This document shows, piece after piece, positions 1 through 61,433 of a stretch of 61,433 nt of DNA; positions within the stretch are counted from its first letter, which is position 1, and every line of letters begins with the position of its first letter. This stretch comes from Pseudomonadota bacterium. GTDB taxonomy: Bacteria > Desulfobacterota > Desulfobacteria > Desulfobacterales > JBDRRP01. A model generated the notes under the pieces. That model made no database searches. It had not been told where the DNA came from and saw nothing but the letters and a program-made list of their open reading frames with translations. The position numbers and the translations under genes are program-made. Location of the stretch: the NCBI GenBank assembly GCA_043825735.1, contig JBDRRP010000068.1, forward strand, positions 124,001 through 185,433, written 5' to 3'.

Positions 1-903
1 GCGTCGGTGGATCGCGGTGTGGTGGCGACCGTCTTTACCGGCACCGGTCCCTATGCCTTCTGCACGGGCGGAAACACCAAGGAATACAGCGAATTCTACA
101 GCCGCAGACCCGATGAGTACGGTCAGTACATGGAGCTGTTCAATCACATGGTCGACGCCATCCTCGGGTGCAAGAAACCGACCATCTGCCGGGTCAACGG
201 CATGCGGGTGGCCGGCGGCCAGGAGATCGGAATGGCCTGCGATATCACCCTGAGCTCGGACCTGGCCATCTACGGTCAGGCCGGCCCCAAGCACGGGTCC
301 GCGCCGGACGGCGGCAGCACCGATTTTCTGCCCTGGTACCTGGGCATGGAGGACGCCATGTGGAACTGCGTCTCCTGCGAGATGTGGTCCGCCTACAAGA
401 TGAAAATGAAGGGGCTGATCAGCAAATGCGTACCGGTGCTCAAGGTAAACGGCAAATGGGTGAGAAACCCCACGATCGTCACTGATACCTATCTTAACGA
501 CGGCGAGATCGTCTACGGTGAGTACAAGACGGGCGATGCCATGACGGCGGGGCGCGATTTCCTCAAACAGCACCAGGCCGATGCCGACTTCGAACTTCTG
601 GACAAGGAGGTCGACAAGATCATCTGGCAATTCGCCAATCTCTTTCCTGGATGCCTGATCAAATCCATCGACGGCATCCGCATGAAGAAGAAATATTTTT
701 GGGACATCTGCAAGAACGGCAACCGGCACTGGCTGGCAGCCAACATGTCAGGTGAGGCCTTCCTGGGCTTTGGCGCATTCAATACCAAGAAAATCACCGG
801 CACCGATACGGTGGACTTCATCAAGTTCCGCCAGAACATCGCCGCCTGCCGGACCTGGGACATGGAGATGTTCGCCGAAGTGATGGGCCGACCGAAAGAA
901 TAG
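1..903 (+). CDS. bamA: 6-oxocyclohex-1-ene-1-carbonyl-CoA hydrolase (ring-opening crotonase), 5'-truncated by window edge
   Basis: Crotonase motifs AFCTGGNTKEY, VNGMRVAGGQEIGMACD, GQAGPKHGSAPDGGSTDFLP, characteristic of BamA/Oah/BzdY; frame open from base 1; bam context. Confidence 0.93.
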   Translation, partial: ASVDRGVVATVFTGTGPYAFCTGGNTKEYSEFYSRRPDEYGQYMELFNHMVDAILGCKKPTICRVNGMRVAGGQEIGMACDITLSSDLAIYGQAGPKHGSAPDGGSTDFLPWYLGMEDAMWNCVSCEMWSAYKMKMKGLISKCVPVLKVNGKWVRNPTIVTDTYLNDGEIVYGEYKTGDAMTAGRDFLKQHQADADFELLDKEVDKIIWQFANLFPGCLIKSIDGIRMKKKYFWDICKNGNRHWLAANMSGEAFLGFGAFNTKKITGTDTVDFIKFRQNIAACRTWDMEMFAEVMGRPKE

Positions 904-993
904 CGCCCCTAACTGTGCTGGCAGCTCAATGGGAAAACAAAACCGGCGCATTTACAATAATCAAGTTTATTTTACCCGTGACTCTGAATGAGA

Positions 994-1079
994 ACCACGA
1001 AGAACACGAAGTTCACGAAGGGAAACCACAAAAAGCAAGTGGCGTAGAAAACCTTCGTGTCCTTCGTGAACTTCGTGGT
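994..1079. repeat. Intergenic inverted pair of triple nonamers (CACGAAG type)
   Basis: accacgaag-aacacgaag-ttcacgaag (994-1020) facing cttcgtgtc-cttcgtgaa-cttcgtggt (1053-1079). Confidence 0.85.
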
Positions 1080-1134
1080 GATCAAAAAATCGGGGGTTAC
1101 GATACAGCAGCTTTGAGCTAACGAGGAGGACGAG

Positions 1135-2304
1135 ATGGGAAAAGTGGGAATCATCGGGGTCGGCCAGAGCCGGTTCGTCAGGGCCTACCCCGGTTCCGTT
1201 CGCGAACTGGCCTTTGAGGCCTACCAGGAGGCCATGGCCGATGCGAAAATGACCGCGGGCGATATCGACGCCACGGTGATCTGTTCGGCGCCCGAATACG
1301 ACAAGCAGCGGTCACCGGCCGGTGTGATTGCCGAGTATCTGGGCCTGAACCCCCAGCCGACGTTCTATGCCGAAACCCTGTGCTCTTCGGGCAGCACCGG
1401 TCTCAAGCTGGCCTACGCCCTGGTCGCATCCGGTTTGCATCAGGCCGTCATGGTCATCGGGTTCCAGATTATGAGCCAGATCTCCTCGGAGGAATCCCAG
1501 GAGCGGATGGGCCGCGGGGCGGACATTCAATGGGAGTCGCCCTTCGGGACCATGATGCCCGCCTACTATGCCATGCACGCCCAGGCGCATATGGCCAAGT
1601 TCGGCACGACGCCGGAGGATCTGGCCCGGGTTCGGATCAAATCGGCCCTTTACAGCCAGTTCAACGACAAGGCGATGATCCGGAAACCGGCGAGCCTGGA
1701 TCAGTTCCAGGACCCGGAGCATTTTTTTTCCGGTCCGGTGGCCACCCCCCTGAGGGGGGGGGATTGCTGCGCCAATGCCGACGGCAGTTCGTGCGTCATT
1801 GTGGCCAGCGAGAAGGTCGCGCGCGCATTCAGCGACAAGCCGGTCTGGATTCTGGGCCTTGGCGCTGCCTCGGCGCCGGTCAATATGGCCGGCCGCAGCG
1901 ATCTCACCGGTCTTTCCGTGGCCGTCGAGGCCGGACGACAGGCCTATGAGATGGCCGGGATCGGGCCAAACCAGGTGGATGTGGCTGAAGTGCACGACTG
2001 TTTCACCATCGCCGAGATCATGGCCTATGAAAACCTCGGGTTCGCCAAACCGGGAGAAGGCCCGGCGCTGATCGGCGCCAAGGAGACATACAAGGAGGGG
2101 CGGATTCCGGTAAATGTCGACGGCGGCCTGCTCTCCAAGGGTCATCCCATCGGTGCCACTGGAGGCTCACAAATCCGAACGATCGTCCTTCAGCTTCGAG
2201 GGGAGGCCGGAGAGATGCAGGTGCCAAATGCGGCCATCGGCCTGGTACACAACATCGGCGGAGTGGGTCTTTATGGCAACGTCGCCATTTTAGGGAGGGA
2301 ATAG
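1135..2304 (+). CDS. Thiolase (SCP2-like acetyl-CoA acyltransferase), probably lower benzoyl-CoA pathway
   Basis: ETLCSSG catalytic Cys, EVHDCF, GHPIGATG, HNIGG; RBS gaggagg; followed by DUF35 partner. Confidence 0.9.
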   Translation: MGKVGIIGVGQSRFVRAYPGSVRELAFEAYQEAMADAKMTAGDIDATVICSAPEYDKQRSPAGVIAEYLGLNPQPTFYAETLCSSGSTGLKLAYALVASGLHQAVMVIGFQIMSQISSEESQERMGRGADIQWESPFGTMMPAYYAMHAQAHMAKFGTTPEDLARVRIKSALYSQFNDKAMIRKPASLDQFQDPEHFFSGPVATPLRGGDCCANADGSSCVIVASEKVARAFSDKPVWILGLGAASAPVNMAGRSDLTGLSVAVEAGRQAYEMAGIGPNQVDVAEVHDCFTIAEIMAYENLGFAKPGEGPALIGAKETYKEGRIPVNVDGGLLSKGHPIGATGGSQIRTIVLQLRGEAGEMQVPNAAIGLVHNIGGVGLYGNVAILGRE

Positions 2305-2306
2305 CC

Positions 2307-2738
2307 ATGGCCAAAAAAGAGATGGATCTGCGATTTGCAAAATTCGGCACGGTTTCCTTCACCGGCATCTCACAGGTCAACGATTTTATCGACCACCTGG
2401 AGCAGGGAAAGCTCATGGGGACGCACTGTATCACCTCGGGCCGGAAGTACTTTCCACCGCGGGCGCACTGCTGCGAGTCCATGACGGCGGACATGGAGTG
2501 GTTCGAGGTCACCGGCAGCGGGAAACTGGTCAGTTTTTCCACCCTCAAATATGCGCCCACCGGGTTCAAGGAAGACCTGCCCTACACGATCGCGCTGCTC
2601 GACTACGGCGACTACAAGGTCTTCGGCCGCATTGACCCTGCTGCCAACACGGCTGAGCTGGCCGTCGGTATGGCGATGCGCGCTGTTCCCGGCAAAACCC
2701 TCAACGGCCAGTTGACCTACGTGTTCGAAAAGGCCTGA
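2307..2738 (+). CDS. DUF35-type Zn-ribbon/OB-fold thiolase partner
   Basis: GTHC..G..YFPPRAHC N-terminus, G+GKLVSFS, LPYTIAL OB-fold pattern; 2 nt after thiolase stop. Confidence 0.85.
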   Translation: MAKKEMDLRFAKFGTVSFTGISQVNDFIDHLEQGKLMGTHCITSGRKYFPPRAHCCESMTADMEWFEVTGSGKLVSFSTLKYAPTGFKEDLPYTIALLDYGDYKVFGRIDPAANTAELAVGMAMRAVPGKTLNGQLTYVFEKA

Positions 2739-2826
2739 AAAGCGCCTTTGCCCGGCAAGCCATTAACCGTGACAGCAGTTCTCGTCAACCCGCAAGGTGC
2801 GACCGCGGCAAGCTTCAATAATTAAG

Positions 2827-2865
2827 AAGAATCCACGCTCCTCGGGCGTGGATTCTTTTCTTTTT
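2827..2865 (+). terminator. Intrinsic terminator
   Basis: 12-bp stem aagaatccacgc/gcgtggattctt followed by T-rich tract. Confidence 0.8.
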
Positions 2866-2897
2866 GGCGGCCTGCGTCCTGTCGCAGCCTTTTTCCC

Positions 2898-2949
2898 TTG
2901 ACACTGTTACCGACCATAAATACATTGTAGCTATATTGTGATTATAATC
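2898..2949 (+). promoter_or_regulatory. Sigma70-type promoter with overlapping TAGCTA operator
   Basis: TTGACA(2898-2903)-N17-TACATT(2921-2926); near-palindrome ACATTGTAGCTATATTGT at 2922-2939. Confidence 0.7.
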
Positions 2950-3068
2950 TGTATTGCCTATCGCCATCAACTATTTCGGGGTTGGTTCGCCCATCCCGCT
3001 GTCACGATGGATTAAACTTTAAGATATTGATTTCACGCCTAAAAATTCTAACTCCAAGGAGTGGGATT

Positions 3069-3560
3069 GTGAAAATCAACCCGGACTTTGTTTCACCGTG
3101 CGGACTGTACTGCGGTGTCTGTGCCATTTATTTCGCCCACCGTGATAACAATCAAAAATTCAAGGAGCGGTTGGCAGGGCTTTACAAAGGGGGCGTACAA
3201 GGCAAGGGCACGCTTCCAAACAGTGAAACGATGTCAACGGATGATATCCGATGCAGCGGGTGCTTATCCGATGATCTGTTTATGCACTGCCGGCAATGTG
3301 AAATCAGGGCCTGCACCCAGGGAAAAGGGTACACCGGATGTCATGAGTGCGACGATTTTCCCTGCCGTCATATTGACGATTTTCCGATGGCAGTGGGCAA
3401 GAAGGTCATCCTCAGGGCTACGCCCTACCGCCGGAAGGTCGGTACGGAAAAATGGATTGAAGACGAGGAAGCCCGGTATTTTTGTCCGCATTGCGGCAAC
3501 AAGGTGTTCAGGGGCGTGGTTTCGTGCAACCGGTGCACGGCGCCGTTGGACCTGGACTAG
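3069..3560 (+). CDS. DUF3795 family Cys-rich (Fe-S/Zn) protein
   Basis: SPCGLYCGVC, CSGC, CRQCEIRAC, CHECDDFPC plus C-terminal CPHC..CNRC; GTG start with aaggag RBS. Confidence 0.8.
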   Translation: MKINPDFVSPCGLYCGVCAIYFAHRDNNQKFKERLAGLYKGGVQGKGTLPNSETMSTDDIRCSGCLSDDLFMHCRQCEIRACTQGKGYTGCHECDDFPCRHIDDFPMAVGKKVILRATPYRRKVGTEKWIEDEEARYFCPHCGNKVFRGVVSCNRCTAPLDLD

Positions 3561-3625
3561 CGCCCCCTCCGAGAGGAAGTGCACTACCGGGGCTTTTGGG
3601 CGATCGACAAAGACGAGTATTCAGG

Positions 3626-3778
3626 CAACTCGGGCGTCATGGCCAGGAAAGCTTCTGCTGCGTTGGCCAGCGGGTTGTCCCTTTTGTCTGACGATGAATT
3701 GAAGAAGGCATGAAGGCGTTGGGCCTGAAGGATGCGATCAGGGCCCTGGACATAGATGAAATGGTGGGAAAGAATATG
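3626..3778 (+). pseudogene. Degraded remnant of CCG-domain (HdrD/GlpC/FadF-like) Fe-S oxidoreductase C-terminus
   Basis: Across frameshifts reads QLGRHGQESFCC / GCPFCLTM / IEEGMKALGLKDAIRALDIDEMVGKNM. Confidence 0.6.
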
Positions 3779-3831
3779 GTTTGCCCCTCCCCATCGCGTG
3801 CAGCGGCCGCCGGGCAGACCCCAATTTTCGC

Positions 3832-3883
3832 TTGACATCCCGGTCCAAGATAAATACATCATAGCTACAATGTGGCCAGCAGG
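3832..3883 (+). promoter_or_regulatory. bamB promoter with overlapping TAGCTA operator
   Basis: TTGACA(3832-3837)-N17-TACATC(3855-3860); ACATCATAGCTACAATGT at 3856-3873; layout near-identical to promoter at 2898. Confidence 0.7.
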
Positions 3884-4078
3884 TGGTTTTCGAGTCCCAA
3901 TTCCGGACCAACGCGAAAGAATACTAAATGATATCGGGTTCTTCCATGGGCGTCACGGGCGCCGACAACCGCTGTCTCCACGCGGGAGCCGTTTCCGATC
4001 CGAATCGCCACATGCAGGCCAGGCGGAAAATGATCGCATGATTTCAGTATCATATGATGATTCATGAGGGGTTGAAAC

Positions 4079-6079
4079 ATGAGGTACGCAGAAACGGGGT
4101 ACAATCTAGAAATCGATCTGACCCGGGGAAACATTGAGCGGGTCGCAACGGATCCGAAGGACACCGAACGGTATCTGGGGGGGCTGGGCACCAACGCCAA
4201 GATATTATGGGATCGGGTTCCCCCGGAAGTGGACCCTTTTTCGCCTGACAACCTGCTGATATTCGGCGCCGGCCTTTTGTGCGGGACGCCGGCGACAGGA
4301 TGCAATCGCACCATCGTTTCCACCATTTCACCCCAGACCAGGCTCATGGCCTTTTCGATGATGGGGGGATTCTTTGCGCCGGAATTGAAATACGCCGGGT
4401 ATGACAAGGTGATCCTCCGGGGCAAGTCCCCGAAGCTGGTCTATCTGTGGATTAAAAATGACAAAGTGGAAATCCGGGATGCCGCCCATCTGAAGGGAAA
4501 GGGCGCCGTGGAGACGGCCGAGCTCCTGCGCAAGGAGTTGAAAGAGCCCAAAGTCCAGGTGGCTGCCATCGGCATGGCCGGTGAAAACCGAGTCTATTTC
4601 GCCTCCATCGAGCAGGGGCGCTCGAGTGCCAGCCGCGGCGGCATCGGGGCCGTGATGGGAGACAAGGGGGTCAAGGCGATCGTCGTACGGGGCACCAAGG
4701 ATGTCAATATTGCCAGGCCGGCGGAATTCTTGGAACTGTGCAAGGAAGTGCTCGATTACATCCAGTTCCGTAATGAAAATCCGATTCCGGGGGTCATGCC
4801 CATCCTGGCCGGCCTCGGCTCACCGCAAGAGATGAAAGTCCACGATGAGAAGTGGCACACCGAAAATTTCATGTGGGGTAATTCCCGGGAGCGCAGAAAG
4901 GATTTTTGGAACCAGGAGATCGCCGCAGAGTGGATGGAAACCCTGGATAAGGCGCGCACGCGTCTGGTCAGCTGCTACAACTGCCCGATGGAATGCGGGG
5001 CGACCATCACCATACCGGGTCTGCCGACCTACATGATGAAATGCTTCACGAAACTGACCTACACGATGGCGGCATTTTCAGATCTCGATTTCGGTCTGAA
5101 AATCGCTCAGCGCGCCACCGAATACGGGGTGGACGGTTTTTCGGCACCACAGGTCATGGCCTTTGCGCTCGAATTATTGGAAAACGGTATCCTGACGGAC
5201 AAGGATTTTCCGGACATGCCGGCCGACAGTGAAGGGCGGTTCTACTATCTGCTCGACAAGATCGTCCGGCGCGAAGGCATCGGCGATGTGCTCGCCAACG
5301 GCACCTATTGGGCGGCCAAGGAGATCGGCAACGGCGCCGAGGCGTACGCGCACAACAATATCAAAAAGCACGAGCAGCTCCCTCTGAAACTGTCGATGCT
5401 CAACCCGATCTATTTTCTCATGTATGCCACCGGTGAAAAGATCAACATCACCCAGATCGAGGGACAATTCCCCCAGGCGCCGTTTCCCACGAGAGAGGCA
5501 CGGGAGGAGTTCGTTAAGGACTGGATCCAGGTCCCGGATGAAAAGTTCAAACAGTATTTCCTCGACTGGGAGCTTCGGGGGGAAAACTCCATCCCCTTCT
5601 ACCCGACGGTGCAAATGAGCTGCGACATCGTCGACTGGCAGGAACGGATGCATTACATCGACGACGCTCTGGGGATGTGCGCCGGGTTGTCGTCCTTTCC
5701 CCTGAAACCCCCGTACCATATCCATAACTATCCGAAATTCATCTCCGCCGGAGCCGGGATCGATATGGACGAAGCCAAGTTGACCCAGGCGGCGAAACGA
5801 TACCGGACGCTCGTGCGGGCCATCAATATTAGACAGGGTATGCGGCGCAAGGACGATGCGCCACCGAAAAACCATTGGAAGAAAAGATTTCCCGAACTCG
5901 AGAAGGAGCTTCTGGACACTTACTATAAATTCAAGGGATGGAACGAGGATGGGATTCCCACGGTCGAAGCCCTGAACGAAATGGGGCTCGGTTACGTGAG
6001 CGAAGACTTCTTGGCGAGGGGTATCTTGACGGTCGGGGGAAATGCGCCCTCTGAAGGGGCTTCGGCAGAGAAAGCGTAA
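4079..6079 (+). CDS. bamB: Class II benzoyl-CoA reductase tungstopterin catalytic subunit (AOR family)
   Basis: N-terminus MRYAETGYNLEIDLTRG, GSPQEMKVHDEKWHTENF, SCYNCPMEC, MMKCFTKLTY; followed by bamC. Confidence 0.93.
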   Translation: MRYAETGYNLEIDLTRGNIERVATDPKDTERYLGGLGTNAKILWDRVPPEVDPFSPDNLLIFGAGLLCGTPATGCNRTIVSTISPQTRLMAFSMMGGFFAPELKYAGYDKVILRGKSPKLVYLWIKNDKVEIRDAAHLKGKGAVETAELLRKELKEPKVQVAAIGMAGENRVYFASIEQGRSSASRGGIGAVMGDKGVKAIVVRGTKDVNIARPAEFLELCKEVLDYIQFRNENPIPGVMPILAGLGSPQEMKVHDEKWHTENFMWGNSRERRKDFWNQEIAAEWMETLDKARTRLVSCYNCPMECGATITIPGLPTYMMKCFTKLTYTMAAFSDLDFGLKIAQRATEYGVDGFSAPQVMAFALELLENGILTDKDFPDMPADSEGRFYYLLDKIVRREGIGDVLANGTYWAAKEIGNGAEAYAHNNIKKHEQLPLKLSMLNPIYFLMYATGEKINITQIEGQFPQAPFPTREAREEFVKDWIQVPDEKFKQYFLDWELRGENSIPFYPTVQMSCDIVDWQERMHYIDDALGMCAGLSSFPLKPPYHIHNYPKFISAGAGIDMDEAKLTQAAKRYRTLVRAINIRQGMRRKDDAPPKNHWKKRFPELEKELLDTYYKFKGWNEDGIPTVEALNEMGLGYVSEDFLARGILTVGGNAPSEGASAEKA

Positions 6080-6081
6080 AT

Positions 6082-6226
6082 AGTGTCCATCCACAAACGG
6101 CATCTTTTGGCCCAGAGCTGCGTTTTCGCACTTTTGGAAATCTTCGAAATAGCGCGCTATTCCTCCGGTTTCCAAAATGCTCAAGCCTTGCTCTGAACCA
6201 AAATCTACCATTTCTGGATGGACACT
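6082..6226. mobile_element. 145-bp MITE-like fold-back element between bamB and bamC
   Basis: Terminal inverted repeats agtgtccatccacaaacgg / ccatttctggatggacact (17/19 match), internal complementary arms, central palindrome aatagcgcgctatt. Confidence 0.65.
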
Positions 6227-6251
6227 GACTAATGAGTGGAGGGTGCGAACC

Positions 6252-6788
6252 TTGGGTGAAGATAAAAAAAAGAAAACGATAAAGACCGTAAAGATAAATG
6301 CCGACAAATGCAACGGCTGCCGTGCGTGCGAAGTGATCTGCTCTGCAACCCACGCGGCACCGAAGTACAGCAGCAACAATCCGGCAAGGTCACGCATCCG
6401 GGTGATCCGTGATCCGTTGGCCGACATCTATATTCCCGTCCTGGCCGGAGAGTATGCCGTGGCCGAATGCGCCGGAAGGGACAAATACACGATCGACGGA
6501 AAGGAATACGACGAATGTTCCTTCTGCAGGGCTTCCTGTCCGTCCCGGGACGAGTTCAAGGAACCCGACTCGGGTCTGCCCTTGAAATGCGACATGTGTG
6601 AAGAAGAGGACGAACCCCAGTGCGTCAAATGGTGCCTGGTCGATGCCCTCACCTTTGAAGAAAGGGAAGAGGAGGTCGACGCCGTGGAGGCGCAGGAGGA
6701 ACTGGAGATCGGACTGGCGGCGCTGGCCGACAAATACGGGCTGCAAAAACTGACCGATGCCATCGCCCGGCTGTCGCAAAGGGATTAG
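6252..6788 (+). CDS. bamC: Benzoyl-CoA reductase [4Fe-4S] subunit
   Basis: CNGCRACEVIC, CSFCRASCP, CDMC..PQCVKWC; TTG start after ggagg (ORF-track start 6177 lies inside the MITE). Confidence 0.9.
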   Translation: MGEDKKKKTIKTVKINADKCNGCRACEVICSATHAAPKYSSNNPARSRIRVIRDPLADIYIPVLAGEYAVAECAGRDKYTIDGKEYDECSFCRASCPSRDEFKEPDSGLPLKCDMCEEEDEPQCVKWCLVDALTFEEREEEVDAVEAQEELEIGLAALADKYGLQKLTDAIARLSQRD

Positions 6789-6801
6789 ACACGATCATTC
6801 T

Positions 6802-7677
6802 CTAAGCAGGCTGCCCCACCTTCTCGAAGATCGTTTCCGCATCCGTCAGATGGGTATTCAGAGATAAGTCAGCGGGTGAGATTCCGAAGCTGTACCCCAT
6901 AAGCTGAGTGAAATACAGAATTGGCATCCGCGGATGCGTGCCAAATTTCTTTTCCATATCATCCTGACGCGTATCCAGGTTGGTATGGCACAGCGGGCAC
7001 GCCACGGCAATCGCGTCGGCCCCGGCCAATTTGGCTTCCTGTATCACGTTGTGGCTTAAATTCACCACAATGTCCGGTTTGGAAAGCGCCAAGGACGCGC
7101 CGCAGCAAATAGTCTTATACGGCCAGTCAACGGTAGTCATCCCGGCAGCTCTCAGCACCGTGTCCATGGTCATCGGATATTCGGGAGAATCGAATTCGGT
7201 GATTTTCGGAGGCCGGGTCAGCAGGCATCCGTAATAACATGCCACTTTCAGTTCTGAAAGATCGCGCTCCACAAGCGTTGGGATTTTGGAAATCAATGGC
7301 TTTTGAGACAAAACCGTTAATGGGTGGATCACCTTCGCCTCATCGTTGCAATCCTTATGGATTACTTCCACTACTTGTCTTTTGAGCTTCCTGTCGGTTT
7401 TGATACTGTGCTGGGCGATCTTGAACCTGGAAAAACATGCAGCACAGGGAATGATCACTTCTTCCAACCCAATCGCAGGCAGAAGTGCCAGGTTGGCCAT
7501 CGGCAAGGCGACTGCCATAAGCTGGGAAAGGTTATGTGCAGCACTGGCGCCGCAACAGACCCATTTCTGAATCTCTACCAGCTCAACGCCCAGCTGATTG
7601 CAAACGGCTTTTAATGATTTATCGAACTCTCGTGCCGTCGAATGAAGGGAGCATCCCGGATAGTAACCGTATTTCAT
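6802..7677 (-). CDS. hdrB: Heterodisulfide reductase subunit B-like (two CCG domains)
   Basis: YYPGC..WVCCG..CAAC and YYGC..TICCG..ACPLC. Confidence 0.92.
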   Translation of the reverse strand: MKYGYYPGCSLHSTAREFDKSLKAVCNQLGVELVEIQKWVCCGASAAHNLSQLMAVALPMANLALLPAIGLEEVIIPCAACFSRFKIAQHSIKTDRKLKRQVVEVIHKDCNDEAKVIHPLTVLSQKPLISKIPTLVERDLSELKVACYYGCLLTRPPKITEFDSPEYPMTMDTVLRAAGMTTVDWPYKTICCGASLALSKPDIVVNLSHNVIQEAKLAGADAIAVACPLCHTNLDTRQDDMEKKFGTHPRMPILYFTQLMGYSFGISPADLSLNTHLTDAETIFEKVGQPA

Positions 7678-8237
7678 ACCTTTTCCTGCTTTTTCACGCG
7701 TTTGATTATTTTGTGCACGGCGCCGTCGCCTTCAAACCTGGGAAGAAGATTGAACTTTTCTTTCTTAAGCATCTTCATCCCCATCGCCATGTCCTCTGTA
7801 AATTTCCGCGTCTTAAGTTTAAGCATGGCAACCATGCCCAGTTCATAAAGACGCCCGAACCAATTCAGGTTCTGAACAAAGGTCTTGCTAAACGTAAGAA
7901 CCTCCGGGACCTGTGGTTGCTTTCCGGAGCGAACCATCAGAATTTTTATCGTATTCATGACCTCGGCAATATCGATATCCTGAGGACACCGTGTCGTGCA
8001 CGTCAGGCATGCGGCACACAACCACATGGTTTTGCTCTTGTAAACGACATCATCCAGCCCCAGCTGAATGGCGTGCATAAGCTGTGTCGGCACAAGATCC
8101 ATTTCATATGCAACGGGGCAACCGGTAGCACATTTGCCACACTGGTAGCAGTAGCTGACATCCACGCCTCCCACCGCAGATACGACATCAGTGAGCTTAA
8201 AGCGCTTTTCATCTAAAGTGATCACCGCTTCAGTCAT
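7674..8237 (-). CDS. hdrC: Heterodisulfide reductase subunit C-like
   Basis: CYQCGKCATGCP and CAACLTCTTRCP; 4-nt overlap with hdrB. Confidence 0.92.
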   Translation of the reverse strand: MTEAVITLDEKRFKLTDVVSAVGGVDVSYCYQCGKCATGCPVAYEMDLVPTQLMHAIQLGLDDVVYKSKTMWLCAACLTCTTRCPQDIDIAEVMNTIKILMVRSGKQPQVPEVLTFSKTFVQNLNWFGRLYELGMVAMLKLKTRKFTEDMAMGMKMLKKEKFNLLPRFEGDGAVHKIIKRVKKQEKV

Positions 8238-8240
8238 AGT

Positions 8241-9083
8241 CTAGACGGCCTCCTTTTCTTTACGCTTTTTTACAATAGCTCTTTTCCCTTCAGGAGGCGG
8301 CGGAGGGGTGGGATGGCCGATAATCTTTGTTATTGCCGAGAACTTGGGCGGGCAGACTTCGATACACGTTCCACATTTTATGCACTTATCCTGATCAATT
8401 ACATGGACCTCCTGTTTTGCGCTGATGATCGCTTCAACAGGGCATCTCCTGGCGCAAATCATACAGGCCTGGCACTTATCAGGTTCAATATAATATGACG
8501 GGGTTTCAACAATTAGTTTGGCGATCTCATCGTTGGAAAAATAGCCTCCGTATTCACCATGATCCAATCGCTTGTTCAACTTCTCTTTAGTCGCAATCTT
8601 TATATAGGGCACCAGTTTCGCAATATGGGCAAGTCGTGACTTCAACGCGTTGTCATCCAGGCCCTCAGTTACACCAAGAGGACCTATGTCCCTGATTGTT
8701 TTAATGAAACTATTTGTTGATTCAACATATACGTTGGCTTCCGCACCGGACATGAACTGCATTCTCAACCTGTCCGGATTGAGTCCAACGTGTTCCATGA
8801 TCTTTTTAACCAGCAGGACCATATTCATGGCAATAAAATTGCCATGAGTTATGTAATTACATTCGTTTAAATGGCAGGCGCCGATAAATACGCCGTCCAT
8901 TCCATTTGAGAACGCTCTGAGTACATGTGCCATGTCTACTCTTCCCGAGCACATAACACGGAGAATTCTCAGGTCGGTTGAATATTGCAGTCTGGAAACT
9001 CCAGCCAGGTCAGCAGCGCCGTATGCTCACCAGTTGCAAGCAAAACCTAAAATTTTCGGTTTAAATTGAAGACCGGTACTCAT
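8241..9083 (-). CDS. mvhD: Selenocysteine-containing MvhD/BamF-like subunit with C-terminal 2x[4Fe-4S] domain (280 aa, Sec19)
   Basis: ATG at 9083 reads MSTGLQFKPKILGFACNW-TGA(9029-9027)-AYGAADLAGVSRLQYSTDLRILRVMCSGR in frame with ORF 8241..8954; TGA occupies the second Cys of the CxWC motif. Confidence 0.9.
8992..9004 (-). promoter_or_regulatory. Candidate SECIS hairpin of mvhD
   Basis: CTGGA-GTT-TCCAG stem-loop starting 23 nt after the TGA. Confidence 0.45.
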
Positions 9084-9132
9084 CGTACCCACCTTTCATG
9101 GAAATTTATGAATAGTTGGGATCTATGCTCAC

Positions 9133-12100
9133 CTATGCTGCAGAACTTTGTTTTTCAGATGCCTGCCCTGCATGGGTTAACGCGTCAATTTCTGCTAATA
9201 TCTCTGCATCCGTATAATGTTTGAGCGAAATTGCACCTGTCGGGCATACTGTATTGCACAGGCCGTCACCTTTACAAAGAACAGGGTTGATGGTGACTTT
9301 TTTGCCCTGTTTGGTATCTTTAAGGTTCAGAGCGCCATAATTACACACCTCGGCACACGCCCCACAGCCCATGCACATCTTTTCGTTAATCACACAGACA
9401 GACCCGGATGCTTTTACAATATCGTTGGATAGCAGCGTCAGCACCCTGCCCGCGGCACCATAGGCCTGATTGATTGTCTCTTGTATAAATTTAGGGTAAT
9501 GCGCCATGCCGCACAGATAAACACCATCAGTGGCAAAGTCGACCGGGCGCAGCTTTACATGAGCCTCTTTAAAATAACCGTCAGGGCTAAGGGTCACCTT
9601 GAACAGTCCGGCAATTTCTTTGGTCGACGCTGAGGGGATAACTGCAGCCGCCAATGAAAGGATATCAGTATCTATGGATACCTTCCGCTTTAAGGTCTGA
9701 TCCGTTACGGTGACTTTCAAAGATCCTTTGGCGGTTACCTCGACCACGGGTTTGTCATCCGGTGTATAGCGGATGAACCTTACCGACCTGCCTCGTGATT
9801 CTCTATAATAATCCTCATTGAATCCATATGTCCTGATGTCTCTATACAGAACATATATGTTGATTTTCGGATTCAACTTTTTCAACTCGAGTGCATTTTT
9901 CACGGATTCACTGCAACATACGCGGCTGCAGTAATTTCTGTCTTCGTTTCTGCACCCGACGCACTGAATCATTACCAGATTCTGAGCATTGAGCACCTTT
10001 TTATCTCTTTTGACTATCCCATCTTCCAATTCAAGATGGGTCATTACCTTCTCGTGCTGGCCATAGAGATATTCCGTCGGCGTGTATAGATCGGCGCCGG
10101 TAGCGAGAATCGCCGCACCATGTTTTATGTCAGTTTTACCCCTGTCGGATGTTACCGTCGTCACGAAGTTGCCAATGTAACCATCCGCCTGCATAATCGT
10201 TGCACTGTGGTATACGTGGATCAAGGGGTGCGCATATACTTTTCGGATCAAATCGCGCAGGAAAGCCTGAACATCCATGCCATCCAGAGTTGAGTGCACT
10301 TTTCGTGCGGTACCGCCGAGTTCTTGATCCTTTTCGATAAGATAGACTTCGTGCTTCTGGTTGGCCACGGAAAGCGCTGCCGTCATGCCCGCGATACCGC
10401 CACCAACGATCAGCGCCGCTTTGTTTACCGGCAGATCGTATTCCTGCAATGGCTCCAGCTGAGCGACCCTGGCAACCGACATCCTGATAATATCCTTAGC
10501 CTTATCCAGGGCATGTTCCTTTTCCTTCGAGTGCACCCAGGAATCGTGCTCTCTGATATTGGCCATTTCGAAATAGTATTGATTGATCCCGGCTTCACGA
10601 AGCGTATCTCTGAACAACGCTTCAAGCGTTCTCGGTGAGCACGCCGCCACCACGACCCGATTCAGCCCCTTTTCCTTTATCGTGTCCGTGATCTCTCTGG
10701 CAGAGTTCGTGGCGCAGGAGAAGATCTGCTGTTGGGAATGAACGACATATGGCAATGTCTTGCAGTATTCGACAGTATCGGGCACATTGATCACCCTGCT
10801 GATATTGGCGCCGCAGTGGCAGACAAAGACACCGATTCTCGGTTCCTCCTGGGATACATCCTTTTCTTCCGGATATGTTCTTTCCCTGGAAAGATGACCG
10901 CGTCGGTATTCCAGCAGCTCGCCAATCTGTGAGCCGGCACCACTGGCACTAAATACGGATTCCGGGATATCCAGCGGGCCTTGCAGCCCGCCGCTCACGA
11001 ATATCCCCGGTTTGGTGGTCTGCATCGGATTGGTGGGGTCTAACTTTGCAAAGGCGTGACTGCTGAGCTCGATGTCGAAGGTGTCCGCGATTTTTTGCAC
11101 ATTTGCAGGAGGCGTCAAACCCACGCTCAATACCACCATATCAAACGCTTCTTCGATTATGCCATCTTCAGGCGTCCAGTATGTAATGGTGACATTTTTG
11201 GTGCCGGGTATCTCCTTGCCGATCGTCACATAACTTTTGACAAATCGAACGTCTGGAAGATTTTCAGCCCTTTGATAGAAACGTTCAAAATCCTTTCCAA
11301 AGGAGCGAATATCGTTATGGAATATGACGCATTCCGCTTTAGCGTCATGCTCTTTCGTAAGAATCACCTGTTTCTGGATGTAGGTACAGCAAACACCGGA
11401 GCAATAACTGTTTCCACCTTCTGCCGCTAGTCTGGATCCAACGCATGAAATCCAGGCGATTTTGTGCGGATGTTTCAGATCTGATTTGCGTAGTATTTCA
11501 CCACCGTACGGCCCGGTGGCACACAGCAAACGCTCATAATCCATACTGGTAACGACGTTATCATATTGACCGTACCGGTATTCTGCTTTCAGCTTGGCAT
11601 CATATGGCTCTATACCCTGAGCAAGGATAATAGCGCCTACCTTTATTTCAATTTTCTCTGCTTGCTGCTTTAAATTAATCGCGTTGTTCTTGCATACATT
11701 TTCACAGATTTTACACTTTTTATCCTTCAGATACAGACAGCTTTCGTCAATATAGGCCACCAGGGGGATGGCCTGTGCGAAATAAATGTGAACCGCTTTA
11801 TTGAGCGAAATCTCCTGATTATATTGGTCCGGATACTTTACGGGACAATATTCAACACAAGTATTACACCCTGTGCACATCTCCTCATTGATGTATCTGG
11901 GTTTCTTGTTCAGCAGTACCGTGAAGTTGCCTGCCTCCCCCTCTACGGCTTTTACTTCCGTATAGGAAAGGACCTCAATGTTTGGATGCCGGCCGACCTC
12001 GACCAGTTTGGGCGCCAAAATTCACATGGAACAGTCGTTGGTCGGGAAGGTTTTGTCCAGTTGGGCCATGTGGCCGCCGATGCTCGGGGCCTTTTCCACC

Positions 12101-12252
12101 AAACAGACCTTGAAACCGGCGGTGGCAAGATCCAAGGACGCCTGAATGCCGCTGATCCCGCCGCCGACTACGAGTACATCGGCAAAATTGCGGTTTCCCA
12201 ATTGGTTGAGGCGTTGTTGTAAAACGGGTTCCGGAATCAGTTCGTTTCCCAC
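9133..12252 (-). CDS. hdrA: Selenocysteine-containing HdrA/BamE-like flavoprotein (about 1039 aa)
   Basis: ORFs 12022..12291 and 9133..12018 are in one frame joined by TGA at 12024-12022: [19 protein letters not shown]; two GGGI(S/A)G FAD motifs; ferredoxin motifs; GTG start after gaggtg. Confidence 0.9.
11989..12006 (-). promoter_or_regulatory. Candidate SECIS hairpin of hdrA
   Basis: CTGGTCG-AGGT-CGGCCGG 7-bp stem (with G-U pairs) beginning 16 nt after the TGA. Confidence 0.55.
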
Positions 12253-12478
12253 TTTTCGATCACCTCGTCTTTGGATAAAATGCCGCACCACGGATCAATC
12301 GGCCCCGAAGAAAGCCATTTTCCAGCCTGTCGGGGCGGGACGTAACATCGCATGGGCGGTGGTTCGGCCTGAAAATGGCGCCAAACGCCGGATCGGCCTT
12401 GCCGAGTGGAGCAAACCAGCGTTGACCTCGGGTCGCTGCGGCCCGGTGCCGCCGCTATCGCTCGCTCGGGGCCATGCA

Positions 12479-12542
12479 TGGCTACAAAAGAGCTATAAAA
12501 TGACTATGCCCTGGCTTTAGGGGTTTCCCCTGTATTTGTCAA
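12479..12542 (-). promoter_or_regulatory. hdrA promoter with 11-bp-period repeats
   Basis: TTGACA(12542-12537)-N17-TAAAGC(12519-12514); units tggctacaaaa/gagctataaaa/tgactatgccc/tggctttaggg from 12479. Confidence 0.55.
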
Positions 12543-12635
12543 GAAAAAATCAGTAGGAAAACGTGCCGGTTTGCCGGGCTGGGACTAAAAACCCACATGC
12601 GTTGCTGCCGCTCCGGCACCCAAGCGCTGGGACCT

Positions 12636-12717
12636 ACGAAGATTTTGAAGCACGAAGTGCACAAAGAAAAATTCAAAGACAAATGGGTTAGAACGCCTTT
12701 GTGTCCTTCGTGGTGAT
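12636..12717. repeat. Degenerate CACGAAG-type inverted nonamer pair
   Basis: gaagcacgaagtgcacaaag facing ctttgtgtccttcgtggtg. Confidence 0.6.
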
Positions 12718-12781
12718 AAAAATCATTGAGGGATATGAGGCGCAGGCACGGTCGATTGAATTTTGTGCATAAACAGCGTCA

Positions 12782-13219
12782 TCAATCCAGCCGCTTGATC
12801 AGGTTGATGAAGTTGGAGCGGTCAAATCCCAGGTGTTTGAAGTAGGAGAGAAGGTCCGTTGAGTCCCAGCGCACCGATGTGTATACGCTGGAGAGTCCCT
12901 GTGATTTTGCGAAACGGAAGAAGGCATCGGCGAGTTTTCCCCCGATCCCTTGCCCCATAAACTGCGGGGCGACACCCATCATTGACAGCCAGGCGCTGCT
13001 CTTGATGCCGAAGACCCCGAGAAGCACCGATCCGATCATGTAGCCGGCCACGCGGCCGTCGATTTCAGCAACAAAGCTGGCGTCATTGCTATTTTGGACC
13101 TGTTCCACCACAATTTTTTGAAAATCGGCTTCAGCGGGTTCTTGGGTGATGGCCACATAGATCGCATTGATGGCATCGGCATCTTCTATTTTCATTCGTC
13201 GTATCGATGGTGTTTGCAC
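12782..13219 (-). CDS. GNAT family N-acetyltransferase
   Basis: FVAEIDGRVAGY, MGVAPQFMGQGIG (acetyl-CoA motif A), YFKHLGF. Confidence 0.88.
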   Translation of the reverse strand: MQTPSIRRMKIEDADAINAIYVAITQEPAEADFQKIVVEQVQNSNDASFVAEIDGRVAGYMIGSVLLGVFGIKSSAWLSMMGVAPQFMGQGIGGKLADAFFRFAKSQGLSSVYTSVRWDSTDLLSYFKHLGFDRSNFINLIKRLD

Positions 13220-13242
13220 GAAAATATTCCTTACCGGTTTGG

Positions 13243-13425
13243 TTAATCGATGCGGATGATTTTGACGTTGTGTCCGACCCAGTTGGGTGGCAGGTAGACT
13301 CTGCCGCTGTTCCCGCTTGATTTGACTTTCTTCTCAAGCATTTCTTCGCCGTAGACCTCAAACTTGACCCGTTGAGGTGCATTTTCGACGGTAGCTTCTC
13401 TTTTCAGGTTTTTTTCATCGGACAT
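13243..13425 (-). CDS. DUF2080 family small protein (AbrB-like swapped-hairpin pattern), 60 aa
   Basis: KFEVYGEEMLEKKVKSSGNSGRVYLPPNWVGHNVKIIRID. Confidence 0.8.
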   Translation of the reverse strand: MSDEKNLKREATVENAPQRVKFEVYGEEMLEKKVKSSGNSGRVYLPPNWVGHNVKIIRID

Positions 13426-13654
13426 GATTTTCAACCTTTTTGCTATCTCAGGTTTCGAGTGGGGTAAATCCCCGCCGGCGAGCCGGTAAAAAGGCATATG
13501 TGAGGGCACCGGCATGGCCATATATAGGAAAAGTCTTTGGGCTGCCGGATGCAAACAGGGGCTGTTGATCCCTCAGCTTTGGCGATTTCCCTGGCGCGCC
13601 CAAGCGGTTGAAAATTTGGAGGTTCAATATAAGCCGCGGTAATTATTTGAAATC

Positions 13655-13724
13655 AAGATAGCACCGGTGGCCAAACGGGTCAAGGGGTTTTTAGCTGTTT
13701 ATTAGCTGTTACATAGCTTCTGGA
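13655..13724 (-). promoter_or_regulatory. DUF2080-GNAT promoter with three TAGCT repeats upstream of -35
   Basis: TTGACC(13683-13678)-N17-TATCTT(13660-13655); TAGCT at 13692, 13703, 13714. Confidence 0.6.
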
Positions 13725-13981
13725 AGATTGCTATTATGCGAACCATAAAAAATGCACGGTATTGCCGCATCCTTCAGGCATCACGTTGCTTCATCACGGC
13801 TGCAGTGTTATGGAACCCGGTGCGGTGCGTCAATCTGCAGGGGATGTCGTTCAGGTAGAACAAATTATATAATGCGGTTCTCTTTCAAGCACCAGTTGTC
13901 CGGTGGCCCGGTCCATCGGCGCCCGGACACGCGGCATGAATGACCCTGCCCGCCAAGGGCGCCCCGTGGTTGACGGGTGTT

Positions 13982-14090
13982 ATCGGGATCGAAATCGCAA
14001 TCGGCGGTTGCCGTTGCCACGGTGGCGGCAAATGGCGGATCAGGGACAAAATAATTGCCAACACCAACACCCGATACCGATAGCGATTTC
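13982..14090. repeat. Inverted ATCG hexamer-period repeat pair
   Basis: atcgggatcgaaatcgcaatcgg facing ccgataccgatagcgatttc; same type at 46457-46621. Confidence 0.7.
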
Positions 14091-14177
14091 TAGGAACGGC
14101 GCGTTTTGCGGCAACATAGGGTTGCTGGAGCTTCATAGAGAAGCGTATTATATAATACTGCGCCCGAGTTTAGGACC

Positions 14178-14684
14178 ATGGTTCGTATTGTCAGACCCAC
14201 CATCATCGATGTGGAGGCATCCGGTTTCGGTCCCGGCGGCTATCCCATCGAGATCGGCCTGGCCCTCTCCGACGGGGCTCGGTTTTCCTGCCTGATCCTT
14301 CCCTTGCCGGAATGGGAGTTCTGGGACCCTGAAGCTGAAAAAGTCCATCACTTGAGCCGGGACATCCTCAACCGGCATGGCAAACCGGCTGCCGCCGTCG
14401 CTGCCAAACTCAACATGCTCCTGGAAGAGCGGACTGTTTACAGTGACGGGTGGGTTGTCGACAAACCGTGGGTGGATCTTCTCTACTACGCGGCCGGGGT
14501 GCGTCTGCGCTATACCGTCAGTCCGTTGGAAAGGATTTTAACTGAGCCTCAGATGGCCCTCTGGCACCACACCCAGCAGCAGGTCATTGGAGAGTTGAAT
14601 CTTCAGCGGCATCGCGCCAGCACCGATGCAATGATCATCCAGGAAACCTACCAACGGACTCTTGCGGCCTGTTCGGCTGAGTAA
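14178..14684 (+). CDS. DEDDh-type 3'-5' exonuclease family protein
   Basis: IIDVEASG..YPIEIG and HRASTDA motifs. Confidence 0.75.
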   Translation: MVRIVRPTIIDVEASGFGPGGYPIEIGLALSDGARFSCLILPLPEWEFWDPEAEKVHHLSRDILNRHGKPAAAVAAKLNMLLEERTVYSDGWVVDKPWVDLLYYAAGVRLRYTVSPLERILTEPQMALWHHTQQQVIGELNLQRHRASTDAMIIQETYQRTLAACSAE

Positions 14685-14806
14685 ATTCCGCCAGCCTATC
14701 CTTGCTGTTGAAGCATATAATAGCAGCTTCTTTCCCCTCAACAAGCATCCGGTGTTACGGTGTGATTCAAGCCCGGATGATTCGGTGGCCCGAAGAGAGG
14801 CCGTTT

Positions 14807-15334
14807 TTATTCGGCCATTTTGAATGCCTTGAACAGGGTGCCGTGCTGGACCATCCCGGCACCGTGCGCCGCGGCGTCGAAGATGTCCCGGTCGGTCCAG
14901 CCCAGCTCACGCAGGGCGTCGACATCCGCCTGAGTGGTGGCCTCGGGGGTGCCCACCGCCTTGAGGACAAACAGCAGCATGGCCCGGTCCCGTTCTTCCA
15001 GGGGGGCCTTGGCCGGATCGGTCAGCATGGCGTCCATCTGCTTCTCGGTCACGCCGGCAAACATCTGCAGGATGCCGCCGTTAAATTCCACGCAGTAAGG
15101 GTAGTTGAACTGTCGTGCCACCAGCATGCGAATGTGGGCGAGTAGCACAAAGCTAAGGGTGGGGTGCTGCATAAAGTAGTCCATGGTGCCCATCTGCAGG
15201 CCAATGAGATCGGGGCTTGCGCTGAGCATCTGAAACGGCTTGGGGATGGTGCCGGCCCGTTTCATCACGATGTCATAGACTTCCTTGACCTTGCCCACGG
15301 CCTTGTCCGGTGCGACGGTTTCAATGATCGGCAT
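14807..15334 (-). CDS. AhpD/carboxymuconolactone decarboxylase-like protein
   Basis: APDKAVGKVKEVY, YPYCVEFN, DVDALRELGWTDRDIFDA. Confidence 0.75.
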   Translation of the reverse strand: MPIIETVAPDKAVGKVKEVYDIVMKRAGTIPKPFQMLSASPDLIGLQMGTMDYFMQHPTLSFVLLAHIRMLVARQFNYPYCVEFNGGILQMFAGVTEKQMDAMLTDPAKAPLEERDRAMLLFVLKAVGTPEATTQADVDALRELGWTDRDIFDAAAHGAGMVQHGTLFKAFKMAE

Positions 15335-15732
15335 GATGCCTCCTTTTAACCATACTATTGGGTTATTCGGTTGTATCAGACCCCAAAGAGCGGGTCTTTT
15401 ACGCCACCATTTTTTCCTTGCCGGGTCAATTGGTTTTTATCCAACTTGCCATCGGAGGCAGGTGCACTGAAGCGGGCGACTGCCCTGGTGTGCTTCTCAC
15501 ACTTGCCTTTCGCGCTCGGTTCTGCCACTTTCCAACTGTGTGGTGTTTTGTGCCGCTGGCAGGCGTGTTCAGAAAATACCGTGCCGTGAGAGGTGAACCC
15601 TACCATGGCCGACCGAAAAACCTGACGACAATCGGCGGGCTGTGCCGCTTGGCAGAGGGCCCAAGCCAGGGCTTAAAGAACCCTGTCGCTCACGGATTCG
15701 GTCCAGCGATGGTTGAAACAAGAGAGAGGGCC

Positions 15733-16335
15733 ATGAAAAAGGCAGTGATCGGATTTGGCGGCAGCCCGAGAAAGGGCGGCAATTCTGACGTGCTGTTGAA
15801 AACCATCCTGGCGGCAGCGGCCGATCGGGGGGCGCTCACCCGGCATGTCCACCTGCGCGATTATCAGTTTCAGCCCTGCATCGGCTGCGAGGGGTGCCGA
15901 AAGGCCAAGACCTGCGTCGGTCTCAACGACGGTATGCAGCTGCTCTACCCGCGCCTTGTGGAATCGAGAGGGCTCGTTCTGGTGAGCCCCACCCATCATT
16001 ACAATATCACGGCGTGGATGAAGGCCTTCATCGACCGTCTTTACTGCTTCTATGATTTCGAGGATTCGATTCCCCGGGCATGGCGCAGCCGGCTTGCCGG
16101 ACAAGGACGAAAGGCAGCCATTGCGGCCGTTTGCGAGCAGGAGGACGCCGCGGACATGGGATTTACCCTGGATGCCATGCGCCTTCCCCTGGAGGCGCTG
16201 GGCTACGAAGTGGTGGACACGCTGACGGTGCTCAGGATCTTTCATCGCGGCAAGGTGGTCGACGACCCCGTGGCCATGGCCGGCGCCGCCGCGCTGGGCA
16301 TCACCCTGGCAGACGCGCTGGCCGCCTCCGGGTGA
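15733..16335 (+). CDS. Iron-sulfur flavoprotein / NADPH-dependent FMN reductase family
   Basis: GSPRKGGNS, PCIGCEGC-x5-C, MKAFIDR; RBS gagagg. Confidence 0.88.
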   Translation: MKKAVIGFGGSPRKGGNSDVLLKTILAAAADRGALTRHVHLRDYQFQPCIGCEGCRKAKTCVGLNDGMQLLYPRLVESRGLVLVSPTHHYNITAWMKAFIDRLYCFYDFEDSIPRAWRSRLAGQGRKAAIAAVCEQEDAADMGFTLDAMRLPLEALGYEVVDTLTVLRIFHRGKVVDDPVAMAGAAALGITLADALAASG

Positions 16336-16502
16336 CGGGTGCCCGTTCGCGTTATTTGAACGACGCCGACGGGAAGGCATCGCCATGAATGTGGGCGCCC
16401 GTCAACAGTGCTTCAGGCCATCACCCTAAAATTGTTATTGTCTGGAACGAACCGGCATGTTTTATTCCTGCACCAAACATCAAAAACCAAGGATCATTCT
16501 CA

Positions 16503-17195
16503 ATGAAAAACTGGTTCCATCTGCTGCTGCTGCTGCTGGCGGCGGCCCTCTTTGCCGGATGCGCCGGGACTCAGAAGAAAATACCCCAGCAACTGCCTGG
16601 TGAATCGTTGCAGGCAACGGTCTTTCGCTGCCCGGACGGTTTTCAGTTCACTGTTCACTGGTCCGGGGACGGCGCGCGCGCCGATGTGGTGCTGCCCAAC
16701 GCCACGGCGTTTCTCAAGCGAGACATTTCCGGCTCCGGCGCCCGGTACACCGCATCGAAAATGGAGCTCTGGAACACCGGTGACGAGGCCTACCTCAAGC
16801 TTTATGAGCGTGAGTACCGCGGCTGCCGGGAGGACCGGTGGCCGTCTGTGGTGATGGACGCCCGCTACCGGGGAGTGGCTTTTCGCGGCTCCGGCAACGA
16901 GCCGCCCTGGGTTTTTGAAATGGGCCGGGAAATGATGGTGATGATCACCGGCTATGAGCGAGAGACCACCGTTTTTCCGATTTCAAGTGCGCCGGCGGGC
17001 CCCAGCGAAAAGCAGCCGGCCCCGGATATCCGCAAGGATGCGGTCTCTGGTGAGCACCGGATCCGGGTGGCGGCAAGCCCTGCCGACTGCCGGGACGCCA
17101 TGAGCGGCGCGGCCTTTCCCTACCGGGTGCGAATCGAGTCGGAAAAAGGCATTTTCCGCGGTTGCGGCGGGTGGTTGCCGCCGCCCCCGGAGTGA
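16503..17195 (+). CDS. Lipoprotein with MliC-like domain and C-terminal COG3650-like domain
   Basis: Lipobox LFAGC; SGSGARY..LWNTG; GNEPPW..CRDAMSG..FRGCG. Confidence 0.78.
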   Translation: MKNWFHLLLLLLAAALFAGCAGTQKKIPQQLPGESLQATVFRCPDGFQFTVHWSGDGARADVVLPNATAFLKRDISGSGARYTASKMELWNTGDEAYLKLYEREYRGCREDRWPSVVMDARYRGVAFRGSGNEPPWVFEMGREMMVMITGYERETTVFPISSAPAGPSEKQPAPDIRKDAVSGEHRIRVAASPADCRDAMSGAAFPYRVRIESEKGIFRGCGGWLPPPPE

Positions 17196-17215
17196 GGATA
17201 AAACGATTGTTTGAA

Positions 17216-17300
17216 ACCACGAAGTACACGAAGATCACGAAGAAAAAAAAAGTTATAAAACTCAGCAGCGTTCTTCGTGGCCTTCGTGTACTTCGTGGTT
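17216..17300. repeat. Inverted pair of triple nonamers (CACGAAG type)
   Basis: accacgaagtacacgaagatcacgaag facing cttcgtggccttcgtgtacttcgtggtt. Confidence 0.85.
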
Positions 17301-17324
17301 CAACTTTTTTGGGAGGGTTTCCAC

Positions 17325-18830
17325 GTGTCCGACTTTGATGCTATCGTCGTGGGGGCCGGCAACGGCGGCCTCACTGCGGCCCTCACCCTGGCGGGGCAGG
17401 GCGCTCGCACCCTGCTGCTGGAGCGGCACAACATCCCCGGCGGGTGCGCCACGAGTTTTTGCCGGGGGCGCTTTGAGTTCGAGGTGGCCCTTCACCAGCT
17501 CAGCGGCATGGGCACCGATGCCATGCCGGGTCCCTTGAGAGAACTGTTCAAGCGGTTGGGGGTGATAGACCGACTCCAGTTCGTCCAGATGGAAAACCTT
17601 TACCGGGTGGTGGTGCCCGGCGCGCTGGATCTCCTTCTCAAGGCGGACCGCGCGGCGGCGGTCACCGCACTCAAGACCCAGTTTCCGAAAGAAGCTGACG
17701 GCATCTCCCGGTTTTTCGACTTGGTCTATGCCTTCTGTACCGAAATGGTGGGGGCGTTTTACTTCAGGGACCCGGAGGCCTCGCGGGAAAAATACCCCAC
17801 TTTCTGCCGCTATGCTCTGGTCCCGGCACAGCAGGTGCTGGATGCCCATTTCACGGATCCACTGCTGAAAACCGCGGTGGCCATCTACTGGTCCTACATG
17901 GGGCTGCCCCCCAGCCGGCTGACCTTTTTTGACTTGGCCGTGGTGCTCTGGGCCTATATCGAATTCAAGCCCTTTCACATCAAGGGCGGCTCCCAGGCGC
18001 TCTCCAATGCCCTGCTGAGCGCCTTTCATGAGGCTGGCGGCACGGCCCGCTTCAACTGCCCCGTGGAGAAGGTCGTCGTCGCCGACGGCCGTACCCGCGG
18101 CGTTGTGCTCAAGGGCGGGGAAGAAGTGAGCGCCCGGTGCGTGGTCTCCAATGCCGGAACCCTGGCCACGTACCGGGACCTCATGGACCCCGGTGTCGTG
18201 CCCGAAGCGGTGTTCCGGCAGTTGGGGGCCGGTTCCGTGGGAACCTCGGCGATTACCTGCTATCTGGGTCTCGACGCCCAGCCGGCCGATCTGGGCATCC
18301 GCACAGCCACAAACTTTATCACCACCACCACTGACATGGACCGCATTTACGGCACCATGAAACGTCTCGCGGCACCCGAGGCCATGCTGTTTACCTGTTA
18401 CGACGTGGATGATCCCGGTTTTTCACCCAAGGGTGCCTGCCAGGCCGCCCTGGTGGGGCTCCAATACGCCGATCCATGGCTGGGTGTGCCGCCGGCCCAG
18501 TATGCCGACACCAAATACCGCCTGGCCGAAGAGATGATCCGAACGGCCGAGGCGGTGGTACCCGGGATCCGCGACGCCATTGAGGAGATGGAGATCGCCA
18601 CCCCCATCACCCACATGCGCTACCTGGGTCACCCCGGCGGCGCCATCTACGGCACGGACCCATTTGCAAAGGATTCCCGGTTTTTCACCAATCCCAAGGC
18701 GCCCGTCACCGGGCTGTATTTCTGCGGTGCCTGGGCGGGCTCCGGCGGGTTTCAGCCGACCCTGGAAAGCGGTGTGTCGGCAGCCTGGGCAGCCGTCAAG
18801 GCGCTCAACGCGCCGGGAGGTCTCTTATGA
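17325..18830 (+). CDS. Phytoene desaturase/retinol saturase-like FAD oxidoreductase
   Basis: DAIVVGAGNGG, ERHNIPGGCATSF, ATPITHMRY..GGAIYG, GLYFCG; GTG after ggagg. Confidence 0.85.
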   Translation: MSDFDAIVVGAGNGGLTAALTLAGQGARTLLLERHNIPGGCATSFCRGRFEFEVALHQLSGMGTDAMPGPLRELFKRLGVIDRLQFVQMENLYRVVVPGALDLLLKADRAAAVTALKTQFPKEADGISRFFDLVYAFCTEMVGAFYFRDPEASREKYPTFCRYALVPAQQVLDAHFTDPLLKTAVAIYWSYMGLPPSRLTFFDLAVVLWAYIEFKPFHIKGGSQALSNALLSAFHEAGGTARFNCPVEKVVVADGRTRGVVLKGGEEVSARCVVSNAGTLATYRDLMDPGVVPEAVFRQLGAGSVGTSAITCYLGLDAQPADLGIRTATNFITTTTDMDRIYGTMKRLAAPEAMLFTCYDVDDPGFSPKGACQAALVGLQYADPWLGVPPAQYADTKYRLAEEMIRTAEAVVPGIRDAIEEMEIATPITHMRYLGHPGGAIYGTDPFAKDSRFFTNPKAPVTGLYFCGAWAGSGGFQPTLESGVSAAWAAVKALNAPGGLL

Positions 18831-19996
18831 ACACGCCGCGCCCCTTCGTGGAGCAGATCGATGGATACGACGCCATCGCCGCCGAGCGTCAGGTCCTTGA
18901 AAAATACGGCACCGATTTTCGGCCGGAGCGCGGTGCGGTGCGCCGGATCATCGACCGCCTCCACCCGGACGCGCTGTCGCTGCGGGTCGCGGCGGTTATC
19001 GGCGAAACCCCCACCGCCACCACCCTGCGCCTGGTGTCCGACGGGTGTCCCCTGCCGCCGTTTCAAGCCGGGCAGTATATCAATCTTCACCTCGGGTTGG
19101 GGGGCATTCTGACCAGTCGGCCTTACAGCATCTCGTCATCGCCCCACCAGGGGGCCTATTACGACATCACCGTCCGCAAGCTGATCGACGGCTTTGTGTC
19201 GGCCCATCTTGTTGATGCCGTGCTTCCCGGCGATGTCTTTACCACCTCTGCCCCCACGGGTCAGTTCGTCCACAACCCGGTTTTTCATGGTGAAGATCTG
19301 GTGTTTCTGGCCGGCGGCAGCGGGATCACGCCTTTCATGAGCATGATCCGGGATGTGACCGACCGGGGGCTTGCCCGGAAGATCACGCTCATCTACGGCA
19401 GTCGTCACAGTGACGACATCATCTTTAGCGATGAACTGGCCCGGCGAGTCGAAGACCACGACGCCCTGCGGGTGATCCACGTCATCTCTGAGCCGGATCG
19501 AGAATATACCGGTCGCGCCGGATTCATCACCGCCGATCTGATCCGCGAGGCGGCCGGCGATCTCACCGGCAAGATGTTCTATATCTGCGGTCCCGAAGTC
19601 ATGTACGCGTTTTGCCTCAAGGCGCTCGAAACCCTGGGGGTGCCGCGCCGGCGCATCCGCACCGAGGTGTTCGGTCCCCCGGTCCGGGTCACGGACCAGC
19701 CCGGCTGGCCGATTGCGGTGGCCGCTCAACAGCGGTTTTCGGTAGCCATTGCCGGACGCGCGTCCGTGTCGGTGGCGGCCGGCGAGCCGCTGATGATCGG
19801 TTTGGAGCGAAACGCGATCGTGCTGCCCGCCCTGTGCCGCAGCGGCGAGTGCAGCCTGTGCCGAACGCGGCTGGTGCGCGGTGAGGTGTTTCAGCCCGCC
19901 GGCGTGAAAGTTCGGGCATCGGATCGTACGAACGGGTACATCCATCCGTGCATGGCCTATCCGGTGAGCGATCTGCAGATCGAATTGCCGGGGTAG
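18827..19996 (+). CDS. FNR-type FAD/NAD(P) reductase with C-terminal [2Fe-2S] ferredoxin
   Basis: RPYSISS, LAGGSGITP, YICGP, CRSGECSLC..HPC; ATGA overlap with upstream gene. Confidence 0.88.
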   Translation: MNTPRPFVEQIDGYDAIAAERQVLEKYGTDFRPERGAVRRIIDRLHPDALSLRVAAVIGETPTATTLRLVSDGCPLPPFQAGQYINLHLGLGGILTSRPYSISSSPHQGAYYDITVRKLIDGFVSAHLVDAVLPGDVFTTSAPTGQFVHNPVFHGEDLVFLAGGSGITPFMSMIRDVTDRGLARKITLIYGSRHSDDIIFSDELARRVEDHDALRVIHVISEPDREYTGRAGFITADLIREAAGDLTGKMFYICGPEVMYAFCLKALETLGVPRRRIRTEVFGPPVRVTDQPGWPIAVAAQQRFSVAIAGRASVSVAAGEPLMIGLERNAIVLPALCRSGECSLCRTRLVRGEVFQPAGVKVRASDRTNGYIHPCMAYPVSDLQIELPG

Positions 19997-20030
19997 GCCC
20001 GCAGCGCCGGAAGAAAGCCACCAGGACTCC

Positions 20031-20090
20031 AGCGTGGCATAAACGCAACCCAAAAACAGTTCTCGCGCAGAGACGCAGGGGCGCAGAGAA
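20031..20090. repeat. CGCAGAG nonamer module, reverse copy of the end module of arrays at 24351 and 34695
   Basis: cgcaacccaaaaac..ctcgcgcagagacgcaggggcgcagag. Confidence 0.7.
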
Positions 20091-20188
20091 AAATAACAAG
20101 AAAACCCCTTTCCCACTATTTTTCTGTTTGCGTTGTTAACGATCTGGCTTGATAAGCGCCTGAATGGAACTCAATTAAAGGATTCTCA

Positions 20189-20896
20189 ATGACAGTTCGC
20201 CTTCACTACTTTCAGCATGTCCCCTTCGAGGGGCTGGGCAGCATTGCCGACTGGTGCCGCGAGCGCGCTATCCCCGTCACCGTCACCCGGTTTTATGCCG
20301 GCGATCCGGTGCCCGAGCCGGCAGCATACGATTTTCTGGTGGTCATGGGCGGACCCATGAGCGTGAACGACGGTCTTCAGTATGCCTGGTTGGACGCGGA
20401 AATAAATCACATCACTGCGGCGGTAAAGCAGGGGAAAACCGTGCTTGGCATTTGCCTCGGCGCCCAGCTCATCGCCGCTGCCGCCGGAGCGCGCGTTTAT
20501 CCCAACAGGCAAAAGGAGATCGGATGGTTTCCTGTCGTGCGGACAACCTCGGCAACGGCTTCCGGTCCGCTGGCCGGTATCTTGCCTGCCGAGGTGCTGG
20601 CCTTTCACTGGCATGGGGAGACCTTCGATTTGCCAGAAGGCGCCGCCCACTTGGCTCGCAGCGCCGCCTGCGAGCACCAGGCGTTCGCTCTTGGGCAGCG
20701 GGTGATCGGACTCCAGTTTCACCTGGAAACCACGAGAGCGTCGGCAACCGCCTTGCTGAACCACTGCGGGGCTGACATCACCGACGCACCCGCCATTCAG
20801 GAACCATCGGAGATCCTCTCCGATGAAACCCGGTTTGCCGACATCAACCGGGTCATGGTCCATCTCCTTGACCGGCTATGTCCGTCCCCGGGGTGA
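20189..20896 (+). CDS. Type 1 glutamine amidotransferase
   Basis: VMGGPMSV, LGICLGAQL, GLQFHLE triad motifs. Confidence 0.9.
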   Translation: MTVRLHYFQHVPFEGLGSIADWCRERAIPVTVTRFYAGDPVPEPAAYDFLVVMGGPMSVNDGLQYAWLDAEINHITAAVKQGKTVLGICLGAQLIAAAAGARVYPNRQKEIGWFPVVRTTSATASGPLAGILPAEVLAFHWHGETFDLPEGAAHLARSAACEHQAFALGQRVIGLQFHLETTRASATALLNHCGADITDAPAIQEPSEILSDETRFADINRVMVHLLDRLCPSPG

Positions 20897-21127
20897 GCGT
20901 TCACCGGACAATCCGGCTGCCCGGTTTCATTTCGCAAGGTTTTCTGCCTAAAAATATTGCCATTTTTCAATTCTGAGTTGATGCGCTGCTCGATTTTGTT
21001 GCGCCCGGGACAAATAGCGGCCAAATCTGGGCCCCGAGAGTGACATTGAACGGCTCATCGACTATGGAATTGCTATTGATTGGATGCTGCATCGGGTGAA
21101 AACGACAACGCTGCCGCGAGGGAAACG

Positions 21128-23416
21128 ATGAGCGGAAACCATGAGACTGAAAATTTTCTGGAACTGACCGAAAAAATTGCACAGAGCGGTAGTTTCAGGC
21201 GCGATCTCAACACCGGCGACACGGTCTGGTCAACTGGGATGTTCCGCATTTTCGGGATAGCGCCCGGATCGGTGCCCCCCGATTTTGAATTCATCGTGGA
21301 GCGGATTCATCCGGATGACAAAGCCGCTGTTATCAACGCCAATGAATCACTTCGGTCCGGCGGCCGGGAAATGGATATTGAATACCGGATTATCCGAAGC
21401 GACGGCGAGGTGCGCCACATTCATTCGCGGGCCGAGGTAAGGGCCGATGAATCGGGGGATTTTTGCGTCAAGTACGGCGTCCTTCAGGATGTCACTGATT
21501 TTAAAAGGACGGCGGCGGCGCTCCAGTTCAGTGAACTGCGCTTCCGGACGGCCTTTCAAACCAGTCCTGATGCGGTCAATATCAACCGGCTGGCTGACGG
21601 GTTGTACATTGACATCAACGATGGGTTCACCGATTTAACCGGATTTACAAGAGCGGATGTCACCGGCAAGACCTCTCTGGACATCGACATCTGGGATGCA
21701 CCGGCCGACCGTGACCGCTTGGTTGCCGGACTCAAAAAAGAAGGCGTCGTTCGCAACCTGGAAGCCCGGTTTCGCCGCAAGGACGGATCGACGACAACGG
21801 CATTGATGTCGGCTAGGGTGATGACCCTCAACAACGCGCCGCACATTCTCTCGGTCACCCGGGATATTTCCCATCTCAAACGGGCCGAGCAGGCGCTGCT
21901 GGAGAGCGAACGCAAATACCGCCGCATATTCGAGAGCCTTTCGGACGTTTATTTTGAGACCACCCTGGACGGCGCGATCGTCAACACAAGCCCTTCGGCG
22001 GAAACGGTCTCCGGTCACCCCGTACACACGCTCATCGGAAACCGGGTCGACATGCTCTATCATAATCCCGCCGACAGGCAGCCGCTGCTTGAGGCGCTGA
22101 GACGCAACGGGCGGGTGAGAAACTTTGAGGTGGTCTTCAAGCGCAATGACGGCACCCCATATGATGTTTCCATCAACGCGGATGTCTATTGCGATGAAAA
22201 CGGTCGTCCTGCGGGGATGACAGGGACCATTCGCGATGTGACAGAGCAAAAGAAACTCAAGGAGCAGCTCCAGCGTTCGCGAAAAATGGAATCGTTCGGA
22301 CTTATGGCCGGCGGTATCGCCCATGATCTCAACAATATCCTGTCCGGCATTGTCAGCTATCCGGATCTGCTGCTCATGGACATGCCCGAAGACAGTCCCT
22401 TGCGAAAACCCATCCAGACCATCAAGCGTTCCGGGGAGCGTGCCGCTGGCATTGTCGCCGACCTGCTGACCGTGGCCCGGGGGGTGGCCGTCGGCAAGGA
22501 GGTTTTCAACATCAACGACATTATCGGGGAATATCTGAATTCAAATGTTTTCAAAACGCTCGAGAAAGCCCACCCTGGTGTATCGGTTCACCGCGCTCTG
22601 GATCCGGCACTGCTGAACACCCGGTGCTCGCCCATCCACATGCAGAAAATACTGATGAACCTTATTTCCAATGCCGCCGAAGCGATCGCCGGAAACGGCA
22701 CGGTGACCATAGAGACAACCAATATCTATATCGATCTTCCATTGAAAGGCGATGAGGCGGTGCCGGCGGGAGAATATGTCAGGCTTCGTGTTTCAGACAC
22801 GGGAAACGGCATTTCAAGAGAGGACATCGATCGGATTTTCGAACCGTTTTACACCAAACGCATTCTGGGCCGAAGCGGCACCGGATTGGGGCTGTCGGTG
22901 GTGTGGAATGCCGTTCACGACCATGATGGCACGATTCACGTCGACAGCGGAAAAGACGGCACCGCATTTACCATATATTTCCCGGTCACCCGGGAGGCTG
23001 TGACGCAAAGTAGCGATAGCGTGCCCATTGAAACCTATCGCGGCGGCGGAGAGAAGATCCTCGTTGTCGATGATGAAGAAGATCAGCGGGAGATCGCCTG
23101 TGAGATGCTGTTAAGGTTGGGGTACGCGGCCGAGTCGGTGCCCAGTGGAGAAGAAGCCGTTGACTATTTGAGAGAAAAACACGCCGATCTTCTACTGCTG
23201 GACATGATTATGGTGCCGAACCTGAGCGGCAGAGAAACCTACGAGAAAGTGATCAAAGCGCACCCCGGTCAAAAGGCGATCCTGGCCAGCGGGTTTGCAG
23301 AGACCATCGATGTCAGGGCGGCCCAGAAAGCCGGCGCCGGCGCCTTTATCAAAAAGCCGTATACCATCGATAAATTGGGGATTACGGTGAAATTGGAATT
23401 GGAAAAAACGCGCTGA
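21128..23416 (+). CDS. Cytoplasmic PAS-PAS-PAS hybrid histidine kinase/receiver
   Basis: GGIAHDLNNIL H-box, VSDTGNGI, FEPFYT, GTGLGL, C-terminal LLLLDMIM receiver. Confidence 0.9.
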   Translation: MSGNHETENFLELTEKIAQSGSFRRDLNTGDTVWSTGMFRIFGIAPGSVPPDFEFIVERIHPDDKAAVINANESLRSGGREMDIEYRIIRSDGEVRHIHSRAEVRADESGDFCVKYGVLQDVTDFKRTAAALQFSELRFRTAFQTSPDAVNINRLADGLYIDINDGFTDLTGFTRADVTGKTSLDIDIWDAPADRDRLVAGLKKEGVVRNLEARFRRKDGSTTTALMSARVMTLNNAPHILSVTRDISHLKRAEQALLESERKYRRIFESLSDVYFETTLDGAIVNTSPSAETVSGHPVHTLIGNRVDMLYHNPADRQPLLEALRRNGRVRNFEVVFKRNDGTPYDVSINADVYCDENGRPAGMTGTIRDVTEQKKLKEQLQRSRKMESFGLMAGGIAHDLNNILSGIVSYPDLLLMDMPEDSPLRKPIQTIKRSGERAAGIVADLLTVARGVAVGKEVFNINDIIGEYLNSNVFKTLEKAHPGVSVHRALDPALLNTRCSPIHMQKILMNLISNAAEAIAGNGTVTIETTNIYIDLPLKGDEAVPAGEYVRLRVSDTGNGISREDIDRIFEPFYTKRILGRSGTGLGLSVVWNAVHDHDGTIHVDSGKDGTAFTIYFPVTREAVTQSSDSVPIETYRGGGEKILVVDDEEDQREIACEMLLRLGYAAESVPSGEEAVDYLREKHADLLLLDMIMVPNLSGRETYEKVIKAHPGQKAILASGFAETIDVRAAQKAGAGAFIKKPYTIDKLGITVKLELEKTR

Positions 23417-23433
23417 AGGGGACAAAGGGTGCA

Positions 23434-23560
23434 CGTGAAAAAATCAATTTTTTCGCAAAAGCACCAAGACGCCAAGAAGAACATCATTAACATCAATGCG
23501 TTAGCTTTGCGATCTTTGCGGCTTTGGAAGAGATTCCGATATTTTGCGGATTCATCAAGG
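23434..23560. repeat. Degenerate fold-back element with CGCAAAG/CGCCAAG nonamers
   Basis: cgcaaaagcaccaagacgccaag facing ctttgcgatctttgcggctttgg; end attttgcggattcatcaag. Confidence 0.6.
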
Positions 23561-23645
23561 TTAACAAACACTTACGCCATCGCTTAAAACATGAAACCAT
23601 ATGAATTCGGGGTGTTTCGAATTCATTGACTGATGGAGGCTTTCC

Positions 23646-24350
23646 ATGGCCGACGCACTCGCACTGCTGGCCCTGCTCATCGGGCTGGAGCTGGTTTTAG
23701 GAGTCGACAATATCCTGGTCATTTCCATTTTCGTGGGCCGCCTTCCCGAAGCGCGCCGCCACAAGGCCCGCATCGCCGGTCTGGCCCTGGCGCTGGTGGC
23801 CCGCATCATCATGCTCGTGGTGGTGGTCTACCTGGCCTCCCTCACCCGGCCGCTGATATGGAACCTGTCGCTTCGCGACCTGCTGCTTATCACCGGCGGG
23901 CTTTTCCTCCTGTATAAAGCCGTGCGCGAGATTCACCATGCCGTTGAGGTCGAAGACGCGCAGAGCGCAGTGCAGCCTTCAGGGGCTGCCGGCACCGCCG
24001 CAGTGCTCAGCCAGATCGTACTCCTGGACATCGTTTTTTCCATCGATTCGGTGATCACTGCCGTGGGACTCACCAGCGAGCTGTGGATCATCATTGCCGC
24101 GGTGGTGGTTTCCTTTGTCGGCATCCTCTTTTTCGCCAAGACCATCGGCGAGTTCATTCTGAGAAATCCGGCGCTCAAGATTCTCGCCCTGAGTTTTCTG
24201 GTCACCATCGGGGTCACCATCTTCATGGAGGGCCTGCACAAGCACGTGCCCAAGGCCTACATCTACCTGCCCATGGGCTTTGCGCTGGGTGTGGAGCTAT
24301 TGCAGATGCGCTACGAAGCCAACCGGCGCCGGCGCTTGAGCCGGGGATGA
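23646..24350 (+). CDS. TerC family membrane protein
   Basis: LELVLGVDN, QIVLLDIVFSIDSVITAVG, VPKAYIY. Confidence 0.92.
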   Translation: MADALALLALLIGLELVLGVDNILVISIFVGRLPEARRHKARIAGLALALVARIIMLVVVVYLASLTRPLIWNLSLRDLLLITGGLFLLYKAVREIHHAVEVEDAQSAVQPSGAAGTAAVLSQIVLLDIVFSIDSVITAVGLTSELWIIIAAVVVSFVGILFFAKTIGEFILRNPALKILALSFLVTIGVTIFMEGLHKHVPKAYIYLPMGFALGVELLQMRYEANRRRRLSRG

Positions 24351-24570
24351 CCATCGGCGGAAAAGCGACAACAACTGCGATTTTGGCGCGGATTTCACGG
24401 ATTACGCGGATTAAAAGGAAAAAAGTGAGGCGGCCTGCGGCCGGAGGGCAACTGCGAAAAGCAGAATGGGCCGCAGATGAACGCGAATAAACGCAGATAG
24501 TGGAAGTGCTCTGCGCCTTTGTGTCTTTGCGCGAGACCCGGTTTTGGGTTGCGGCACTGCCGCACGAGTT
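24351..24570 (+). repeat. Modular repeat array A (AACTGC / triple nonamer / GGCGGCC hairpin)
   Basis: aactgc..gcggatttcacggattacgcggat..ggcggcctgcggccgg..aactgc..cgcagatgaacgcgaataaacgcagat..end module. Confidence 0.75.
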
Positions 24571-24606
24571 TTTTAATAGCCAATTATTTTCTTGAGGATT
24601 TCTGCC

Positions 24607-25497
24607 ATGCCTTTTGCCGAAGCCAACGGCATCACGCTTTGCTATGACGTCATGGGGCCCGAAGACGGCCGGCCGTTGCTCCTGATCATGGGGCTCACCA
24701 CCCAGCTCATCGCCTGGCCGGAAGTCTTCTGCCGGCAGCTTGCCGATGCGGGACACCGGGTGATCCGCTTTGACAACCGCGACTGCGGCCTGTCGACCAA
24801 GATGGAGCGCCTGGGCGTGCCCGATGTGATGAATATGGCGGGCGAGCTGGCCAAGGGGCACTCTGTGGCCCCGCCTTACACCCTTTCAGACATGGCTGCC
24901 GATGCCGTGGGGCTGGCCGATGCGCTGGGGCTTGAACGCTTTCACGTCTGCGGCCTTTCCATGGGCGGAATGATTGCCCAGATCATGGCCATGGAATACC
25001 CGGCACGCATTCTCAGCCTGGTGTCCATGGAATCCACCACGGGCGAGCGGGACCTGCCACCGGCCACCCCCGAGGCCGCCGCGGCGATGATCTCGCTGGC
25101 TCCGACAAAGCGGGATCGATACATCGCCTATTCCGTCGATCTTTATCGCGCCTTTGCCGCCGGATCGCGCGAACTGGACGAAGGTGTTCAGGCCCGACTG
25201 TCTGCCGCGGCCTACGACCGCGCCTTCTATCCTATGGGCTTTCCCCGGCAGATGGCCGCTATCCTGGCCGCTCCCGGTCGGCGGCGGGCCCTTGGGGCGG
25301 TAGCGTGCCCCGCTCTCGTGATCCACGGTACCCACGACGCTATGGTGCCTGCGGCCCACGGTGAAGACACGGCCCATGCCATTTCCGGCGCAGAACTGCT
25401 TATGATGGTGGGATTGGGCCATGGGATCGCCTATCCGCGGCTGTGGCTGGAGATGACCGGGCGCATTGCCGAGCTTACGCACAAGGCCGGCGGTTAG
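24607..25497 (+). CDS. Alpha/beta fold hydrolase
   Basis: LLIMGL, RFDNRDCGLS, GLSMGG nucleophile elbow, IHGTHD, GLGH. Confidence 0.9.
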   Translation: MPFAEANGITLCYDVMGPEDGRPLLLIMGLTTQLIAWPEVFCRQLADAGHRVIRFDNRDCGLSTKMERLGVPDVMNMAGELAKGHSVAPPYTLSDMAADAVGLADALGLERFHVCGLSMGGMIAQIMAMEYPARILSLVSMESTTGERDLPPATPEAAAAMISLAPTKRDRYIAYSVDLYRAFAAGSRELDEGVQARLSAAAYDRAFYPMGFPRQMAAILAAPGRRRALGAVACPALVIHGTHDAMVPAAHGEDTAHAISGAELLMMVGLGHGIAYPRLWLEMTGRIAELTHKAGG

Positions 25498-25523
25498 GGG
25501 TGGACAGAGGCATCGGCAGCGGT

Positions 25524-28157
25524 ATGAAAGAACGAAGGGTCAGGTCGGTAATGAAAAGCAACCGGATTGGAATCTTCGCAATGGTCGGTGCAGCTGGGCG
25601 GGCCCTGGCGCTGCGCCTGTTCGGGTGTAATGGAAATCCGCGCGTTTCCGGCAAATGCCCAAACCGGACATTTCCCGCCGGCTTTTCCGCTGCTTTGGTG
25701 GCGCTCATTTTAACCGGGGTGCTGATTGCGGACGTTCACGGCGCTCAGGGGACGCCGGTCTTACTGACCGCAGACGAGCGGGCATGGCTGGACCGGAATC
25801 CAGATAAACTGACGCTGTTTTTTAACACCGAGTTTCCGCCCATCGAGTTCTCATCACCTGATGGCGCCTTTATTGGAATGGGCGCAGATGTCATCGGCAT
25901 GATTGAAGGACGGCTTGGGGTCAGGTTTATCCAAAGCCCCTCCGATGACTGGAACCAACACCTGGCGGCCCTGGCCAGCGGGGCCTGCGCCATTGCTCCG
26001 ACGATCGTGCGAACGCCCGAAAGGGGGCTCTTCGCGTATTTCACGACCCCCTATGCCACGGTGCCGGTCGTTATCATCGGCACCCGCCAGCTGCCCACCG
26101 GACTGACCCTCGCCGATTTTAGCGGAAAGCGGGTTGCCGTGGTTTCCGGGTACGCGACCGAAAAGTACGTGAACGACCAAAGCCAGGGAAGGTTCGCGGT
26201 GGTGCCGATGCCCGACGTCGTTTACGGCCTGCGCGCCGTATCGTTCGGGCAGGTGGATGCGTTTGTGGAAAATCTTGCCGTGGCCGCCTATTTCATTGAT
26301 CAGGAGGGCATCCCCAATCTGAGCGTGGTGGGCGGCACGGATTACGCCTTCGCTTTCAGCATCGGCGTGAGCCGCAAGTATCCGCTGCTGTTCAGCGCCA
26401 TGCAGAAGGCCATGGACGCGATTCCTGAAATGGACCTCGAGGCCATTCGCAAGCGCTGGATTTCCCTGCAGGGTCATCGCGGGATCGCTCCGGAAACCCG
26501 GCGCCTGCTCACCCTTGTCGCCGTATTCAGCGCGCTGCTGCTGGCAGGCCTGGCGGGCATCAGCTACATTCTCAAGCGCCGGCTCGATGAGAAAGTGGCC
26601 AGCCTTAAAAATGCCCAGGAGGAGCTGGCTCATAGCGAAGCCAGATTCCGGGCGATTTTCGAATATGCGCCATACGCCATCGTGATCAACAGCCTCGAGG
26701 ACGGCCGGTTCCTTGAGGCCAACAAAGCGTTTTTGGAAAGCCGGGGAGTCAGCCGGGAGGAGATATTGACCATGACCACCAAGGATGTTGCCCTTTTTTC
26801 AGAAGACGAGGCGGCAAACATCCGGGCTGAAATCCTCAAAAAGGGCTCCGTGCGGAACATGGAGGCCACTGTACGGAAATTGGACGGGACATTTGCCCAT
26901 GTCATCTATTCATCCGGTTTGCTAGAAATTCAGGGCCAAAAGCAGATCCTTTCCATGACCGTGGATGTCACCGAGCGCAAACAGGCCGAAATGGAACGCG
27001 AAAAACTGCAGGGGCAGCTGCTCCAGTCCCAGAAGCTGGAGGCCGTGGGCATCCTCGCCGGCGGGGTTGCCCATGATTTCAACAACATGCTGGGAGCCAT
27101 CATCGGATACTCCGAACTCACCATGGACCGGATGGATCCTGAAGACCCGTCCCGAGGCAATATCCGAAAAATCCTCGACGCGGCCCATCGCTCCGCCAAC
27201 CTCACCCGGCAACTGCTGGCCTTTGCCCGAAAGCAAACCGTTGCCCCCATCGTGTTCGACTTGAACGAATCGGTGGAGGCCATGCTCAAGATGCTGCGCC
27301 GACTCATCGGGGAAAACATCGATCTGGCCTGGCTGCCCGGGGCTGGCCGGTGCCCGGTCAACATGGACCCCTCCCAGCTCGACCAGATCCTGGCTAATCT
27401 GTGCGTCAATGCCAGGGACGCCATCGCTGATGTGGGCAAGCTCTCGATAAAGACCGGCACGGTTTCATTAAATGCGGCTGACTGCGAATCCTATGCCGAC
27501 AGCACTCCGGGAGAATATGTGCTGCTGGCCGTGAGCGACACCGGTTGCGGCATGGGCAAAGAAACCATGAGCCATGTATTTGAACCCTTTTATACCACCA
27601 AGGGGGTGGGTAAAGGTACCGGGCTGGGGCTTTCCACCGTCTACGGCATCGTCAAGCAAAACGAGGGATTTATCCATCTGTACAGTGAACCGGGAATGGG
27701 AACGACCTTTGAAATATACTTCCCGCGCCATATCGGCGATGCCCCGGTGGAGAAAGTCGTCGTCTCGGATGATATTCCCCTCAGCCGCGGCGAGACCATT
27801 CTGGTTGTCGAAGATGATCCGATCCTGCGTGAGATGGGCCAGGCGATGCTGCAGCGTCTGGGATACACTGTTTTGGTGGCTGGCTCCCCCGGGGAGGCCA
27901 TCCGGCTGGCCGAGGAAACAAGCACAGACATTCACCTGTTTCTCATCGATGTGGTGATGCCCGAGATGAACGGCCGGGAATTGGCCGATCGGCTCGTGGC
28001 GATTCGACCTGCGCTCAAGTACTTGTTCATGTCCGGTTATACGGCTGACGTCATCGTTCACCGCGGAGTTTTGGAGGACAGGGTCAATTTCATCCAGAAG
28101 CCGTTTTCAATTCGTGACCTTGCTGTCAGGATCCGCGAGATCCTGGATGCGGGATAA
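25524..28157 (+). CDS. Membrane hybrid histidine kinase (periplasmic SBP family 3 sensor, PAS, HK, receiver); start uncertain
   Basis: FPPIEF..G.FIGMGAD SBP pattern, TM helix, GGVAHDFNNML, DVVMPEMNG. Confidence 0.88.
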   Translation: MKERRVRSVMKSNRIGIFAMVGAAGRALALRLFGCNGNPRVSGKCPNRTFPAGFSAALVALILTGVLIADVHGAQGTPVLLTADERAWLDRNPDKLTLFFNTEFPPIEFSSPDGAFIGMGADVIGMIEGRLGVRFIQSPSDDWNQHLAALASGACAIAPTIVRTPERGLFAYFTTPYATVPVVIIGTRQLPTGLTLADFSGKRVAVVSGYATEKYVNDQSQGRFAVVPMPDVVYGLRAVSFGQVDAFVENLAVAAYFIDQEGIPNLSVVGGTDYAFAFSIGVSRKYPLLFSAMQKAMDAIPEMDLEAIRKRWISLQGHRGIAPETRRLLTLVAVFSALLLAGLAGISYILKRRLDEKVASLKNAQEELAHSEARFRAIFEYAPYAIVINSLEDGRFLEANKAFLESRGVSREEILTMTTKDVALFSEDEAANIRAEILKKGSVRNMEATVRKLDGTFAHVIYSSGLLEIQGQKQILSMTVDVTERKQAEMEREKLQGQLLQSQKLEAVGILAGGVAHDFNNMLGAIIGYSELTMDRMDPEDPSRGNIRKILDAAHRSANLTRQLLAFARKQTVAPIVFDLNESVEAMLKMLRRLIGENIDLAWLPGAGRCPVNMDPSQLDQILANLCVNARDAIADVGKLSIKTGTVSLNAADCESYADSTPGEYVLLAVSDTGCGMGKETMSHVFEPFYTTKGVGKGTGLGLSTVYGIVKQNEGFIHLYSEPGMGTTFEIYFPRHIGDAPVEKVVVSDDIPLSRGETILVVEDDPILREMGQAMLQRLGYTVLVAGSPGEAIRLAEETSTDIHLFLIDVVMPEMNGRELADRLVAIRPALKYLFMSGYTADVIVHRGVLEDRVNFIQKPFSIRDLAVRIREILDAG

Positions 28158-28371
28158 AGAGTGAAGGGGAACCGGGAAAAACGGCATCTTTGCCTTCTTT
28201 ATTCTCTCGCGATGCTCGCTGCGCCGGCCCGCGCTTTTCGGAGTCCTCGGGCTGTTCGTCTGGAACCCGGTGCCGAATCATCGAAAATACGGTTGTGGAA
28301 AAATGCCGAAAGAGAGATGGTGTCGCAAGCAGCCCCAGGTCGTACCGGCCCGACAACGCTATGAAATTTTA

Positions 28372-28503
28372 TGATGCCGTAAAAAGTCTGAAACAACCAC
28401 AGAGGAGGCAGAGGACCGCAGAGATAACCCATAAATATTCAACCTATTCTCTGCGGTCCTCTGTGTCCTCTGTGGTTCAAAATCGCCTTTTACGGTTTAA
28501 TCA
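28372..28503. repeat. MITE-like fold-back element with CAGAG triple nonamers
   Basis: ccgtaaaaagtc / gccttttacgg outer arms enclosing accacagaggaggcagaggaccgcagag / ctctgcggtcctctgtgtcctctgtggt. Confidence 0.75.
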
Positions 28504-28622
28504 CCGCTGATACCCATGAACGCTTGCCAAGTGCTTCGATGCGCGATTACTGTTCCGTATCTTGTGCAGTCAATTCGTCATCTGATTTACAAATCGATGG
28601 ACTAAGGAGTGGAGGCCGTCCC

Positions 28623-30059
28623 ATGAAACACAAGGTCATTATCCGAAAGTGCGATACGTACGATGCCGACAGGATCGCCGGCATCATCAGGGAGGGCATG
28701 GAGGCGTTGGGGGTCAGGCCCGAGGGCAAAATTCTGCTGAAGCCGAATGCCGTTCTCGCGCATCCGGACGTTTTTCCGCATGCCTTTACCCGCAAAGAGT
28801 TTCTCGACGGGGCCATCGCCGCCACGAAAGCACTGGCCGTGAACGCGCGGGAGATCGCCGTAGGGGAGCGCTGCGGCATCACGATACCGACCCGTTTCAG
28901 CTTCAAGCACGCCGGCTATCCCGAAGTCATCAAAAGGCACCGCGTCAAGACCCATTATTTCGATGAAGTTACGCAGGTCCCGGTGGCCATCCGGGGAAAA
29001 GAGAACCTCAGGCACCAACTGTTCATACCCAAGCCGGTGGCCGAAGCCGACTTTCTGTTCAATCTACCCAAATTCAAGGCCCATCCGTGGAGCCGCATGA
29101 CCCTTTCCCTCAAGAACTTTATCGGCATCCAGGATGACCGGCATCGCCTTGTCGACCACAACCAGTTTCTGGAGCACAAGATCGCCGATTTGCAGGAGGT
29201 CATCCAGCCCAAGTTCATCGCCATCGACGGGATCATCGCGGGCCAGAAGATGATGCTCACCCCGACACCGTTTCCGCTGGGCGCCATCATAATGGGCACC
29301 AACTCGTGCGCTGTGGATACGGTGGGCTGCCACATGGTCCATGCCGATCCCAAAGAGGTCGTCCACCTGCGTCTGACATCCGAACGGGGGTTCGGGCCGA
29401 TTGACCTTGCCGAGATCGAGATTCTCGGCGATTTCCCGCTGGATGAGGTTCGCAGCCGCACGAAGGGTTTTGCCTTCTGCATGGAAAGGATCGACGACTA
29501 TTTCGGAAAAGAGAGCAATCTTTCGTGCACCGTGGGAACATTTCCCGAGGCCCACTCGCCCGATTACTGCTGGGGCGGCTGCCCGGGGGCGCTGCAGGAG
29601 GCGATGCACATATTCAGAGGGTTTTATCCGGACGTGGACACATCGATGAAAAAAATCCGCTATGTCGTCGGCAAGGTGGAAGGCCCCCTCGATCTGGCCG
29701 ATGGCGAGAAGGTCATTTTCGCCGGCAGCTGCACGAGCTGGGAGGGTGAAATCGACGGCAAGCAGGTCAAGATCGAGAGCAGTTACAAAAAATGCGAAGA
29801 CGTGGACGAGACCCGGACAAAAACAAATGACCTGGTGGTAAAGACCTTCACGGCGCTGTTTAAAGCCTACCGGAGCCTGGGATCGACACACCTGCATGCC
29901 AGGGGATGTACGCTTTCCGTTGCCGAACACGTTCATTTTCTGTCGGCCCTGGCCGGTATCAAAAACCCGAATTTCGATCCGAGGCTGTCCATCGGGGTGG
30001 CGATCGCCTACTGCCAGATGCTGTTGAATCGATTTGTCAATCGGATGCTCGGGGCGTAA
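28623..30059 (+). CDS. DUF362 domain Fe-S protein
   Basis: ILLKPN, NLPKFKAH..MTLSLKNFIG, IDGIIAG, CWGGCPG. Confidence 0.82.
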   Translation: MKHKVIIRKCDTYDADRIAGIIREGMEALGVRPEGKILLKPNAVLAHPDVFPHAFTRKEFLDGAIAATKALAVNAREIAVGERCGITIPTRFSFKHAGYPEVIKRHRVKTHYFDEVTQVPVAIRGKENLRHQLFIPKPVAEADFLFNLPKFKAHPWSRMTLSLKNFIGIQDDRHRLVDHNQFLEHKIADLQEVIQPKFIAIDGIIAGQKMMLTPTPFPLGAIIMGTNSCAVDTVGCHMVHADPKEVVHLRLTSERGFGPIDLAEIEILGDFPLDEVRSRTKGFAFCMERIDDYFGKESNLSCTVGTFPEAHSPDYCWGGCPGALQEAMHIFRGFYPDVDTSMKKIRYVVGKVEGPLDLADGEKVIFAGSCTSWEGEIDGKQVKIESSYKKCEDVDETRTKTNDLVVKTFTALFKAYRSLGSTHLHARGCTLSVAEHVHFLSALAGIKNPNFDPRLSIGVAIAYCQMLLNRFVNRMLGA

Positions 30060-30159
30060 TGAGAGGGCCTGTCATGGCCCGTAATTCACGACCGTGTCCA
30101 CAGTTGCTGCAGGCCATGACCGACCCGATTGCCGCACAGATGAGGAAAAAAGGTATTTA

Positions 30160-30278
30160 GGTATAAGGCTGAAGGCTGAAGGCGCGGTCAAAGGAAACAA
30201 CCAATCCCTTGATGTCGCTTTTCTCTGCGTCCCTGCGCCTCTGCGCGAGGAAATTGCTTTTTTACGGGTTCATCAAGA
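30160..30278. repeat. Mixed heptamer/nonamer repeat module
   Basis: aggctgaaggctgaagg; ctctgcgtccctgcgcctctgcgcgag; ttttttacgggttcatcaag. Confidence 0.6.
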
Positions 30279-30396
30279 AGACATGACCGTAAAAATCTCT
30301 AAATCTCCCCAGAGGACCCATAGGTAAACCATTAATAATTAAATGTATTCTCTGCGGCCTGCTGTTTCCAGCCGCCACAGTGATGGAACCAAAGCA

Positions 30397-31251
30397 ATGA
30401 CGACCGTTTATCGTAACTGGACCAAGGAGCAGCTTGACGCCCAGTACAACAATCGGGCGCGGGTGCCGGATTTCCAGCGGTTTTTGGGCGAGTGGACCGC
30501 CCGCAGCACCCGATGTTATGAAACGGCGACCGTTCACAGAAACATTGCCTACGGCGGGCATCCCCGGGAGCGGTTGGACGTGTTTCCGGCAGCGAAGGCC
30601 GGCGCGCCGGTCCACGTGTTTTTCCACGGCGGATACTGGCAGTCCCTGTCAAAGGACATGTTCGCTTTCATCGCCGCCCCCTATGTCGCCGCCGGGGTCA
30701 CCACCGTCATGGTGAACTACCCCCTGGCCCCGGACGACGTCATGGACCGCATCATCGCCGCCTGCCGCAGCGCAGTGGCCTGGGTGGCCCGGGAGATCCA
30801 CGCCTTCGGCGGCGATCCGGACAATATCGTGGTGAGCGGTCACAGCGCCGGCGGTCACATCGCGGCCATGCTCATGGCCGCCGACTGGGTGCCGCTGCCC
30901 GCCGATGTCATCAAGGGCGCGGTGAGCGTCAGCGGCCTATTCGATTTGGAGCCCATTCGATTGTGTTATCTCAACGCCGTGCTGGGCATGGATGCTGAAA
31001 CGGCCCGGCAAAACAGCCCGGTTCACCGGAACCCCCGGGTTGTCTGTCCCCTGGTGCTCGCAGTGGGGGAAAAAGAATCAGAAGCCTACCACAGCCAGAC
31101 CAGCAACATGGCTACCGCCTGGCATGACACGGGCGTCGACGTGACCACGCTCACCGTGCCGGCGTCCAATCATTTTTCCATTCTGGACAGTCTGGCCGAT
31201 CCAACGGGGGTGGTGTTTCGGCAGGTGATGCGGCTAATCCCAGGGGTTTAA
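30397..31251 (+). CDS. Alpha/beta hydrolase, arylformamidase-like
   Basis: LDAQYNNRARVP, FFHGGYWQ, GHSAGGH, NHFSI. Confidence 0.85.
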   Translation: MTTVYRNWTKEQLDAQYNNRARVPDFQRFLGEWTARSTRCYETATVHRNIAYGGHPRERLDVFPAAKAGAPVHVFFHGGYWQSLSKDMFAFIAAPYVAAGVTTVMVNYPLAPDDVMDRIIAACRSAVAWVAREIHAFGGDPDNIVVSGHSAGGHIAAMLMAADWVPLPADVIKGAVSVSGLFDLEPIRLCYLNAVLGMDAETARQNSPVHRNPRVVCPLVLAVGEKESEAYHSQTSNMATAWHDTGVDVTTLTVPASNHFSILDSLADPTGVVFRQVMRLIPGV

Positions 31252-31653
31252 TAGGGCGGCGCCGCTGGCGGCCATGTCCCGGACGTTTCGGGTGACGACC
31301 GTCATGCCGTGGACCATGGCAATGGCGGCGACAAGGCTGTCAATGGCTGGCATTTTGTTTCCAGTGCGCTCCGCCGCAGCCTGAATATCTCCCCATTTTT
31401 GGGCAACTTCAAAATCGACCCCGAGGATCCGCTGTTTGAATCGCTGGTATAGCTCATGATCGAGCCAGCTTTGGAGAGACGCCTTCTTAGGGGAATCAGG
31501 TAGCAGCGAAATGCCTTTTTGAATTTCACCGATGGTAATCGCACTCAGAAACAATATTTCTTCCGGCTGATCTTTAAGCCATGCCACAACCTTTGCGGAA
31601 GGTTTGGGGCGGGTCAGCTCCGAAATGACGCAGGTGTCCAGAAGGTAATTCAA
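31234..31653 (-). CDS. vapC: PIN-domain toxin
   Basis: YLLDTCVISE, SAITIGEI, DSLVAAIA, VVTRNVRD. Confidence 0.92.
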   Translation of the reverse strand: MNYLLDTCVISELTRPKPSAKVVAWLKDQPEEILFLSAITIGEIQKGISLLPDSPKKASLQSWLDHELYQRFKQRILGVDFEVAQKWGDIQAAAERTGNKMPAIDSLVAAIAMVHGMTVVTRNVRDMAASGAALLNPWD

Positions 31654-31898
31654 AACAACACCTCCCGGCCCGGCGTCGTGTCTCTTTCGATGGAGATGTC
31701 GCTGCCCCGGAGTGGAGAATTTAAGAAAAAATCGACAATGTTATCCTTTGACCGGGTCAACTCGCGATACTGCTCGACGGACATGACCACCACCGCTTCC
31801 ACCCCCCGTCGGGTAACAACTTGGGGCCCAGTGCTGAGCGCCTTATCAACCACCTCACTGAATTTGTTTTTCGCTTCCTGCAATTGCCAGTGTGCCAT
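31650..31898 (-). CDS. Phd/YefM family antitoxin
   Basis: WQLQEAKNKFSEVV..GPQVVTRRG; overlaps toxin start. Confidence 0.92.
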   Translation of the reverse strand: MAHWQLQEAKNKFSEVVDKALSTGPQVVTRRGVEAVVVMSVEQYRELTRSKDNIVDFFLNSPLRGSDISIERDTTPGREVLF

Positions 31899-31923
31899 GG
31901 CGGGCTCCTCCGATGCGATTTTA

Positions 31924-31972
31924 TAGACTGTCTAGACTGTCCAATTCTAATCAGTTGACTGCAACACGTCAA
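31924..31972 (-). promoter_or_regulatory. TA operon promoter with operator repeats
   Basis: TTGACG-N17-TAGAAT (31972-31944) followed by tandem tagactgtc x2. Confidence 0.7.
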
Positions 31973-32097
31973 CAAGCAATTGGGAGTTGGCGAGAAACAC
32001 TGTTGTAAGGTGTTGGTTGGCAGGATAAACTCCACCAGATGACCTGGGCTTTTTGCTTTGGTCACCATTTCAGATTCATGGGAAGGGAGGACTCGGC

Positions 32098-32604
32098 ATG
32101 CGACTCAACAAGAAAAGGGCTCGCCCGAAGAATACCGTGGTGGTGGTTTTTCTGACCGTGCTGATGACCTTGGCGCTGGTCGGCTGTTACCCCAAGGCGG
32201 TGGGGCCGCCGGGCTATGACGGCAAACCCATGACCTGGCCGGAAATGGACAAGGCCGAGCGAAAAGCCCACATGAAAGACGTGGTGATGCCCCGGGCGGC
32301 CGCGGTGTTTCGCGAGTGGCGCCCGGAAAAGTATACTGCGGTGAACTGCACCCTGTGCCACGGCGATGGGGCGAAAACGGATAATTTCCACATGCCCACC
32401 GCGCATCTTCCCCGGCTCAGCGGGGAGCTGCTTCTGGGGCCGGAGTTCGCCAAATATCCGGACACCACCCAACTCAAGCTCGACCGACTGGTGCCCGAGA
32501 TGGCCGATGCGCTGGGCGTGAAAAGCTTCAGCGTGATCACCCGACGAGGGTTCGGGTGCTATTCGTGCCATTTGGGACCGGATGGGCCGATGTTCGGGCA
32601 CTAA
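32098..32604 (+). CDS. Diheme c-type cytochrome lipoprotein
   Basis: Lipobox LALVGC; CTLCH and CYSCH. Confidence 0.8.
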   Translation: MRLNKKRARPKNTVVVVFLTVLMTLALVGCYPKAVGPPGYDGKPMTWPEMDKAERKAHMKDVVMPRAAAVFREWRPEKYTAVNCTLCHGDGAKTDNFHMPTAHLPRLSGELLLGPEFAKYPDTTQLKLDRLVPEMADALGVKSFSVITRRGFGCYSCHLGPDGPMFGH

Positions 32605-32641
32605 AGGGCGCCGCACGCCAACACTGGGCGCTGGCGGGGTT

Positions 32642-32925
32642 TGGGCGGTCTTCGGCCGAAAAGCAAAAGCAACACCAACTGCAATTTTGGCACGGATTTC
32701 ACGGATTACGCGGATGGGCGGCCTGCGGCCGGAACCGCAACTGCAACGGCGAATTATCCGCCGGTTACACAGATGTGCGGTCTACGGCCGAAGGTCATAG
32801 CACCTTTTGTTCGAATCGTGAGCCGGGAGGCAGTTTTCCCGGCGACCCGATTCGGACAAATCTTCTTGTCCGGGCGTAGCTCGCAGAGCGAAGCCTAAGG
32901 TGTCCTTCGCGTCCTTTGCGGTTTA
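32642..32925 (+). repeat. Modular repeat array B plus REP-like hairpin
   Basis: Three GCGG(C/T)CTnCGGCCG units at 32642, 32715, 32774 separated by aactgc and CGGAT/CAGAT nonamers; cgtagctcgcagagcgaagc at about 32875. Confidence 0.75.
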
Positions 32926-32940
32926 ATGTCTTTGGTTTTT

Positions 32941-33270
32941 TCAGCCCTCTTCCAGTAGCCGGCGCTGCAGCAGGGTCTGCATGTCGCGGCGGCCGTCGGC
33001 AATCAGCAGGATATAGACGGTGCTTTTGATGACCCGGTAGACAATGCGGTAGGGTTTGAAAAAGATCTCGCGGTAGTCACGGCTGCCGAGTGCCAGCAGT
33101 TCATCCGGATATACGCCGCGCTCCGGGTTTTCAGAGAGGCTTTCAAACGCGTTCTCGATGGCGTCGAGGACGTGCCCTGCGTTACCCGGAGCGTCCTGCC
33201 GCGAGATATAGTGATAGATCTCTTCCAGATCACGCGCGGCATCCCTGGTCAACATGACGGAGAAGGGCAT
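32941..33270 (-). CDS. RelE/ParE family toxin
   Basis: LTRDAARDLEEIYHYI..NPERG..PYRIVYRV..DGRRD. Confidence 0.9.
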   Translation of the reverse strand: MPFSVMLTRDAARDLEEIYHYISRQDAPGNAGHVLDAIENAFESLSENPERGVYPDELLALGSRDYREIFFKPYRIVYRVIKSTVYILLIADGRRDMQTLLQRRLLEEG

Positions 33271-33545
33271 CAGCTGTTTCCTCTGCGGCTGCGAAGTCGC
33301 TGAATGACGCCGGCAGCAGATTCAACATCGCCTTTTTCGATCTGGCGGTTGCCCAGGGCAAGGATTTTAAGCAGCGCCATGGTCTCCTGCGTGCGCTCGT
33401 AGCTCGCAATGTCTTGAATGACGACCTTTGCCTCACCGTTCTGGGTGATGATCATGGGTTCGCCGCAGTTTTCCATACTTCGAACGATCTCGCTGGCATG
33501 CGCCTTCAGATAACTGATCGGTTTGATCCGGCCGGACAATTTCAT
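33270..33545 (-). CDS. Phd/YefM family antitoxin
   Basis: IKPISYLKAHASEIV..IITQNGEAKVV. Confidence 0.9.
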   Translation of the reverse strand: MKLSGRIKPISYLKAHASEIVRSMENCGEPMIITQNGEAKVVIQDIASYERTQETMALLKILALGNRQIEKGDVESAAGVIQRLRSRRGNS

Positions 33546-33718
33546 CGGTTTTCCTCGCCACTTGTATTGGTGACCAAATTTAGACCTTAAACGGGTCGTG
33601 TGTCAAGGTTGCCGCAAATGCTTTGGCCTTGCACAGTAATGGCGGAAAAAGGTAAATATCCATAAAATACCAGCCGAAGTTTCAGGTGTAAGGCGATATT
33701 ACGCAGGAGCACCGTGAC

Positions 33719-34714
33719 GTGGAGCGCGGATTAACCACTGTAAGCGGCTGCGGACCTGCGGAAAAGGTGACCCAGACACATGGTAACCCAAAATTGACCC
33801 CCCAAACCGGCATCGATGTCTACGGCCTTGGGCAGTGCTCGATGGACTACCTGGCGCCGGTGGATGTCTATCCCGGCGTGGACACCAAGTGCGAGTTTAC
33901 CGGGCTTTCCGTCCAGGGCGGCGGGCCGGTGGCCAACGCGCTGGTGGCGCTTTCCCGGTGGGGGATGCGCTGTGCGTATGCGGGGGTGGTGGGTGATGAT
34001 GGCCTGGGCGCGGATATCCGAAAAGGGCTGGCCGTGGAGGGGATCGACACTGCCGGTCTGTTGTCCCGAACGGCCAGCCGGTCTCAGTTCGCCTTCATCG
34101 CAGCGGAGCGGCAGGGGGGGCGGCGCACCATTTTCTGGCAGCGGCCGACCGGCCCGGCCCTATCCGCTGCCGAGGTGGACACGGCCGCCATCGGCCGCAC
34201 TCGCGTGTTTCACACCGATGGTCTCTACGTCGCGGCGGCCGTTGCCGGCTGCCGGGCCGCGCGCGCTGCCGGGGCAACGGTGGTCCTGGATGCCGGCACG
34301 CTCCGTGAAGGGGTGCTCGAAGTAGTGGCGTTGACAGACTGCTGCATTGTTTCCGAGGCTTTTGCACGGCGTCTTGTGGGCGACAGCGATCCTGAGGCCG
34401 CCTGCGACCGACTGGCCCGAATGGGTCCTGCCATGGTGGGGGTGACCCTGGGAGAAAAAGGATACGTGGCGCTTTGCGGCGACCGGTTTATTACAGGGCC
34501 GGCCTACCCGGTGGCCGCCGTGGACACCACCGGCTGCGGGGACATCTTTCACGCCGGAGTTATTTACGGCCTGTTGAAGAAATGGCCCTATGACCGGGCG
34601 CTCGATTTTGCCGCCTGGGCCGCGGCCATGGCCGCCACCCGGCTGGGCGGGCGAGACGGGATTCCCGATGTGGCGCTGTGGCCGGGGCAAAAAACAACTG
34701 CAAGGGCGAATTAA
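33719..34714 (+). CDS. PfkB family carbohydrate kinase (start uncertain)
   Basis: GGGPVANA, VTLGEKG, DTTGCGDIF. Confidence 0.9.
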   Translation: MERGLTTVSGCGPAEKVTQTHGNPKLTPQTGIDVYGLGQCSMDYLAPVDVYPGVDTKCEFTGLSVQGGGPVANALVALSRWGMRCAYAGVVGDDGLGADIRKGLAVEGIDTAGLLSRTASRSQFAFIAAERQGGRRTIFWQRPTGPALSAAEVDTAAIGRTRVFHTDGLYVAAAVAGCRAARAAGATVVLDAGTLREGVLEVVALTDCCIVSEAFARRLVGDSDPEAACDRLARMGPAMVGVTLGEKGYVALCGDRFITGPAYPVAAVDTTGCGDIFHAGVIYGLLKKWPYDRALDFAAWAAAMAATRLGGRDGIPDVALWPGQKTTARAN

Positions 34715-35045
34715 CCGCAGATGACGCGGATAACGCAGATGGGCGGCCTTCGGCCGGAGGGCAACTGCGCAAAGCACATATATCCACTGATTACACAGAT
34801 TAGAACCAACATATTCGGAGGCTTGGCGCAACAACAACTGCAAGGGCGATTTTGGCGCGGATGACACGGATTGCGCTGATTAAAAACATCAGGTGGGGCG
34901 GCCTTCGGCCGGGAAGGGCCAGAGGACAGACGGCAGATGACAGCAACAGCGGAAAGCAGAAAATTCAGACAGGGTCTGCATGATTTGCTCTGCGCCTTTG
35001 CGTCTCTGCGCGAGGATCGGTTTTTGGGTTGCGGCGCTGCAGCGC
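34695..35045 (+). repeat. Modular repeat array C
   Basis: Three aactgc-led units with CAGAT/CGGAT/CTGAT nonamers, two gggcggccttcggccgg hairpins, shared end module. Confidence 0.75.
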
Positions 35046-35086
35046 CATGACCGTGGACATCGAGCATTTCATTGAAGGAGACCATA

Positions 35087-35257
35087 ATGGCTCATAACTG
35101 TGAACACTGCGCCTTCAGGGCGCGGGCGGAAGCCAAACCGAATTCTTTTCTGGCCCGGCTCTGGCGCTGGCACACCCGCTGGTGCCCGGGTTGGAGATCC
35201 TATCAAAAATCCATTGCCGCCGGGGCTGTCCGCCCTTCAGGAGAGAAAAATGAGTGA
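35087..35257 (+). CDS. Small Cys/Trp-rich hypothetical protein (56 aa)
   Basis: aaggag RBS; CEHC..WRWHTRWCPGW; overlaps next start. Confidence 0.7.
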   Translation: MAHNCEHCAFRARAEAKPNSFLARLWRWHTRWCPGWRSYQKSIAAGAVRPSGEKNE

Positions 35258-35828
35258 TCAGCCCATTGCCGCCGGAAAAAGCAGTTACGGAATGGTTGAT
35301 GTGGCGCGGGCATTTGACCTGATGGGCCTCAAGCCGGACACGGTGATGCTGGATATGGGCTGCGGCAGGGGCAACTACGCCCTGGCCGCGGCGGCCCGTA
35401 TCGACGCGCGCGGGATGATTCACGCTGCCGATCTGTGGCGCGAGGGGGTTATGGCCCTGGATGTGGCGGCCGACGCCCGGGAGCTCTCCCAGATCGATCC
35501 GCTGGTGGTGGACATCAGCAAGTCCATCCCTCTGGAAAGCGCCACCATCGATGTGTGCCTATTTGCCACGGTGATTCACGATCTCGTGGAGGACGGCACC
35601 GCCGAAGGTGCGCTCCGGGAAGCCCGCCGCCTTCTGAAACCAACGGGGATGCTGGCGGCCATCGAGTTTAAAAAAAAGCCAGGCCCGCCGGGACCGCCTG
35701 AGCCCATCCGTCTTTCAGAAACCGAGTTGGACGCCCTCTTGCAACCATTCGGTTTCACGCGGTTCGCCTCAGAAACGGTGGGCGAGCACCACTATCTCAG
35801 CCTTTACAGGATCGGTTCGCTGGTGTGA
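35250..35828 (+). CDS. Class I SAM-dependent methyltransferase
   Basis: MLDMGCGRG motif I, RLLKPTG, PGPPGPP. Confidence 0.85.
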   Translation: MSDQPIAAGKSSYGMVDVARAFDLMGLKPDTVMLDMGCGRGNYALAAAARIDARGMIHAADLWREGVMALDVAADARELSQIDPLVVDISKSIPLESATIDVCLFATVIHDLVEDGTAEGALREARRLLKPTGMLAAIEFKKKPGPPGPPEPIRLSETELDALLQPFGFTRFASETVGEHHYLSLYRIGSLV

Positions 35829-35852
35829 TCGCCATTCATGCCAAACGGATCC

Positions 35853-36719
35853 TCACGCCGCCTTGATATTGTGTATCATCTCCAGAACGGTGTTGGTGAT
35901 CTGATAGATACTGACGGGTTTTACCAGGTATTTCAATTTGTTATTGTTGAAAAAGGAAACGGATTCCCGGGACGGGTAGCCGGTCAGGAAAAGAAAACGG
36001 CTGGCCAGATCGGGAAACTCCCCGGCTGCAGCCTGAAACATCTCGATGCCGCTCATCACCGGCAGTCCCACGTCGCTGATGATCATCCGATAGTAGTCCT
36101 TGTGTATTTTTTCCAGCCCGATCTCTCCGTTTTTCGCGGTATCCACGACCCCCTCTTTACTTAGAATCGTCACGAGGATTTCCAAGACAGCCGGGTCGTC
36201 TTCCACCACAAGGATCTTCTCATTCCACACCGGTTGCAGATCACGGAGGGAAAACATTTTTTGCTTCCCGTAGGAATCACTGCCCAAAAAATGCTCGATA
36301 TGTCTTAAGTGATGCTGAATCTTGGCCGCACTGCCTTTGAATTCCGGGCGCAAACGGGTCAGAGAATTAACCACGTAAAGAAAAATGCTGTTCCACTCTG
36401 AAAACTCGGTCTCGATGAGGCCGTCGATGAGGGACTCCCGGCTCAGGGTATTGTTTTTCAGTCTCTCGGCATTGGCGTGAAACGGCGCTTCGATGCGCCG
36501 CTTGGTTTCGGCATCCATTGTGATGGCCGATTTGATTTCGGGGTGCACCAGGATGGTCTCGGCGGCGGTGACCATGATTTTGTAGTGCACGGCTTCGTCA
36601 TCGGCCGAATGTTCCAGAAATTCCTTCAGCGCCGCGTCCTGAAAATAGTCCGCCGACTGCCGGTACAGCCGGGCGGACATGCTCTCGATATGGGTCAGCC
36701 AGTCAACGATGTCTTTCAT
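35853..36719 (-). CDS. Receiver-domain protein with N-terminal ferritin/rubrerythrin-like region
   Basis: IE..SARLY..DEAVH N-terminus; ILVVEDD, IISDVGLP, FLTG, LVKP receiver. Confidence 0.8.
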   Translation of the reverse strand: MKDIVDWLTHIESMSARLYRQSADYFQDAALKEFLEHSADDEAVHYKIMVTAAETILVHPEIKSAITMDAETKRRIEAPFHANAERLKNNTLSRESLIDGLIETEFSEWNSIFLYVVNSLTRLRPEFKGSAAKIQHHLRHIEHFLGSDSYGKQKMFSLRDLQPVWNEKILVVEDDPAVLEILVTILSKEGVVDTAKNGEIGLEKIHKDYYRMIISDVGLPVMSGIEMFQAAAGEFPDLASRFLFLTGYPSRESVSFFNNNKLKYLVKPVSIYQITNTVLEMIHNIKAA

Positions 36720-36824
36720 GTCAGGCCTCCTCGCTGTGGCGCAATTTTCAACACAGGCTCGCTCAAACTAACCACGACCGAGGTGTAGGCAACAGCCCGA
36801 ACCGACATTGCCGGAAAGCGACGC

Positions 36825-36989
36825 GCCGTTGTGGGACTCACCGACATCAGCGCCCGGGTATACATCCGAAACCAGCTCGGCGGCGATCTGATGACCTTCA
36901 TCAAGCCCTGGCGGATGTTCCAGGGGTTGGAGGAAAACGTGCCCGGGTCCTTCCTCGAGGGAGATAATTGGCAAAAGCTGCGGGAATAA
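36825..36989 (+). pseudogene. C-terminal fragment resembling DUF169 family protein
   Basis: AVVGLTDISARVYIRNQLGGDLMTFIKPWRMFQGLEENVPGSFLEGDNWQKLRE*; in-frame TAG at 36786 and no N-terminal part. Confidence 0.6.
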
Positions 36990-36990
36990 C

Positions 36991-37290
36991 GGTATAAGGT
37001 ATAAGGTACAGGGTACAGGGTACACGATAAAACCAACACGTTTTCCTTTTTTGCTTTTGGCCTAACAGCGCATCAGCTATGCTACGACCGCAGGCCGCCC
37101 TATCCTGTTGATCCTGTAAATCCTGTCAAATATCTTTGCAGTTGCTTTTGCGGCGAAGCCGCCCGCCCTTATCTGCGAAAATCTGCGTTAATCCGCGTCC
37201 CATTCTGCAGTTCGCAGTTGCATTTGCTGTCGTCTGCCATCTGCAACCTGTCCTGCATAGCCGCAGGCGAAGCGGGATCTGTCCTCCGGC
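36991..37290 (-). repeat. Modular repeat array D (reverse orientation) plus heptamer run
   Basis: ggtataa/ggtacag heptamers; on minus strand aactgc..cgcggattaacgcagattttcgcagat..ggcggcttcgccg..aactgc..acaggatttacaggatcaacaggat..gggcggcctgcgg. Confidence 0.75.
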
Positions 37291-37379
37291 CCCACCGGCG
37301 TTGACAAGCTCACCGGCGTTAACTATTGCCTCTACATCCCCAAACCGATTCCCGGTTGTTGGCAGAAAGAGGCCAGGAT

Positions 37380-38093
37380 ATGCCCAAAGCAACCCGGCTG
37401 TACTATCTCGACAATCTCAAGGTTTTGCTCATCATCCTGGTGACCATGCATCATGTCGGGCAGGCCTACGGGACGACCGGCGGCGGGTGGTTTTATTCAT
37501 ACCCGGGCGATCGCGTAAAGCCGCTGGAGTTCTTTTTTGCCTTCAATGCCTCGTTTTTCATGCGGCAATCGTGGGGGTTTCCGATCGACCGATGGATCAG
37601 CTTCCTCGGATTCATCCAGATGGAACCGGCCCACTTTCCCCAGTACCTGTCTCTTTTTATTTTTGGTGCGCTTGCCTGCAGATGGTCCTATCTGGATTCA
37701 ATCACCACGCCCCGGAACACCCTCTGGCTCCTGCCCGGTGTGGGTGTTTTCATCGTCACGGTGATACAACGCTATACCACTGGTCATAATCAGGCCTTCT
37801 TTCTGTGGCCGTATCGTGAGGCGCTGCTCTGCACCGGCGTCTGCATCGGGTTGCTCGCGCTTTTCAAAACTTTTTTCGACCGCACCGCCCGTATCCTGCA
37901 GCTACTATCGGAAAATGCATTCGGGGCTTACGTCCTGCACGTCCCGGTGGTCGTTGCGCTCCAGTACGCCTTCGATCCGGTCCATGCGGGCGCCTTTACG
38001 CTGTTCGTCATCGTCTCTGCGCTGTCGGTACCCGGATCGTTCCTGGCGGCGATCCTTGCGAGGCGTATCCCCGGGGTGAAGCGGGTTCTATGA
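37380..38093 (+). pseudogene. Acyltransferase-3 family gene copy with in-frame 420-nt internal deletion
   Basis: Near-identical to 44518..45651 but lacks the equivalent of 44701-45120; junction at tcatg microhomology (37558-37562). Confidence 0.85.
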
Positions 38094-38170
38094 TAACACC
38101 GGAGCGCTGGCACCAAAGAAACGGGAATTGAAATTACGGAGGCTTCCCGAAGGCCCCTGAGCGCAACTAC

Positions 38171-38252
38171 CCAGGGCGCGCAAAGCCCCAGCTTGGCATT
38201 ATTGGGTTCCATTTTGCCTCCACTTGCCGAGCTGGGGCTCGGCGTTCCCTGG
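38171..38252. repeat. REP-like inverted repeat at island left edge
   Basis: ccagggcgcgcaaagccccagcttggca / tgccgagctggggctcggcgttccctgg. Confidence 0.7.
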
Positions 38253-38646
38253 TTCATGGACATCAATTGTCTTGCAGTTTTGTAATTGATTCTGCGGCAT
38301 GCAAAATAGCCACTAAAACCTGCAGTTGACATGATCGTTGGCTTTAAGTATGGACTATCGATGCCCACAGTCTTTTATAGCAGCCATTGAACAATCCTAT
38401 CTCACCTTCTCTTGTCGGGCGGCGGACAATTTACACATTGATTAGCGACGGATTCATGCATCAGCAGCCGTCAGGAAAAGGTCAACACTGATATGTTGAT
38501 GGCCTGTTGAAGAAAAGCATGTGCGGCGGATAGCGCTTTGGTACAAGCTCAAAACAGGTAAGCCAATGATGAGAGATTGAAATTCTATGGGGTGTCTACA
38601 AGTTTCCGTGCTTATAGGCGAGCGAGGGGCGTAGTTACCTCTATAT

Positions 38647-38668
38647 CGAATAGGCCTATTCGTACAAT
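38647..38668 (+). promoter_or_regulatory. Perfect 16-bp palindrome abutting a -10-like box upstream of TIR gene
   Basis: cgaataggcctattcg (38647-38662) then TACAAT (38663-38668), then aaggag RBS; no good -35. Confidence 0.55.
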
Positions 38669-38687
38669 AAAATAAGGAGACGATAAG

Positions 38688-39179
38688 ATGGTAAAAGACA
38701 AAGTAAAGAATGTTTTTATAAGTCATCATCATAAAGATGATGCACATGTAGATAAATTAACAAAATTGCTACATAGCAAAGATTATCATATAAGAAATAG
38801 TTCAATTAGGGCGAAACCGACAAACCAGAAACGACTAGATAAAGGGCTTGTGAAAGATGCAACAATTAAACGCCTTTTAAGGATGAAAATTTCATGGGCA
38901 GGATCAGTTATAGTACTAGTAGGGAAAGAAACACATAAGCGTCCTTGGGTTGATTGGGAGATAACACAAGCACATAAACAAGGAAAAACAATTGTTGGCG
39001 TTTATGAATATGGGCTCAAAGAAAAAGTTGAGCTCCCAAAGTCATTAGAAAAGTATCAAACAGCTCAAGTGGGATGGGATTCTCAAAAAATAATTGATGC
39101 TATTGAAGGGAGATCTGTTTTTGAATATCCTGGCGGTAGCCCCTATACAAGAAAGGATGCGGGCCATTATAAATGTTAG
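38688..39179 (+). CDS. TIR-like domain protein (MTH538/ThsB-like)
   Basis: NVFISHHHKD, VIVLVGKETHKRPWVDWEI with catalytic Glu, GKTIVGV. Confidence 0.88.
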   Translation: MVKDKVKNVFISHHHKDDAHVDKLTKLLHSKDYHIRNSSIRAKPTNQKRLDKGLVKDATIKRLLRMKISWAGSVIVLVGKETHKRPWVDWEITQAHKQGKTIVGVYEYGLKEKVELPKSLEKYQTAQVGWDSQKIIDAIEGRSVFEYPGGSPYTRKDAGHYKC

Positions 39180-39835
39180 CAGTTCCTATCAGATATCTGT
39201 TTATTTATGTCGTTGACAGAGACTTTGGATTCGCTCCAAATCCTTTTCATGCTTATTGTACCTTGGCTACATGTAAGGCAAGACTTCGGAATAGCGCGAA
39301 TGTAGGCGATTGGATCCTGGGCGTGGGTGGTTCTCGGTTGAATGCTACAGGGAAGTGTATATATTTAATGAAAGTGACAGAAATATTGACCTTTGATGAA
39401 TATTGGAGCGATAGTCGATTTAGATTGAAAAGGCCAATAAGGAATGGAAGCCTTGTAATGTTGGTTGGTGATAATATTTACCATCAAAACTGTAAAAATA
39501 AATCATGGATTCAAGAGGACTCACACCATAGCAATCCAGATGGCTCAATGAACCTTACTAACTTAAATAGAGATACCAGCTCTCACAAAGTTTTGATATC
39601 GTCTTTTTTCCTCTATTTTGGGTCCTCAGCACCAATCATCGACTTGAATTCAATAGGATATTCAAACGGTATAGGCTACTCAAAAAAACCACTTACAGAT
39701 AATCGAATTGAAAGTTTTATCACTGGTATTTTAAATGAATATAGAGAAGAAATAAATACTGTAATTGCAGATCCATTCAATTTTGAAATTGCATATTCTC
39801 GTGTAGATCAGGGATCTGGTCGTATACATAAATAG
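39173..39835 (+). CDS. Nmad2-like (nucleotide modification associated domain 2) protein
   Basis: YVVDRDFGFAPNPFHAYCTLATCK..VGDWILG..GDNIY..SHHS; 7-nt overlap with TIR gene. Confidence 0.8.
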   Translation: MLAVPIRYLFIYVVDRDFGFAPNPFHAYCTLATCKARLRNSANVGDWILGVGGSRLNATGKCIYLMKVTEILTFDEYWSDSRFRLKRPIRNGSLVMLVGDNIYHQNCKNKSWIQEDSHHSNPDGSMNLTNLNRDTSSHKVLISSFFLYFGSSAPIIDLNSIGYSNGIGYSKKPLTDNRIESFITGILNEYREEINTVIADPFNFEIAYSRVDQGSGRIHK

Positions 39836-39867
39836 AAAAGTATAATGTTAAAATTAGGGGGAGAATA

Positions 39868-40401
39868 ATGGCGGTCATCACAAAGGGTAACTTTTCAATA
39901 AATCTTGGCATATTCAAAGTAGGTGGTGATTTTTCGGATGAAGACCGCCAATGTGCATGGGAGCTATATACTGAAATTATAACGCGACTATCTGTTCATG
40001 GAAGAATAACTCCATCGGCTAACATTTTTGATGAATTTAAAGGTGAATTGTTTAATGAAAGTCTCTCGTCTCTGTATGCATTTTTTAAAGAAATGCGCGG
40101 TATTATGAGGAAATTCCCTGTTGGTAAAATTGAATGCGCAAATGAATACCATTTGGGGAAATTGACTTGTTCAATTATGAATGATGTACTAAGGCCTTTC
40201 CTAGAAAAATGGCAAGGTAAATATAGATACTGGTTTGATATTGAAGCTAGGAAAAATCCTGAAAGATCGCCCTTTGAAGTCCAGATGGAGTTCCCACATC
40301 TTGAAGATTTCATGACTGATTGGTCAAACTTAAGAGAACTAATGAGATCTGTAGCTGAGTCTTTAGCTAAGGAATATCAATTAGTGCAGTCAATTAGTTA
40401 G
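39868..40401 (+). CDS. Conserved-looking helical hypothetical protein
   Basis: ggggag RBS; AWELYTEIITR, ESLSSLY, LRPFLEKW patterns; same operon as TIR-Nmad2. Confidence 0.75.
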   Translation: MAVITKGNFSINLGIFKVGGDFSDEDRQCAWELYTEIITRLSVHGRITPSANIFDEFKGELFNESLSSLYAFFKEMRGIMRKFPVGKIECANEYHLGKLTCSIMNDVLRPFLEKWQGKYRYWFDIEARKNPERSPFEVQMEFPHLEDFMTDWSNLRELMRSVAESLAKEYQLVQSIS

Positions 40402-40753
40402 TTCCAGTTAGACGAATATGGTCAATCATACCGAGCCGTAGTTGTTGTAACTACTGCCACCATTATTCTATCTATAGCGCAATTGTGACATGAAAAGATT
40501 GTTTATAAAATTTTACTAATTTTTTTCTAACTCTCTTGAATTACAACAGATCTTTCAAAGGATTCTCATAGAACGGACCACATCTCTTAATGGTGAATTC
40601 TTTATAGCAAATGCCTTTAAAGGAAACTCTATAGATTTGGAAAGGACTTGTTGCGCTTAGTCGCGATAGATGATATCCAGGTTTCTACTTTACTACGAAT
40701 AATAGTGTATAATTAGATAATGCTTACTATATTGGAAGGATATAGAAAACTAA

Positions 40754-41494
40754 ATGCTTAATGTAGAATCTTCATCGGCATACCCTGTGAACGATGGAAA
40801 CGGTATTAAAGCCAATACGGTAAATATATATAAAATCAATTACTCCACTACTACTGGCAAGACTTACCCCATCGAAATTGGCATTGCTAAAAGATTGAAA
40901 GAAACCGTCCCAGTAAACAAAATTAAAACTACTGAAGCTTGTATAAAAGGCTGCAAGTTATTCGGGAGAAATGGAGGATGCCCCCCCTTTTCTCCTGAGT
41001 TTAGTTCGCTCCATGGAAATAACATCTTAATTCTTTACGCCAAAATGAAAACCATTGATTTTCCAGAAAAAGTTATCCATGGTCCTTATTATTCAAGATG
41101 GGTTTTTGTTGAAACCTTTATGACGCCGTTGACAAACAGGTTGGGGAAATTTATCGCAGCGCAATTAGATGGATACTTTTTAAGTTCTGGGCATTGCAGT
41201 ACTTGCAGGCCAAAGAAGTGTAGTGTAAAGCTCGGCAATAACTGTTGTGACCCAAAGCACCGAACCTATTCTTTAGAGTCTACAGGTGTAATTGTTACGG
41301 AGTTGGTTGAAAAAGTATTCGGAATTGAACTAGAATGGTGGGATCCAAAAAACAATAAAATAATACCCAATCATATGATGAAAATAGTTGGTGTTCTTGT
41401 AAAGAACGAATTTAGCTTAGAAGCAATCAATACGATTGTGCGAGAAGCAATTCGTGCTGACAAAAGAATAGTTCAAGATTCAATCTTTGAATAA
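40754..41494 (+). CDS. DUF2284-like Cys-rich metal-binding protein
   Basis: ACIKGCKLFGRNGGCPPFSP, GHCSTC..C..CCDP..RTYSLESTG. Confidence 0.72.
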   Translation: MLNVESSSAYPVNDGNGIKANTVNIYKINYSTTTGKTYPIEIGIAKRLKETVPVNKIKTTEACIKGCKLFGRNGGCPPFSPEFSSLHGNNILILYAKMKTIDFPEKVIHGPYYSRWVFVETFMTPLTNRLGKFIAAQLDGYFLSSGHCSTCRPKKCSVKLGNNCCDPKHRTYSLESTGVIVTELVEKVFGIELEWWDPKNNKIIPNHMMKIVGVLVKNEFSLEAINTIVREAIRADKRIVQDSIFE

Positions 41495-42946
41495 AAAGGT
41501 CTCAACAGGTTCTTCTTTTCCATTAACCTTGATGTCTATATGGTTTGTCTTGTTTATATGGTTAAATTCAAAAATTTTCTTTTCTGTACTGTCTTCGATG
41601 GCAGTCATTTGAAATGAGAATTTAAAGTCTCGTCTGCTTGCATCTAGCGCTCCTCTAAGCCATTTAACCCATTTCTTGCAAATCGATTTAAAGAGTTTCT
41701 CAGTTTGTTTAAAAAGTTCCGGCTCCTCTTCTTCACCTTGCTCCTTATTTTCATTTTTAATAGTGAACGCATATTCGGTATTTCTCTTTACCCTGAATTT
41801 GATCTTGATTAAGTCGTCTCGGTATAGCGGCAAGAGCGGTTCAATATTAAGGTCTTTACCTCCCCCTTTAAGCTCTTGAAAATTTGGTCTTTTCCAAATC
41901 TGCAACTCATCAGCTATTATTAGCAAAAATGGAAGTGATGTATGAAAAATATGGTAGATATCAGTGCAAGTGTGGCTAGCAATAGCTCTTAGTATTTCCC
42001 TTCTAATATAGAATTGCCTAGCGTCTTCAGTCTCACTGAATGGCTTTTTGGAATCGAGGTCTGATTCAAGGAAATATACAAGATTTTTCATTAAAAGAAT
42101 ACATGAGATTATGCCGTGATTTAAATTCTCTAGAGACTTTGAAAATTTTAGATAATATTTTGATTGCCTCGCAGTAATATAATTGTAATTGATTTGTATT
42201 CTTTTGTTTGCCCCTAATCCTCTTGGGCTCCTGTTATCTCTTGCATATATCAATTTAGAGCTTATGAATTCAAGGATGAAATCATTAATAAAAAAATGAT
42301 GCGTCGGTATCTGATACTGACTGAATTGCGACGGGCTCCCAAAATGCCTCATCATTTCATTTATTTTGCTAAGTATCTTATCATTTTTATCGAGAGGATA
42401 ACCCAAGTCATGCGTCAAAGCGATTATGCACCACATCGCCTCAATTTCAGGTTTTTTTATTTCAAGACCGCGGTTAATATTTAATAGCTCTTCGTAATCC
42501 CAATGAACCTTGTAATCAATTTTATTAAGTAAAAAGCAACCAATTAGCCATACCCGAAAAACATGCGCGACATGGTCTCTATAAAACTGATCAGCTCCAT
42601 AAAGAAAGCCCTCAAACTCCTGGTACTCTATAAAGTATTTATACAACTCATTGACACCAAAAGCTATTTTATCTCGCTTCCAATTTTTCGGTTTTGATGC
42701 ATATTCTCTTTTGTCTATTTTCTTTAGATAGGTAATCGCATCTCTTAACAAATCGACCCATATATAATTGTGCTCTTGAAATGCACTTGCAACGATATTT
42801 CCAGAATCTTTTTTACTTTGAACCAGTAAGCGTAACAAGGTATCTTTTGTTTTCTCGACAAGAAATAAAGGCAAACCACTCCGATTATTAAAACCGTTTT
42901 CTCTAACTAACAATTCGTCATTTAAGACATCATTAGGTGGTGGCAT
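41480..42946 (-). CDS. HD-superfamily metal-dependent phosphohydrolase
   Basis: YRDHVAHVFRV, LTHDLGYP, NHG, AIASH, IADELQ give the complete H..HD..H..H..D set. Confidence 0.8.
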   Translation of the reverse strand: MPPPNDVLNDELLVRENGFNNRSGLPLFLVEKTKDTLLRLLVQSKKDSGNIVASAFQEHNYIWVDLLRDAITYLKKIDKREYASKPKNWKRDKIAFGVNELYKYFIEYQEFEGFLYGADQFYRDHVAHVFRVWLIGCFLLNKIDYKVHWDYEELLNINRGLEIKKPEIEAMWCIIALTHDLGYPLDKNDKILSKINEMMRHFGSPSQFSQYQIPTHHFFINDFILEFISSKLIYARDNRSPRGLGANKRIQINYNYITARQSKYYLKFSKSLENLNHGIISCILLMKNLVYFLESDLDSKKPFSETEDARQFYIRREILRAIASHTCTDIYHIFHTSLPFLLIIADELQIWKRPNFQELKGGGKDLNIEPLLPLYRDDLIKIKFRVKRNTEYAFTIKNENKEQGEEEEPELFKQTEKLFKSICKKWVKWLRGALDASRRDFKFSFQMTAIEDSTEKKIFEFNHINKTNHIDIKVNGKEEPVETFLFKD

Positions 42947-42966
42947 AACGGTAGCAATATAGGTAT

Positions 42967-43986
42967 TTAACTGATAAGCTTTTTAATGCAGCTTGGATCT
43001 CTAATTACATTAAATTTGTCACTGGATAGTATTCGTTGTGCGATGCAACCGCTTTTACATAATCCAAAGTACTCACATTTTATACAGACATTCGGATATT
43101 CTTTATTCTGAACTAGTTTAAAAAGCGAAGCATTTTCAATTATTGATTTAAGTGAGTCGCTATATATGTTGTTATTTGTGTTGTATGATTTGACCTGTTT
43201 CAAAGCATCGCATGGGTATGCATATCCATTTGGATCGATTATTAGTTTGTCTCTACCAGTAGTACAAGGTGTAGCGTTGCCCAGTATTAGAAAGTTAAAT
43301 GGCGAACCAGTTCTGATAACCAGGTTTGCGTAGCATTCCCGCAGTTTATTAATTAACTTTCTAAGGACTACGTAATCCGCTTTGTCTGGAGTGAGTCTAT
43401 CTGAGGAATCAATACCTCTACCTTGCGGGACAAATCTTAGAATGCTTAGTTGTTTGACCCCAATTGAGGAGATGAATTCTGTGAGGTTTTTAAGTTCATT
43501 CAATAGAGGCTTTAATACTACAAAATGCACCTCAGTATATATGCCTGCCAAAACTGCCGATTTTATTGCAGCAACTGTAGCGCAAAAACTACCTTTAACT
43601 CTAGTAATCCTATCATGAATATTTGGTTTTGATGAATATAAACTAAATACTAAGTGCGTTACTCCTGATTCATACAAATCTTGAATTTTTTCTTCTGAAA
43701 TTGGAGTGGGTGGATTAAGTGAGACAATTCCACTAGTATAAACTTTAATAATTGAGTCTTTTTGGCTAACCTTTCTAATGTGCTTGGAAATATTTTTGAT
43801 TAATAATGGTTCTCCTCCAGAGAAATAGAAATGATTGCAACCCAATTCAGCAGCTTCAAACAAAAGTCTTTCTATAAGCTCATCGGAAAAAGTTGTGTTC
43901 AAATTGATGCCAGCTTCTGTAGAGCAATGAACACAATTTAGTAAGCAATGATTGGTGATCTCTATTTTTAGCTCATTGAGGCGCAT
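42967..43986 (-). CDS. Radical SAM protein with SPASM domain
   Basis: EITNHCLLNCVHC, SGGEP, CTTG..IDPNG..YPC, CIKC-x5-CKSGC. Confidence 0.9.
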   Translation of the reverse strand: MRLNELKIEITNHCLLNCVHCSTEAGINLNTTFSDELIERLLFEAAELGCNHFYFSGGEPLLIKNISKHIRKVSQKDSIIKVYTSGIVSLNPPTPISEEKIQDLYESGVTHLVFSLYSSKPNIHDRITRVKGSFCATVAAIKSAVLAGIYTEVHFVVLKPLLNELKNLTEFISSIGVKQLSILRFVPQGRGIDSSDRLTPDKADYVVLRKLINKLRECYANLVIRTGSPFNFLILGNATPCTTGRDKLIIDPNGYAYPCDALKQVKSYNTNNNIYSDSLKSIIENASLFKLVQNKEYPNVCIKCEYFGLCKSGCIAQRILSSDKFNVIRDPSCIKKLIS

Positions 43987-44032
43987 TTTCTTAGTCAAAG
44001 CGCAACATATTGTAGGGAGGGTGGTTAAGAGG

Positions 44033-44061
44033 ACAATATATAGGTCTATAAACCTTGTCAA
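44033..44061 (-). promoter_or_regulatory. Sigma70-type promoter of rSAM-HD operon with palindromic spacer
   Basis: TTGACA(44061-44056)-N17-TATTGT(44038-44033); spacer contains aggtttatagacct. Confidence 0.7.
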
Positions 44062-44142
44062 CAAAAACAAAGTGAGGCGGTCCTACACACCCAAAGCCCT
44101 GGAACATATTAATTAAGAAACAGGGGGGTGGTTAAGACCGCC
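44062..44142 (-). other. Long bulged hairpin followed by U-rich tract (terminator or small RNA)
   Basis: ggcggtc/gaccgcc, caccc/gggtg, ccctg/caggg nested pairings; tttgtttttg follows on minus strand. Confidence 0.45.
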
Positions 44143-44517
44143 CTTAGAATTTCATTTCCCTGAAAATTGGGTGCCAACCATGCTATCTAATTAATATCAA
44201 ACGAATAATACCGCTTATGCCTGCTTTGATATCGCTTCCAAAACATACCTTATTGTGGGTAAAATGGCTGGTGCAAGAAATAAACCTTTAAAGGCCGGCA
44301 AAACACCTATCGCTTACCGTGAAGATGATTCGCGCCCCATTCCGCAGTTCGTCGCTTCAGTTGCTGTCGTCTACCACCTGTCCTGCATAGTCGCAGGCGG
44401 AGCGGGATCTCCCCTCTGTCTTCTGGCCCTCACCGGCGTTGACAAGCTCACCGGCGTTCACTATTGCCTCTACATCCCCACACCGATTCCCGGTTGTTGG
44501 CAGAAAGAGGCCAGGAT

Positions 44518-45651
44518 ATGCCCAAAGCAACCCGGCTGTACTATCTCGACAATCTCAAGGTGTTCCTCATCATCCTGGTGATCATGCATCATGTCGGGCA
44601 GGCCTACGGGGCGACCGGCGGCGGATGGTTTTATTCATATCCGGGCGAGCGGGCAAAGCCGCTGGAGTTCTTCTTCGCCTTCAATGCGTCGTTCTTCATG
44701 GGGCTGTTCTTCTTCATATCCGGCTATTTCTATCCCCAGTCCTTCGATCGCCACGGTGCCGGCAAATTTTTGAAAGACAAATGCATCCGTTTCGGCATTC
44801 CGCTGGTCTTCGTCTGTTTTCTCGTGACCCCGCTGCTGGAATACGTAAAATACGTGCATTACGTCCACGAGATCGGTTTCCCGGAATTTTATGGGCGAAT
44901 ATGGCAAAAATACGGCCTTCGCATCGTGTACCCCGGTGGTTTCAATTTTGCCCATTTGTGGTTTGTCGAACATCTGCTCGTCTACGCGATGGCCTATGCC
45001 GCCATCCGGTCGGTGCTGCCGACACGTGTAGCACCACCAGCCGTCGCAACCGCCGTAAAAGCGAGATGGTACGTCATCATCGCCTATATTTTGCTCCTCG
45101 GGATGATCACCGCCCTCATGCGGCAATCGTGGGGGTTTCCCATCGACCGATGGATCAGCTTCCTCGGATTCATCCAGATGGAACCGGCTCACTTTCCCCA
45201 GTACCTGTCTCTTTTTATTTTTGGTGCGCTTGCCTGCAGATGGTCCTATCTGGATTCAATCACCACGCCCCGGGATATCCTCTGGCTCCTGCCCGGCGTG
45301 GGTGTTTTCGTCGTCACGGTGATACAACGCTATACCGCTGATCATAATCAGGCCTTCTTTCTGTGGCCGTATCGTGAGGCGCTGCTCTGTACCGGCGTCT
45401 GCATCGGGCTGCTTGCGCTTTTCAAAACTTTTTTCGACCGCACCGATCGTATTATGCAGAAACTCTCGGAAAATGCATTCGGGGCCTACATCCTGCACGT
45501 TCCGGTGGTCGTTGCGCTCCAGTACGCTTTTGATCCGGTACAAGCCGGCGCCTTTACGCTGTTCGTCATCGTTTCCGCGCTGTCGATACCCGGATCGTTT
45601 CTGGTGGCGACCCTTGCGCGGCGTATCCCGGGAGTAAAGCGGGTTTTATGA
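44518..45651 (+). CDS. Acyltransferase-3 (OpgC/MdoC-like) membrane protein
   Basis: RLYYLDNLK..VIMHH, FFMGLFFFISGYF, HLWFV, AYILH; multiple TM segments. Confidence 0.88.
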   Translation: MPKATRLYYLDNLKVFLIILVIMHHVGQAYGATGGGWFYSYPGERAKPLEFFFAFNASFFMGLFFFISGYFYPQSFDRHGAGKFLKDKCIRFGIPLVFVCFLVTPLLEYVKYVHYVHEIGFPEFYGRIWQKYGLRIVYPGGFNFAHLWFVEHLLVYAMAYAAIRSVLPTRVAPPAVATAVKARWYVIIAYILLLGMITALMRQSWGFPIDRWISFLGFIQMEPAHFPQYLSLFIFGALACRWSYLDSITTPRDILWLLPGVGVFVVTVIQRYTADHNQAFFLWPYREALLCTGVCIGLLALFKTFFDRTDRIMQKLSENAFGAYILHVPVVVALQYAFDPVQAGAFTLFVIVSALSIPGSFLVATLARRIPGVKRVL

Positions 45652-45865
45652 TAAAATCAACGTGCCGGCACCGCGACGAACGGTTGGAAGATCATGGAAC
45701 ACCAGTTCTGGTATGATATCGAAAGGGATGAGACGCTTACAGATCAGGAAAAGAAGGCAGCGCTCAAAAAGCGCATGGACGGGCTTTGCAAAGTGGTGCA
45801 GCAAGGAAAGGCCAATCCCTGGCTTGGCTGCTTCCAGGGATAAAAAACCGAGAGACTGACCAATA

Positions 45866-46321
45866 TCAACCATATCTCGGGCGGTTCCTCGCATTTTCGC
45901 AATAGACCCCTATTCCTTTTCTCCTGATAATTTCATTAATGGCGACCCAGCCGTTGTACAGGCGCTCGTCAAAGTTGGTCCTGTCGCAGGGAAATTCCTC
46001 GCACTGGTAGCAGAAATCGACCCCCTTTTGCTGGTGGCAGGGGCGGACGCCGCAATTTTTAAAAACCTTGCATTGCTCCTTGCGGCAGCCTTCGCAGTTT
46101 TCGGATGCAAAGTAATCGAGCATTTTCTTAAAGTCGGCATACTTTTTAAAGATCGGGTCTTCCAGCATGGTTTCAAACCGCTTGGCGTTGATGTGGAAGT
46201 TTCCCAGTTTCTCTTTGAGCTTTGAGGCGTATTTTCGAATATCGCCGTCAACATGGGCAAAGCAGGTCTGGCAGCACAGACCGCAGGGGGCGATGGTTTC
46301 CTTGATTGTGGCATCCGTCAT
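45866..46321 (-). CDS. DUF3795 family protein
   Basis: APCGLCCQTC, CEGCR, CYQCEEFPC; ggagg RBS. Confidence 0.82.
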   Translation of the reverse strand: MTDATIKETIAPCGLCCQTCFAHVDGDIRKYASKLKEKLGNFHINAKRFETMLEDPIFKKYADFKKMLDYFASENCEGCRKEQCKVFKNCGVRPCHQQKGVDFCYQCEEFPCDRTNFDERLYNGWVAINEIIRRKGIGVYCENARNRPRYG

Positions 46322-46456
46322 GGTGAACCTCCTTAGTTTGTCCACGTTTCTCTAAAATGCGCCAGTGGTTTCGTGAATCCGACTGCTGAAGGATCAACGG
46401 TCCGAGCCACCATGATGCTTCGGGATGAATTGGGCTGACGGCGACACCCCATCCAA

Positions 46457-46621
46457 ATCGAAATCGGGATCGCTATCGAAATCGAAACGCCATGGCCGTC
46501 ATGGCCGGGACCATGGTGGCATCCGCGTCCTGTTGACAGGCGTCTAAAATAATACACAGTAATGGTTGACGGCCTGACGGCGCAAATCGATTTCGATCCC
46601 GATAGCGATTTCGAACCCGAT
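46457..46621. repeat. Inverted ATCG hexamer-period repeat pair
   Basis: atcgaaatcgggatcgctatcgaaatcga facing tcgatttcgatcccgatagcgatttcga. Confidence 0.8.
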
Positions 46622-46778
46622 GAAATCAACCACCAGTAAAGAGACTGGCGAATTCTGCATCAGCGTGTTTTCTTTTCAGGGCCAACCTGATCGTATCCCT
46701 TGTATCGAAAGATAAAAAGTGGCATAAACGACAACTAAAGAGGTGATATCGACACAAACCGCCGTTTTGGAGGCAGCC

Positions 46779-47825
46779 ATGAAAAAGGTGACCATCCTGG
46801 GGCTTCATAATTCCATGGCCACCACCATTTTCGGGCCCATGGACATCCTCAATCAGGCCGGCCGGCTCTGGAACCGGGTAAAACACACCCCCCACACCCC
46901 GTTTTTCGATGTGGCCATCGCGTCGGCGGACGGCCTTCCCATTCGGACCGTGAACCGTGTCCGGATCCAGCCGCATTGCAGTATCCATGATATCGAAAAT
47001 ACGGATCTTCTGATTATTGCGTCCGCCACCGATATCGACACGATCCTGGAGAAAAACCCGGAATTGGTTCCCTGGATCCGGCACCATTACAGCCTGGGTG
47101 CCCATGTGGCCAGTATCTGTACGGGGGTGTTTCTGCTTGCGGAGACAGGCCTGCTGGATGGGAAAACCGCGACATTGCATTGGGGATTTGCGCGCGCGTT
47201 CACGAAGCGGTATCCGAAAGTGGCCCTGCAGAAGGACCGGATGTTCATCGATCATGGAAGGCTTTATTGCTCGGCAGGGGTCAGCGCCGGCATGGATCTC
47301 TCCCTGTATCTTGTAGCCAAATTTTGTGGGGAAAAGGCCGCCCGCGAGTCAGCCAAGACGATGATTCTGGATATGGATCGAAAAGCGCAGACGCCTTACG
47401 ATGGCCTTCTGCCGCCCAGGGATCACGCCGATCAGCTGGTGTCAAAAGCACAGACGTGGATGGAAGAAAACAGTACACAGACGATGGACTATAATCATAT
47501 GGCTGAACAGCTTACTGTCAGCCGCCGGTCCCTTGAGCGCAGATTCAAACACGCCATCGGCATGACACCCCTTGAATACCTCCAGGCATTGCGGGTCGAG
47601 CGGGCGAAACACATGCTGGAAGCGGGCAATCGCACATTTAATGAGATCACCTATGAAGTCGGGTATGAGGATATCCCGTTTTTTCGAAGAATATTCATTC
47701 GCCTAACGGGCCTTCGGCCAAAGGAATACCAACAGAAGTTTGCCGGATTTAGTGCTTTAGCCGGCCAGCCAGTAAACGATATCGATCAGAATAAAAAATT
47801 CCACCCCGGGAATGATGCGATATGA
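46779..47825 (+). CDS. GlxA-type AraC regulator with DJ-1/PfpI domain
   Basis: ASICTGVFLLAETGLLDGK.ATLHW; SRRSLERRF..GYED..FRRIF. Confidence 0.9.
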   Translation: MKKVTILGLHNSMATTIFGPMDILNQAGRLWNRVKHTPHTPFFDVAIASADGLPIRTVNRVRIQPHCSIHDIENTDLLIIASATDIDTILEKNPELVPWIRHHYSLGAHVASICTGVFLLAETGLLDGKTATLHWGFARAFTKRYPKVALQKDRMFIDHGRLYCSAGVSAGMDLSLYLVAKFCGEKAARESAKTMILDMDRKAQTPYDGLLPPRDHADQLVSKAQTWMEENSTQTMDYNHMAEQLTVSRRSLERRFKHAIGMTPLEYLQALRVERAKHMLEAGNRTFNEITYEVGYEDIPFFRRIFIRLTGLRPKEYQQKFAGFSALAGQPVNDIDQNKKFHPGNDAI

Positions 47826-47847
47826 CGGATCTTAAAGACGGAGAAGA

Positions 47848-48384
47848 ATGAAAATTCGAAAAGCATCAGATTCGGACTTGACGGATGTGCTGTTCGTGGA
47901 AAAAACGGCGTTCGGTTATGACAAGGAGGCGAATCTGGTAAAGGATTTGTTGAGTGATCCGAGTGCAAAACCGACGTTCTCCTTTCTTGCATTTTCAGAT
48001 GACAGGGCCGTTGGTCATGTTCTTTTTACATCGGCCACTCTGGATGGTGCGAAGCCGGGTGCAACGATTTCGCTGCTGGCGCCATTGGCTGTAATCCCTG
48101 AGTTTCAGAATCAGGGCGTTGGGGGCAGACTCATCTCGCACGGACTGAGGCGTTTGACGACAGCGGGCGTCGATTTGGTCTTTGTCCTCGGCCACCCGGG
48201 ATACTATCCTCGATATGGTTTTCGTCCGGCGGGTGTGCAGGGGTTTGAAGCCCCGTATCCGATCCCGGAAGTGCATGCCGACGCCTGGATGGTTCAGGCT
48301 TTGCGCCCGGGAGTGATCGGCAAGGTTGCCGGCAAGGTACGATGCGCCGACATGTTGAATAAGCCCGAGCATTGGCGGGAATAA
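47848..48384 (+). CDS. GNAT acetyltransferase (YhbS-like)
   Basis: LAPLAVIPEFQNQGVG, FVLGHPGYYPRYGF. Confidence 0.88.
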   Translation: MKIRKASDSDLTDVLFVEKTAFGYDKEANLVKDLLSDPSAKPTFSFLAFSDDRAVGHVLFTSATLDGAKPGATISLLAPLAVIPEFQNQGVGGRLISHGLRRLTTAGVDLVFVLGHPGYYPRYGFRPAGVQGFEAPYPIPEVHADAWMVQALRPGVIGKVAGKVRCADMLNKPEHWRE

Positions 48385-48390
48385 GGCGGG

Positions 48391-49383
48391 ATGGCAATCA
48401 TGAACAAAGAGAAATCTTCGAAAGCGACACCGGCCACCGGTGCCGGCGCACCGGTTCCGCCGGTGGCCCTGTCCACGTCATTCCGGGCGCCGGATATGGG
48501 CGTGCGGGATCTGATGGCCATGTTGGCGCGGCTGAGGGTCGCGACGGTGGAGCTGGAGTACCGCATCCACGACACCATGTTGCCGGCGCTGCGAGATGCG
48601 CTCAGAGCCGAAGGCATCGGTGTGGTGAGCGTTCACAATGTCTGCCCCTTTCCAACCCGGTACGCCAAGCACCTGAAGCCCGACGGCGACCTGTTTCGCC
48701 TGTCGTCCGTCGATTCCGACGAGCGGGCACTGGCCGTTAAGTGGACCACCCGCACCATCGAGCTGGCCAGTGAACTTGAGGCCGGTCGGGTGGTGCTGCA
48801 CTGCGGGCGCGTGGACATGGCGCCGGAGGTCGCTGCGCTTCACCGGCTTTTTGAGGCAGGCGCCATCGGTGAACCGGAAGCCGCGGCGCTGCGCGAGCGG
48901 CTGAACGCCACCCGGGAGCGCCTCAAGGGGCCGCACCTGGACGCCCTGATGTTCAGCCTGGAGGCGCTGCTTCGGCCGGCCGAGGCACTGGGGGTCCGGC
49001 TGGGCCTGGAAAACCGCTACCACCACCATGAGCTACCGGGGTCGGATGATTTCGATGGGCTGTTTCGGGTCTTCGACGGGGCGCCGGTCGGCTACTGGCA
49101 CGATCTTGGCCACGCCAAAGCCGTCGAAGCACTGGGATTCAGCGCGCCGGGCGAACTGCTGACCCGTTACGGGGACCGTCTCGTCGGGATCCACGTTCAC
49201 GACGCCGACGGCCTTGACGATCACCGGCCGCCGGGAGCGGGGAAAATCGATTTTTTCCCGCTGCGCACCATCAATCCGGCAATTCCCCGGGTCCTGGAGC
49301 TCAAGCCCGGCACGCCGGAAGTCGATGTGGCGGCAGGGTTGGATCATCTAAGACAGGTGTTTCGTTCAAAGACCGAACATTGA
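48391..49383 (+). CDS. Sugar phosphate isomerase/epimerase (xylose isomerase-like TIM barrel)
   Basis: SVHN, VVLHCG, LGLENR, WHDLGH, IHVHD..DDH. Confidence 0.85.
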   Translation: MAIMNKEKSSKATPATGAGAPVPPVALSTSFRAPDMGVRDLMAMLARLRVATVELEYRIHDTMLPALRDALRAEGIGVVSVHNVCPFPTRYAKHLKPDGDLFRLSSVDSDERALAVKWTTRTIELASELEAGRVVLHCGRVDMAPEVAALHRLFEAGAIGEPEAAALRERLNATRERLKGPHLDALMFSLEALLRPAEALGVRLGLENRYHHHELPGSDDFDGLFRVFDGAPVGYWHDLGHAKAVEALGFSAPGELLTRYGDRLVGIHVHDADGLDDHRPPGAGKIDFFPLRTINPAIPRVLELKPGTPEVDVAAGLDHLRQVFRSKTEH

Positions 49384-49440
49384 AGGAGATAACGGCAGGC
49401 GACGGGGGGCAGACCGAAGACGCATCAACGGCGAAAATCG

Positions 49441-49633
49441 TTCTCGCGCGGCGGCGCCAAGACGCAGAGGAAACCAAAAGGGTTTTGAAAACAGCAAATA
49501 TAAAGAACTGTTGCTTTAACTCGAGGCGGCGCACCGGCGTTGCCTCGAGGCATATAGGATATCCGACAATGTGATTGATGTTGCGACAAGCGAAAACGGG
49601 GTTTTTCTCTGCGTCTTGGCGTCTCTGCGCGAG
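49441..49633. repeat. Inverted nonamer pair (CGCAGAG/CGCCAAG type)
   Basis: ctcgcgcggcggcgccaagacgcagag facing ctctgcgtcttggcgtctctgcgcgag. Confidence 0.8.
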
Positions 49634-49692
49634 GATTGCATTTAGGTGTTCGTTTTTACCCTTAGAACTTCAGACTTTTGCCGGTAGATTCC

Positions 49693-52368
49693 CTATCTCA
49701 GCGGTTGGGTGCTCATGTGCCATTTGCGGACGCCCTCGGCGTCGGGCTTGTCGGTTTCCAACACCAGGACGCGCGACAGCACTTCCGTGGTGATCAGCAC
49801 GGCATTGGGCCCTGAAATGGTGGTTCCGGCGGCGATTTTACCGGAGGCTTTGACCGAGGGGATTCCGCCGCCGGTATGGGCGGCGGCGGTCAGCCCGGCC
49901 AGTTCTTCATTCACGCGGTCCATATCCTGAGCGAGTCCGGCCACGTCCGCCGACATCCGCGACACGTCCCGGGAAAGCGACTCGTCTTTTTCCATGAGAT
50001 TTTCCACCTGAGCGTCGAGGTTTTCCTTCTTCCTTTCGGCCATCTGAAGATGTTTTTCCAGCATCTTGCGTCTAGCCTTTTCTCCGGTGAGGGGCAGGGC
50101 GTCGCGCTCTGCCGTCAATTCTCGGATCTGAACCATGCACTTGTCCTGTTGCTGGGCCTTTTCCCCAAGCTCGTCACTGATCCGCTCGGACTGGGCGGAA
50201 AGGGATTGCCATGCCGTGGACACCTTGGTCTTTTCCTTATTGAGGAGGCGGATCTTGTTGCGAACATTTTGGATCTGCCGCTGAAGCCGCAGATCAACGC
50301 CCACCTGCAGCAAGCTCGGTTTTGCGGCATCGGTACCGACATCGCCCGAAACGATGCCCATTTTGGCTGAAATTTCCGATGAAATGATGGTGCCGCTGCT
50401 GGTCACACATTTGCCGTTGGTTTCCACCTGGCTGTCGATGATTTCACGGCCGACCGTGAGATCTTTTCCGGTGTTGACGCGCGATTTATGGATATGGCTG
50501 GCCTTGACGCTCCCCCCGCATTTGACCACGGCGCCGTAAATGCCGCCGGTGACCACCAGGTCTCCGGTGAGGGTCACTTCAGCCCCGTTGATGTCGGTCA
50601 CGCGCATGCTGCCACCGCTGACGCGGTAGCCCTCCTGGATCGCGCCGGCCACTTCGATGTGCCCGGCAAAGTCAACATGGCCCGTATCCAGGCCGACATC
50701 GCCGGCGATGGCCAATGTTTCCAGTACGTCCAGGACATTGTCGGCGGAGATCTGCGCCATGCCTTGTCGGACTGCGCTAAAAGTCATGCCGTCCTCTGAG
50801 AGGGCGGCGCCCTTGCCGCAGGCGGGCAACCGGTCCGGTGGTATCGGCGCCGGGACCGGGTTGCCATATACGTCTTTGCCCGGGATGCCCTGGACGGCCG
50901 GGCTGATCGTGGCCAGGGTGTCGCCCGCCGTGACCTGGGGGATGCTGCCGCGGTCTTTCCAGTCGATGGTGCCGTCATCCCTTTCGGTGCCGGCCCTAAG
51001 CGGATCGGTTTCGAAATGAAACCGTATCTCGGAAGGGGTGCCTGCCACGGGCGCGCTGCCGCGGGCAACCACCAGAGCCGCTGTTGGTGCGTTTTCATCA
51101 CCCAGGTATGCGGCGATGTCGGCCTGGGCCGTTTCCAGGGGTTCAATTCCCATTTCCGCCAGCGCGGCCATCACTGCTTCCGTGGCCACGGTCCCTCTTG
51201 CTTCCGGTTCTACCTCGAGAATCGCCTCGAGGCCGTCGTCCGACACCCGGATGAAATAGGGCGCCGCGGCTTCAGGTGAGTCGGCGCCCTCCGGAATGGC
51301 GCTGTCTTTGCGAGCCGCGGGCACCCCCGGCGCAGGGATCACTTTTTGTGCGGTCAGCAACGCCTCGCGTTGCATTTCGGTGATGATTCCCATCTGAATC
51401 ATAACCCGACCGATGGGGATGTGAATCTTGGTTTTTTCAATGATTTCCTGCTGCTTTAACAGCGCTCGATCCACCTGTTCGCCGGTCACCATGCCGTTGG
51501 CCGCGGCCACGGCGCTGAATTTGCTGTCGTAGGCCGCCATCTGGAGGGTGAATCCCTCCCGGATTTCCGCCAGAGAGGCTTCACCTTCCGGGGTGGCGGA
51601 ATCCAGTCGCTGATTGACCAGCGCGCTTCTGAGCTGGAGTTCTTCCCGCAGATCTCTGAAAAATCCGACGGTGGCAATTTCGCGGCCGTCTTCGACGATG
51701 ATGGATGCGTTCAACCGGACCGGTATGCGCTCGCCGGATTTGTGCAAAACAAAGACCCGGTATGCATCGAGTTTTCCCTTGCCGCCAAATCGGTCGCTTC
51801 TGAGCTGGTTCATGATGTCGAAGGCGACGTTTTCCGGGTACAGCTTCCGGATGTCGAGGCCCGCCAGGGCCTCTTTGACACTATAGCCGAGAAGGCTGGC
51901 GGCGGCTTCGTTGTAGATCCGGATCCGCCCTTGTTTGTCGGCTGCGATGACCCCGTCGACAGCGCTCTGGATCAGTTTGGAGAGAAAAGCGATGGAAAGA
52001 TCGGACTTTTTTACCACCGGGGTTTGCGCAGTGATGGCGGCGCAGACCCAGGCATCGGTCCCGGCATCGGCGGCCACCGGATAGATATGGTTGTAGGCTA
52101 CCGTCTCGCCGGTTTCCGTCGTTTCGCTGCGCTGTATCAGTACCGGTCCGCCGCAGGCCATGGCCTTCTCCAGTCCGCAGTTGCCGCAACGCTCGGCGCG
52201 TCCGTAAAACACCTCGAAGCAGTATTTTCCCGTCATGTCGGCAATCGCCGCATCCGCCCCTTTGCCGCCCGCTGAAAGTATGCGGCGCTCGGCCGTGATG
52301 ACGGCAATAAAGGTCCCAGAAGCGGCGATGGCCGCCTGGAACAAGGTTTCGTCTCCGGAAATCCTCAT
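49693..52368 (-). CDS. PAS-domain / FapA (DUF342) fusion protein
   Basis: GKYCFEVFY..CGNC PAS-like, second PAS, IDWKDRG..GKDVYG..GDVGLDTGHVDF DUF342 pattern, coiled coil; aggag RBS. Confidence 0.8.
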   Translation of the reverse strand: MRISGDETLFQAAIAASGTFIAVITAERRILSAGGKGADAAIADMTGKYCFEVFYGRAERCGNCGLEKAMACGGPVLIQRSETTETGETVAYNHIYPVAADAGTDAWVCAAITAQTPVVKKSDLSIAFLSKLIQSAVDGVIAADKQGRIRIYNEAAASLLGYSVKEALAGLDIRKLYPENVAFDIMNQLRSDRFGGKGKLDAYRVFVLHKSGERIPVRLNASIIVEDGREIATVGFFRDLREELQLRSALVNQRLDSATPEGEASLAEIREGFTLQMAAYDSKFSAVAAANGMVTGEQVDRALLKQQEIIEKTKIHIPIGRVMIQMGIITEMQREALLTAQKVIPAPGVPAARKDSAIPEGADSPEAAAPYFIRVSDDGLEAILEVEPEARGTVATEAVMAALAEMGIEPLETAQADIAAYLGDENAPTAALVVARGSAPVAGTPSEIRFHFETDPLRAGTERDDGTIDWKDRGSIPQVTAGDTLATISPAVQGIPGKDVYGNPVPAPIPPDRLPACGKGAALSEDGMTFSAVRQGMAQISADNVLDVLETLAIAGDVGLDTGHVDFAGHIEVAGAIQEGYRVSGGSMRVTDINGAEVTLTGDLVVTGGIYGAVVKCGGSVKASHIHKSRVNTGKDLTVGREIIDSQVETNGKCVTSSGTIISSEISAKMGIVSGDVGTDAAKPSLLQVGVDLRLQRQIQNVRNKIRLLNKEKTKVSTAWQSLSAQSERISDELGEKAQQQDKCMVQIRELTAERDALPLTGEKARRKMLEKHLQMAERKKENLDAQVENLMEKDESLSRDVSRMSADVAGLAQDMDRVNEELAGLTAAAHTGGGIPSVKASGKIAAGTTISGPNAVLITTEVLSRVLVLETDKPDAEGVRKWHMSTQPLR

Positions 52369-52548
52369 GGCGCTCTCCTGCAGTTGTTCTCCGTCTTTAA
52401 TATTGGCCATTTTCACAGAAATATTAGAAAAATTAATAAAAATAAGATGTTATCAAGCCGATCCATTCTGCGGGCGGTTCGTCAAATCGAAATAACGCCA
52501 ATTATTACAAGCCGTTATATATGGATGCCCGCGGAGCGGGCATCCATC

Positions 52549-52573
52549 GTTACACACTGTTACAAATTGTTAC
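52549..52573. promoter_or_regulatory. Triple GTTAC direct repeat (OmpR/CpxR-type box) upstream of Spy/CpxP gene
   Basis: GTTAC at 52549, 52559, 52569; preceded by perfect 12-bp inverted repeat 52521-52547. Confidence 0.6.
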
Positions 52574-52672
52574 TCCGGTGAAAAGTATCGGCGACGGGCT
52601 TGGCTTAAGGTGTGAGCATCCGAGAAAACACGGATCGCCCACTTTCACCCGCATCACCCACAAGGAGGCACC

Positions 52673-53119
52673 ATGAAAAGAAAAACCCTATTCGGCGCAG
52701 GACTGCTCACTGTACTGGCGGCGTTGACATTCACTGCCTGTTACCACAAGTCTCCTGAAAACCGGATCGGTTGGATGATTGAAGAAGTCTCCGACCGGCT
52801 TTCCCTCGACGCGGGTCAGCGCGAGCGTCTGGACGCCATGGCCGAGGAAATACTGGCGCGCAGAAAGCAGATGCATGCCAACCACGAGGCCCTTCGTGAG
52901 ATCGTCATGGGCGAACTGCGAAAGGAGCACATAGACCGCTCGGTCATCGACGGGCTGGTGGCGGAAAAGCGGCGGCAGATGGATGAAATGATCGACTACC
53001 TGGAGGACGGCGTCCTGGCGTTCCATGAAATGTTGACCCCCGAGCAGCGGGAAAAACTGGTAGCCGAGCTGGAAAAGCTCCATGCACGTACGGAAAAGTA
53101 CGGGCACCACCGCTGGTAA
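52673..53119 (+). CDS. Spy/CpxP family periplasmic lipoprotein
   Basis: Signal ending FTAC; LDAGQ and LTPEQR motifs; aaggagg RBS. Confidence 0.85.
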   Translation: MKRKTLFGAGLLTVLAALTFTACYHKSPENRIGWMIEEVSDRLSLDAGQRERLDAMAEEILARRKQMHANHEALREIVMGELRKEHIDRSVIDGLVAEKRRQMDEMIDYLEDGVLAFHEMLTPEQREKLVAELEKLHARTEKYGHHRW

Positions 53120-53599
53120 CAGTCTTGTTCACAGGCACCTTCCGGTCCCGGCCCGGGGCAGTCGACGACAGTCCCCCCTGCCGCCGTCATCTCCCTCCTC
53201 ATCGACAACCGTGTCGATGTCATGTCCCGGTGGCCGGGCCGGCCCTCAAGAACGGGAAAAAACTTAGAACTCAAGAATGACGGCCAGGTAAAGAGTCCGG
53301 AATTACCGCAGAGGGCTGACAGCTCGCAGAGGTAACTGACTTAATAATTCCGGTTGAAAATTGATTGAAAGGGGATCGGATGTTTGACATGCTCGGCACA
53401 TGCCGGTTGGAAACACCGCAATTTGAATGCTCAAGACACGAGAACCGGCCGGCCACTGCCAAGACCGTGCCGAGGGAGATCGCTGCAGTACCGCCGGACG
53501 GTTCCCGGGACGTTGCTCACAAAAACGAGTGTCTGGTGCTGTTGACCCTGTCGGGCGGGTGGTGCCCCCTGTTCGGATCACTGCCGGAGCCATGATGCC

Positions 53600-54310
53600 A
53601 TGAGTGATAGCCTTTTCATCATCGACGACGACACCAAGCTCAACCGGCTGCTGGAGCGCTACCTCGGCGACTTCGGCTACCGGGTTCGGGCGGCCACTGA
53701 TCCCGAAGCCGGGCTCGCGCAGATTGCCAGCCGCGCGCCGGACCTGCTGGTTCTCGACGTCATGCTTCCGGGCATGAACGGCTTTGAGGTCTTAAAGCGG
53801 CTCCGGCGCTTCAGCAGCGTGCCGGTGATCATGCTGACGGCCCGGGGAGACCTGGCCGACCGCGTGACAGGCCTTGAGCTGGGCGCCGACGACTATTTAC
53901 CCAAGCCCTTCGAGCCCCGGGAACTCGTGGCGCGGATTCAGACCGTGCTCCGTCGCACCGGCGCGTCAATAGCGCCGGTGCGGGTGCAGCAATTCGGACG
54001 ACTGAGCATCGATTTTTCCCGCAGGCTGGCCGCTCTGGACGGCGCGGCCGTGGATCTTTCCACCAACGAATTTCTTGTCCTCCAGCTCCTTGCACGCCAT
54101 GCCGGTCAGGTGGTGGACCGGGATCAGATTCTCCAGGAACTCCGGGGGATGGACAGCGATGCCTTCAACCGGTCGGCGGACATCACCCTGAGCCGGCTGC
54201 GGCAAAAGCTGGGCGACGATCCCCGCCGACCCGAGTTCATCAAAACCGTCTGGGGTGCGGGCTACGTTTTTATCGGGGAGGCCGGCCATGGCGATTCGCA
54301 GTCGGCTTAG
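53600..54310 (+). CDS. OmpR family response regulator
   Basis: LDVMLP, GADDYLPKPF, winged helix IKTVWGAGY. Confidence 0.92.
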   Translation: MSDSLFIIDDDTKLNRLLERYLGDFGYRVRAATDPEAGLAQIASRAPDLLVLDVMLPGMNGFEVLKRLRRFSSVPVIMLTARGDLADRVTGLELGADDYLPKPFEPRELVARIQTVLRRTGASIAPVRVQQFGRLSIDFSRRLAALDGAAVDLSTNEFLVLQLLARHAGQVVDRDQILQELRGMDSDAFNRSADITLSRLRQKLGDDPRRPEFIKTVWGAGYVFIGEAGHGDSQSA

Positions 54311-55598
54311 GCGGATTCACCGGTCTGTATTCACACGCCTTTTGCTGGGATTCCTGGCTGCGGGGATTCTGGTCAACGTGGTGGTATTCGTTTTTTTCGG
54401 GCACTTTCGGGAGCGCCACGAATTCACCTACGACCGTATCCTGGGCCATTACGTGGATACCCTGGCTACGGCCATTGGCGACCCGCCAGACCTGTCGGCG
54501 GCCCGGTCCATTTCGGCGATCACCGGGCTCGTCATCGGTTACACGGGCCGAAACGGATCGTGGACCACTAACGGCGCACCGGTTGACCTGGAGTCCCGGC
54601 ACCGCTTTCGCGTGCACCGGGTCGACCATCGCACCGTCATCGGGCTCCACCATGGCCGGTTTTTCGTCAAGCGGACCATGGACGGCGGCGAGCTGATATT
54701 CACGGCCGTCCGGTCCGAGGCTGCGGAGCGCCGCCTGCTCGCGCTGCTCTTGGGGGTGCTCACCATCGTGACCGGCATCGTGACCCTGGCCTATTTCTTC
54801 ATCCGGCACATCTTCAAGCCCCTCAAGGGACTGCGCGAAGGCGTGGCGGCCGTCCACTCCGGAAAGCTGGACCACCGGGTCCCCGCCGCCGGAGCCCAGG
54901 AGTTCCGCGACCTGGCCGCCGCCTTCAACGACATGACCGCCCGGGTACGGCAGACCCTTCAGTCCAGGGAGCAGCTCCTCCTGGACGTCAGCCACGAACT
55001 GCGCTCGCCCATCACGCGCATGAAGCTCTCGGCCGACATGCTGCCCGACGGCGATCTGAAGACATCCATCAGTGAGGATATTCATGAAATGGAGGCGATG
55101 GTGAGCGCCATCCTCGACGCCGCCCGGATGCAGCACATGGCCGATGCGCTCCGCAAGGCGCCAGTGGATCTGGGGGGCCTTGTGGCCGAGGTGGCGCGGC
55201 CGTTCATATCTCAGCCGCCCGGCATCGAAATACAAGCGTGTCCGGCGGTGACCCTTTCCGTAGACGCTGACCGGATGCGCACGGTGATCCGAAACCTGCT
55301 GGATAATGCCGTGAAATACAGCCGGAAGGATAGTCCGCCGGTGGCGGTTTTCTGGCATACCGGCGATGCGGGCGTCACCCTCATTGTTCAGGACCGGGGA
55401 ATCGGAATTTCCCCCGATGCCATTCACCGGGTATTCGAGCCATTTTTCAGGGCGGACGATTCCCGGTCCAGAAGCACCGGCGGTTTCGGTCTGGGTCTGA
55501 GCCTGTGCAAGGCGATCGTGACCGCCCACGGTGGCACGATCGGTATCGACAGCGCAGTGGGAACGGGGACTACGGTGACCATTTGTCTGCCGGGATAA
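54288..55598 (+). CDS. HAMP-domain sensor histidine kinase
   Basis: Two TM helices, DVSHELRSP, NLLDNAVKY, GGFGLGL. Confidence 0.92.
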   Translation: MAIRSRLRRIHRSVFTRLLLGFLAAGILVNVVVFVFFGHFRERHEFTYDRILGHYVDTLATAIGDPPDLSAARSISAITGLVIGYTGRNGSWTTNGAPVDLESRHRFRVHRVDHRTVIGLHHGRFFVKRTMDGGELIFTAVRSEAAERRLLALLLGVLTIVTGIVTLAYFFIRHIFKPLKGLREGVAAVHSGKLDHRVPAAGAQEFRDLAAAFNDMTARVRQTLQSREQLLLDVSHELRSPITRMKLSADMLPDGDLKTSISEDIHEMEAMVSAILDAARMQHMADALRKAPVDLGGLVAEVARPFISQPPGIEIQACPAVTLSVDADRMRTVIRNLLDNAVKYSRKDSPPVAVFWHTGDAGVTLIVQDRGIGISPDAIHRVFEPFFRADDSRSRSTGGFGLGLSLCKAIVTAHGGTIGIDSAVGTGTTVTICLPG

Positions 55599-55617
55599 AT
55601 TTATTAATCGGCCATAA

Positions 55618-55740
55618 AAAAGGACCCAAAGGACCCAAAGGACCCAAAGGACCGAAGGGACCTAAGAAAAGCCAGCGATCTTGGAGCGGCGTGACCGCGG
55701 TTGGTGTCTTTTAGGTCCTTTTCGTCCTTTATGTCCCCTT
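55618..55740. repeat. Inverted nonamer run (AAGGAC type) between convergent genes
   Basis: aaaggaccc-like unit x5 facing aggtccttttcgtcctttatgtcccctt. Confidence 0.8.
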
Positions 55741-56859
55741 GATGGCACTGCTGTCAATCTCTTTGAGATACAGGTGCAAAGAGCCCATCAGCTTTTTCAA
55801 GACCGCCAGGGGCGTCCAGGCCGGTTGGGTCCCGGTCTGGCTTTTCAAATCGGCGATATAGGCGGTGAGCGCGTCCCGGAGCCGGTCCCAGGTGATAATG
55901 CCCGGGTTTGGGATTACCAGCCCTTCGTGAAGGGCCTTGAATAGCAGTTTGGGGTCCTTGGGCACCAGGTGAAAGATTTTGCCGGCCCACTCGCCGTGAT
56001 ATCCAAGGTAGCTTCCCAGGCAACTTTCCAGCGAAACCGATCGCATCATGTGGCGACAGGCAATGAGCCGCAAGGTGAGTGCGCGGCCTGCCTGCGGCCG
56101 GCTGACGACAAAATCACCGCTGGCCACCTGAGGCGGTTCGGGCGCGGAGCCATCGGCCGGGTCGTAGAAAGCGAACAGAATTTTGAGGATTTCGCCGCAG
56201 AGGATATCCGACACCCCGCTGGAGAACGTGTGGACGGGGACTTCGTTGATGAAGAAATTGTGCCGGCTGTCGACGCCCATTTCGTGGAGGTCTGAAAGCC
56301 AGCGGGTGAAGTAGACAAAGACCGGAGGCCCTCCTCGCTCAAGGGGGATCGGCCCGCCGGCCATGGGCAGCACCACGAACTGCGGTGCCCGCCGGTGGAG
56401 GCGGCGCAGGTTCTGGAGCTCCCGGCGCGCCATGGTGCTGGTCTTTTCGCCGTCTTTGGCCACGATCATGGCCAGACGCACCCGGCCGCCGGTGCGAAGG
56501 CGCGCCGCCACCCGGAAGATGTACTGGAACTGGCCTTCCTGGAAATGGACGGTTTTGATTTCGCTGAAATCCTGCCGGCTCACGGGCTGGCCCGTGAGTT
56601 GGCTGAGGCTTTCCAACAGGAGGTTTTTCGGCTGGCCGAGGTGGGCGTGTATGGCGGCGCGCAGTATCGCCGGCGCCACGTACCGCGGCATGCGGTGCCC
56701 CCAGTAGTCGCGCATGTCGAGAATCTCGCCGGTAAGGATGCGCGTTCCGGTGGCAAGGGGCGCCTGTCGGCGTTTTTTGGCGCCGCTGGGGGCACCCCTG
56801 CCTTTGGAACGGGGTTGGGCTTTCGCCCGCTGCCGCGGTGACACGGTATCTTTTTTCAT
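55729..56859 (-). CDS. Hypothetical protein, possible protein-kinase-like fold
   Basis: Long ORF with host codon usage; EGQFQYIFRV, VAKD, RRELQNL, FTRWL, ASGDFVV. Confidence 0.7.
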   Translation of the reverse strand: MKKDTVSPRQRAKAQPRSKGRGAPSGAKKRRQAPLATGTRILTGEILDMRDYWGHRMPRYVAPAILRAAIHAHLGQPKNLLLESLSQLTGQPVSRQDFSEIKTVHFQEGQFQYIFRVAARLRTGGRVRLAMIVAKDGEKTSTMARRELQNLRRLHRRAPQFVVLPMAGGPIPLERGGPPVFVYFTRWLSDLHEMGVDSRHNFFINEVPVHTFSSGVSDILCGEILKILFAFYDPADGSAPEPPQVASGDFVVSRPQAGRALTLRLIACRHMMRSVSLESCLGSYLGYHGEWAGKIFHLVPKDPKLLFKALHEGLVIPNPGIITWDRLRDALTAYIADLKSQTGTQPAWTPLAVLKKLMGSLHLYLKEIDSSAIKGT

Positions 56860-56978
56860 GATTGGTGGCGCTTTCTGTAGCCTGGATTCGGGTCCGCCGG
56901 TGCAACGCATGCGGCCTCTGAGTCCCCGCTACCCAATTTGAGCCGGACTGTCAAAACAATTCCGGCCCGCAGAAAGCG

Positions 56979-57845
56979 TCAATGGTCATACTGTTTGGCA
57001 TAGGCGGCGTCATTGTAGAGGCCTTCGCCGTAATCGGACACGCCGAATTCACCGATGATGCGCTGCCCCGCATCGGTCGAAACAAACTGAATGAACCGCG
57101 CGGCCACCGGTTGCCCGGGAGTGGCGCCGGCCGGTTGGCAAAGGGTGTGGTAGGTGTTGATGAGGAAAGGGTCGCCGCGAAAAAGTACGGCAAGATGAGG
57201 CATACGTTTTTTCCCGGCGACCCACGTGCTGCTGTCGGTCATAAAATATCCGCCCCGGGCATCGGCTTGTTCCAATGTCGCCATCATGAAGGTATTGGTG
57301 ACGATGTACGCCGCTCCCGACGGCGTGATGCCGGCTTTTTTCCAGATGGCCAATTCTTTTTTATGCGTTCCGGAATTGTCGCCCCTTGAAAAAAACAGCG
57401 CACCGGCAGCAGCGATTTTTGCATACGCCTCGGCGGCTGTTTTAGCGTTGGCGATGCCGGCGGGATCGGCCTTTGGGCCCACGATGAAAAACTCGTTGGA
57501 GCCGATCAGGTGGTGGTCTGCAGCCCAGCCTTCGGAAACGGCGGCTTTCTCGGCTGCCGGCGCGTGTACCATGACCATGTCCACCTGCTTGTCTTTCAGC
57601 AGTTGCAGCGATTTGCCGCTGCCGGCCTTCTGCCAGCACATGCTGATGGGCTCTGTTTTATTGAAGGCGTCGGCCAGGGCTTCGAGAAGACCGAGCTCGC
57701 CCGGACTTCCGGTGGCAAGCGCGAAGGATGCCGCTCCGGACCCGTAGACGGCCGTGCACGGTCCGGCGGATGCCATAAACGGGCAAGCCACAAACATCAG
57801 AAAGCATACGATACCTGCATGAATACGCGTTTTTGTTCCGATCAT
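56979..57845 (-). CDS. TupA-like oxyanion (tungstate) binding protein
   Basis: Signal peptide; AGSGKSL, MVHAPAAE, NEFFIVGP.ADPAGI, FSRGDNSGTHKKE. Confidence 0.82.
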   Translation of the reverse strand: MIGTKTRIHAGIVCFLMFVACPFMASAGPCTAVYGSGAASFALATGSPGELGLLEALADAFNKTEPISMCWQKAGSGKSLQLLKDKQVDMVMVHAPAAEKAAVSEGWAADHHLIGSNEFFIVGPKADPAGIANAKTAAEAYAKIAAAGALFFSRGDNSGTHKKELAIWKKAGITPSGAAYIVTNTFMMATLEQADARGGYFMTDSSTWVAGKKRMPHLAVLFRGDPFLINTYHTLCQPAGATPGQPVAARFIQFVSTDAGQRIIGEFGVSDYGEGLYNDAAYAKQYDH

Positions 57846-57895
57846 GGCGGGGTCCTTTCTTCTCGGGTGGGGGTGCGCTGTGAATCCGGGAGCGC

Positions 57896-58672
57896 TCACT
57901 GGCGCAATAGAAAACCCGTTTGGTATGTTGTATTATAGACGGCCAGCCGCAATTCATGGCCGAACCAGTAAAACAGCGTGGCATCGAACCGGCACCGGCG
58001 GGATTCAAATAGGGCTTTTTCAGTGGCGGGGGCACCTTCGAGCCGCACCTGAATGTCCTCAATGCCCGAAATCGACCAAGCGGAAAGAAAGCCGATGGTA
58101 TCGGCAATCTTTTCCATGCGCATCCGGGCATGGTCCAGGTACCAGCTGCGAATCCGTTCGGAGGTCTCAAGGCGTTGGAAGAGGCTGGGGATGAGGGCCG
58201 GCGAGACCGTATGCACCAGGCTGTTCATGGCGGCTTCGTGGCTTCGTTCCCGCTGTCCCATTCCCGCCATCCCCAGCTGGTCGGTGAGCCTGCCGTGGCG
58301 CGTCTTTGTTATCGGAGTCAGCGCGCCCCGGCGGTAGACATGGATTTTTCGGGGATTGACAAGTAAATCTCCGGCCAGGGTGAAGGCACCGTGATCGGCG
58401 TAGTGTCCGGCACAGATGAGCGCCATTTCCATCAATCGTGCCAGGATCAACCAGTACGACCGGGCTTCCGGTGCACCGCTCCGCTCCAGCGCTTCCAACC
58501 AATCGCTGAGGCGGGTTTCGGTGATCCCCTGGGGAGGAAGCGTCTGATCCAGTTGGCGATTTAACAAATACAGCGGGTCGTTTTGTTGTGTGTCGGTCCC
58601 GGGAATCGGACACGGGGGGCTGTCGCAGGTTTTTCCGGCGTTTGGCAAGCATGCAGCAGTTGAGAGCAGCAT
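57896..58672 (-). CDS. Hypothetical protein
   Basis: 258-aa ORF upstream of TupA-like gene; no recognised motif. Confidence 0.6.
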   Translation of the reverse strand: MLLSTAACLPNAGKTCDSPPCPIPGTDTQQNDPLYLLNRQLDQTLPPQGITETRLSDWLEALERSGAPEARSYWLILARLMEMALICAGHYADHGAFTLAGDLLVNPRKIHVYRRGALTPITKTRHGRLTDQLGMAGMGQRERSHEAAMNSLVHTVSPALIPSLFQRLETSERIRSWYLDHARMRMEKIADTIGFLSAWSISGIEDIQVRLEGAPATEKALFESRRCRFDATLFYWFGHELRLAVYNTTYQTGFLLRQ

Positions 58673-58973
58673 CGGAGTCCCTTTCGGCGTATCCGTGTCG
58701 TTAATCCGAAGCGCAGATCGGACAGGGAGGCATATACTAAAAAGCTGTGTTTTGTGTCAATATTGATATAGCCTATTTTTGCCGTATTTGGTCTGTATTA
58801 AAGCTTTCATTTCATATCTGCGAAAACAAACTACCAAAAACATCTAAAACAAACATTTATTCGATTTTTCAGCGCCCTCCATATTCGAGCAGAAACGGTG
58901 TCGCAGGTTGAGGACCGGTGCGAAATCGTGCTATCGAGCGACCGATAGTCATTTTGGCATTGGGAGACGTGTC

Positions 58974-59315
58974 ATGGAGACGCCAGCCAGCAGTTTTACC
59001 ATTCGATCGAAAATCTGGATCGCCGACGGCAGCGGAAGCGTGGTTTTCGGTCTGGGGCGCTACCGGATTCTTGAAGCGGTGCGGGAGGCCGGCTCGCTCA
59101 ATGCGGCGGCCAAGCTTCTGAAGATGAGCTATCGGGCAGTGTGGATGCGGGTGCGTACGTCGGAGGCCCGCATTGGCAGGCCGTTGGTCATTCGGCAGGG
59201 AAAAGGCTCCTGCCTCACCCCCTTTGCCGAAGCGCTGATGACCCAGTTCGCCGATTTGCTCCGCAGCGTCCAGCGGGAATCCGACCGGGTATACCAAAAC
59301 CTTAATTGGGACTAG
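58974..59315 (+). CDS. ModE N-terminal-like winged-helix regulator (no TOBE domains)
   Basis: IRSKIWI..VFGLGR..GSLNAAAK.LKMSYRAVW..GS.LT. Confidence 0.85.
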   Translation: METPASSFTIRSKIWIADGSGSVVFGLGRYRILEAVREAGSLNAAAKLLKMSYRAVWMRVRTSEARIGRPLVIRQGKGSCLTPFAEALMTQFADLLRSVQRESDRVYQNLNWD

Positions 59316-59395
59316 CGTTTTGGGGCCGTTGCCGTACATTGCAGTCGAAAGTGTTACTGAAAATACAATCAAACCAAACCTCAGGAGGTTCACAC

Positions 59396-59677
59396 ATGGC
59401 AAGAGCGCGCGCCCGTCACATTCTGGTAGACAGCAAGGAAAAATGCGAAGCCCTGAAAAGCGAAATCGAGGCGGGAGCCGATTTTGCCCAAGTGGCAAAG
59501 AAGAATTCCACCTGCCCGTCCGGGCAGCGCGGCGGCGATCTGGGCGAGTTCGGTCGTGGCCAGATGGTGCCGGAATTCGACCAGGTGGTGTTCAGCGGTG
59601 AGTTGAATACCGTCCACGGCCCGGTTAAGACGCAGTTCGGCTATCACCTGCTGGAAATAACCAGCCGCAGAGATTAA
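59396..59677 (+). CDS. ppiC: Parvulin peptidyl-prolyl isomerase
   Basis: ARHILV, STCPSG.RGGDLGEF..GQMVPEFD, PVKTQFGYHL. Confidence 0.95.
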   Translation: MARARARHILVDSKEKCEALKSEIEAGADFAQVAKKNSTCPSGQRGGDLGEFGRGQMVPEFDQVVFSGELNTVHGPVKTQFGYHLLEITSRRD

Positions 59678-59679
59678 AA

Positions 59680-59713
59680 AATGGTGGGCTTAAATAGCCC
59701 GCCATTCATTTTT
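59680..59713 (+). terminator. Intrinsic terminator
   Basis: aatggtgggct-taaat-agcccgccatt then T tract. Confidence 0.7.
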
Positions 59714-59778
59714 GGCACGGCCGGGCGGCTGCTGAAGCGGAGATTCTCACAAAGGGATTGTCTTCGGGGGAGAGTGCC

Positions 59779-60465
59779 ATGGAAGATACCGGAAAACATC
59801 TGCTCATTGCTGACGATGACCGGATTTTGCGAAAGCGGGTGGTCCATGCGTTGGCCAAAAAGAATGACCGGTTTGTGATCCACGAGGCCGAAGACGGCCA
59901 GCAGGCCATCGGTTTATTGAAGAGCGCCCCCATCGAACTGGTCATCACCGACATCAACATGCCGAAGGTGAGCGGCCTCATGGTGCTGGCCTACCTCAAC
60001 GCTTTTCTACCGGATGTCCCGTGTTTTGTCATGACTGCCTACGGCACCTCCCGGCTGCGCGCCAAAATGCCTGCCGACCTGCTGCGTTTTTACCAGAAGC
60101 CGGTGGACGCCGACGACATGGCCAGCGCCGTGGTTGTCGCCTTGAGCCGCGGACACAAGCAGGCCGGGTGCGGGGGCATGACCCTGATTCATTTTCTCCA
60201 GCTCATCGAGGCTGAAAAACTCACCGCCACGGTGACCGTTGAAAACCCGCCGGGTCCACCCACCCGGATATTCATCAGCGACAATATGATCCTTGATGCC
60301 GTCGCAGGGACCCGGCGCGGCGAGGTTGTCGCCATGGAAGCAGTCTCCCTGGAAAATCCCACCTACTGCATCGATCACAGTGTGCCCGACACGGTCTTCC
60401 GACGCTTCACCCTTTCCCTTTCTGAGTTGATTCGAACCGCTACCGACTGTTTTGACAATCGATGA
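59779..60465 (+). CDS. Response regulator with C-terminal DUF4388-like domain
   Basis: LIADDD, ITDINMP, MTAYG, YQKP; GMTLIHFLQLIEAEKLT. Confidence 0.82.
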   Translation: MEDTGKHLLIADDDRILRKRVVHALAKKNDRFVIHEAEDGQQAIGLLKSAPIELVITDINMPKVSGLMVLAYLNAFLPDVPCFVMTAYGTSRLRAKMPADLLRFYQKPVDADDMASAVVVALSRGHKQAGCGGMTLIHFLQLIEAEKLTATVTVENPPGPPTRIFISDNMILDAVAGTRRGEVVAMEAVSLENPTYCIDHSVPDTVFRRFTLSLSELIRTATDCFDNR

Positions 60466-60489
60466 GTGCCCTGCGGGGTTCAATTCCGT

Positions 60490-60535
60490 TCGCAATGCCG
60501 GGTCGGCGGCGTTGACCCGCCGCCCGGAATTGCGA
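60490..60535. terminator. Hairpin between convergent genes
   Basis: tcgcaatgccgggtcggcgg / ccgccgcccggaattgcga. Confidence 0.6.
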
Positions 60536-60557
60536 CTGGGCTGTCCGTTGCGCCGCC

Positions 60558-61433
60558 CTATCCGATGATCGGGTCCATGGACAGGGCCGGATGGCCTTTT
60601 TCCTGGAGGAAGGGCATGATCTCCTCCTCGGTGATGCCCACGGTCTCGTCGGCGATCATGTCGTAGAGACCCGGCACGCCGAGCTCTGCACCGCGTTTTT
60701 CGATGCGCTCCTTGATCTCTTCCTTCAGGCTCTTGGGCATCCAGACCATGCGCAGCAGCCCGCCGTCGCCCAGGATGAACTTACGCTGGGTGATGTTGAA
60801 CTTGGAGTGGCCCACGAACCCCGGCGAGCTCGCCCCGCCGCCCATCACACCGGCCAGCGTGGTAAACTTCATCCCGCAGGGGGTCTCACCCGTGTAATCG
60901 CGGTGAACGGTCATCACCCCGTTGCAGCTCGGCAGCATCGCCGCGATCGCTTCGCAGCAGCCGCAGGTCGTCATCGGCTCGTGCACCATGGAGTAAAAGT
61001 TGTAGCTTGAAATGGCGCCGCGCGAGGCCTTGGCGATGAACGCGTTGACCCCGGCAAAGGTGCCCAGCTTCGGATCCAGGCACTCGCCCTTCTCGATGGG
61101 CTGGTTGGGGCCGGTGGGGTTGATCTCAAAGGAGGCCTTGCAGTCCATCCAGTTGTAGGCGCCGCAAAGACCCGTGCGCTCCGGGCTCACCGAGCACACG
61201 TGCGTCGGGGCAAAGCTCTGGCACAGCGTGCAGCTGTAGAAGATTTCCACGTCCTCATCGGTCATCTTCTCAACGCGCTCGTCGCGGAACTTGTACTCGG
61301 CGCGTGCCGTCTTGGTCAGCGCATCCACCTTCTTTTTGTCGGTAATCAAGGTGACCTGCACCTTGTCCAGGATCGAACCAAAATCCTGGTGGAACTTGGC
61401 GTGCAGCACCACCCCGATGTCTTTTAACGTGAA
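60558..61433 (-). CDS. acsB: Acetyl-CoA synthase (CODH/ACS), 5'-truncated by window edge
   Basis: FYSCTLCQSFAPTHVC, RTGLCGAYNW, PMTTCGCCE A-cluster motifs. Confidence 0.95.
   Translation of the reverse strand, partial: FTLKDIGVVLHAKFHQDFGSILDKVQVTLITDKKKVDALTKTARAEYKFRDERVEKMTDEDVEIFYSCTLCQSFAPTHVCSVSPERTGLCGAYNWMDCKASFEINPTGPNQPIEKGECLDPKLGTFAGVNAFIAKASRGAISSYNFYSMVHEPMTTCGCCEAIAAMLPSCNGVMTVHRDYTGETPCGMKFTTLAGVMGGGASSPGFVGHSKFNITQRKFILGDGGLLRMVWMPKSLKEEIKERIEKRGAELGVPGLYDMIADETVGITEEEIMPFLQEKGHPALSMDPIIG

Follow-up and report, generated by a model that had tools for sequence, protein, structure and literature searches.

Infection sensing by ThsB-type TIR proteins is understood in few cases. 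The closest described relative of the locus analysed here is DS-4 (working id NTTI), reported in the DefensePredictor study (DeWeirdt, Mahoney and Laub, Science 2026, PMC13092281), which in the available parts of that source comprises a thymidylate synthase (TS), a dNMP kinase, a 5-hmdU kinase, a TIR protein and Nmad2; one screen row records a -log EOP of 0.93 on lambda, with smaller plaques. Types I and II Thoeris carry an operonic SIR2-SLOG or Macro-TM ThsA. Type VI Thoeris consists of ThsB and ThsG/DUF6650 and employs 2'cADPR (Yirmiya et al., bioRxiv 10.64898/2025.12.03.692087). In the accessible text of that preprint ThsG is a 2'cADPR-responsive hexamer, found with and without TM helices. 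The term 'Nmad' is absent from the main text, and the supplement (Table S1, 29 types) may list the ORF3 family described below or TIR-Nmad2.

In PUA-Calcineurin-CE-HAD, as far as its available description goes (bioRxiv 10.64898/2026.01.15.699771), a modified deoxymononucleotide bound by a PUA-like domain leads to activation of a partner enzyme, the same idea as we propose below. That ligand, however, is m6-dAMP from the host and the effect is to deplete dNTPs, and there is neither a TIR signal nor a set of dedicated modifying enzymes. Kongming (dITP signalling, bioRxiv 10.1101/2024.12.20.629578, accessible part) is alike by analogy only: its own enzymes produce a nucleotide with a modified base, which activates a partner that uses NAD, with a deaminase, a HAM1-like receptor and SIR2 where the present locus has radical SAM, PUA and TIR proteins. 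Radical SAM genes also combine interchangeably with those for 5-hmdU kinase and dUMP hydroxymethylase in the gene clusters by which phages hypermodify thymidine (Lee et al., PMC8989533, available sections), but there the target is phage DNA.

A literature search returned no paper specifically on TIR with Nmad2, and older work from the Aravind laboratory may already describe such operons. Papers from that laboratory in 2013 and 2015 reportedly defined Nmad2 and its neighbourhoods. Here we describe a six-gene island within a window of 61,433 nucleotides from a Pseudomonadota bacterium (GCA_043825735.1 JBDRRP010000068.1:124001-185433; positions are counted from its first letter). Judged by sequence, the locus appears DS-4-like at its core but distinct from DS-4, with an output that would work like that of type VI Thoeris without a DUF6650 HMM match.

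A low-GC island with a TIR-Nmad2-ORF3 operon

The island (38300..44250, edges approximate) stands out by its GC content, 35.7% over 38600-44250 compared to 57.5% for the genome. Its first three genes lie on the plus strand and encode a ThsB-type TIR of 163 aa (38688..39179) with a catalytic Glu91, a SHHH motif and an invariant C-terminal Cys163; Nmad2 (39173..39835, 220 aa, PF18753), with a predicted PUA-like (YTH/EVE/ASCH) fold; and ORF3 (39868..40401, 177 aa), a putative effector with a predicted N-terminal beta-hairpin and helical bundle. The original prediction had described this trio as a minimal unit lacking a known Thoeris effector. The ORF calls and the sequence bear out its layout: TIR and Nmad2 overlap by 7 nt, a 32-nt gap separates Nmad2 from ORF3, and RBS-like purine-rich stretches are found 5' of TIR (TAAGGAG) and, as had been noted, of ORF3 (AGGGGGAG). 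ORF3 indeed has no TM segment, the maximum 19-residue Kyte-Doolittle mean being 0.92. A promoter and terminator scan found 16 compared to 21.5 expected, which is at or below chance.

Three more island genes, at 40754-44070, had been left out of that unit. A plus-strand gene for a Cys-rich, predicted metal-binding DUF2284 protein of 246 aa (40754..41494; PF10050, E 3.7e-17) is convergent with, and overlaps at its end, the gene for a 488-aa HD-motif protein (41480..42946, minus strand), a putative nucleotide phosphohydrolase with the motifs RDHxxH...THDLGY...AD/DD. Beside it lies the gene for a radical SAM/SPASM (rSAM) enzyme (42967..44070, minus strand), a member of a subfamily known from pyrimidine-nucleotide operons, with an open frame of 367 aa from a TTG; the likelier start is probably the ATG at 43986, giving 339 aa. 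The rSAM-HD pair is thereby on the strand opposite to TIR-Nmad2-ORF3. The HD motifs were kept in 4/4 aligned homologues, and the protein matched an 'HD domain-containing' cluster by Atlas structure (TM 0.66), with no Pfam match, no PDB sequence match and no relative in viral contigs. All six reading frames are intact; neither an integrase gene nor HMUDK was found in the island. The island is real and intact, and probably anti-phage.

Comparison with DS-4 and Thoeris

DS-4, in the available parts of its description, likewise has a TIR followed by Nmad2 (PF18753) beside nucleotide-modifying enzymes. Compared with the E. coli DS-4-type pair, the TIR and Nmad2 of the window were 56% and 57% identical, and the 7-nt overlap and terminal Cys are common to both; these values refer to DS-4-type orthologues (Nmad2 accessions in the accessible PMC13092281 tables) rather than to the tested strain's own sequences. 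The island differs in having no TS, dNMP kinase or 5-hmdU kinase, with rSAM/SPASM, HD and DUF2284 genes instead, together with an operonic effector candidate. When reference sets for the three DS-4 enzymes were searched by tblastn, none was found in the island and only weak, distant matches elsewhere in the genome. One locus (L113) combines the DS-4 layout with an ORF3-family gene.

The six island proteins contain no domain of the SIR2-SLOG or Macro-TM ThsA kind. The window resembles type VI Thoeris, as far as the preprint text at hand describes it, in its ThsB-type TIR with a small helical partner, whose family has soluble and N-terminal-TM forms as does ThsG. It differs by the inserted Nmad2 and by an ORF3 without a PF20355 match.

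In E. coli, the DS-4-type operons have a convergent block behind them (L183:10970-14873, L184:10521-14424) that holds two TIRs, a TIR-SLOG and a hypothetical gene; the counterpart of this last gene in L100/L105 is distantly related to ORF3 (E 3e-10). The five genes listed as DS-4 do not include this convergent TIR/SLOG block, a possible reason for the weak DS-4 score.

TIR-Nmad2 is the fixed core of the island

The TIR matched PF08937 ThsB_TIR (E 3.5e-22) and PADLOC ThsB1 PDLC00418 (E 9.4e-56). Its catalytic Glu, correctly read as retained in the original prediction, is Glu91 within WVDWE, invariant in 59/59 aligned TIRs and in 81/81 close TIRs. The combination by which Thoeris is recognised, a ThsB-type TIR with a catalytic Glu, is present in the window TIR. 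Nmad2 matched PF18753 at E 2.2e-64, with C34, D100, N101, H119 and D134 invariant.

The metagenome sample comprised the 80 loci (73 distinct) closest to the query of at least 553, and is biased to close relatives. Within this close-relative sample, TIR lay directly 5' of Nmad2 in all 63 distinct loci with room upstream; the same order was seen in 10/10 plasmid loci examined, of 17 matches. For distant Nmad2, TIR adjacency was found in 0/4 evaluable phylum loci and, at a strict cut-off, in 2/7 viral-contig loci. Before Nmad2, TIR-like partners of high divergence (hhalign 97.7%) were recognised in three further viral-contig loci and one plasmid; three of the four have lost the catalytic Glu, and all have kept the tail Cys. 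Nmad2 was present in 9/401 phylum genomes, and in 0/13 from the same order. The fixed core of the island is TIR-Nmad2, rather than the three-gene unit first proposed: ORF3 is swappable, and the rSAM/HD/DUF2284 block recurs beside TIR-Nmad2 elsewhere.

A Cys within the last four residues was found in 78 of 79 distinct TIRs before Nmad2 (the very last residue in 73), compared to 0/36 TIRs before ORF3 alone and 1/50 other TIRs; the 79 are related by descent and do not represent 79 independent events. Provision of the Cys in cis by TIR-less Nmad2 was considered and dropped after a mixed result, Cys-rich tails being found in only some such proteins. The divergent TIR-like genes (L154:1140-1637, L157:4564-4998, L158:665-1084, L173:4477-4995) lie within MazG/UDG/dCTP-deaminase loci.

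TIR and Nmad2 are predicted to form a heterodimer

Multimer prediction, proposed at the outset as a check, gave a TIR-Nmad2 complex model scoring 0.89, compared to 0.05 for the best control. The 0.89 mark was reached by 116/157 solved and 2/215 mismatched pairs, counts that hold only roughly for this model, in which custom alignments and a zinc were used. Runs shared at least 71% of contacts, with a partner pLDDT of at least 88. The predicted interface comprises residues 96-101, 120-127, 141-145 and 152-160 of the TIR and residues 25-27, 84-97 and 195-208 of Nmad2. Its RNGS loop (about residues 84-97) forms the predicted TIR-binding surface, and NG in this loop was present in 61/61 TIR-adjacent copies compared to 0/6 others. 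Cys163 is missing from the residues confidently placed in the interface, and no score covers the zinc. Because structure searches returned no Nmad2 structure, it is unlikely that the score stems from a memorised solved complex. These models predict that TIR and Nmad2 form a heterodimer.

The Nmad2 model itself had a pLDDT of 82.7, and its best structural match (Z 7.5, rmsd 3.5, 131 aligned) falls within the middling range of the tool. Ranks 1-22 of 48,161 chains belong, by their titles and known families, to the PUA-like group (YTH, EVE, ASCH), and the best Foldseek rows were Zymomonas ASCH proteins with E above 0.001. Nmad2 is accordingly predicted to adopt a PUA/EVE/YTH/ASCH fold. The proposal that it reads modified bases finds support at the level of the modelled fold, in that the top 22 matches, led by Z 7.5, are all PUA-like.

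ORF3 as a candidate effector

No Pfam, PADLOC, NCBIfam or PHROG match was obtained for ORF3. Its family, with 546 close homologues and 739 representatives at E<=0.001, includes soluble forms and forms with an N-terminal TM helix. Among 72 distinct rows, 36 lay behind a TIR of another clade, 13 behind Nmad2 and 23 behind neither; these counts use HMM labels, and single-linkage cluster 2 is contaminated by a sigma-54 read-through ORF (L054). A TIR was in view in 11 of the 13 rows behind Nmad2, window included, and the TIRs that precede ORF3 without Nmad2 are only about 27% identical to the window TIR. An ORF3-family gene directly 3' of Nmad2 was found in 4/55 GTDB loci chosen by ORF3 and in 9/61 distinct metagenome loci chosen by Nmad2. 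The gene order envisaged as a conserved unit therefore recurs, and the Nmad2-ORF3 arrangement is not due to chance. In a quick tree, from which L088 (a 96-aa fragment) and L005 (an 863-aa patatin fusion) were left out by length, the Nmad2-adjacent genes fell into at least three subfamilies, with at least 4 changes forced; label clustering was not significant, 30/500 shuffles being as low.

Membership of Pfam DUF6650 was rejected, since PF20355 matched 0/66 close and 0/88 distant members. With a deep alignment, hhalign of ORF3 and DUF6650 gave a weak match (probability 25.7%, E 7.4e-4, 110 columns) whose score of 27.8 exceeded that of 30 block shuffles (15.8 +/- 2.5, maximum 21.6) and of the reversed profile (13.9). 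The close-only alignment gave a probability of 0.15%, and a bridging ORF3 subfamily scored 24.4 with DUF6650, below the maximum of its shuffles (29.8). The Atlas result for ORF3 and DUF6650 was 0.85, with 189/256 features. These profile comparisons make it fairly probable that ORF3 is a remote homologue of ThsG/DUF6650. The claim that a known Thoeris effector is lacking therefore stands at the Pfam level, but is undercut by this weak, control-beating profile similarity. Three DUF6650 loci from phylum genomes had no TIR within about 1.5 kb. The Foldseek check suggested for ORF3 yielded no match at E<=0.001, and VIA-align returned only generic helical bundles (best Z 8.8). No pore-forming role is proposed, the ClyA and Mak rows (Z 7.0-8.7) lying under the tool's bar for helical proteins.

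Reference TIRs matched only the window TIR in this genome, so that no other ThsB-like partner for ORF3 was found in the assembly. In other loci the ORF3 slot is held by TIR-SLOG, SLOG, SIR2-SLOG, patatin, TIR-WD40 or a small TM protein, and a Thoeris-type putative effector was found in 26/27 loci that extend 2.5 kb or more in each direction. Such blocks often carry their own TIR (L084, L096, L101, L104), which weakens their link to TIR-Nmad2. The protein had been proposed as a novel effector or adaptor, and of the two an effector seems more likely, because of the ThsG-like profile similarity and the usual place of the family directly behind a TIR without Nmad2.

Fusions of ORF3-like domains with patatin, with a TIR-NTPase protein and with receiver-like domains were also seen (L005:6715-9306; L060:3562-5838; P0132, P0133, P0139). 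Close ORF3 and close Nmad2 homologues came from matching sources, on contigs of the same length, in P0013/P0280, P0008/P0318 and P0014/P0377, circumstantially suggesting more trio loci.

The rSAM gene appears to take the place of the TS-like gene of DS-4

Of 52 distinct metagenome Nmad2 loci that extend 3 kb or more in at least one direction, 46 had nucleotide enzymes, and in the other 6 none was found. They comprised HMUDK (26 loci), MazG_C (19), TS-like (18), UDG (12), dCTP deaminase (7), dNMP kinase (7), rSAM (6) and HD (2). Over all loci, rSAM occurred in 8 and TS-like genes in 26, with both in 0; this pattern suggests that the rSAM gene takes the place of the thymidylate-synthase-like gene of DS-4. 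The rSAM subfamily was found in 6/52 short Nmad2 loci compared to 4/400 whole phylum genomes. The rSAM enzymes of Nmad2 loci are 28-36% identical to that of the window; a search of 50,697 phage records gave no match to the window enzyme at E<=1e-10.

L102 carries five of the six window genes as a single run (HMUDK-rSAM-HD-TIR-Nmad2-ORF3), and L129 has the order TIR-Nmad2-(TIR-SLOG)-rSAM-HD-DUF2284. In L193, a DUF2284 copy 47% identical to that of the window is convergent with rSAM. One plasmid in 72,556 carried the HD gene, and was also the sole rSAM match at E<=1e-20; its TIR-Nmad2-HMUDK-rSAM-HD operon is the same element as viral contig L153, and was counted once. The neighbours of the loci include RM, SIR2, SLOG and patatin genes.

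In the converse search by enzymes across 400 phylum genomes, 5/5 loci (L165, L190-L193) were without TIR-Nmad2 within 12-16 kb, the rSAM lying beside TS-like, HMUDK, dCTP deaminase, UDG, DUF1643 or DUF2284 genes. The enzyme block is therefore separable. By its gene content it appears to be a free-standing pyrimidine-nucleotide module that is often joined by TIR-Nmad2, and the DUF2284, HD and rSAM genes probably belong to the system of the island.

In L190:4408-8577 and L191:4403-8606, an HTH-IrrE pair (domain scan covering L190) precedes TS-like, HMUDK and rSAM genes, and TIR-Nmad2 is absent. This is a stand-alone nucleotide modification operon, which is possibly induced by damage.

Model and alternative explanations

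We tentatively favour, at somewhat less than an even chance, a model in which all six genes form a two-tier Thoeris-type anti-phage circuit, running from a modified pyrimidine nucleotide through Nmad2-TIR and a cADPR-type signal to ORF3. TIR and Nmad2 would act as a heterodimer, as the predicted structure and co-variation suggest. From gene context, the rSAM with HD and DUF2284 would make or trim an unusual pyrimidine deoxynucleotide during infection, a role that TS-like, HMUDK, dCTP-deaminase or MazG/UDG enzymes would fill in sister loci. The modified nucleotide or DNA, bound in the PUA pocket of Nmad2, would turn the TIR on, in keeping with the fold and with the precedent of PUA-Calcineurin-CE-HAD. 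The TIR would then convert NAD+ to a cADPR isomer, most likely 2'cADPR, and ORF3 would oligomerise and arrest the cell as ThsG does. The terminal Cys most likely would complete a metal or binding site with Nmad2. The model is weakened by the five converse loci in which the enzyme block stands apart from TIR-Nmad2, by the opposite strand of rSAM-HD and the missing HMUDK here, by the six Nmad2 loci in which no nucleotide enzyme was found, by the loss of Glu91 in divergent partners, by effector blocks with TIRs of their own, by the weak ORF3-DUF6650 similarity, by the place of Cys163 outside the confident contacts and by the middling Z of the Nmad2 fold. If this model is true, Thoeris output is coupled to sensing of the Kongming/PUA type, with a modified nucleotide preceding the cADPR signal. 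While the TIR-Nmad2 core has already been published as DS-4, the locus offers directly testable handles in the predicted TIR-reader heterodimer with its named interface, the terminal-Cys signature, the rSAM variant and an operonic effector candidate that is missing from the cloned DS-4.

The trio could instead be self-sufficient, with Nmad2 sensing phage-made modified bases or host-DNA breakdown products and the TIR signalling to a ThsG-like ORF3, the rSAM-HD-DUF2284 genes being a separate defence module that shares islands; this comes near to the original prediction. We consider it rather unlikely: although the enzyme block stands without TIR-Nmad2 in all five converse loci and lies on the opposite strand here, although no enzyme module was found in 6/52 Nmad2 loci, and although PUA domains need no dedicated writer in order to bind m6-dAMP (bioRxiv 10.64898/2026.01.15.699771, available text), a nucleotide-enzyme module accompanies 46/52 Nmad2 loci, often in a same-strand run with TIR-Nmad2, and rSAM and TS-like genes are mutually exclusive. 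A catalytic Nmad2, an ASCH-like nuclease or metal hydrolase acting as effector on DNA or nucleotides marked by the enzymes, would leave the TIR mainly as a scaffold contributing its tail Cys and would make ORF3 a passenger from a type VI-like module. Its invariant C34, D100, N101, H119 and D134 and the Zymomonas ASCH rows (E above 0.001) would fit such a role, as would the divergent TIR-like partners that keep the tail Cys, 3/4 without Glu91, and the -log EOP of 0.93 on lambda listed in the accessible tables of PMC13092281 for a five-gene DS-4 without a recognisable effector. However, Glu91 is invariant in 81/81 close TIRs, loci with intact TIRs almost always have an effector nearby (26/27 where 2.5 kb or more is available in each direction), ORF3-family genes stand right behind Nmad2 in at least three subfamilies of the quick tree, and the Glu-less TIRs are on short contigs in which no effector was recognised. 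This explanation is unlikely.

Partial activity of DS-4 without an effector (PMC13092281, parts at hand), the predicted direct binding of TIR and Nmad2, and PUA-like domains reported as fused to TIR effectors (available text of bioRxiv 10.64898/2026.01.15.699771) could also mean that the TIR itself acts as the effector, depleting NAD+ directly once Nmad2 with its bound ligand activates it, with ORF3 as an accessory and no diffusible signal involved. As the TIR is ThsB-type and effectors co-occur in 26/27 loci, this seems decidedly improbable. Least probable by far is a role other than anti-phage defence, as a cassette for nucleotide metabolism or damage response, or the status of a decaying remnant. 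Two rSAM operons do follow an HTH-IrrE regulator pair (L190 scanned), and DS-4 protection is weak in the single screen row at hand, but the six frames are intact, the neighbours include RM, SIR2, SLOG and patatin genes, and the accessible tables of PMC13092281 list DS-4 as validated and replicated.

A bolder proposal, which we regard as a long shot, makes the terminal Cys of the TIR a covalent acceptor: the rSAM would attach a pyrimidine nucleotide to this residue through a thioether bond, and the Nmad2 pocket would read the adduct, holding the TIR on or off. In sister loci, TS-like and 5-hmdU kinase chemistry would stand in for rSAM. The proposal fits because of the 78/79 Cys signature, the retention of the Cys in Glu-less TIRs, the exclusion between rSAM and TS, and the predicted path of the TIR tail along Nmad2; it is weakened because the Cys persists in MazG/UDG-only loci (12/52) and because the enzymes also occur without any TIR. 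If true, the Cys adduct would place a TIR under post-translational control by a nucleotide, with enzymes borrowed from phage base hypermodification.

Flanking sequences

The island is bracketed, upstream region included, by a duplicated acyltransferase_3 gene. The left copy (37191..38096, plus strand) lacks 420 nt internally, in frame, the deletion falling at a short TCATG match, and the full-length right copy (44328..45654, plus strand) is 89-93% identical to it. With repeats of this length, the island could be lost or amplified. At 46452-46621 there are imperfect inverted repeats of 28-31 nt, and the stretch at ~37100-37230 is a REP-like dispersed repeat, short matches to it recurring about 40 times in the genome. 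To the left of the island, at a distance of 5-7 kb, 31234-31898 and 32941-33545 presumably encode toxin-antitoxin-like pairs (PIN/Phd-like and RelE/Phd-like).

Follow-up and report, generated by a model that had tools for sequence, protein, structure and literature searches.

The six genes between positions 38688 and 43986 of the window (the whole analyzed stretch of 61,433 nucleotides) constitute foreign DNA that was acquired as one low-GC block. Given the recurrent adjacency of its gene sets in other genomes and its relatedness to the DS-4 system, this island is probably a DS-4-related variant of a defense that tampers with nucleotides. The favored reading, to which we give slightly less than an even chance, is that of one horizontally acquired, composite anti-phage unit of the DS-4-related, nucleotide-modifying kind, assembled from two modules that are recurrent partners. 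Module A would consist of a radical SAM/SPASM gene followed by a gene for an HD-type hydrolase, together with a convergent gene for a DUF2284 Fe-S/metal protein, and module B of the ThsB-like TIR, Nmad2 and unk177 genes, in this order. The observations comprise gene content, its recurrence, a gene fusion, a fold class and conserved residues; a nucleotide-centered anti-phage role would be their most economical reading.

Structure and genomic surroundings of the island

The features of the island and its flanks are as follows:

37191..38093, + strand: left flanking repeat, upstream region and internally deleted Acyl_transf_3 gene, 255 aa (Pfam 2.1e-17)
38115..44327, no strand: foreign island of ~6.2 kb between two acyltransferase copies, with bounds from the flank alignment
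38688..39179, + strand: ThsB-like TIR / nucleoside-deoxyribosyltransferase-like protein, 163 aa (Pfam ThsB_TIR 3.5e-22)
39173..39835, + strand: Nmad2 protein, 220 aa (Pfam Nmad2 2.2e-64)
39868..40401, + strand: unk177, unnamed protein, 177 aa (no named family)
40754..41494, + strand: DUF2284 Cys-rich predicted metal-binding protein, 246 aa (Pfam DUF2284 3.7e-17)
41480..42946, - strand: divergent HD-superfamily (PDE-like) metal-dependent hydrolase, 488 aa (assigned from residues and fold)
42967..43986, - strand: radical SAM/SPASM enzyme, 339 aa from ATG (Radical_SAM 7.2e-18, SPASM 1.7e-6)
44033..44061, - strand: best sigma-70-like promoter match of the island, just 5' of the radical SAM start, TTGACA-17-TATTGT, 10/12 (weak evidence)
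44328..45651, + strand: right flanking repeat, upstream region and full-length Acyl_transf_3 gene, 395 aa (Pfam 1.4e-36)

As in the preliminary description, the ORF listing gives six intact ORFs in two convergent arms, whose ends overlap by 15 nt where the DUF2284 and HD ORFs meet (41480-41494). The TIR and Nmad2 genes share 7 nt, and a spacing of 352 nt separates unk177 from the DUF2284 gene. Since the arms are convergent, at least two transcription units are required in the window. The promoter scan as a whole returned 17 sites versus 20.6 expected from shuffles, i.e., no excess. The GC content of the island is 35%, compared to ~57% for the genome, and the uniformly low GC noted earlier is borne out by the 1-kb intervals, which range from 0.34 to 0.37 over 39001-44000 and from 0.50 to 0.65 nearly everywhere else.

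The left flank is a direct repeat of 44328-45415 with 94-96% identity. In the pairwise alignment of the two acyltransferase copies there is an internal gap of ~420 nt, and homology stops ~20 nt past the stop codon. Pfam detected no recombinase or integrase family among the six island ORFs, and no tRNA was found in the window. The preliminary description had also considered a defense hotspot, an alternative that the surroundings do not support: 29 flanking ORFs (20-61 kb) have only generic domains in PADLOC and ordinary housekeeping or signaling families in Pfam. That the island forms one low-GC block amid non-defense genes speaks for a single unit.

The TIR, Nmad2 and unk177 arm

The TIR protein matches the PADLOC ThsB model PDLC00418 (9.4e-56), and its PDB sequence matches are ThsB1 (9b7d) and the DUF1863 protein 6lhy. 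The putative catalytic Glu91 of its WVDWEI motif is invariant across 35 aligned relatives. Nmad2 belongs to a large family (5090 homologue clusters) that has no sequence relative in the PDB; invariant columns among 17 relatives include Cys34, His119, Asp and Asn, which suggests that the protein is an enzyme. Nmad2 genes were also recorded on viral contigs, in other contexts, at 11 loci, three of which contain a TIR gene.

For unk177, no family match was obtained in Pfam, PADLOC, NCBIfam or PHROG. Its 546 homologues have a mean column identity of 61%, and the AF2 model (pLDDT 88) consists of an N-terminal beta-hairpin and a four-helix bundle. Among 80 metagenome loci centered on unk177, 49 have a ThsB_TIR gene 5' of unk177, separated from it by -11 to +21 nt in 36 cases, and a second ThsB-like gene (TIR_2) is present in 20. 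Thus, unk177 is a habitual, strongly conserved downstream partner of ThsB-like TIR genes. Genes for R-M methylases, PIN and SNF2 proteins also occur in these loci. An HD relative was found in none of the 80 and a radical SAM relative in one, many of the contigs being shorter than 3 kb.

The radical SAM, HD and DUF2284 arm

The HD assignment of the 488-aa protein, made in the preliminary description, receives no support from Pfam, where the protein has no family, and the PDB holds no sequence relative of it; the assignment is upheld by conserved residues and fold. H125, H128, H179-D180, H277, E294, H325 and D346 are invariant in 92 sequences, which retains the H/HD/H/H/D pattern. The AF2 model (pLDDT 88, pTM 0.92), which includes a C-terminal beta/alpha domain, is closest in VIA-align to PDE4D (Z 9.7, rmsd 4.7, 237 aligned), followed by YhaM and PPX/GppA (8.6 each), YqeK (7.2) and SAMHD1 (7.1), all Z values being below 10 and hence only moderate. 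The DUF2284 protein has no sequence relative in the PDB.

The radical SAM gene is the first of the pair with HD. Its longest ORF opens at a TTG (44070), but the start of the natural radical SAM-HD fusion protein P0024 (783 aa) corresponds to the ATG. The enzyme carries C14-x3-C18-x2-C21 and seven C-terminal cysteines. Its NCBIfam matches are all under the cut-offs (best NirJ2, 1.7e-31), and among solved structures PqqE (3.8e-11) comes closest, followed by BlsE (3e-9). PADLOC adds weak pVip HMM matches (1.3e-14) which, apart from the ThsB match of the TIR, are all that it reports for the island; the lack of any complete system had been anticipated.

The seven-cysteine SPASM domain and the best NCBIfam and PDB similarities, to PqqE, MftC, NirJ/AhbD and sactipeptide maturases, would also suit an enzyme that matures peptides or proteins (RiPP-like or cofactor maturation) with HD and DUF2284 as substrates or helpers and TIR, Nmad2 and unk177 as unrelated neighbors. 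We regard this explanation as very improbable. Those similarities fall far under the family cut-offs, no supported small precursor ORF adjoins the radical SAM gene, and the fusion partner of the enzyme has a predicted phosphohydrolase fold. Moreover, the recurrent neighbors are nucleotide enzymes (HMUDK, TS-like, UDG, TIR, Nmad1/2) rather than peptidases or transporters.

Co-occurrence of the two arms

Across 78 loci with an HD relative, a radical SAM/SPASM relative adjoins HD in 64 and a DUF2284 relative in 39; within the fetched flanks, TIR was found in 16 loci, Nmad2 in 15 and unk177 in seven. From the base rate in the phylum sample we estimate that chance alone would place the genes side by side about 0.01 times in 78 loci, and the gene combination is far commoner than chance. 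The families recur jointly in at least seven phyla. On the HD tree, the TIR association requires at least nine gains or losses and extends over seven phyla or more. Closest to the HD protein of the island is that of L001 (50% identity; sister, support 100), a locus that has a radical SAM-HD pair, a convergent DUF2284 gene and then TIR, and its convergent DUF2284/HD layout is common to L058. A UDG gene lies between radical SAM and HD in L002 and L005, and UDG-HD order was found in the cut contig L051.

These data bear on the main rival of the single-unit reading, in which two independent, self-sufficient systems merely travel together. One would be Thoeris-like: upon sensing infection, a ThsB-type TIR would deplete NAD+ or form a product derived from NAD, with unk177 as effector or regulator and Nmad2 as an accessory. 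The other, composed of radical SAM, HD and DUF2284, would act separately and generate or degrade a nucleotide, as viperins or dNTPases do. Their adjacency would reflect shared mobile carriers and selection for stacked defenses, with no common pathway. We consider this explanation doubtful. In its favor, each arm occurs mostly without the other: most unk177 loci have TIR-unk177 pairs without radical SAM or HD, 54 of the 64 radical SAM-HD loci lack TIR in the fetched flank, and radical SAM-HD(-DUF2284) stands alone in most Bacillota loci. The convergence of the arms in the window and the proximity of the TIR sequence to ThsB models and structures point the same way, as does the phylum sample: of 400 further genomes from the phylum of the host, eight had Nmad2 and three a strong HD relative, and the two were together in no genome except the window's own.

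Mere co-travel is, however, hard to reconcile with the six loci in which both arms form a single overlapping co-directional row, in some cases with a kinase gene wedged between them. Tightly packed rows of this kind occur in L004, the one locus with all six families, in L047, L057 and L064, and also on the viral contig L160. On the Parabacteroides distasonis plasmid NZ_OY725812, an integrase gene lies next to the TIR, Nmad2, kinase, radical SAM and HD genes, which adjoin or overlap one another. Furthermore, HD is itself a member of DS-4-like rows, the island has no ThsA-type gene, and neighbor clustering of the HD loci never gave classical defense families at counts like those of TIR, Nmad2 and unk177. 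That each module is mostly found without the other is an observation against a single unit, as are the convergent arms with at least two transcription units and the 352-nt spacing ahead of DUF2284.

Relationship to DS-4

DS-4 ('NTTI') is a five-gene E. coli system comprising TS, dNMP kinase, HMUDK, TIR (163 aa) and Nmad2 (220 aa), which was scored defensive in DefensePredictor (Science 2026; PMC13092281). In the available text of that source it is marked as defensive and replicated, with a lambda -log EOP of 0.93 and smaller plaques; this recorded effect, about 8.5-fold on a single phage, is weak, and that text gives neither mutants nor a mechanism. As described there, its last two genes, TIR and Nmad2, overlap by 7 nt and encode WV.WEI; the likeness to the island was drawn from length, motif, gene overlap and gene order. 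The preliminary description had called the combination a candidate undescribed system. This is only partly right, because TIR and Nmad2 match the tail of DS-4; radical SAM, HD, DUF2284 and unk177 are, as far as the source describes DS-4, absent from it. Conversely, the island is devoid of the thymidylate-synthase-like, dNMP-kinase and 5-hmdU-kinase genes listed for DS-4, and no remnants of them were found in the window. A genome search for HMUDK gave no match, as did its control, and the sole thymidylate synthase match in the genome is weak and lies ~95 kb from the island. Three of the five listed DS-4 genes are thus missing from the island, and the listed DS-4 phenotype is weak, both observations against the favored reading.

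Gene rows akin to DS-4 were found in other loci. The row HMUDK-TS-Nmad1-HD-TIR-Nmad2, with an HD-family gene, is present in L063, L066 and L068, is cut at the contig start in L067 and lacks Nmad1 in L038. HD lies directly 5' of TIR-Nmad2 without radical SAM in these five loci and is therefore part of DS-4-like rows. Kinase and thymidylate-synthase-like genes lie between HD and TIR-Nmad2 in L049, and unk177 ends extended DS-4-like rows in L111, L117, L143 and L157.

Proposed mechanism

SPASM enzymes act mostly on peptides, so a nucleotide substrate for the radical SAM enzyme is a guess. For the favored composite unit we infer five steps. First, a nucleotide would be altered by the radical SAM enzyme, which DUF2284 probably assists in redox or cluster chemistry; the likely target is either a uracil/thymine-type base in DNA or a (deoxy)nucleotide of the pyrimidine type. 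The HD hydrolase, a di-metal enzyme and the obligate partner of radical SAM, may then remove or rearrange phosphate, either to supply a monophosphate substrate or to process the radical SAM product. Next, the TIR protein would cleave the N-glycosidic bond of the modified nucleotide or of NAD+; this proposal draws on the conserved catalytic Glu and on the DS-4 TIR, for which the available text reports the CMP/hydroxymethyl-CMP hydrolase (N-glycosidase) 4JEM as best HHpred template (PMC13092281). Nmad2, a probable Cys/His enzyme, would perform a further step, and unk177 may serve as the regulatory or effector partner of TIR. The radical SAM-HD pair would take the place of the thymidylate-synthase-like, dNMP-kinase and 5-hmdU-kinase genes of DS-4. 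Phage replication would halt because the nucleotide pool is poisoned or depleted, or because replicating DNA is damaged.

Comparison with other systems

With Thoeris, the island shares a TIR that keeps the catalytic Glu and matches ThsB in the models of Pfam and PADLOC as well as in solved structures; related loci often have two ThsB-like genes. However, the fixed partners of the island TIR are Nmad2 and unk177 instead of ThsA, no ThsA (SIR2/SLOG or Macro/TM) was found in the island by Pfam, and STALD gave no match in the genome, whose three SIR2_2 genes are all on other contigs. HD enzymes of the dGTPase/SAMHD1 type are nucleotide-pool defenses, and the island resembles these and pVip in pairing a radical SAM enzyme with a hydrolase of HD fold in surroundings that point to action on nucleotides. 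In contrast to pVip, its radical SAM enzyme includes a SPASM domain and is better matched by SPASM families; in contrast to dGTPase/SAMHD1-type enzymes, its HD protein is nearest in fold to PDE-type enzymes. It also differs from both in that radical SAM and HD are obligate partners in a module of two or three genes, of which a fused form exists.

Phage thymidine-hypermodification clusters contain 5-HMUDK, aGPT-Pplase and a radical SAM isomerase (PMC8989533; see also PMC5889632). Radical SAM enzymes are thus common to both, and genes for HMUDK, TS-like (hydroxymethylase-type) and dUTPase-like proteins are found linked to relatives of the island genes. However, the phage enzyme is described as spore-photoproduct-lyase-like rather than SPASM (PMC8989533), the island has no HMUDK or transferase, and its setting is that of cellular or mobile islands, not phage genomes.

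This likeness raises an unlikely alternative, namely that the genes are mobile-element cargo outside host defense, used either for hypermodification of the element's own DNA bases against restriction or for a nucleoside/pyrimidine antimetabolite against competitors. For the latter, the mildiomycin, blasticidin and bacimethrin pathways offer a parallel in their combined TS-like, N-glycosidase and radical SAM logic. BlsE, the second-best solved relative of the radical SAM enzyme, acts on a cytosine nucleoside, the 4JEM template reported for the DS-4 TIR is a CMP/hmCMP hydrolase, and some Nmad2 genes, at the 11 loci noted above, are on viral contigs. The linked HMUDK, thymidylate-synthase-like, dCTP-deaminase/dUTPase-like and Nmad1 genes are of types known from phage DNA hypermodification, according to the available text of PMC8989533. 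On the other hand, DS-4 by itself is reported to have protected E. coli against lambda, and the island contains no TS-like, HMUDK, aGPT-Pplase-type transferase, phage structural or replication, transporter or resistance genes. The hosts are mostly gut and sediment anaerobes, and the genes sit in short mobile islands, not in biosynthetic clusters.

Organization of the island

The island contains six genes arranged in two convergent arms:

38688-39179, + strand, TIR gene, intact ORF
39173-39835, + strand, Nmad2 gene, intact ORF overlapping the TIR gene by 7 nt
39868-40401, + strand, gene for an unnamed 177-aa protein (unk177), intact ORF
40754-41494, + strand, DUF2284 gene, intact ORF
41480-42946, - strand, gene for a 488-aa HD-type protein (HD), intact ORF
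42967-43986, - strand, radical SAM/SPASM gene (rSAM), intact ORF

The preliminary description had placed six intact ORFs at exactly these positions, with a 15-nt overlap between the arms (41480-41494) and a uniformly low GC content, and all three observations are confirmed; the GC content is 0.34-0.37 over 39-44 kb versus about 0.57 in the remaining window. A Pfam scan of the six ORFs recognised ThsB_TIR, Nmad2, DUF2284, Radical_SAM and SPASM, while NCBIfam returned only SPASM-family matches for the island ORFs, all of them sub-threshold, and PHROGs added nothing specific. As had been anticipated, PADLOC identified no complete known system, recognising only a ThsB (PDLC00418, 9.4e-56) and a weak pVip similarity. 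The number of sites in a promoter and terminator scan of the island was no greater than in shuffles, and two metatranscriptome runs of the same study contained next to nothing of the stretch.

The TIR-Nmad2 core and comparison with known systems

The TIR protein matches ThsB_TIR (Pfam, 3.5e-22), and its putative catalytic glutamate, E91, is invariant in 35 sequences. The Nmad2 protein matches its Pfam family at 2.2e-64, with Cys34, His119 and acidic residues invariant among relatives; no relative was found among PDB sequences, and an Atlas search retrieved Nmad2 clusters only.

In the literature searched on Nmad2, DUF2284, radical SAM plus HD anti-phage systems and 5-hmdU kinase, the gene set is described only by DefensePredictor. 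Its five-gene E. coli system DS-4 ('NTTI') encodes a thymidylate synthase (TS, 361 aa), a dNMP kinase (185 aa), HMUDK_hel (a 5-hmdU DNA kinase, 340 aa), a TIR protein (163 aa) and Nmad2 (220 aa), and was scored as defensive and replicated (PMC13092281). In that report, the DS-4 TIR is flagged ThsB_Global with 4JEM, a CMP/hmCMP N-glycosidase, as the best HHpred template; the sole DS-4 row of the plaque table is lambda, with a -log EOP of 0.93 and smaller plaques; and the kinase and thymidylate synthase are named as newly validated domains, the main text presenting DS-4 without mechanism or mutants (PMC13092281). As in DS-4, the ThsB-like TIR/NDT gene of the island is directly followed by Nmad2, and the two protein lengths (163 and 220 aa) and the overlap of 7 nt agree exactly with the coordinates in Table S8 of that report. 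The TIR/Nmad2 pair of the window also has the same motif, the likeness being one of lengths, motif and overlap.

In contrast to DS-4, the six island ORFs include no thymidylate-synthase-like gene and no dNMP kinase or other kinase family (Pfam, NCBIfam), and no HMUDK_hel gene was found. In tblastn against the window, two TS-like representatives gave no match at E<=1, two HMUDK representatives gave chance-level matches only and a TMPK-HMUDK representative gave nothing. The only PF00303 match of the genome is weak (39.5 bits) and about 95 kb away, and PF18723 (HMUDK) had no match in the 6.8-Mb, 100% complete genome, a search of unproven sensitivity as the control set gave none either. The suggestion that the system is undescribed is thus narrowed: the TIR-Nmad2 core is of a known, validated kind (DS-4), whereas the rSAM-HD-DUF2284 module and unk177 are undescribed in the literature searched. 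The six-gene architecture around this DS-4-type core is new.

The island resembles Thoeris in having a ThsB-type TIR with a conserved catalytic Glu (PADLOC ThsB; E91). However, a ThsA effector gene was not found adjoining it, and SIR2-SLOG and Macro-TM domains are absent from the six ORFs (Pfam, PADLOC), as the preliminary description had noted for ThsA. Within the genome, STALD had no match (the control gave none either), and SIR2_2 genes occur on other contigs only. Unlike pVip, rSAM carries a SPASM domain and viperin is not its best family match. Unlike the phage thymidine hypermodification pathway, the six ORFs encode neither a 5-HMUDK nor an aGPT-Pplase-type transferase.

The HD protein

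The 488-aa protein had been called an HD hydrolase. It has no Pfam match at E<=0.1, its sole NCBIfam match is dGTP triphosphohydrolase (0.049), and a 23-sequence profile search of PDB sequences found none. At least 1427 homologues were collected, and H125, H128, H179-D180, H277, E294, H325 and D346 are invariant across 92 of them; we take these residues to be the extended set of ligands typical of di-metal HD enzymes. The AlphaFold model (pLDDT 88, pTM 0.92) had no Foldseek match. In an exhaustive VIA-align comparison with 48,161 chains, HD/PDE-class enzymes make up most of the 50 matches listed, the best among these being PDE4D (Z 9.7, rmsd 4.7, 237 aligned), with YhaM (Z 8.6), PPX/GppA (8.6), YqeK (7.2) and SAMHD1 (7.1) among further matches, all at moderate Z values. 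The H/HD/H/H/D ligands and the HD/PDE helical fold uphold the original call, while profile membership in Pfam HD families does not, and we accept the protein as a predicted, divergent HD-superfamily hydrolase. In the model, its C-terminal beta/alpha part (residues 409-488; window 41483-41722, minus strand) aligns over 74 residues with the Pur-alpha PUR repeat (Z 5.6, rmsd 2.7), a weak hint of nucleic-acid binding. A plasmid collection search with HD gave one match.

Radical SAM, DUF2284 and the neighbourhoods of HD genes

The rSAM translation contains C14, C18 and C21 (CxxxCxxC) and seven C-terminal cysteines, and both PF04055 and PF13186 score above Pfam cut-offs, which assigns it to the radical SAM/SPASM superfamily. 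The pVip HMMs reach only 1.3e-14 and 2.4e-11; SPASM maturases match better, though sub-threshold (NCBIfam). The latter would be consistent with rSAM being a peptide maturase, a reading we consider very improbable; as for a precursor peptide, only unsupported 22-54-aa ORFs adjoin the gene.

Scanning one genome per species yielded 78 loci with an HD relative, distributed among Bacillota, Bacteroidota, Nitrospirota, Thermodesulfobacteriota, Myxococcota, Lentisphaerota, Pseudomonadota, Cloacimonadota and Asgard archaea. The six window proteins were compared with these loci by tblastn; flanks were at most 8 kb and several contigs were short, so the counts are lower bounds. Relatives of radical SAM occur in at least 64 of the 78 loci, followed by DUF2284 (at least 39), TIR (at least 16), Nmad2 (at least 15) and unk177 (at least 7). 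The 783-aa protein P0024 is a natural radical SAM-HD fusion.

Clustering of every ORF within 6 kb of an HD gene revealed further neighbour families: a fusion of an M78 peptidase with a chagasin-like domain (9 loci), TS-like proteins (8, and 5 more for a second type), DUF6471 (7), MerR (6), TIR-SLOG and TIR_2 (5 each), Nmad1/DUF1599 (4) and uracil-DNA glycosylase (3). The typical arrangements are M78, TS-like, HMUDK, rSAM, HD; HMUDK, TS-like, Nmad1, HD, TIR, Nmad2, which lacks rSAM; and regulator, rSAM, HD, DUF2284. No classical defence families were found at comparable counts in this clustering of the 78 loci. A non-defence role, in modification or as an antimetabolite, could be accommodated here; set beside the validated defensive kind of the TIR-Nmad2 core, it appears improbable. 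The M78 (IrrE/ImmA-like) peptidase with its chagasin-type peptidase-inhibitor part heads rows of HMUDK, rSAM and HD in 9 of the 78 loci (L036, L037, L042, L062 and L070 among them), and may be a self-inhibited proteolytic switch for the system.

Co-occurrence of the two arms

Both arms form one co-directional, densely packed row in four of the HD loci (L004, L047, L057, L064), and L004 has all six families together with a TIR-SLOG gene. A viral contig (L160) carries TIR, Nmad2, HMUDK, rSAM and HD in one row. On a P. distasonis plasmid, with an integrase alongside, genes annotated as TIR, 'hypothetical' (Nmad2), 'nucleotide kinase', 'radical SAM' and 'hypothetical' (HD) overlap or abut. In a quick IQ-TREE phylogeny of 75 HD rows (the window plus 74 of the 78 loci, after four with HD ORFs <330 aa had been dropped), the window HD is sister, with support 100, to that of locus L001, where rSAM-HD is followed by a convergent overlapping DUF2284 and then TIR; a convergent DUF2284 is also present in L058. 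At least 9 changes must be placed on this tree to explain the TIR association, which was therefore gained or lost repeatedly, not inherited once.

In a sample of 400 further genomes from the host's phylum, 8 had Nmad2, 3 had a strong HD relative (E<1e-10) and none had both; the Nmad2 genes of this sample are distant members in unrelated contexts. Estimated from these base rates, about 0.01 chance adjacencies are expected in the 78 loci versus 15 observed for Nmad2, so that the families do co-occur elsewhere, as the composite proposal had required. In one HD locus of Thermodesulfovibrionales (L072:11322-14284), the Nmad2 gene seems to lie in two pieces around a 720-aa ORF, which may be an insertion element or intron.

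The 177-aa protein as a TIR neighbour

We collected 546 homologues of unk177, with 61% mean column identity and invariant blocks including DRQCAWEL, IMRxFPVG and RPFLE; none of the libraries scanned gave a family match. In 80 unk177-centred metagenome loci, a ThsB_TIR gene is directly upstream of unk177 in 49, a second ThsB-like gene of the TIR_2 type occurs in 20, and Nmad2 sits between TIR and unk177 in 8. Spacing between TIR and unk177 ranges from -11 to +21 nt in 36 of the 49 pairs, which suggests coupled translation. Four loci (L111, L117, L143, L157) show a seven-gene row of TS-like, dCTP-deaminase/dUTPase-like, TMP-kinase-HMUDK fusion, TS-like, TIR, Nmad2 and, last, unk177; this row is an extended DS-4. 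An HD relative was found in 0/80 of these loci and an rSAM relative in 1/80. A two- or three-gene row, (TIR_2-type ThsB-like)-ThsB_TIR-unk177, is widespread alone (e.g., L116:7183-8528), and unk177 rows are often near R-M methylase, PIN and SNF2 genes. The TIR-unk177 row looks like a ThsA-less, Thoeris-like module outside the PADLOC v2 models.

The unk177 model is a beta-hairpin with a four-helix bundle (pLDDT 88). Foldseek against PDB gave nothing at E<=1e-3, and VIA-align gave generic four-helix-bundle matches only (best Z 9.2), with ClyA-family pore-forming toxins recurring at Z 8-9, below the meaningful level for helical bundles. DUF6650, a domain of the validated system DS-27, had an Atlas feature score of 0.85, a lead only; PF20355 (DUF6650) matched 0 of 45 unk177 family members, and hhalign of the unk177 alignment with five DUF6650 proteins gave a probability of 0.12. 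In three longer homologues (P0372, P0374 and P0380; 374-412 aa), a REC-like N-terminal domain with sub-threshold Response_reg matches precedes a C-terminal unk177 domain, an arrangement that hints at unk177 as a putative output or effector domain. No TIR similarity of this N-terminal domain was detectable (hhalign probability 0.11). Complex prediction of TIR with unk177 scored 0.00, which gives no answer either way, and a plasmid collection search with unk177 returned two distant matches only.

Functional interpretation

The gene families form a mix-and-match network of a 'front end' set and a TIR/Nmad2/unk177 set. Burroughs 2015 and Iyer 2013 may have predicted parts of it. We infer that the front-end set (TS-like, dUTPase-like, kinases and HMUDK, or radical SAM with HD, uracil-DNA glycosylase and DUF2284) makes, supplies or alters a pyrimidine nucleotide. 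For the island, we tentatively favour one composite anti-phage unit with rSAM-HD-DUF2284 as its front end and with all chemistry putative. In such a unit, rSAM and HD would alter a nucleotide or DNA base, TIR would cleave the N-glycosidic bond of their product or of NAD+, Nmad2 could contribute a further enzymatic step, judging from its invariant Cys34, His119 and acidic residues, and unk177 may act as the TIR partner. Against a single system, each module is usually found alone, the arms are convergent in the window, three of the five DS-4 genes are missing, and the phenotype of DS-4 itself is weak in the reported plaque data. Because this counter-evidence is substantial, the single composite unit is proposed with reserve; two independent modules, a reading that has the rows shared by both arms against it, are a serious though rather unlikely alternative, and the non-defence and peptide-maturase readings rank far lower, in that order.

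A bolder proposal, which we regard as unlikely, is that rSAM/SPASM-HD plus DUF2284 constitutes a new antiviral nucleotide-chemistry engine able to replace the TS/kinase front end of DS-4-type systems, its product being a radical-derived modified pyrimidine nucleotide or base new to immunity and processed by TIR/Nmad2, and that, separately, unk177 represents a new, widespread class of TIR partner, Thoeris-like without ThsA. If a radical-SAM enzyme does make a new antiviral nucleotide, it would be the second such example after viperins.

Few validated defence systems consist of thymidylate-synthase-, kinase-, TIR- and Nmad2-type enzymes, and DS-4 is one of these. The island and its relatives show it to belong to a far larger, modular family in bacteria and Asgard archaea, with the radical-SAM/HD pair, uracil-DNA glycosylase, Cys-rich DUF2284 and a conserved TIR partner as swappable parts. 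This family offers natural 'swap' experiments on the chemistry, from the identity of the nucleotide produced or destroyed to the substrate of TIR (NAD+ or a nucleotide), and points to two uncharacterised families, HD-type (~1400 relatives) and unk177 (~550), as likely new immune components. As a route into the DS-4 mechanism and these two large families, the island is worth bench work.

Genomic surroundings of the island

On either side of the low-GC block lies a copy of an Acyl_transf_3 gene with its upstream region (window 37191-38093 and 44328-45651); the copies are in direct orientation and 94-96% identical, and the left one has an in-frame internal deletion of about 420 nt. The island ORFs include no integrase (Pfam) and the window no tRNA. 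This layout would fit single-crossover entry via a carried gene copy, or tandem duplication with insertion; the six genes arrived together as one unit. In the flanks (20-61 kb), the 29 larger ORFs encode histidine kinases, response regulators, hydrolases and similar proteins (Pfam), with only generic, domain-level PADLOC matches. These neighbours do not support a defence hotspot, an alternative in the preliminary description.

In the probable source run (X1), the island contig (window 37858-44511) has a depth of 13.8 versus 21-24 in flanking unique contigs, which could reflect a part of the population without the island or a low-GC coverage bias; no bridging contig was seen. Just left of the repeat, window 37100-37150 shows a summed depth of 131 and many loose-ended contigs in four runs, including other samples, and probably represents a short repeat that is multi-copy or widely shared. 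A lone PIN-domain ORF (31234-31653, - strand; Pfam 8.9e-12), 7 kb left of the island, is probably an unrelated toxin-antitoxin remnant. Outside the island, window 46458-46614 contains an inverted repeat of TCGAAATCGA-like units, with 28-nt arms that are 86% complementary and 101 nt apart.
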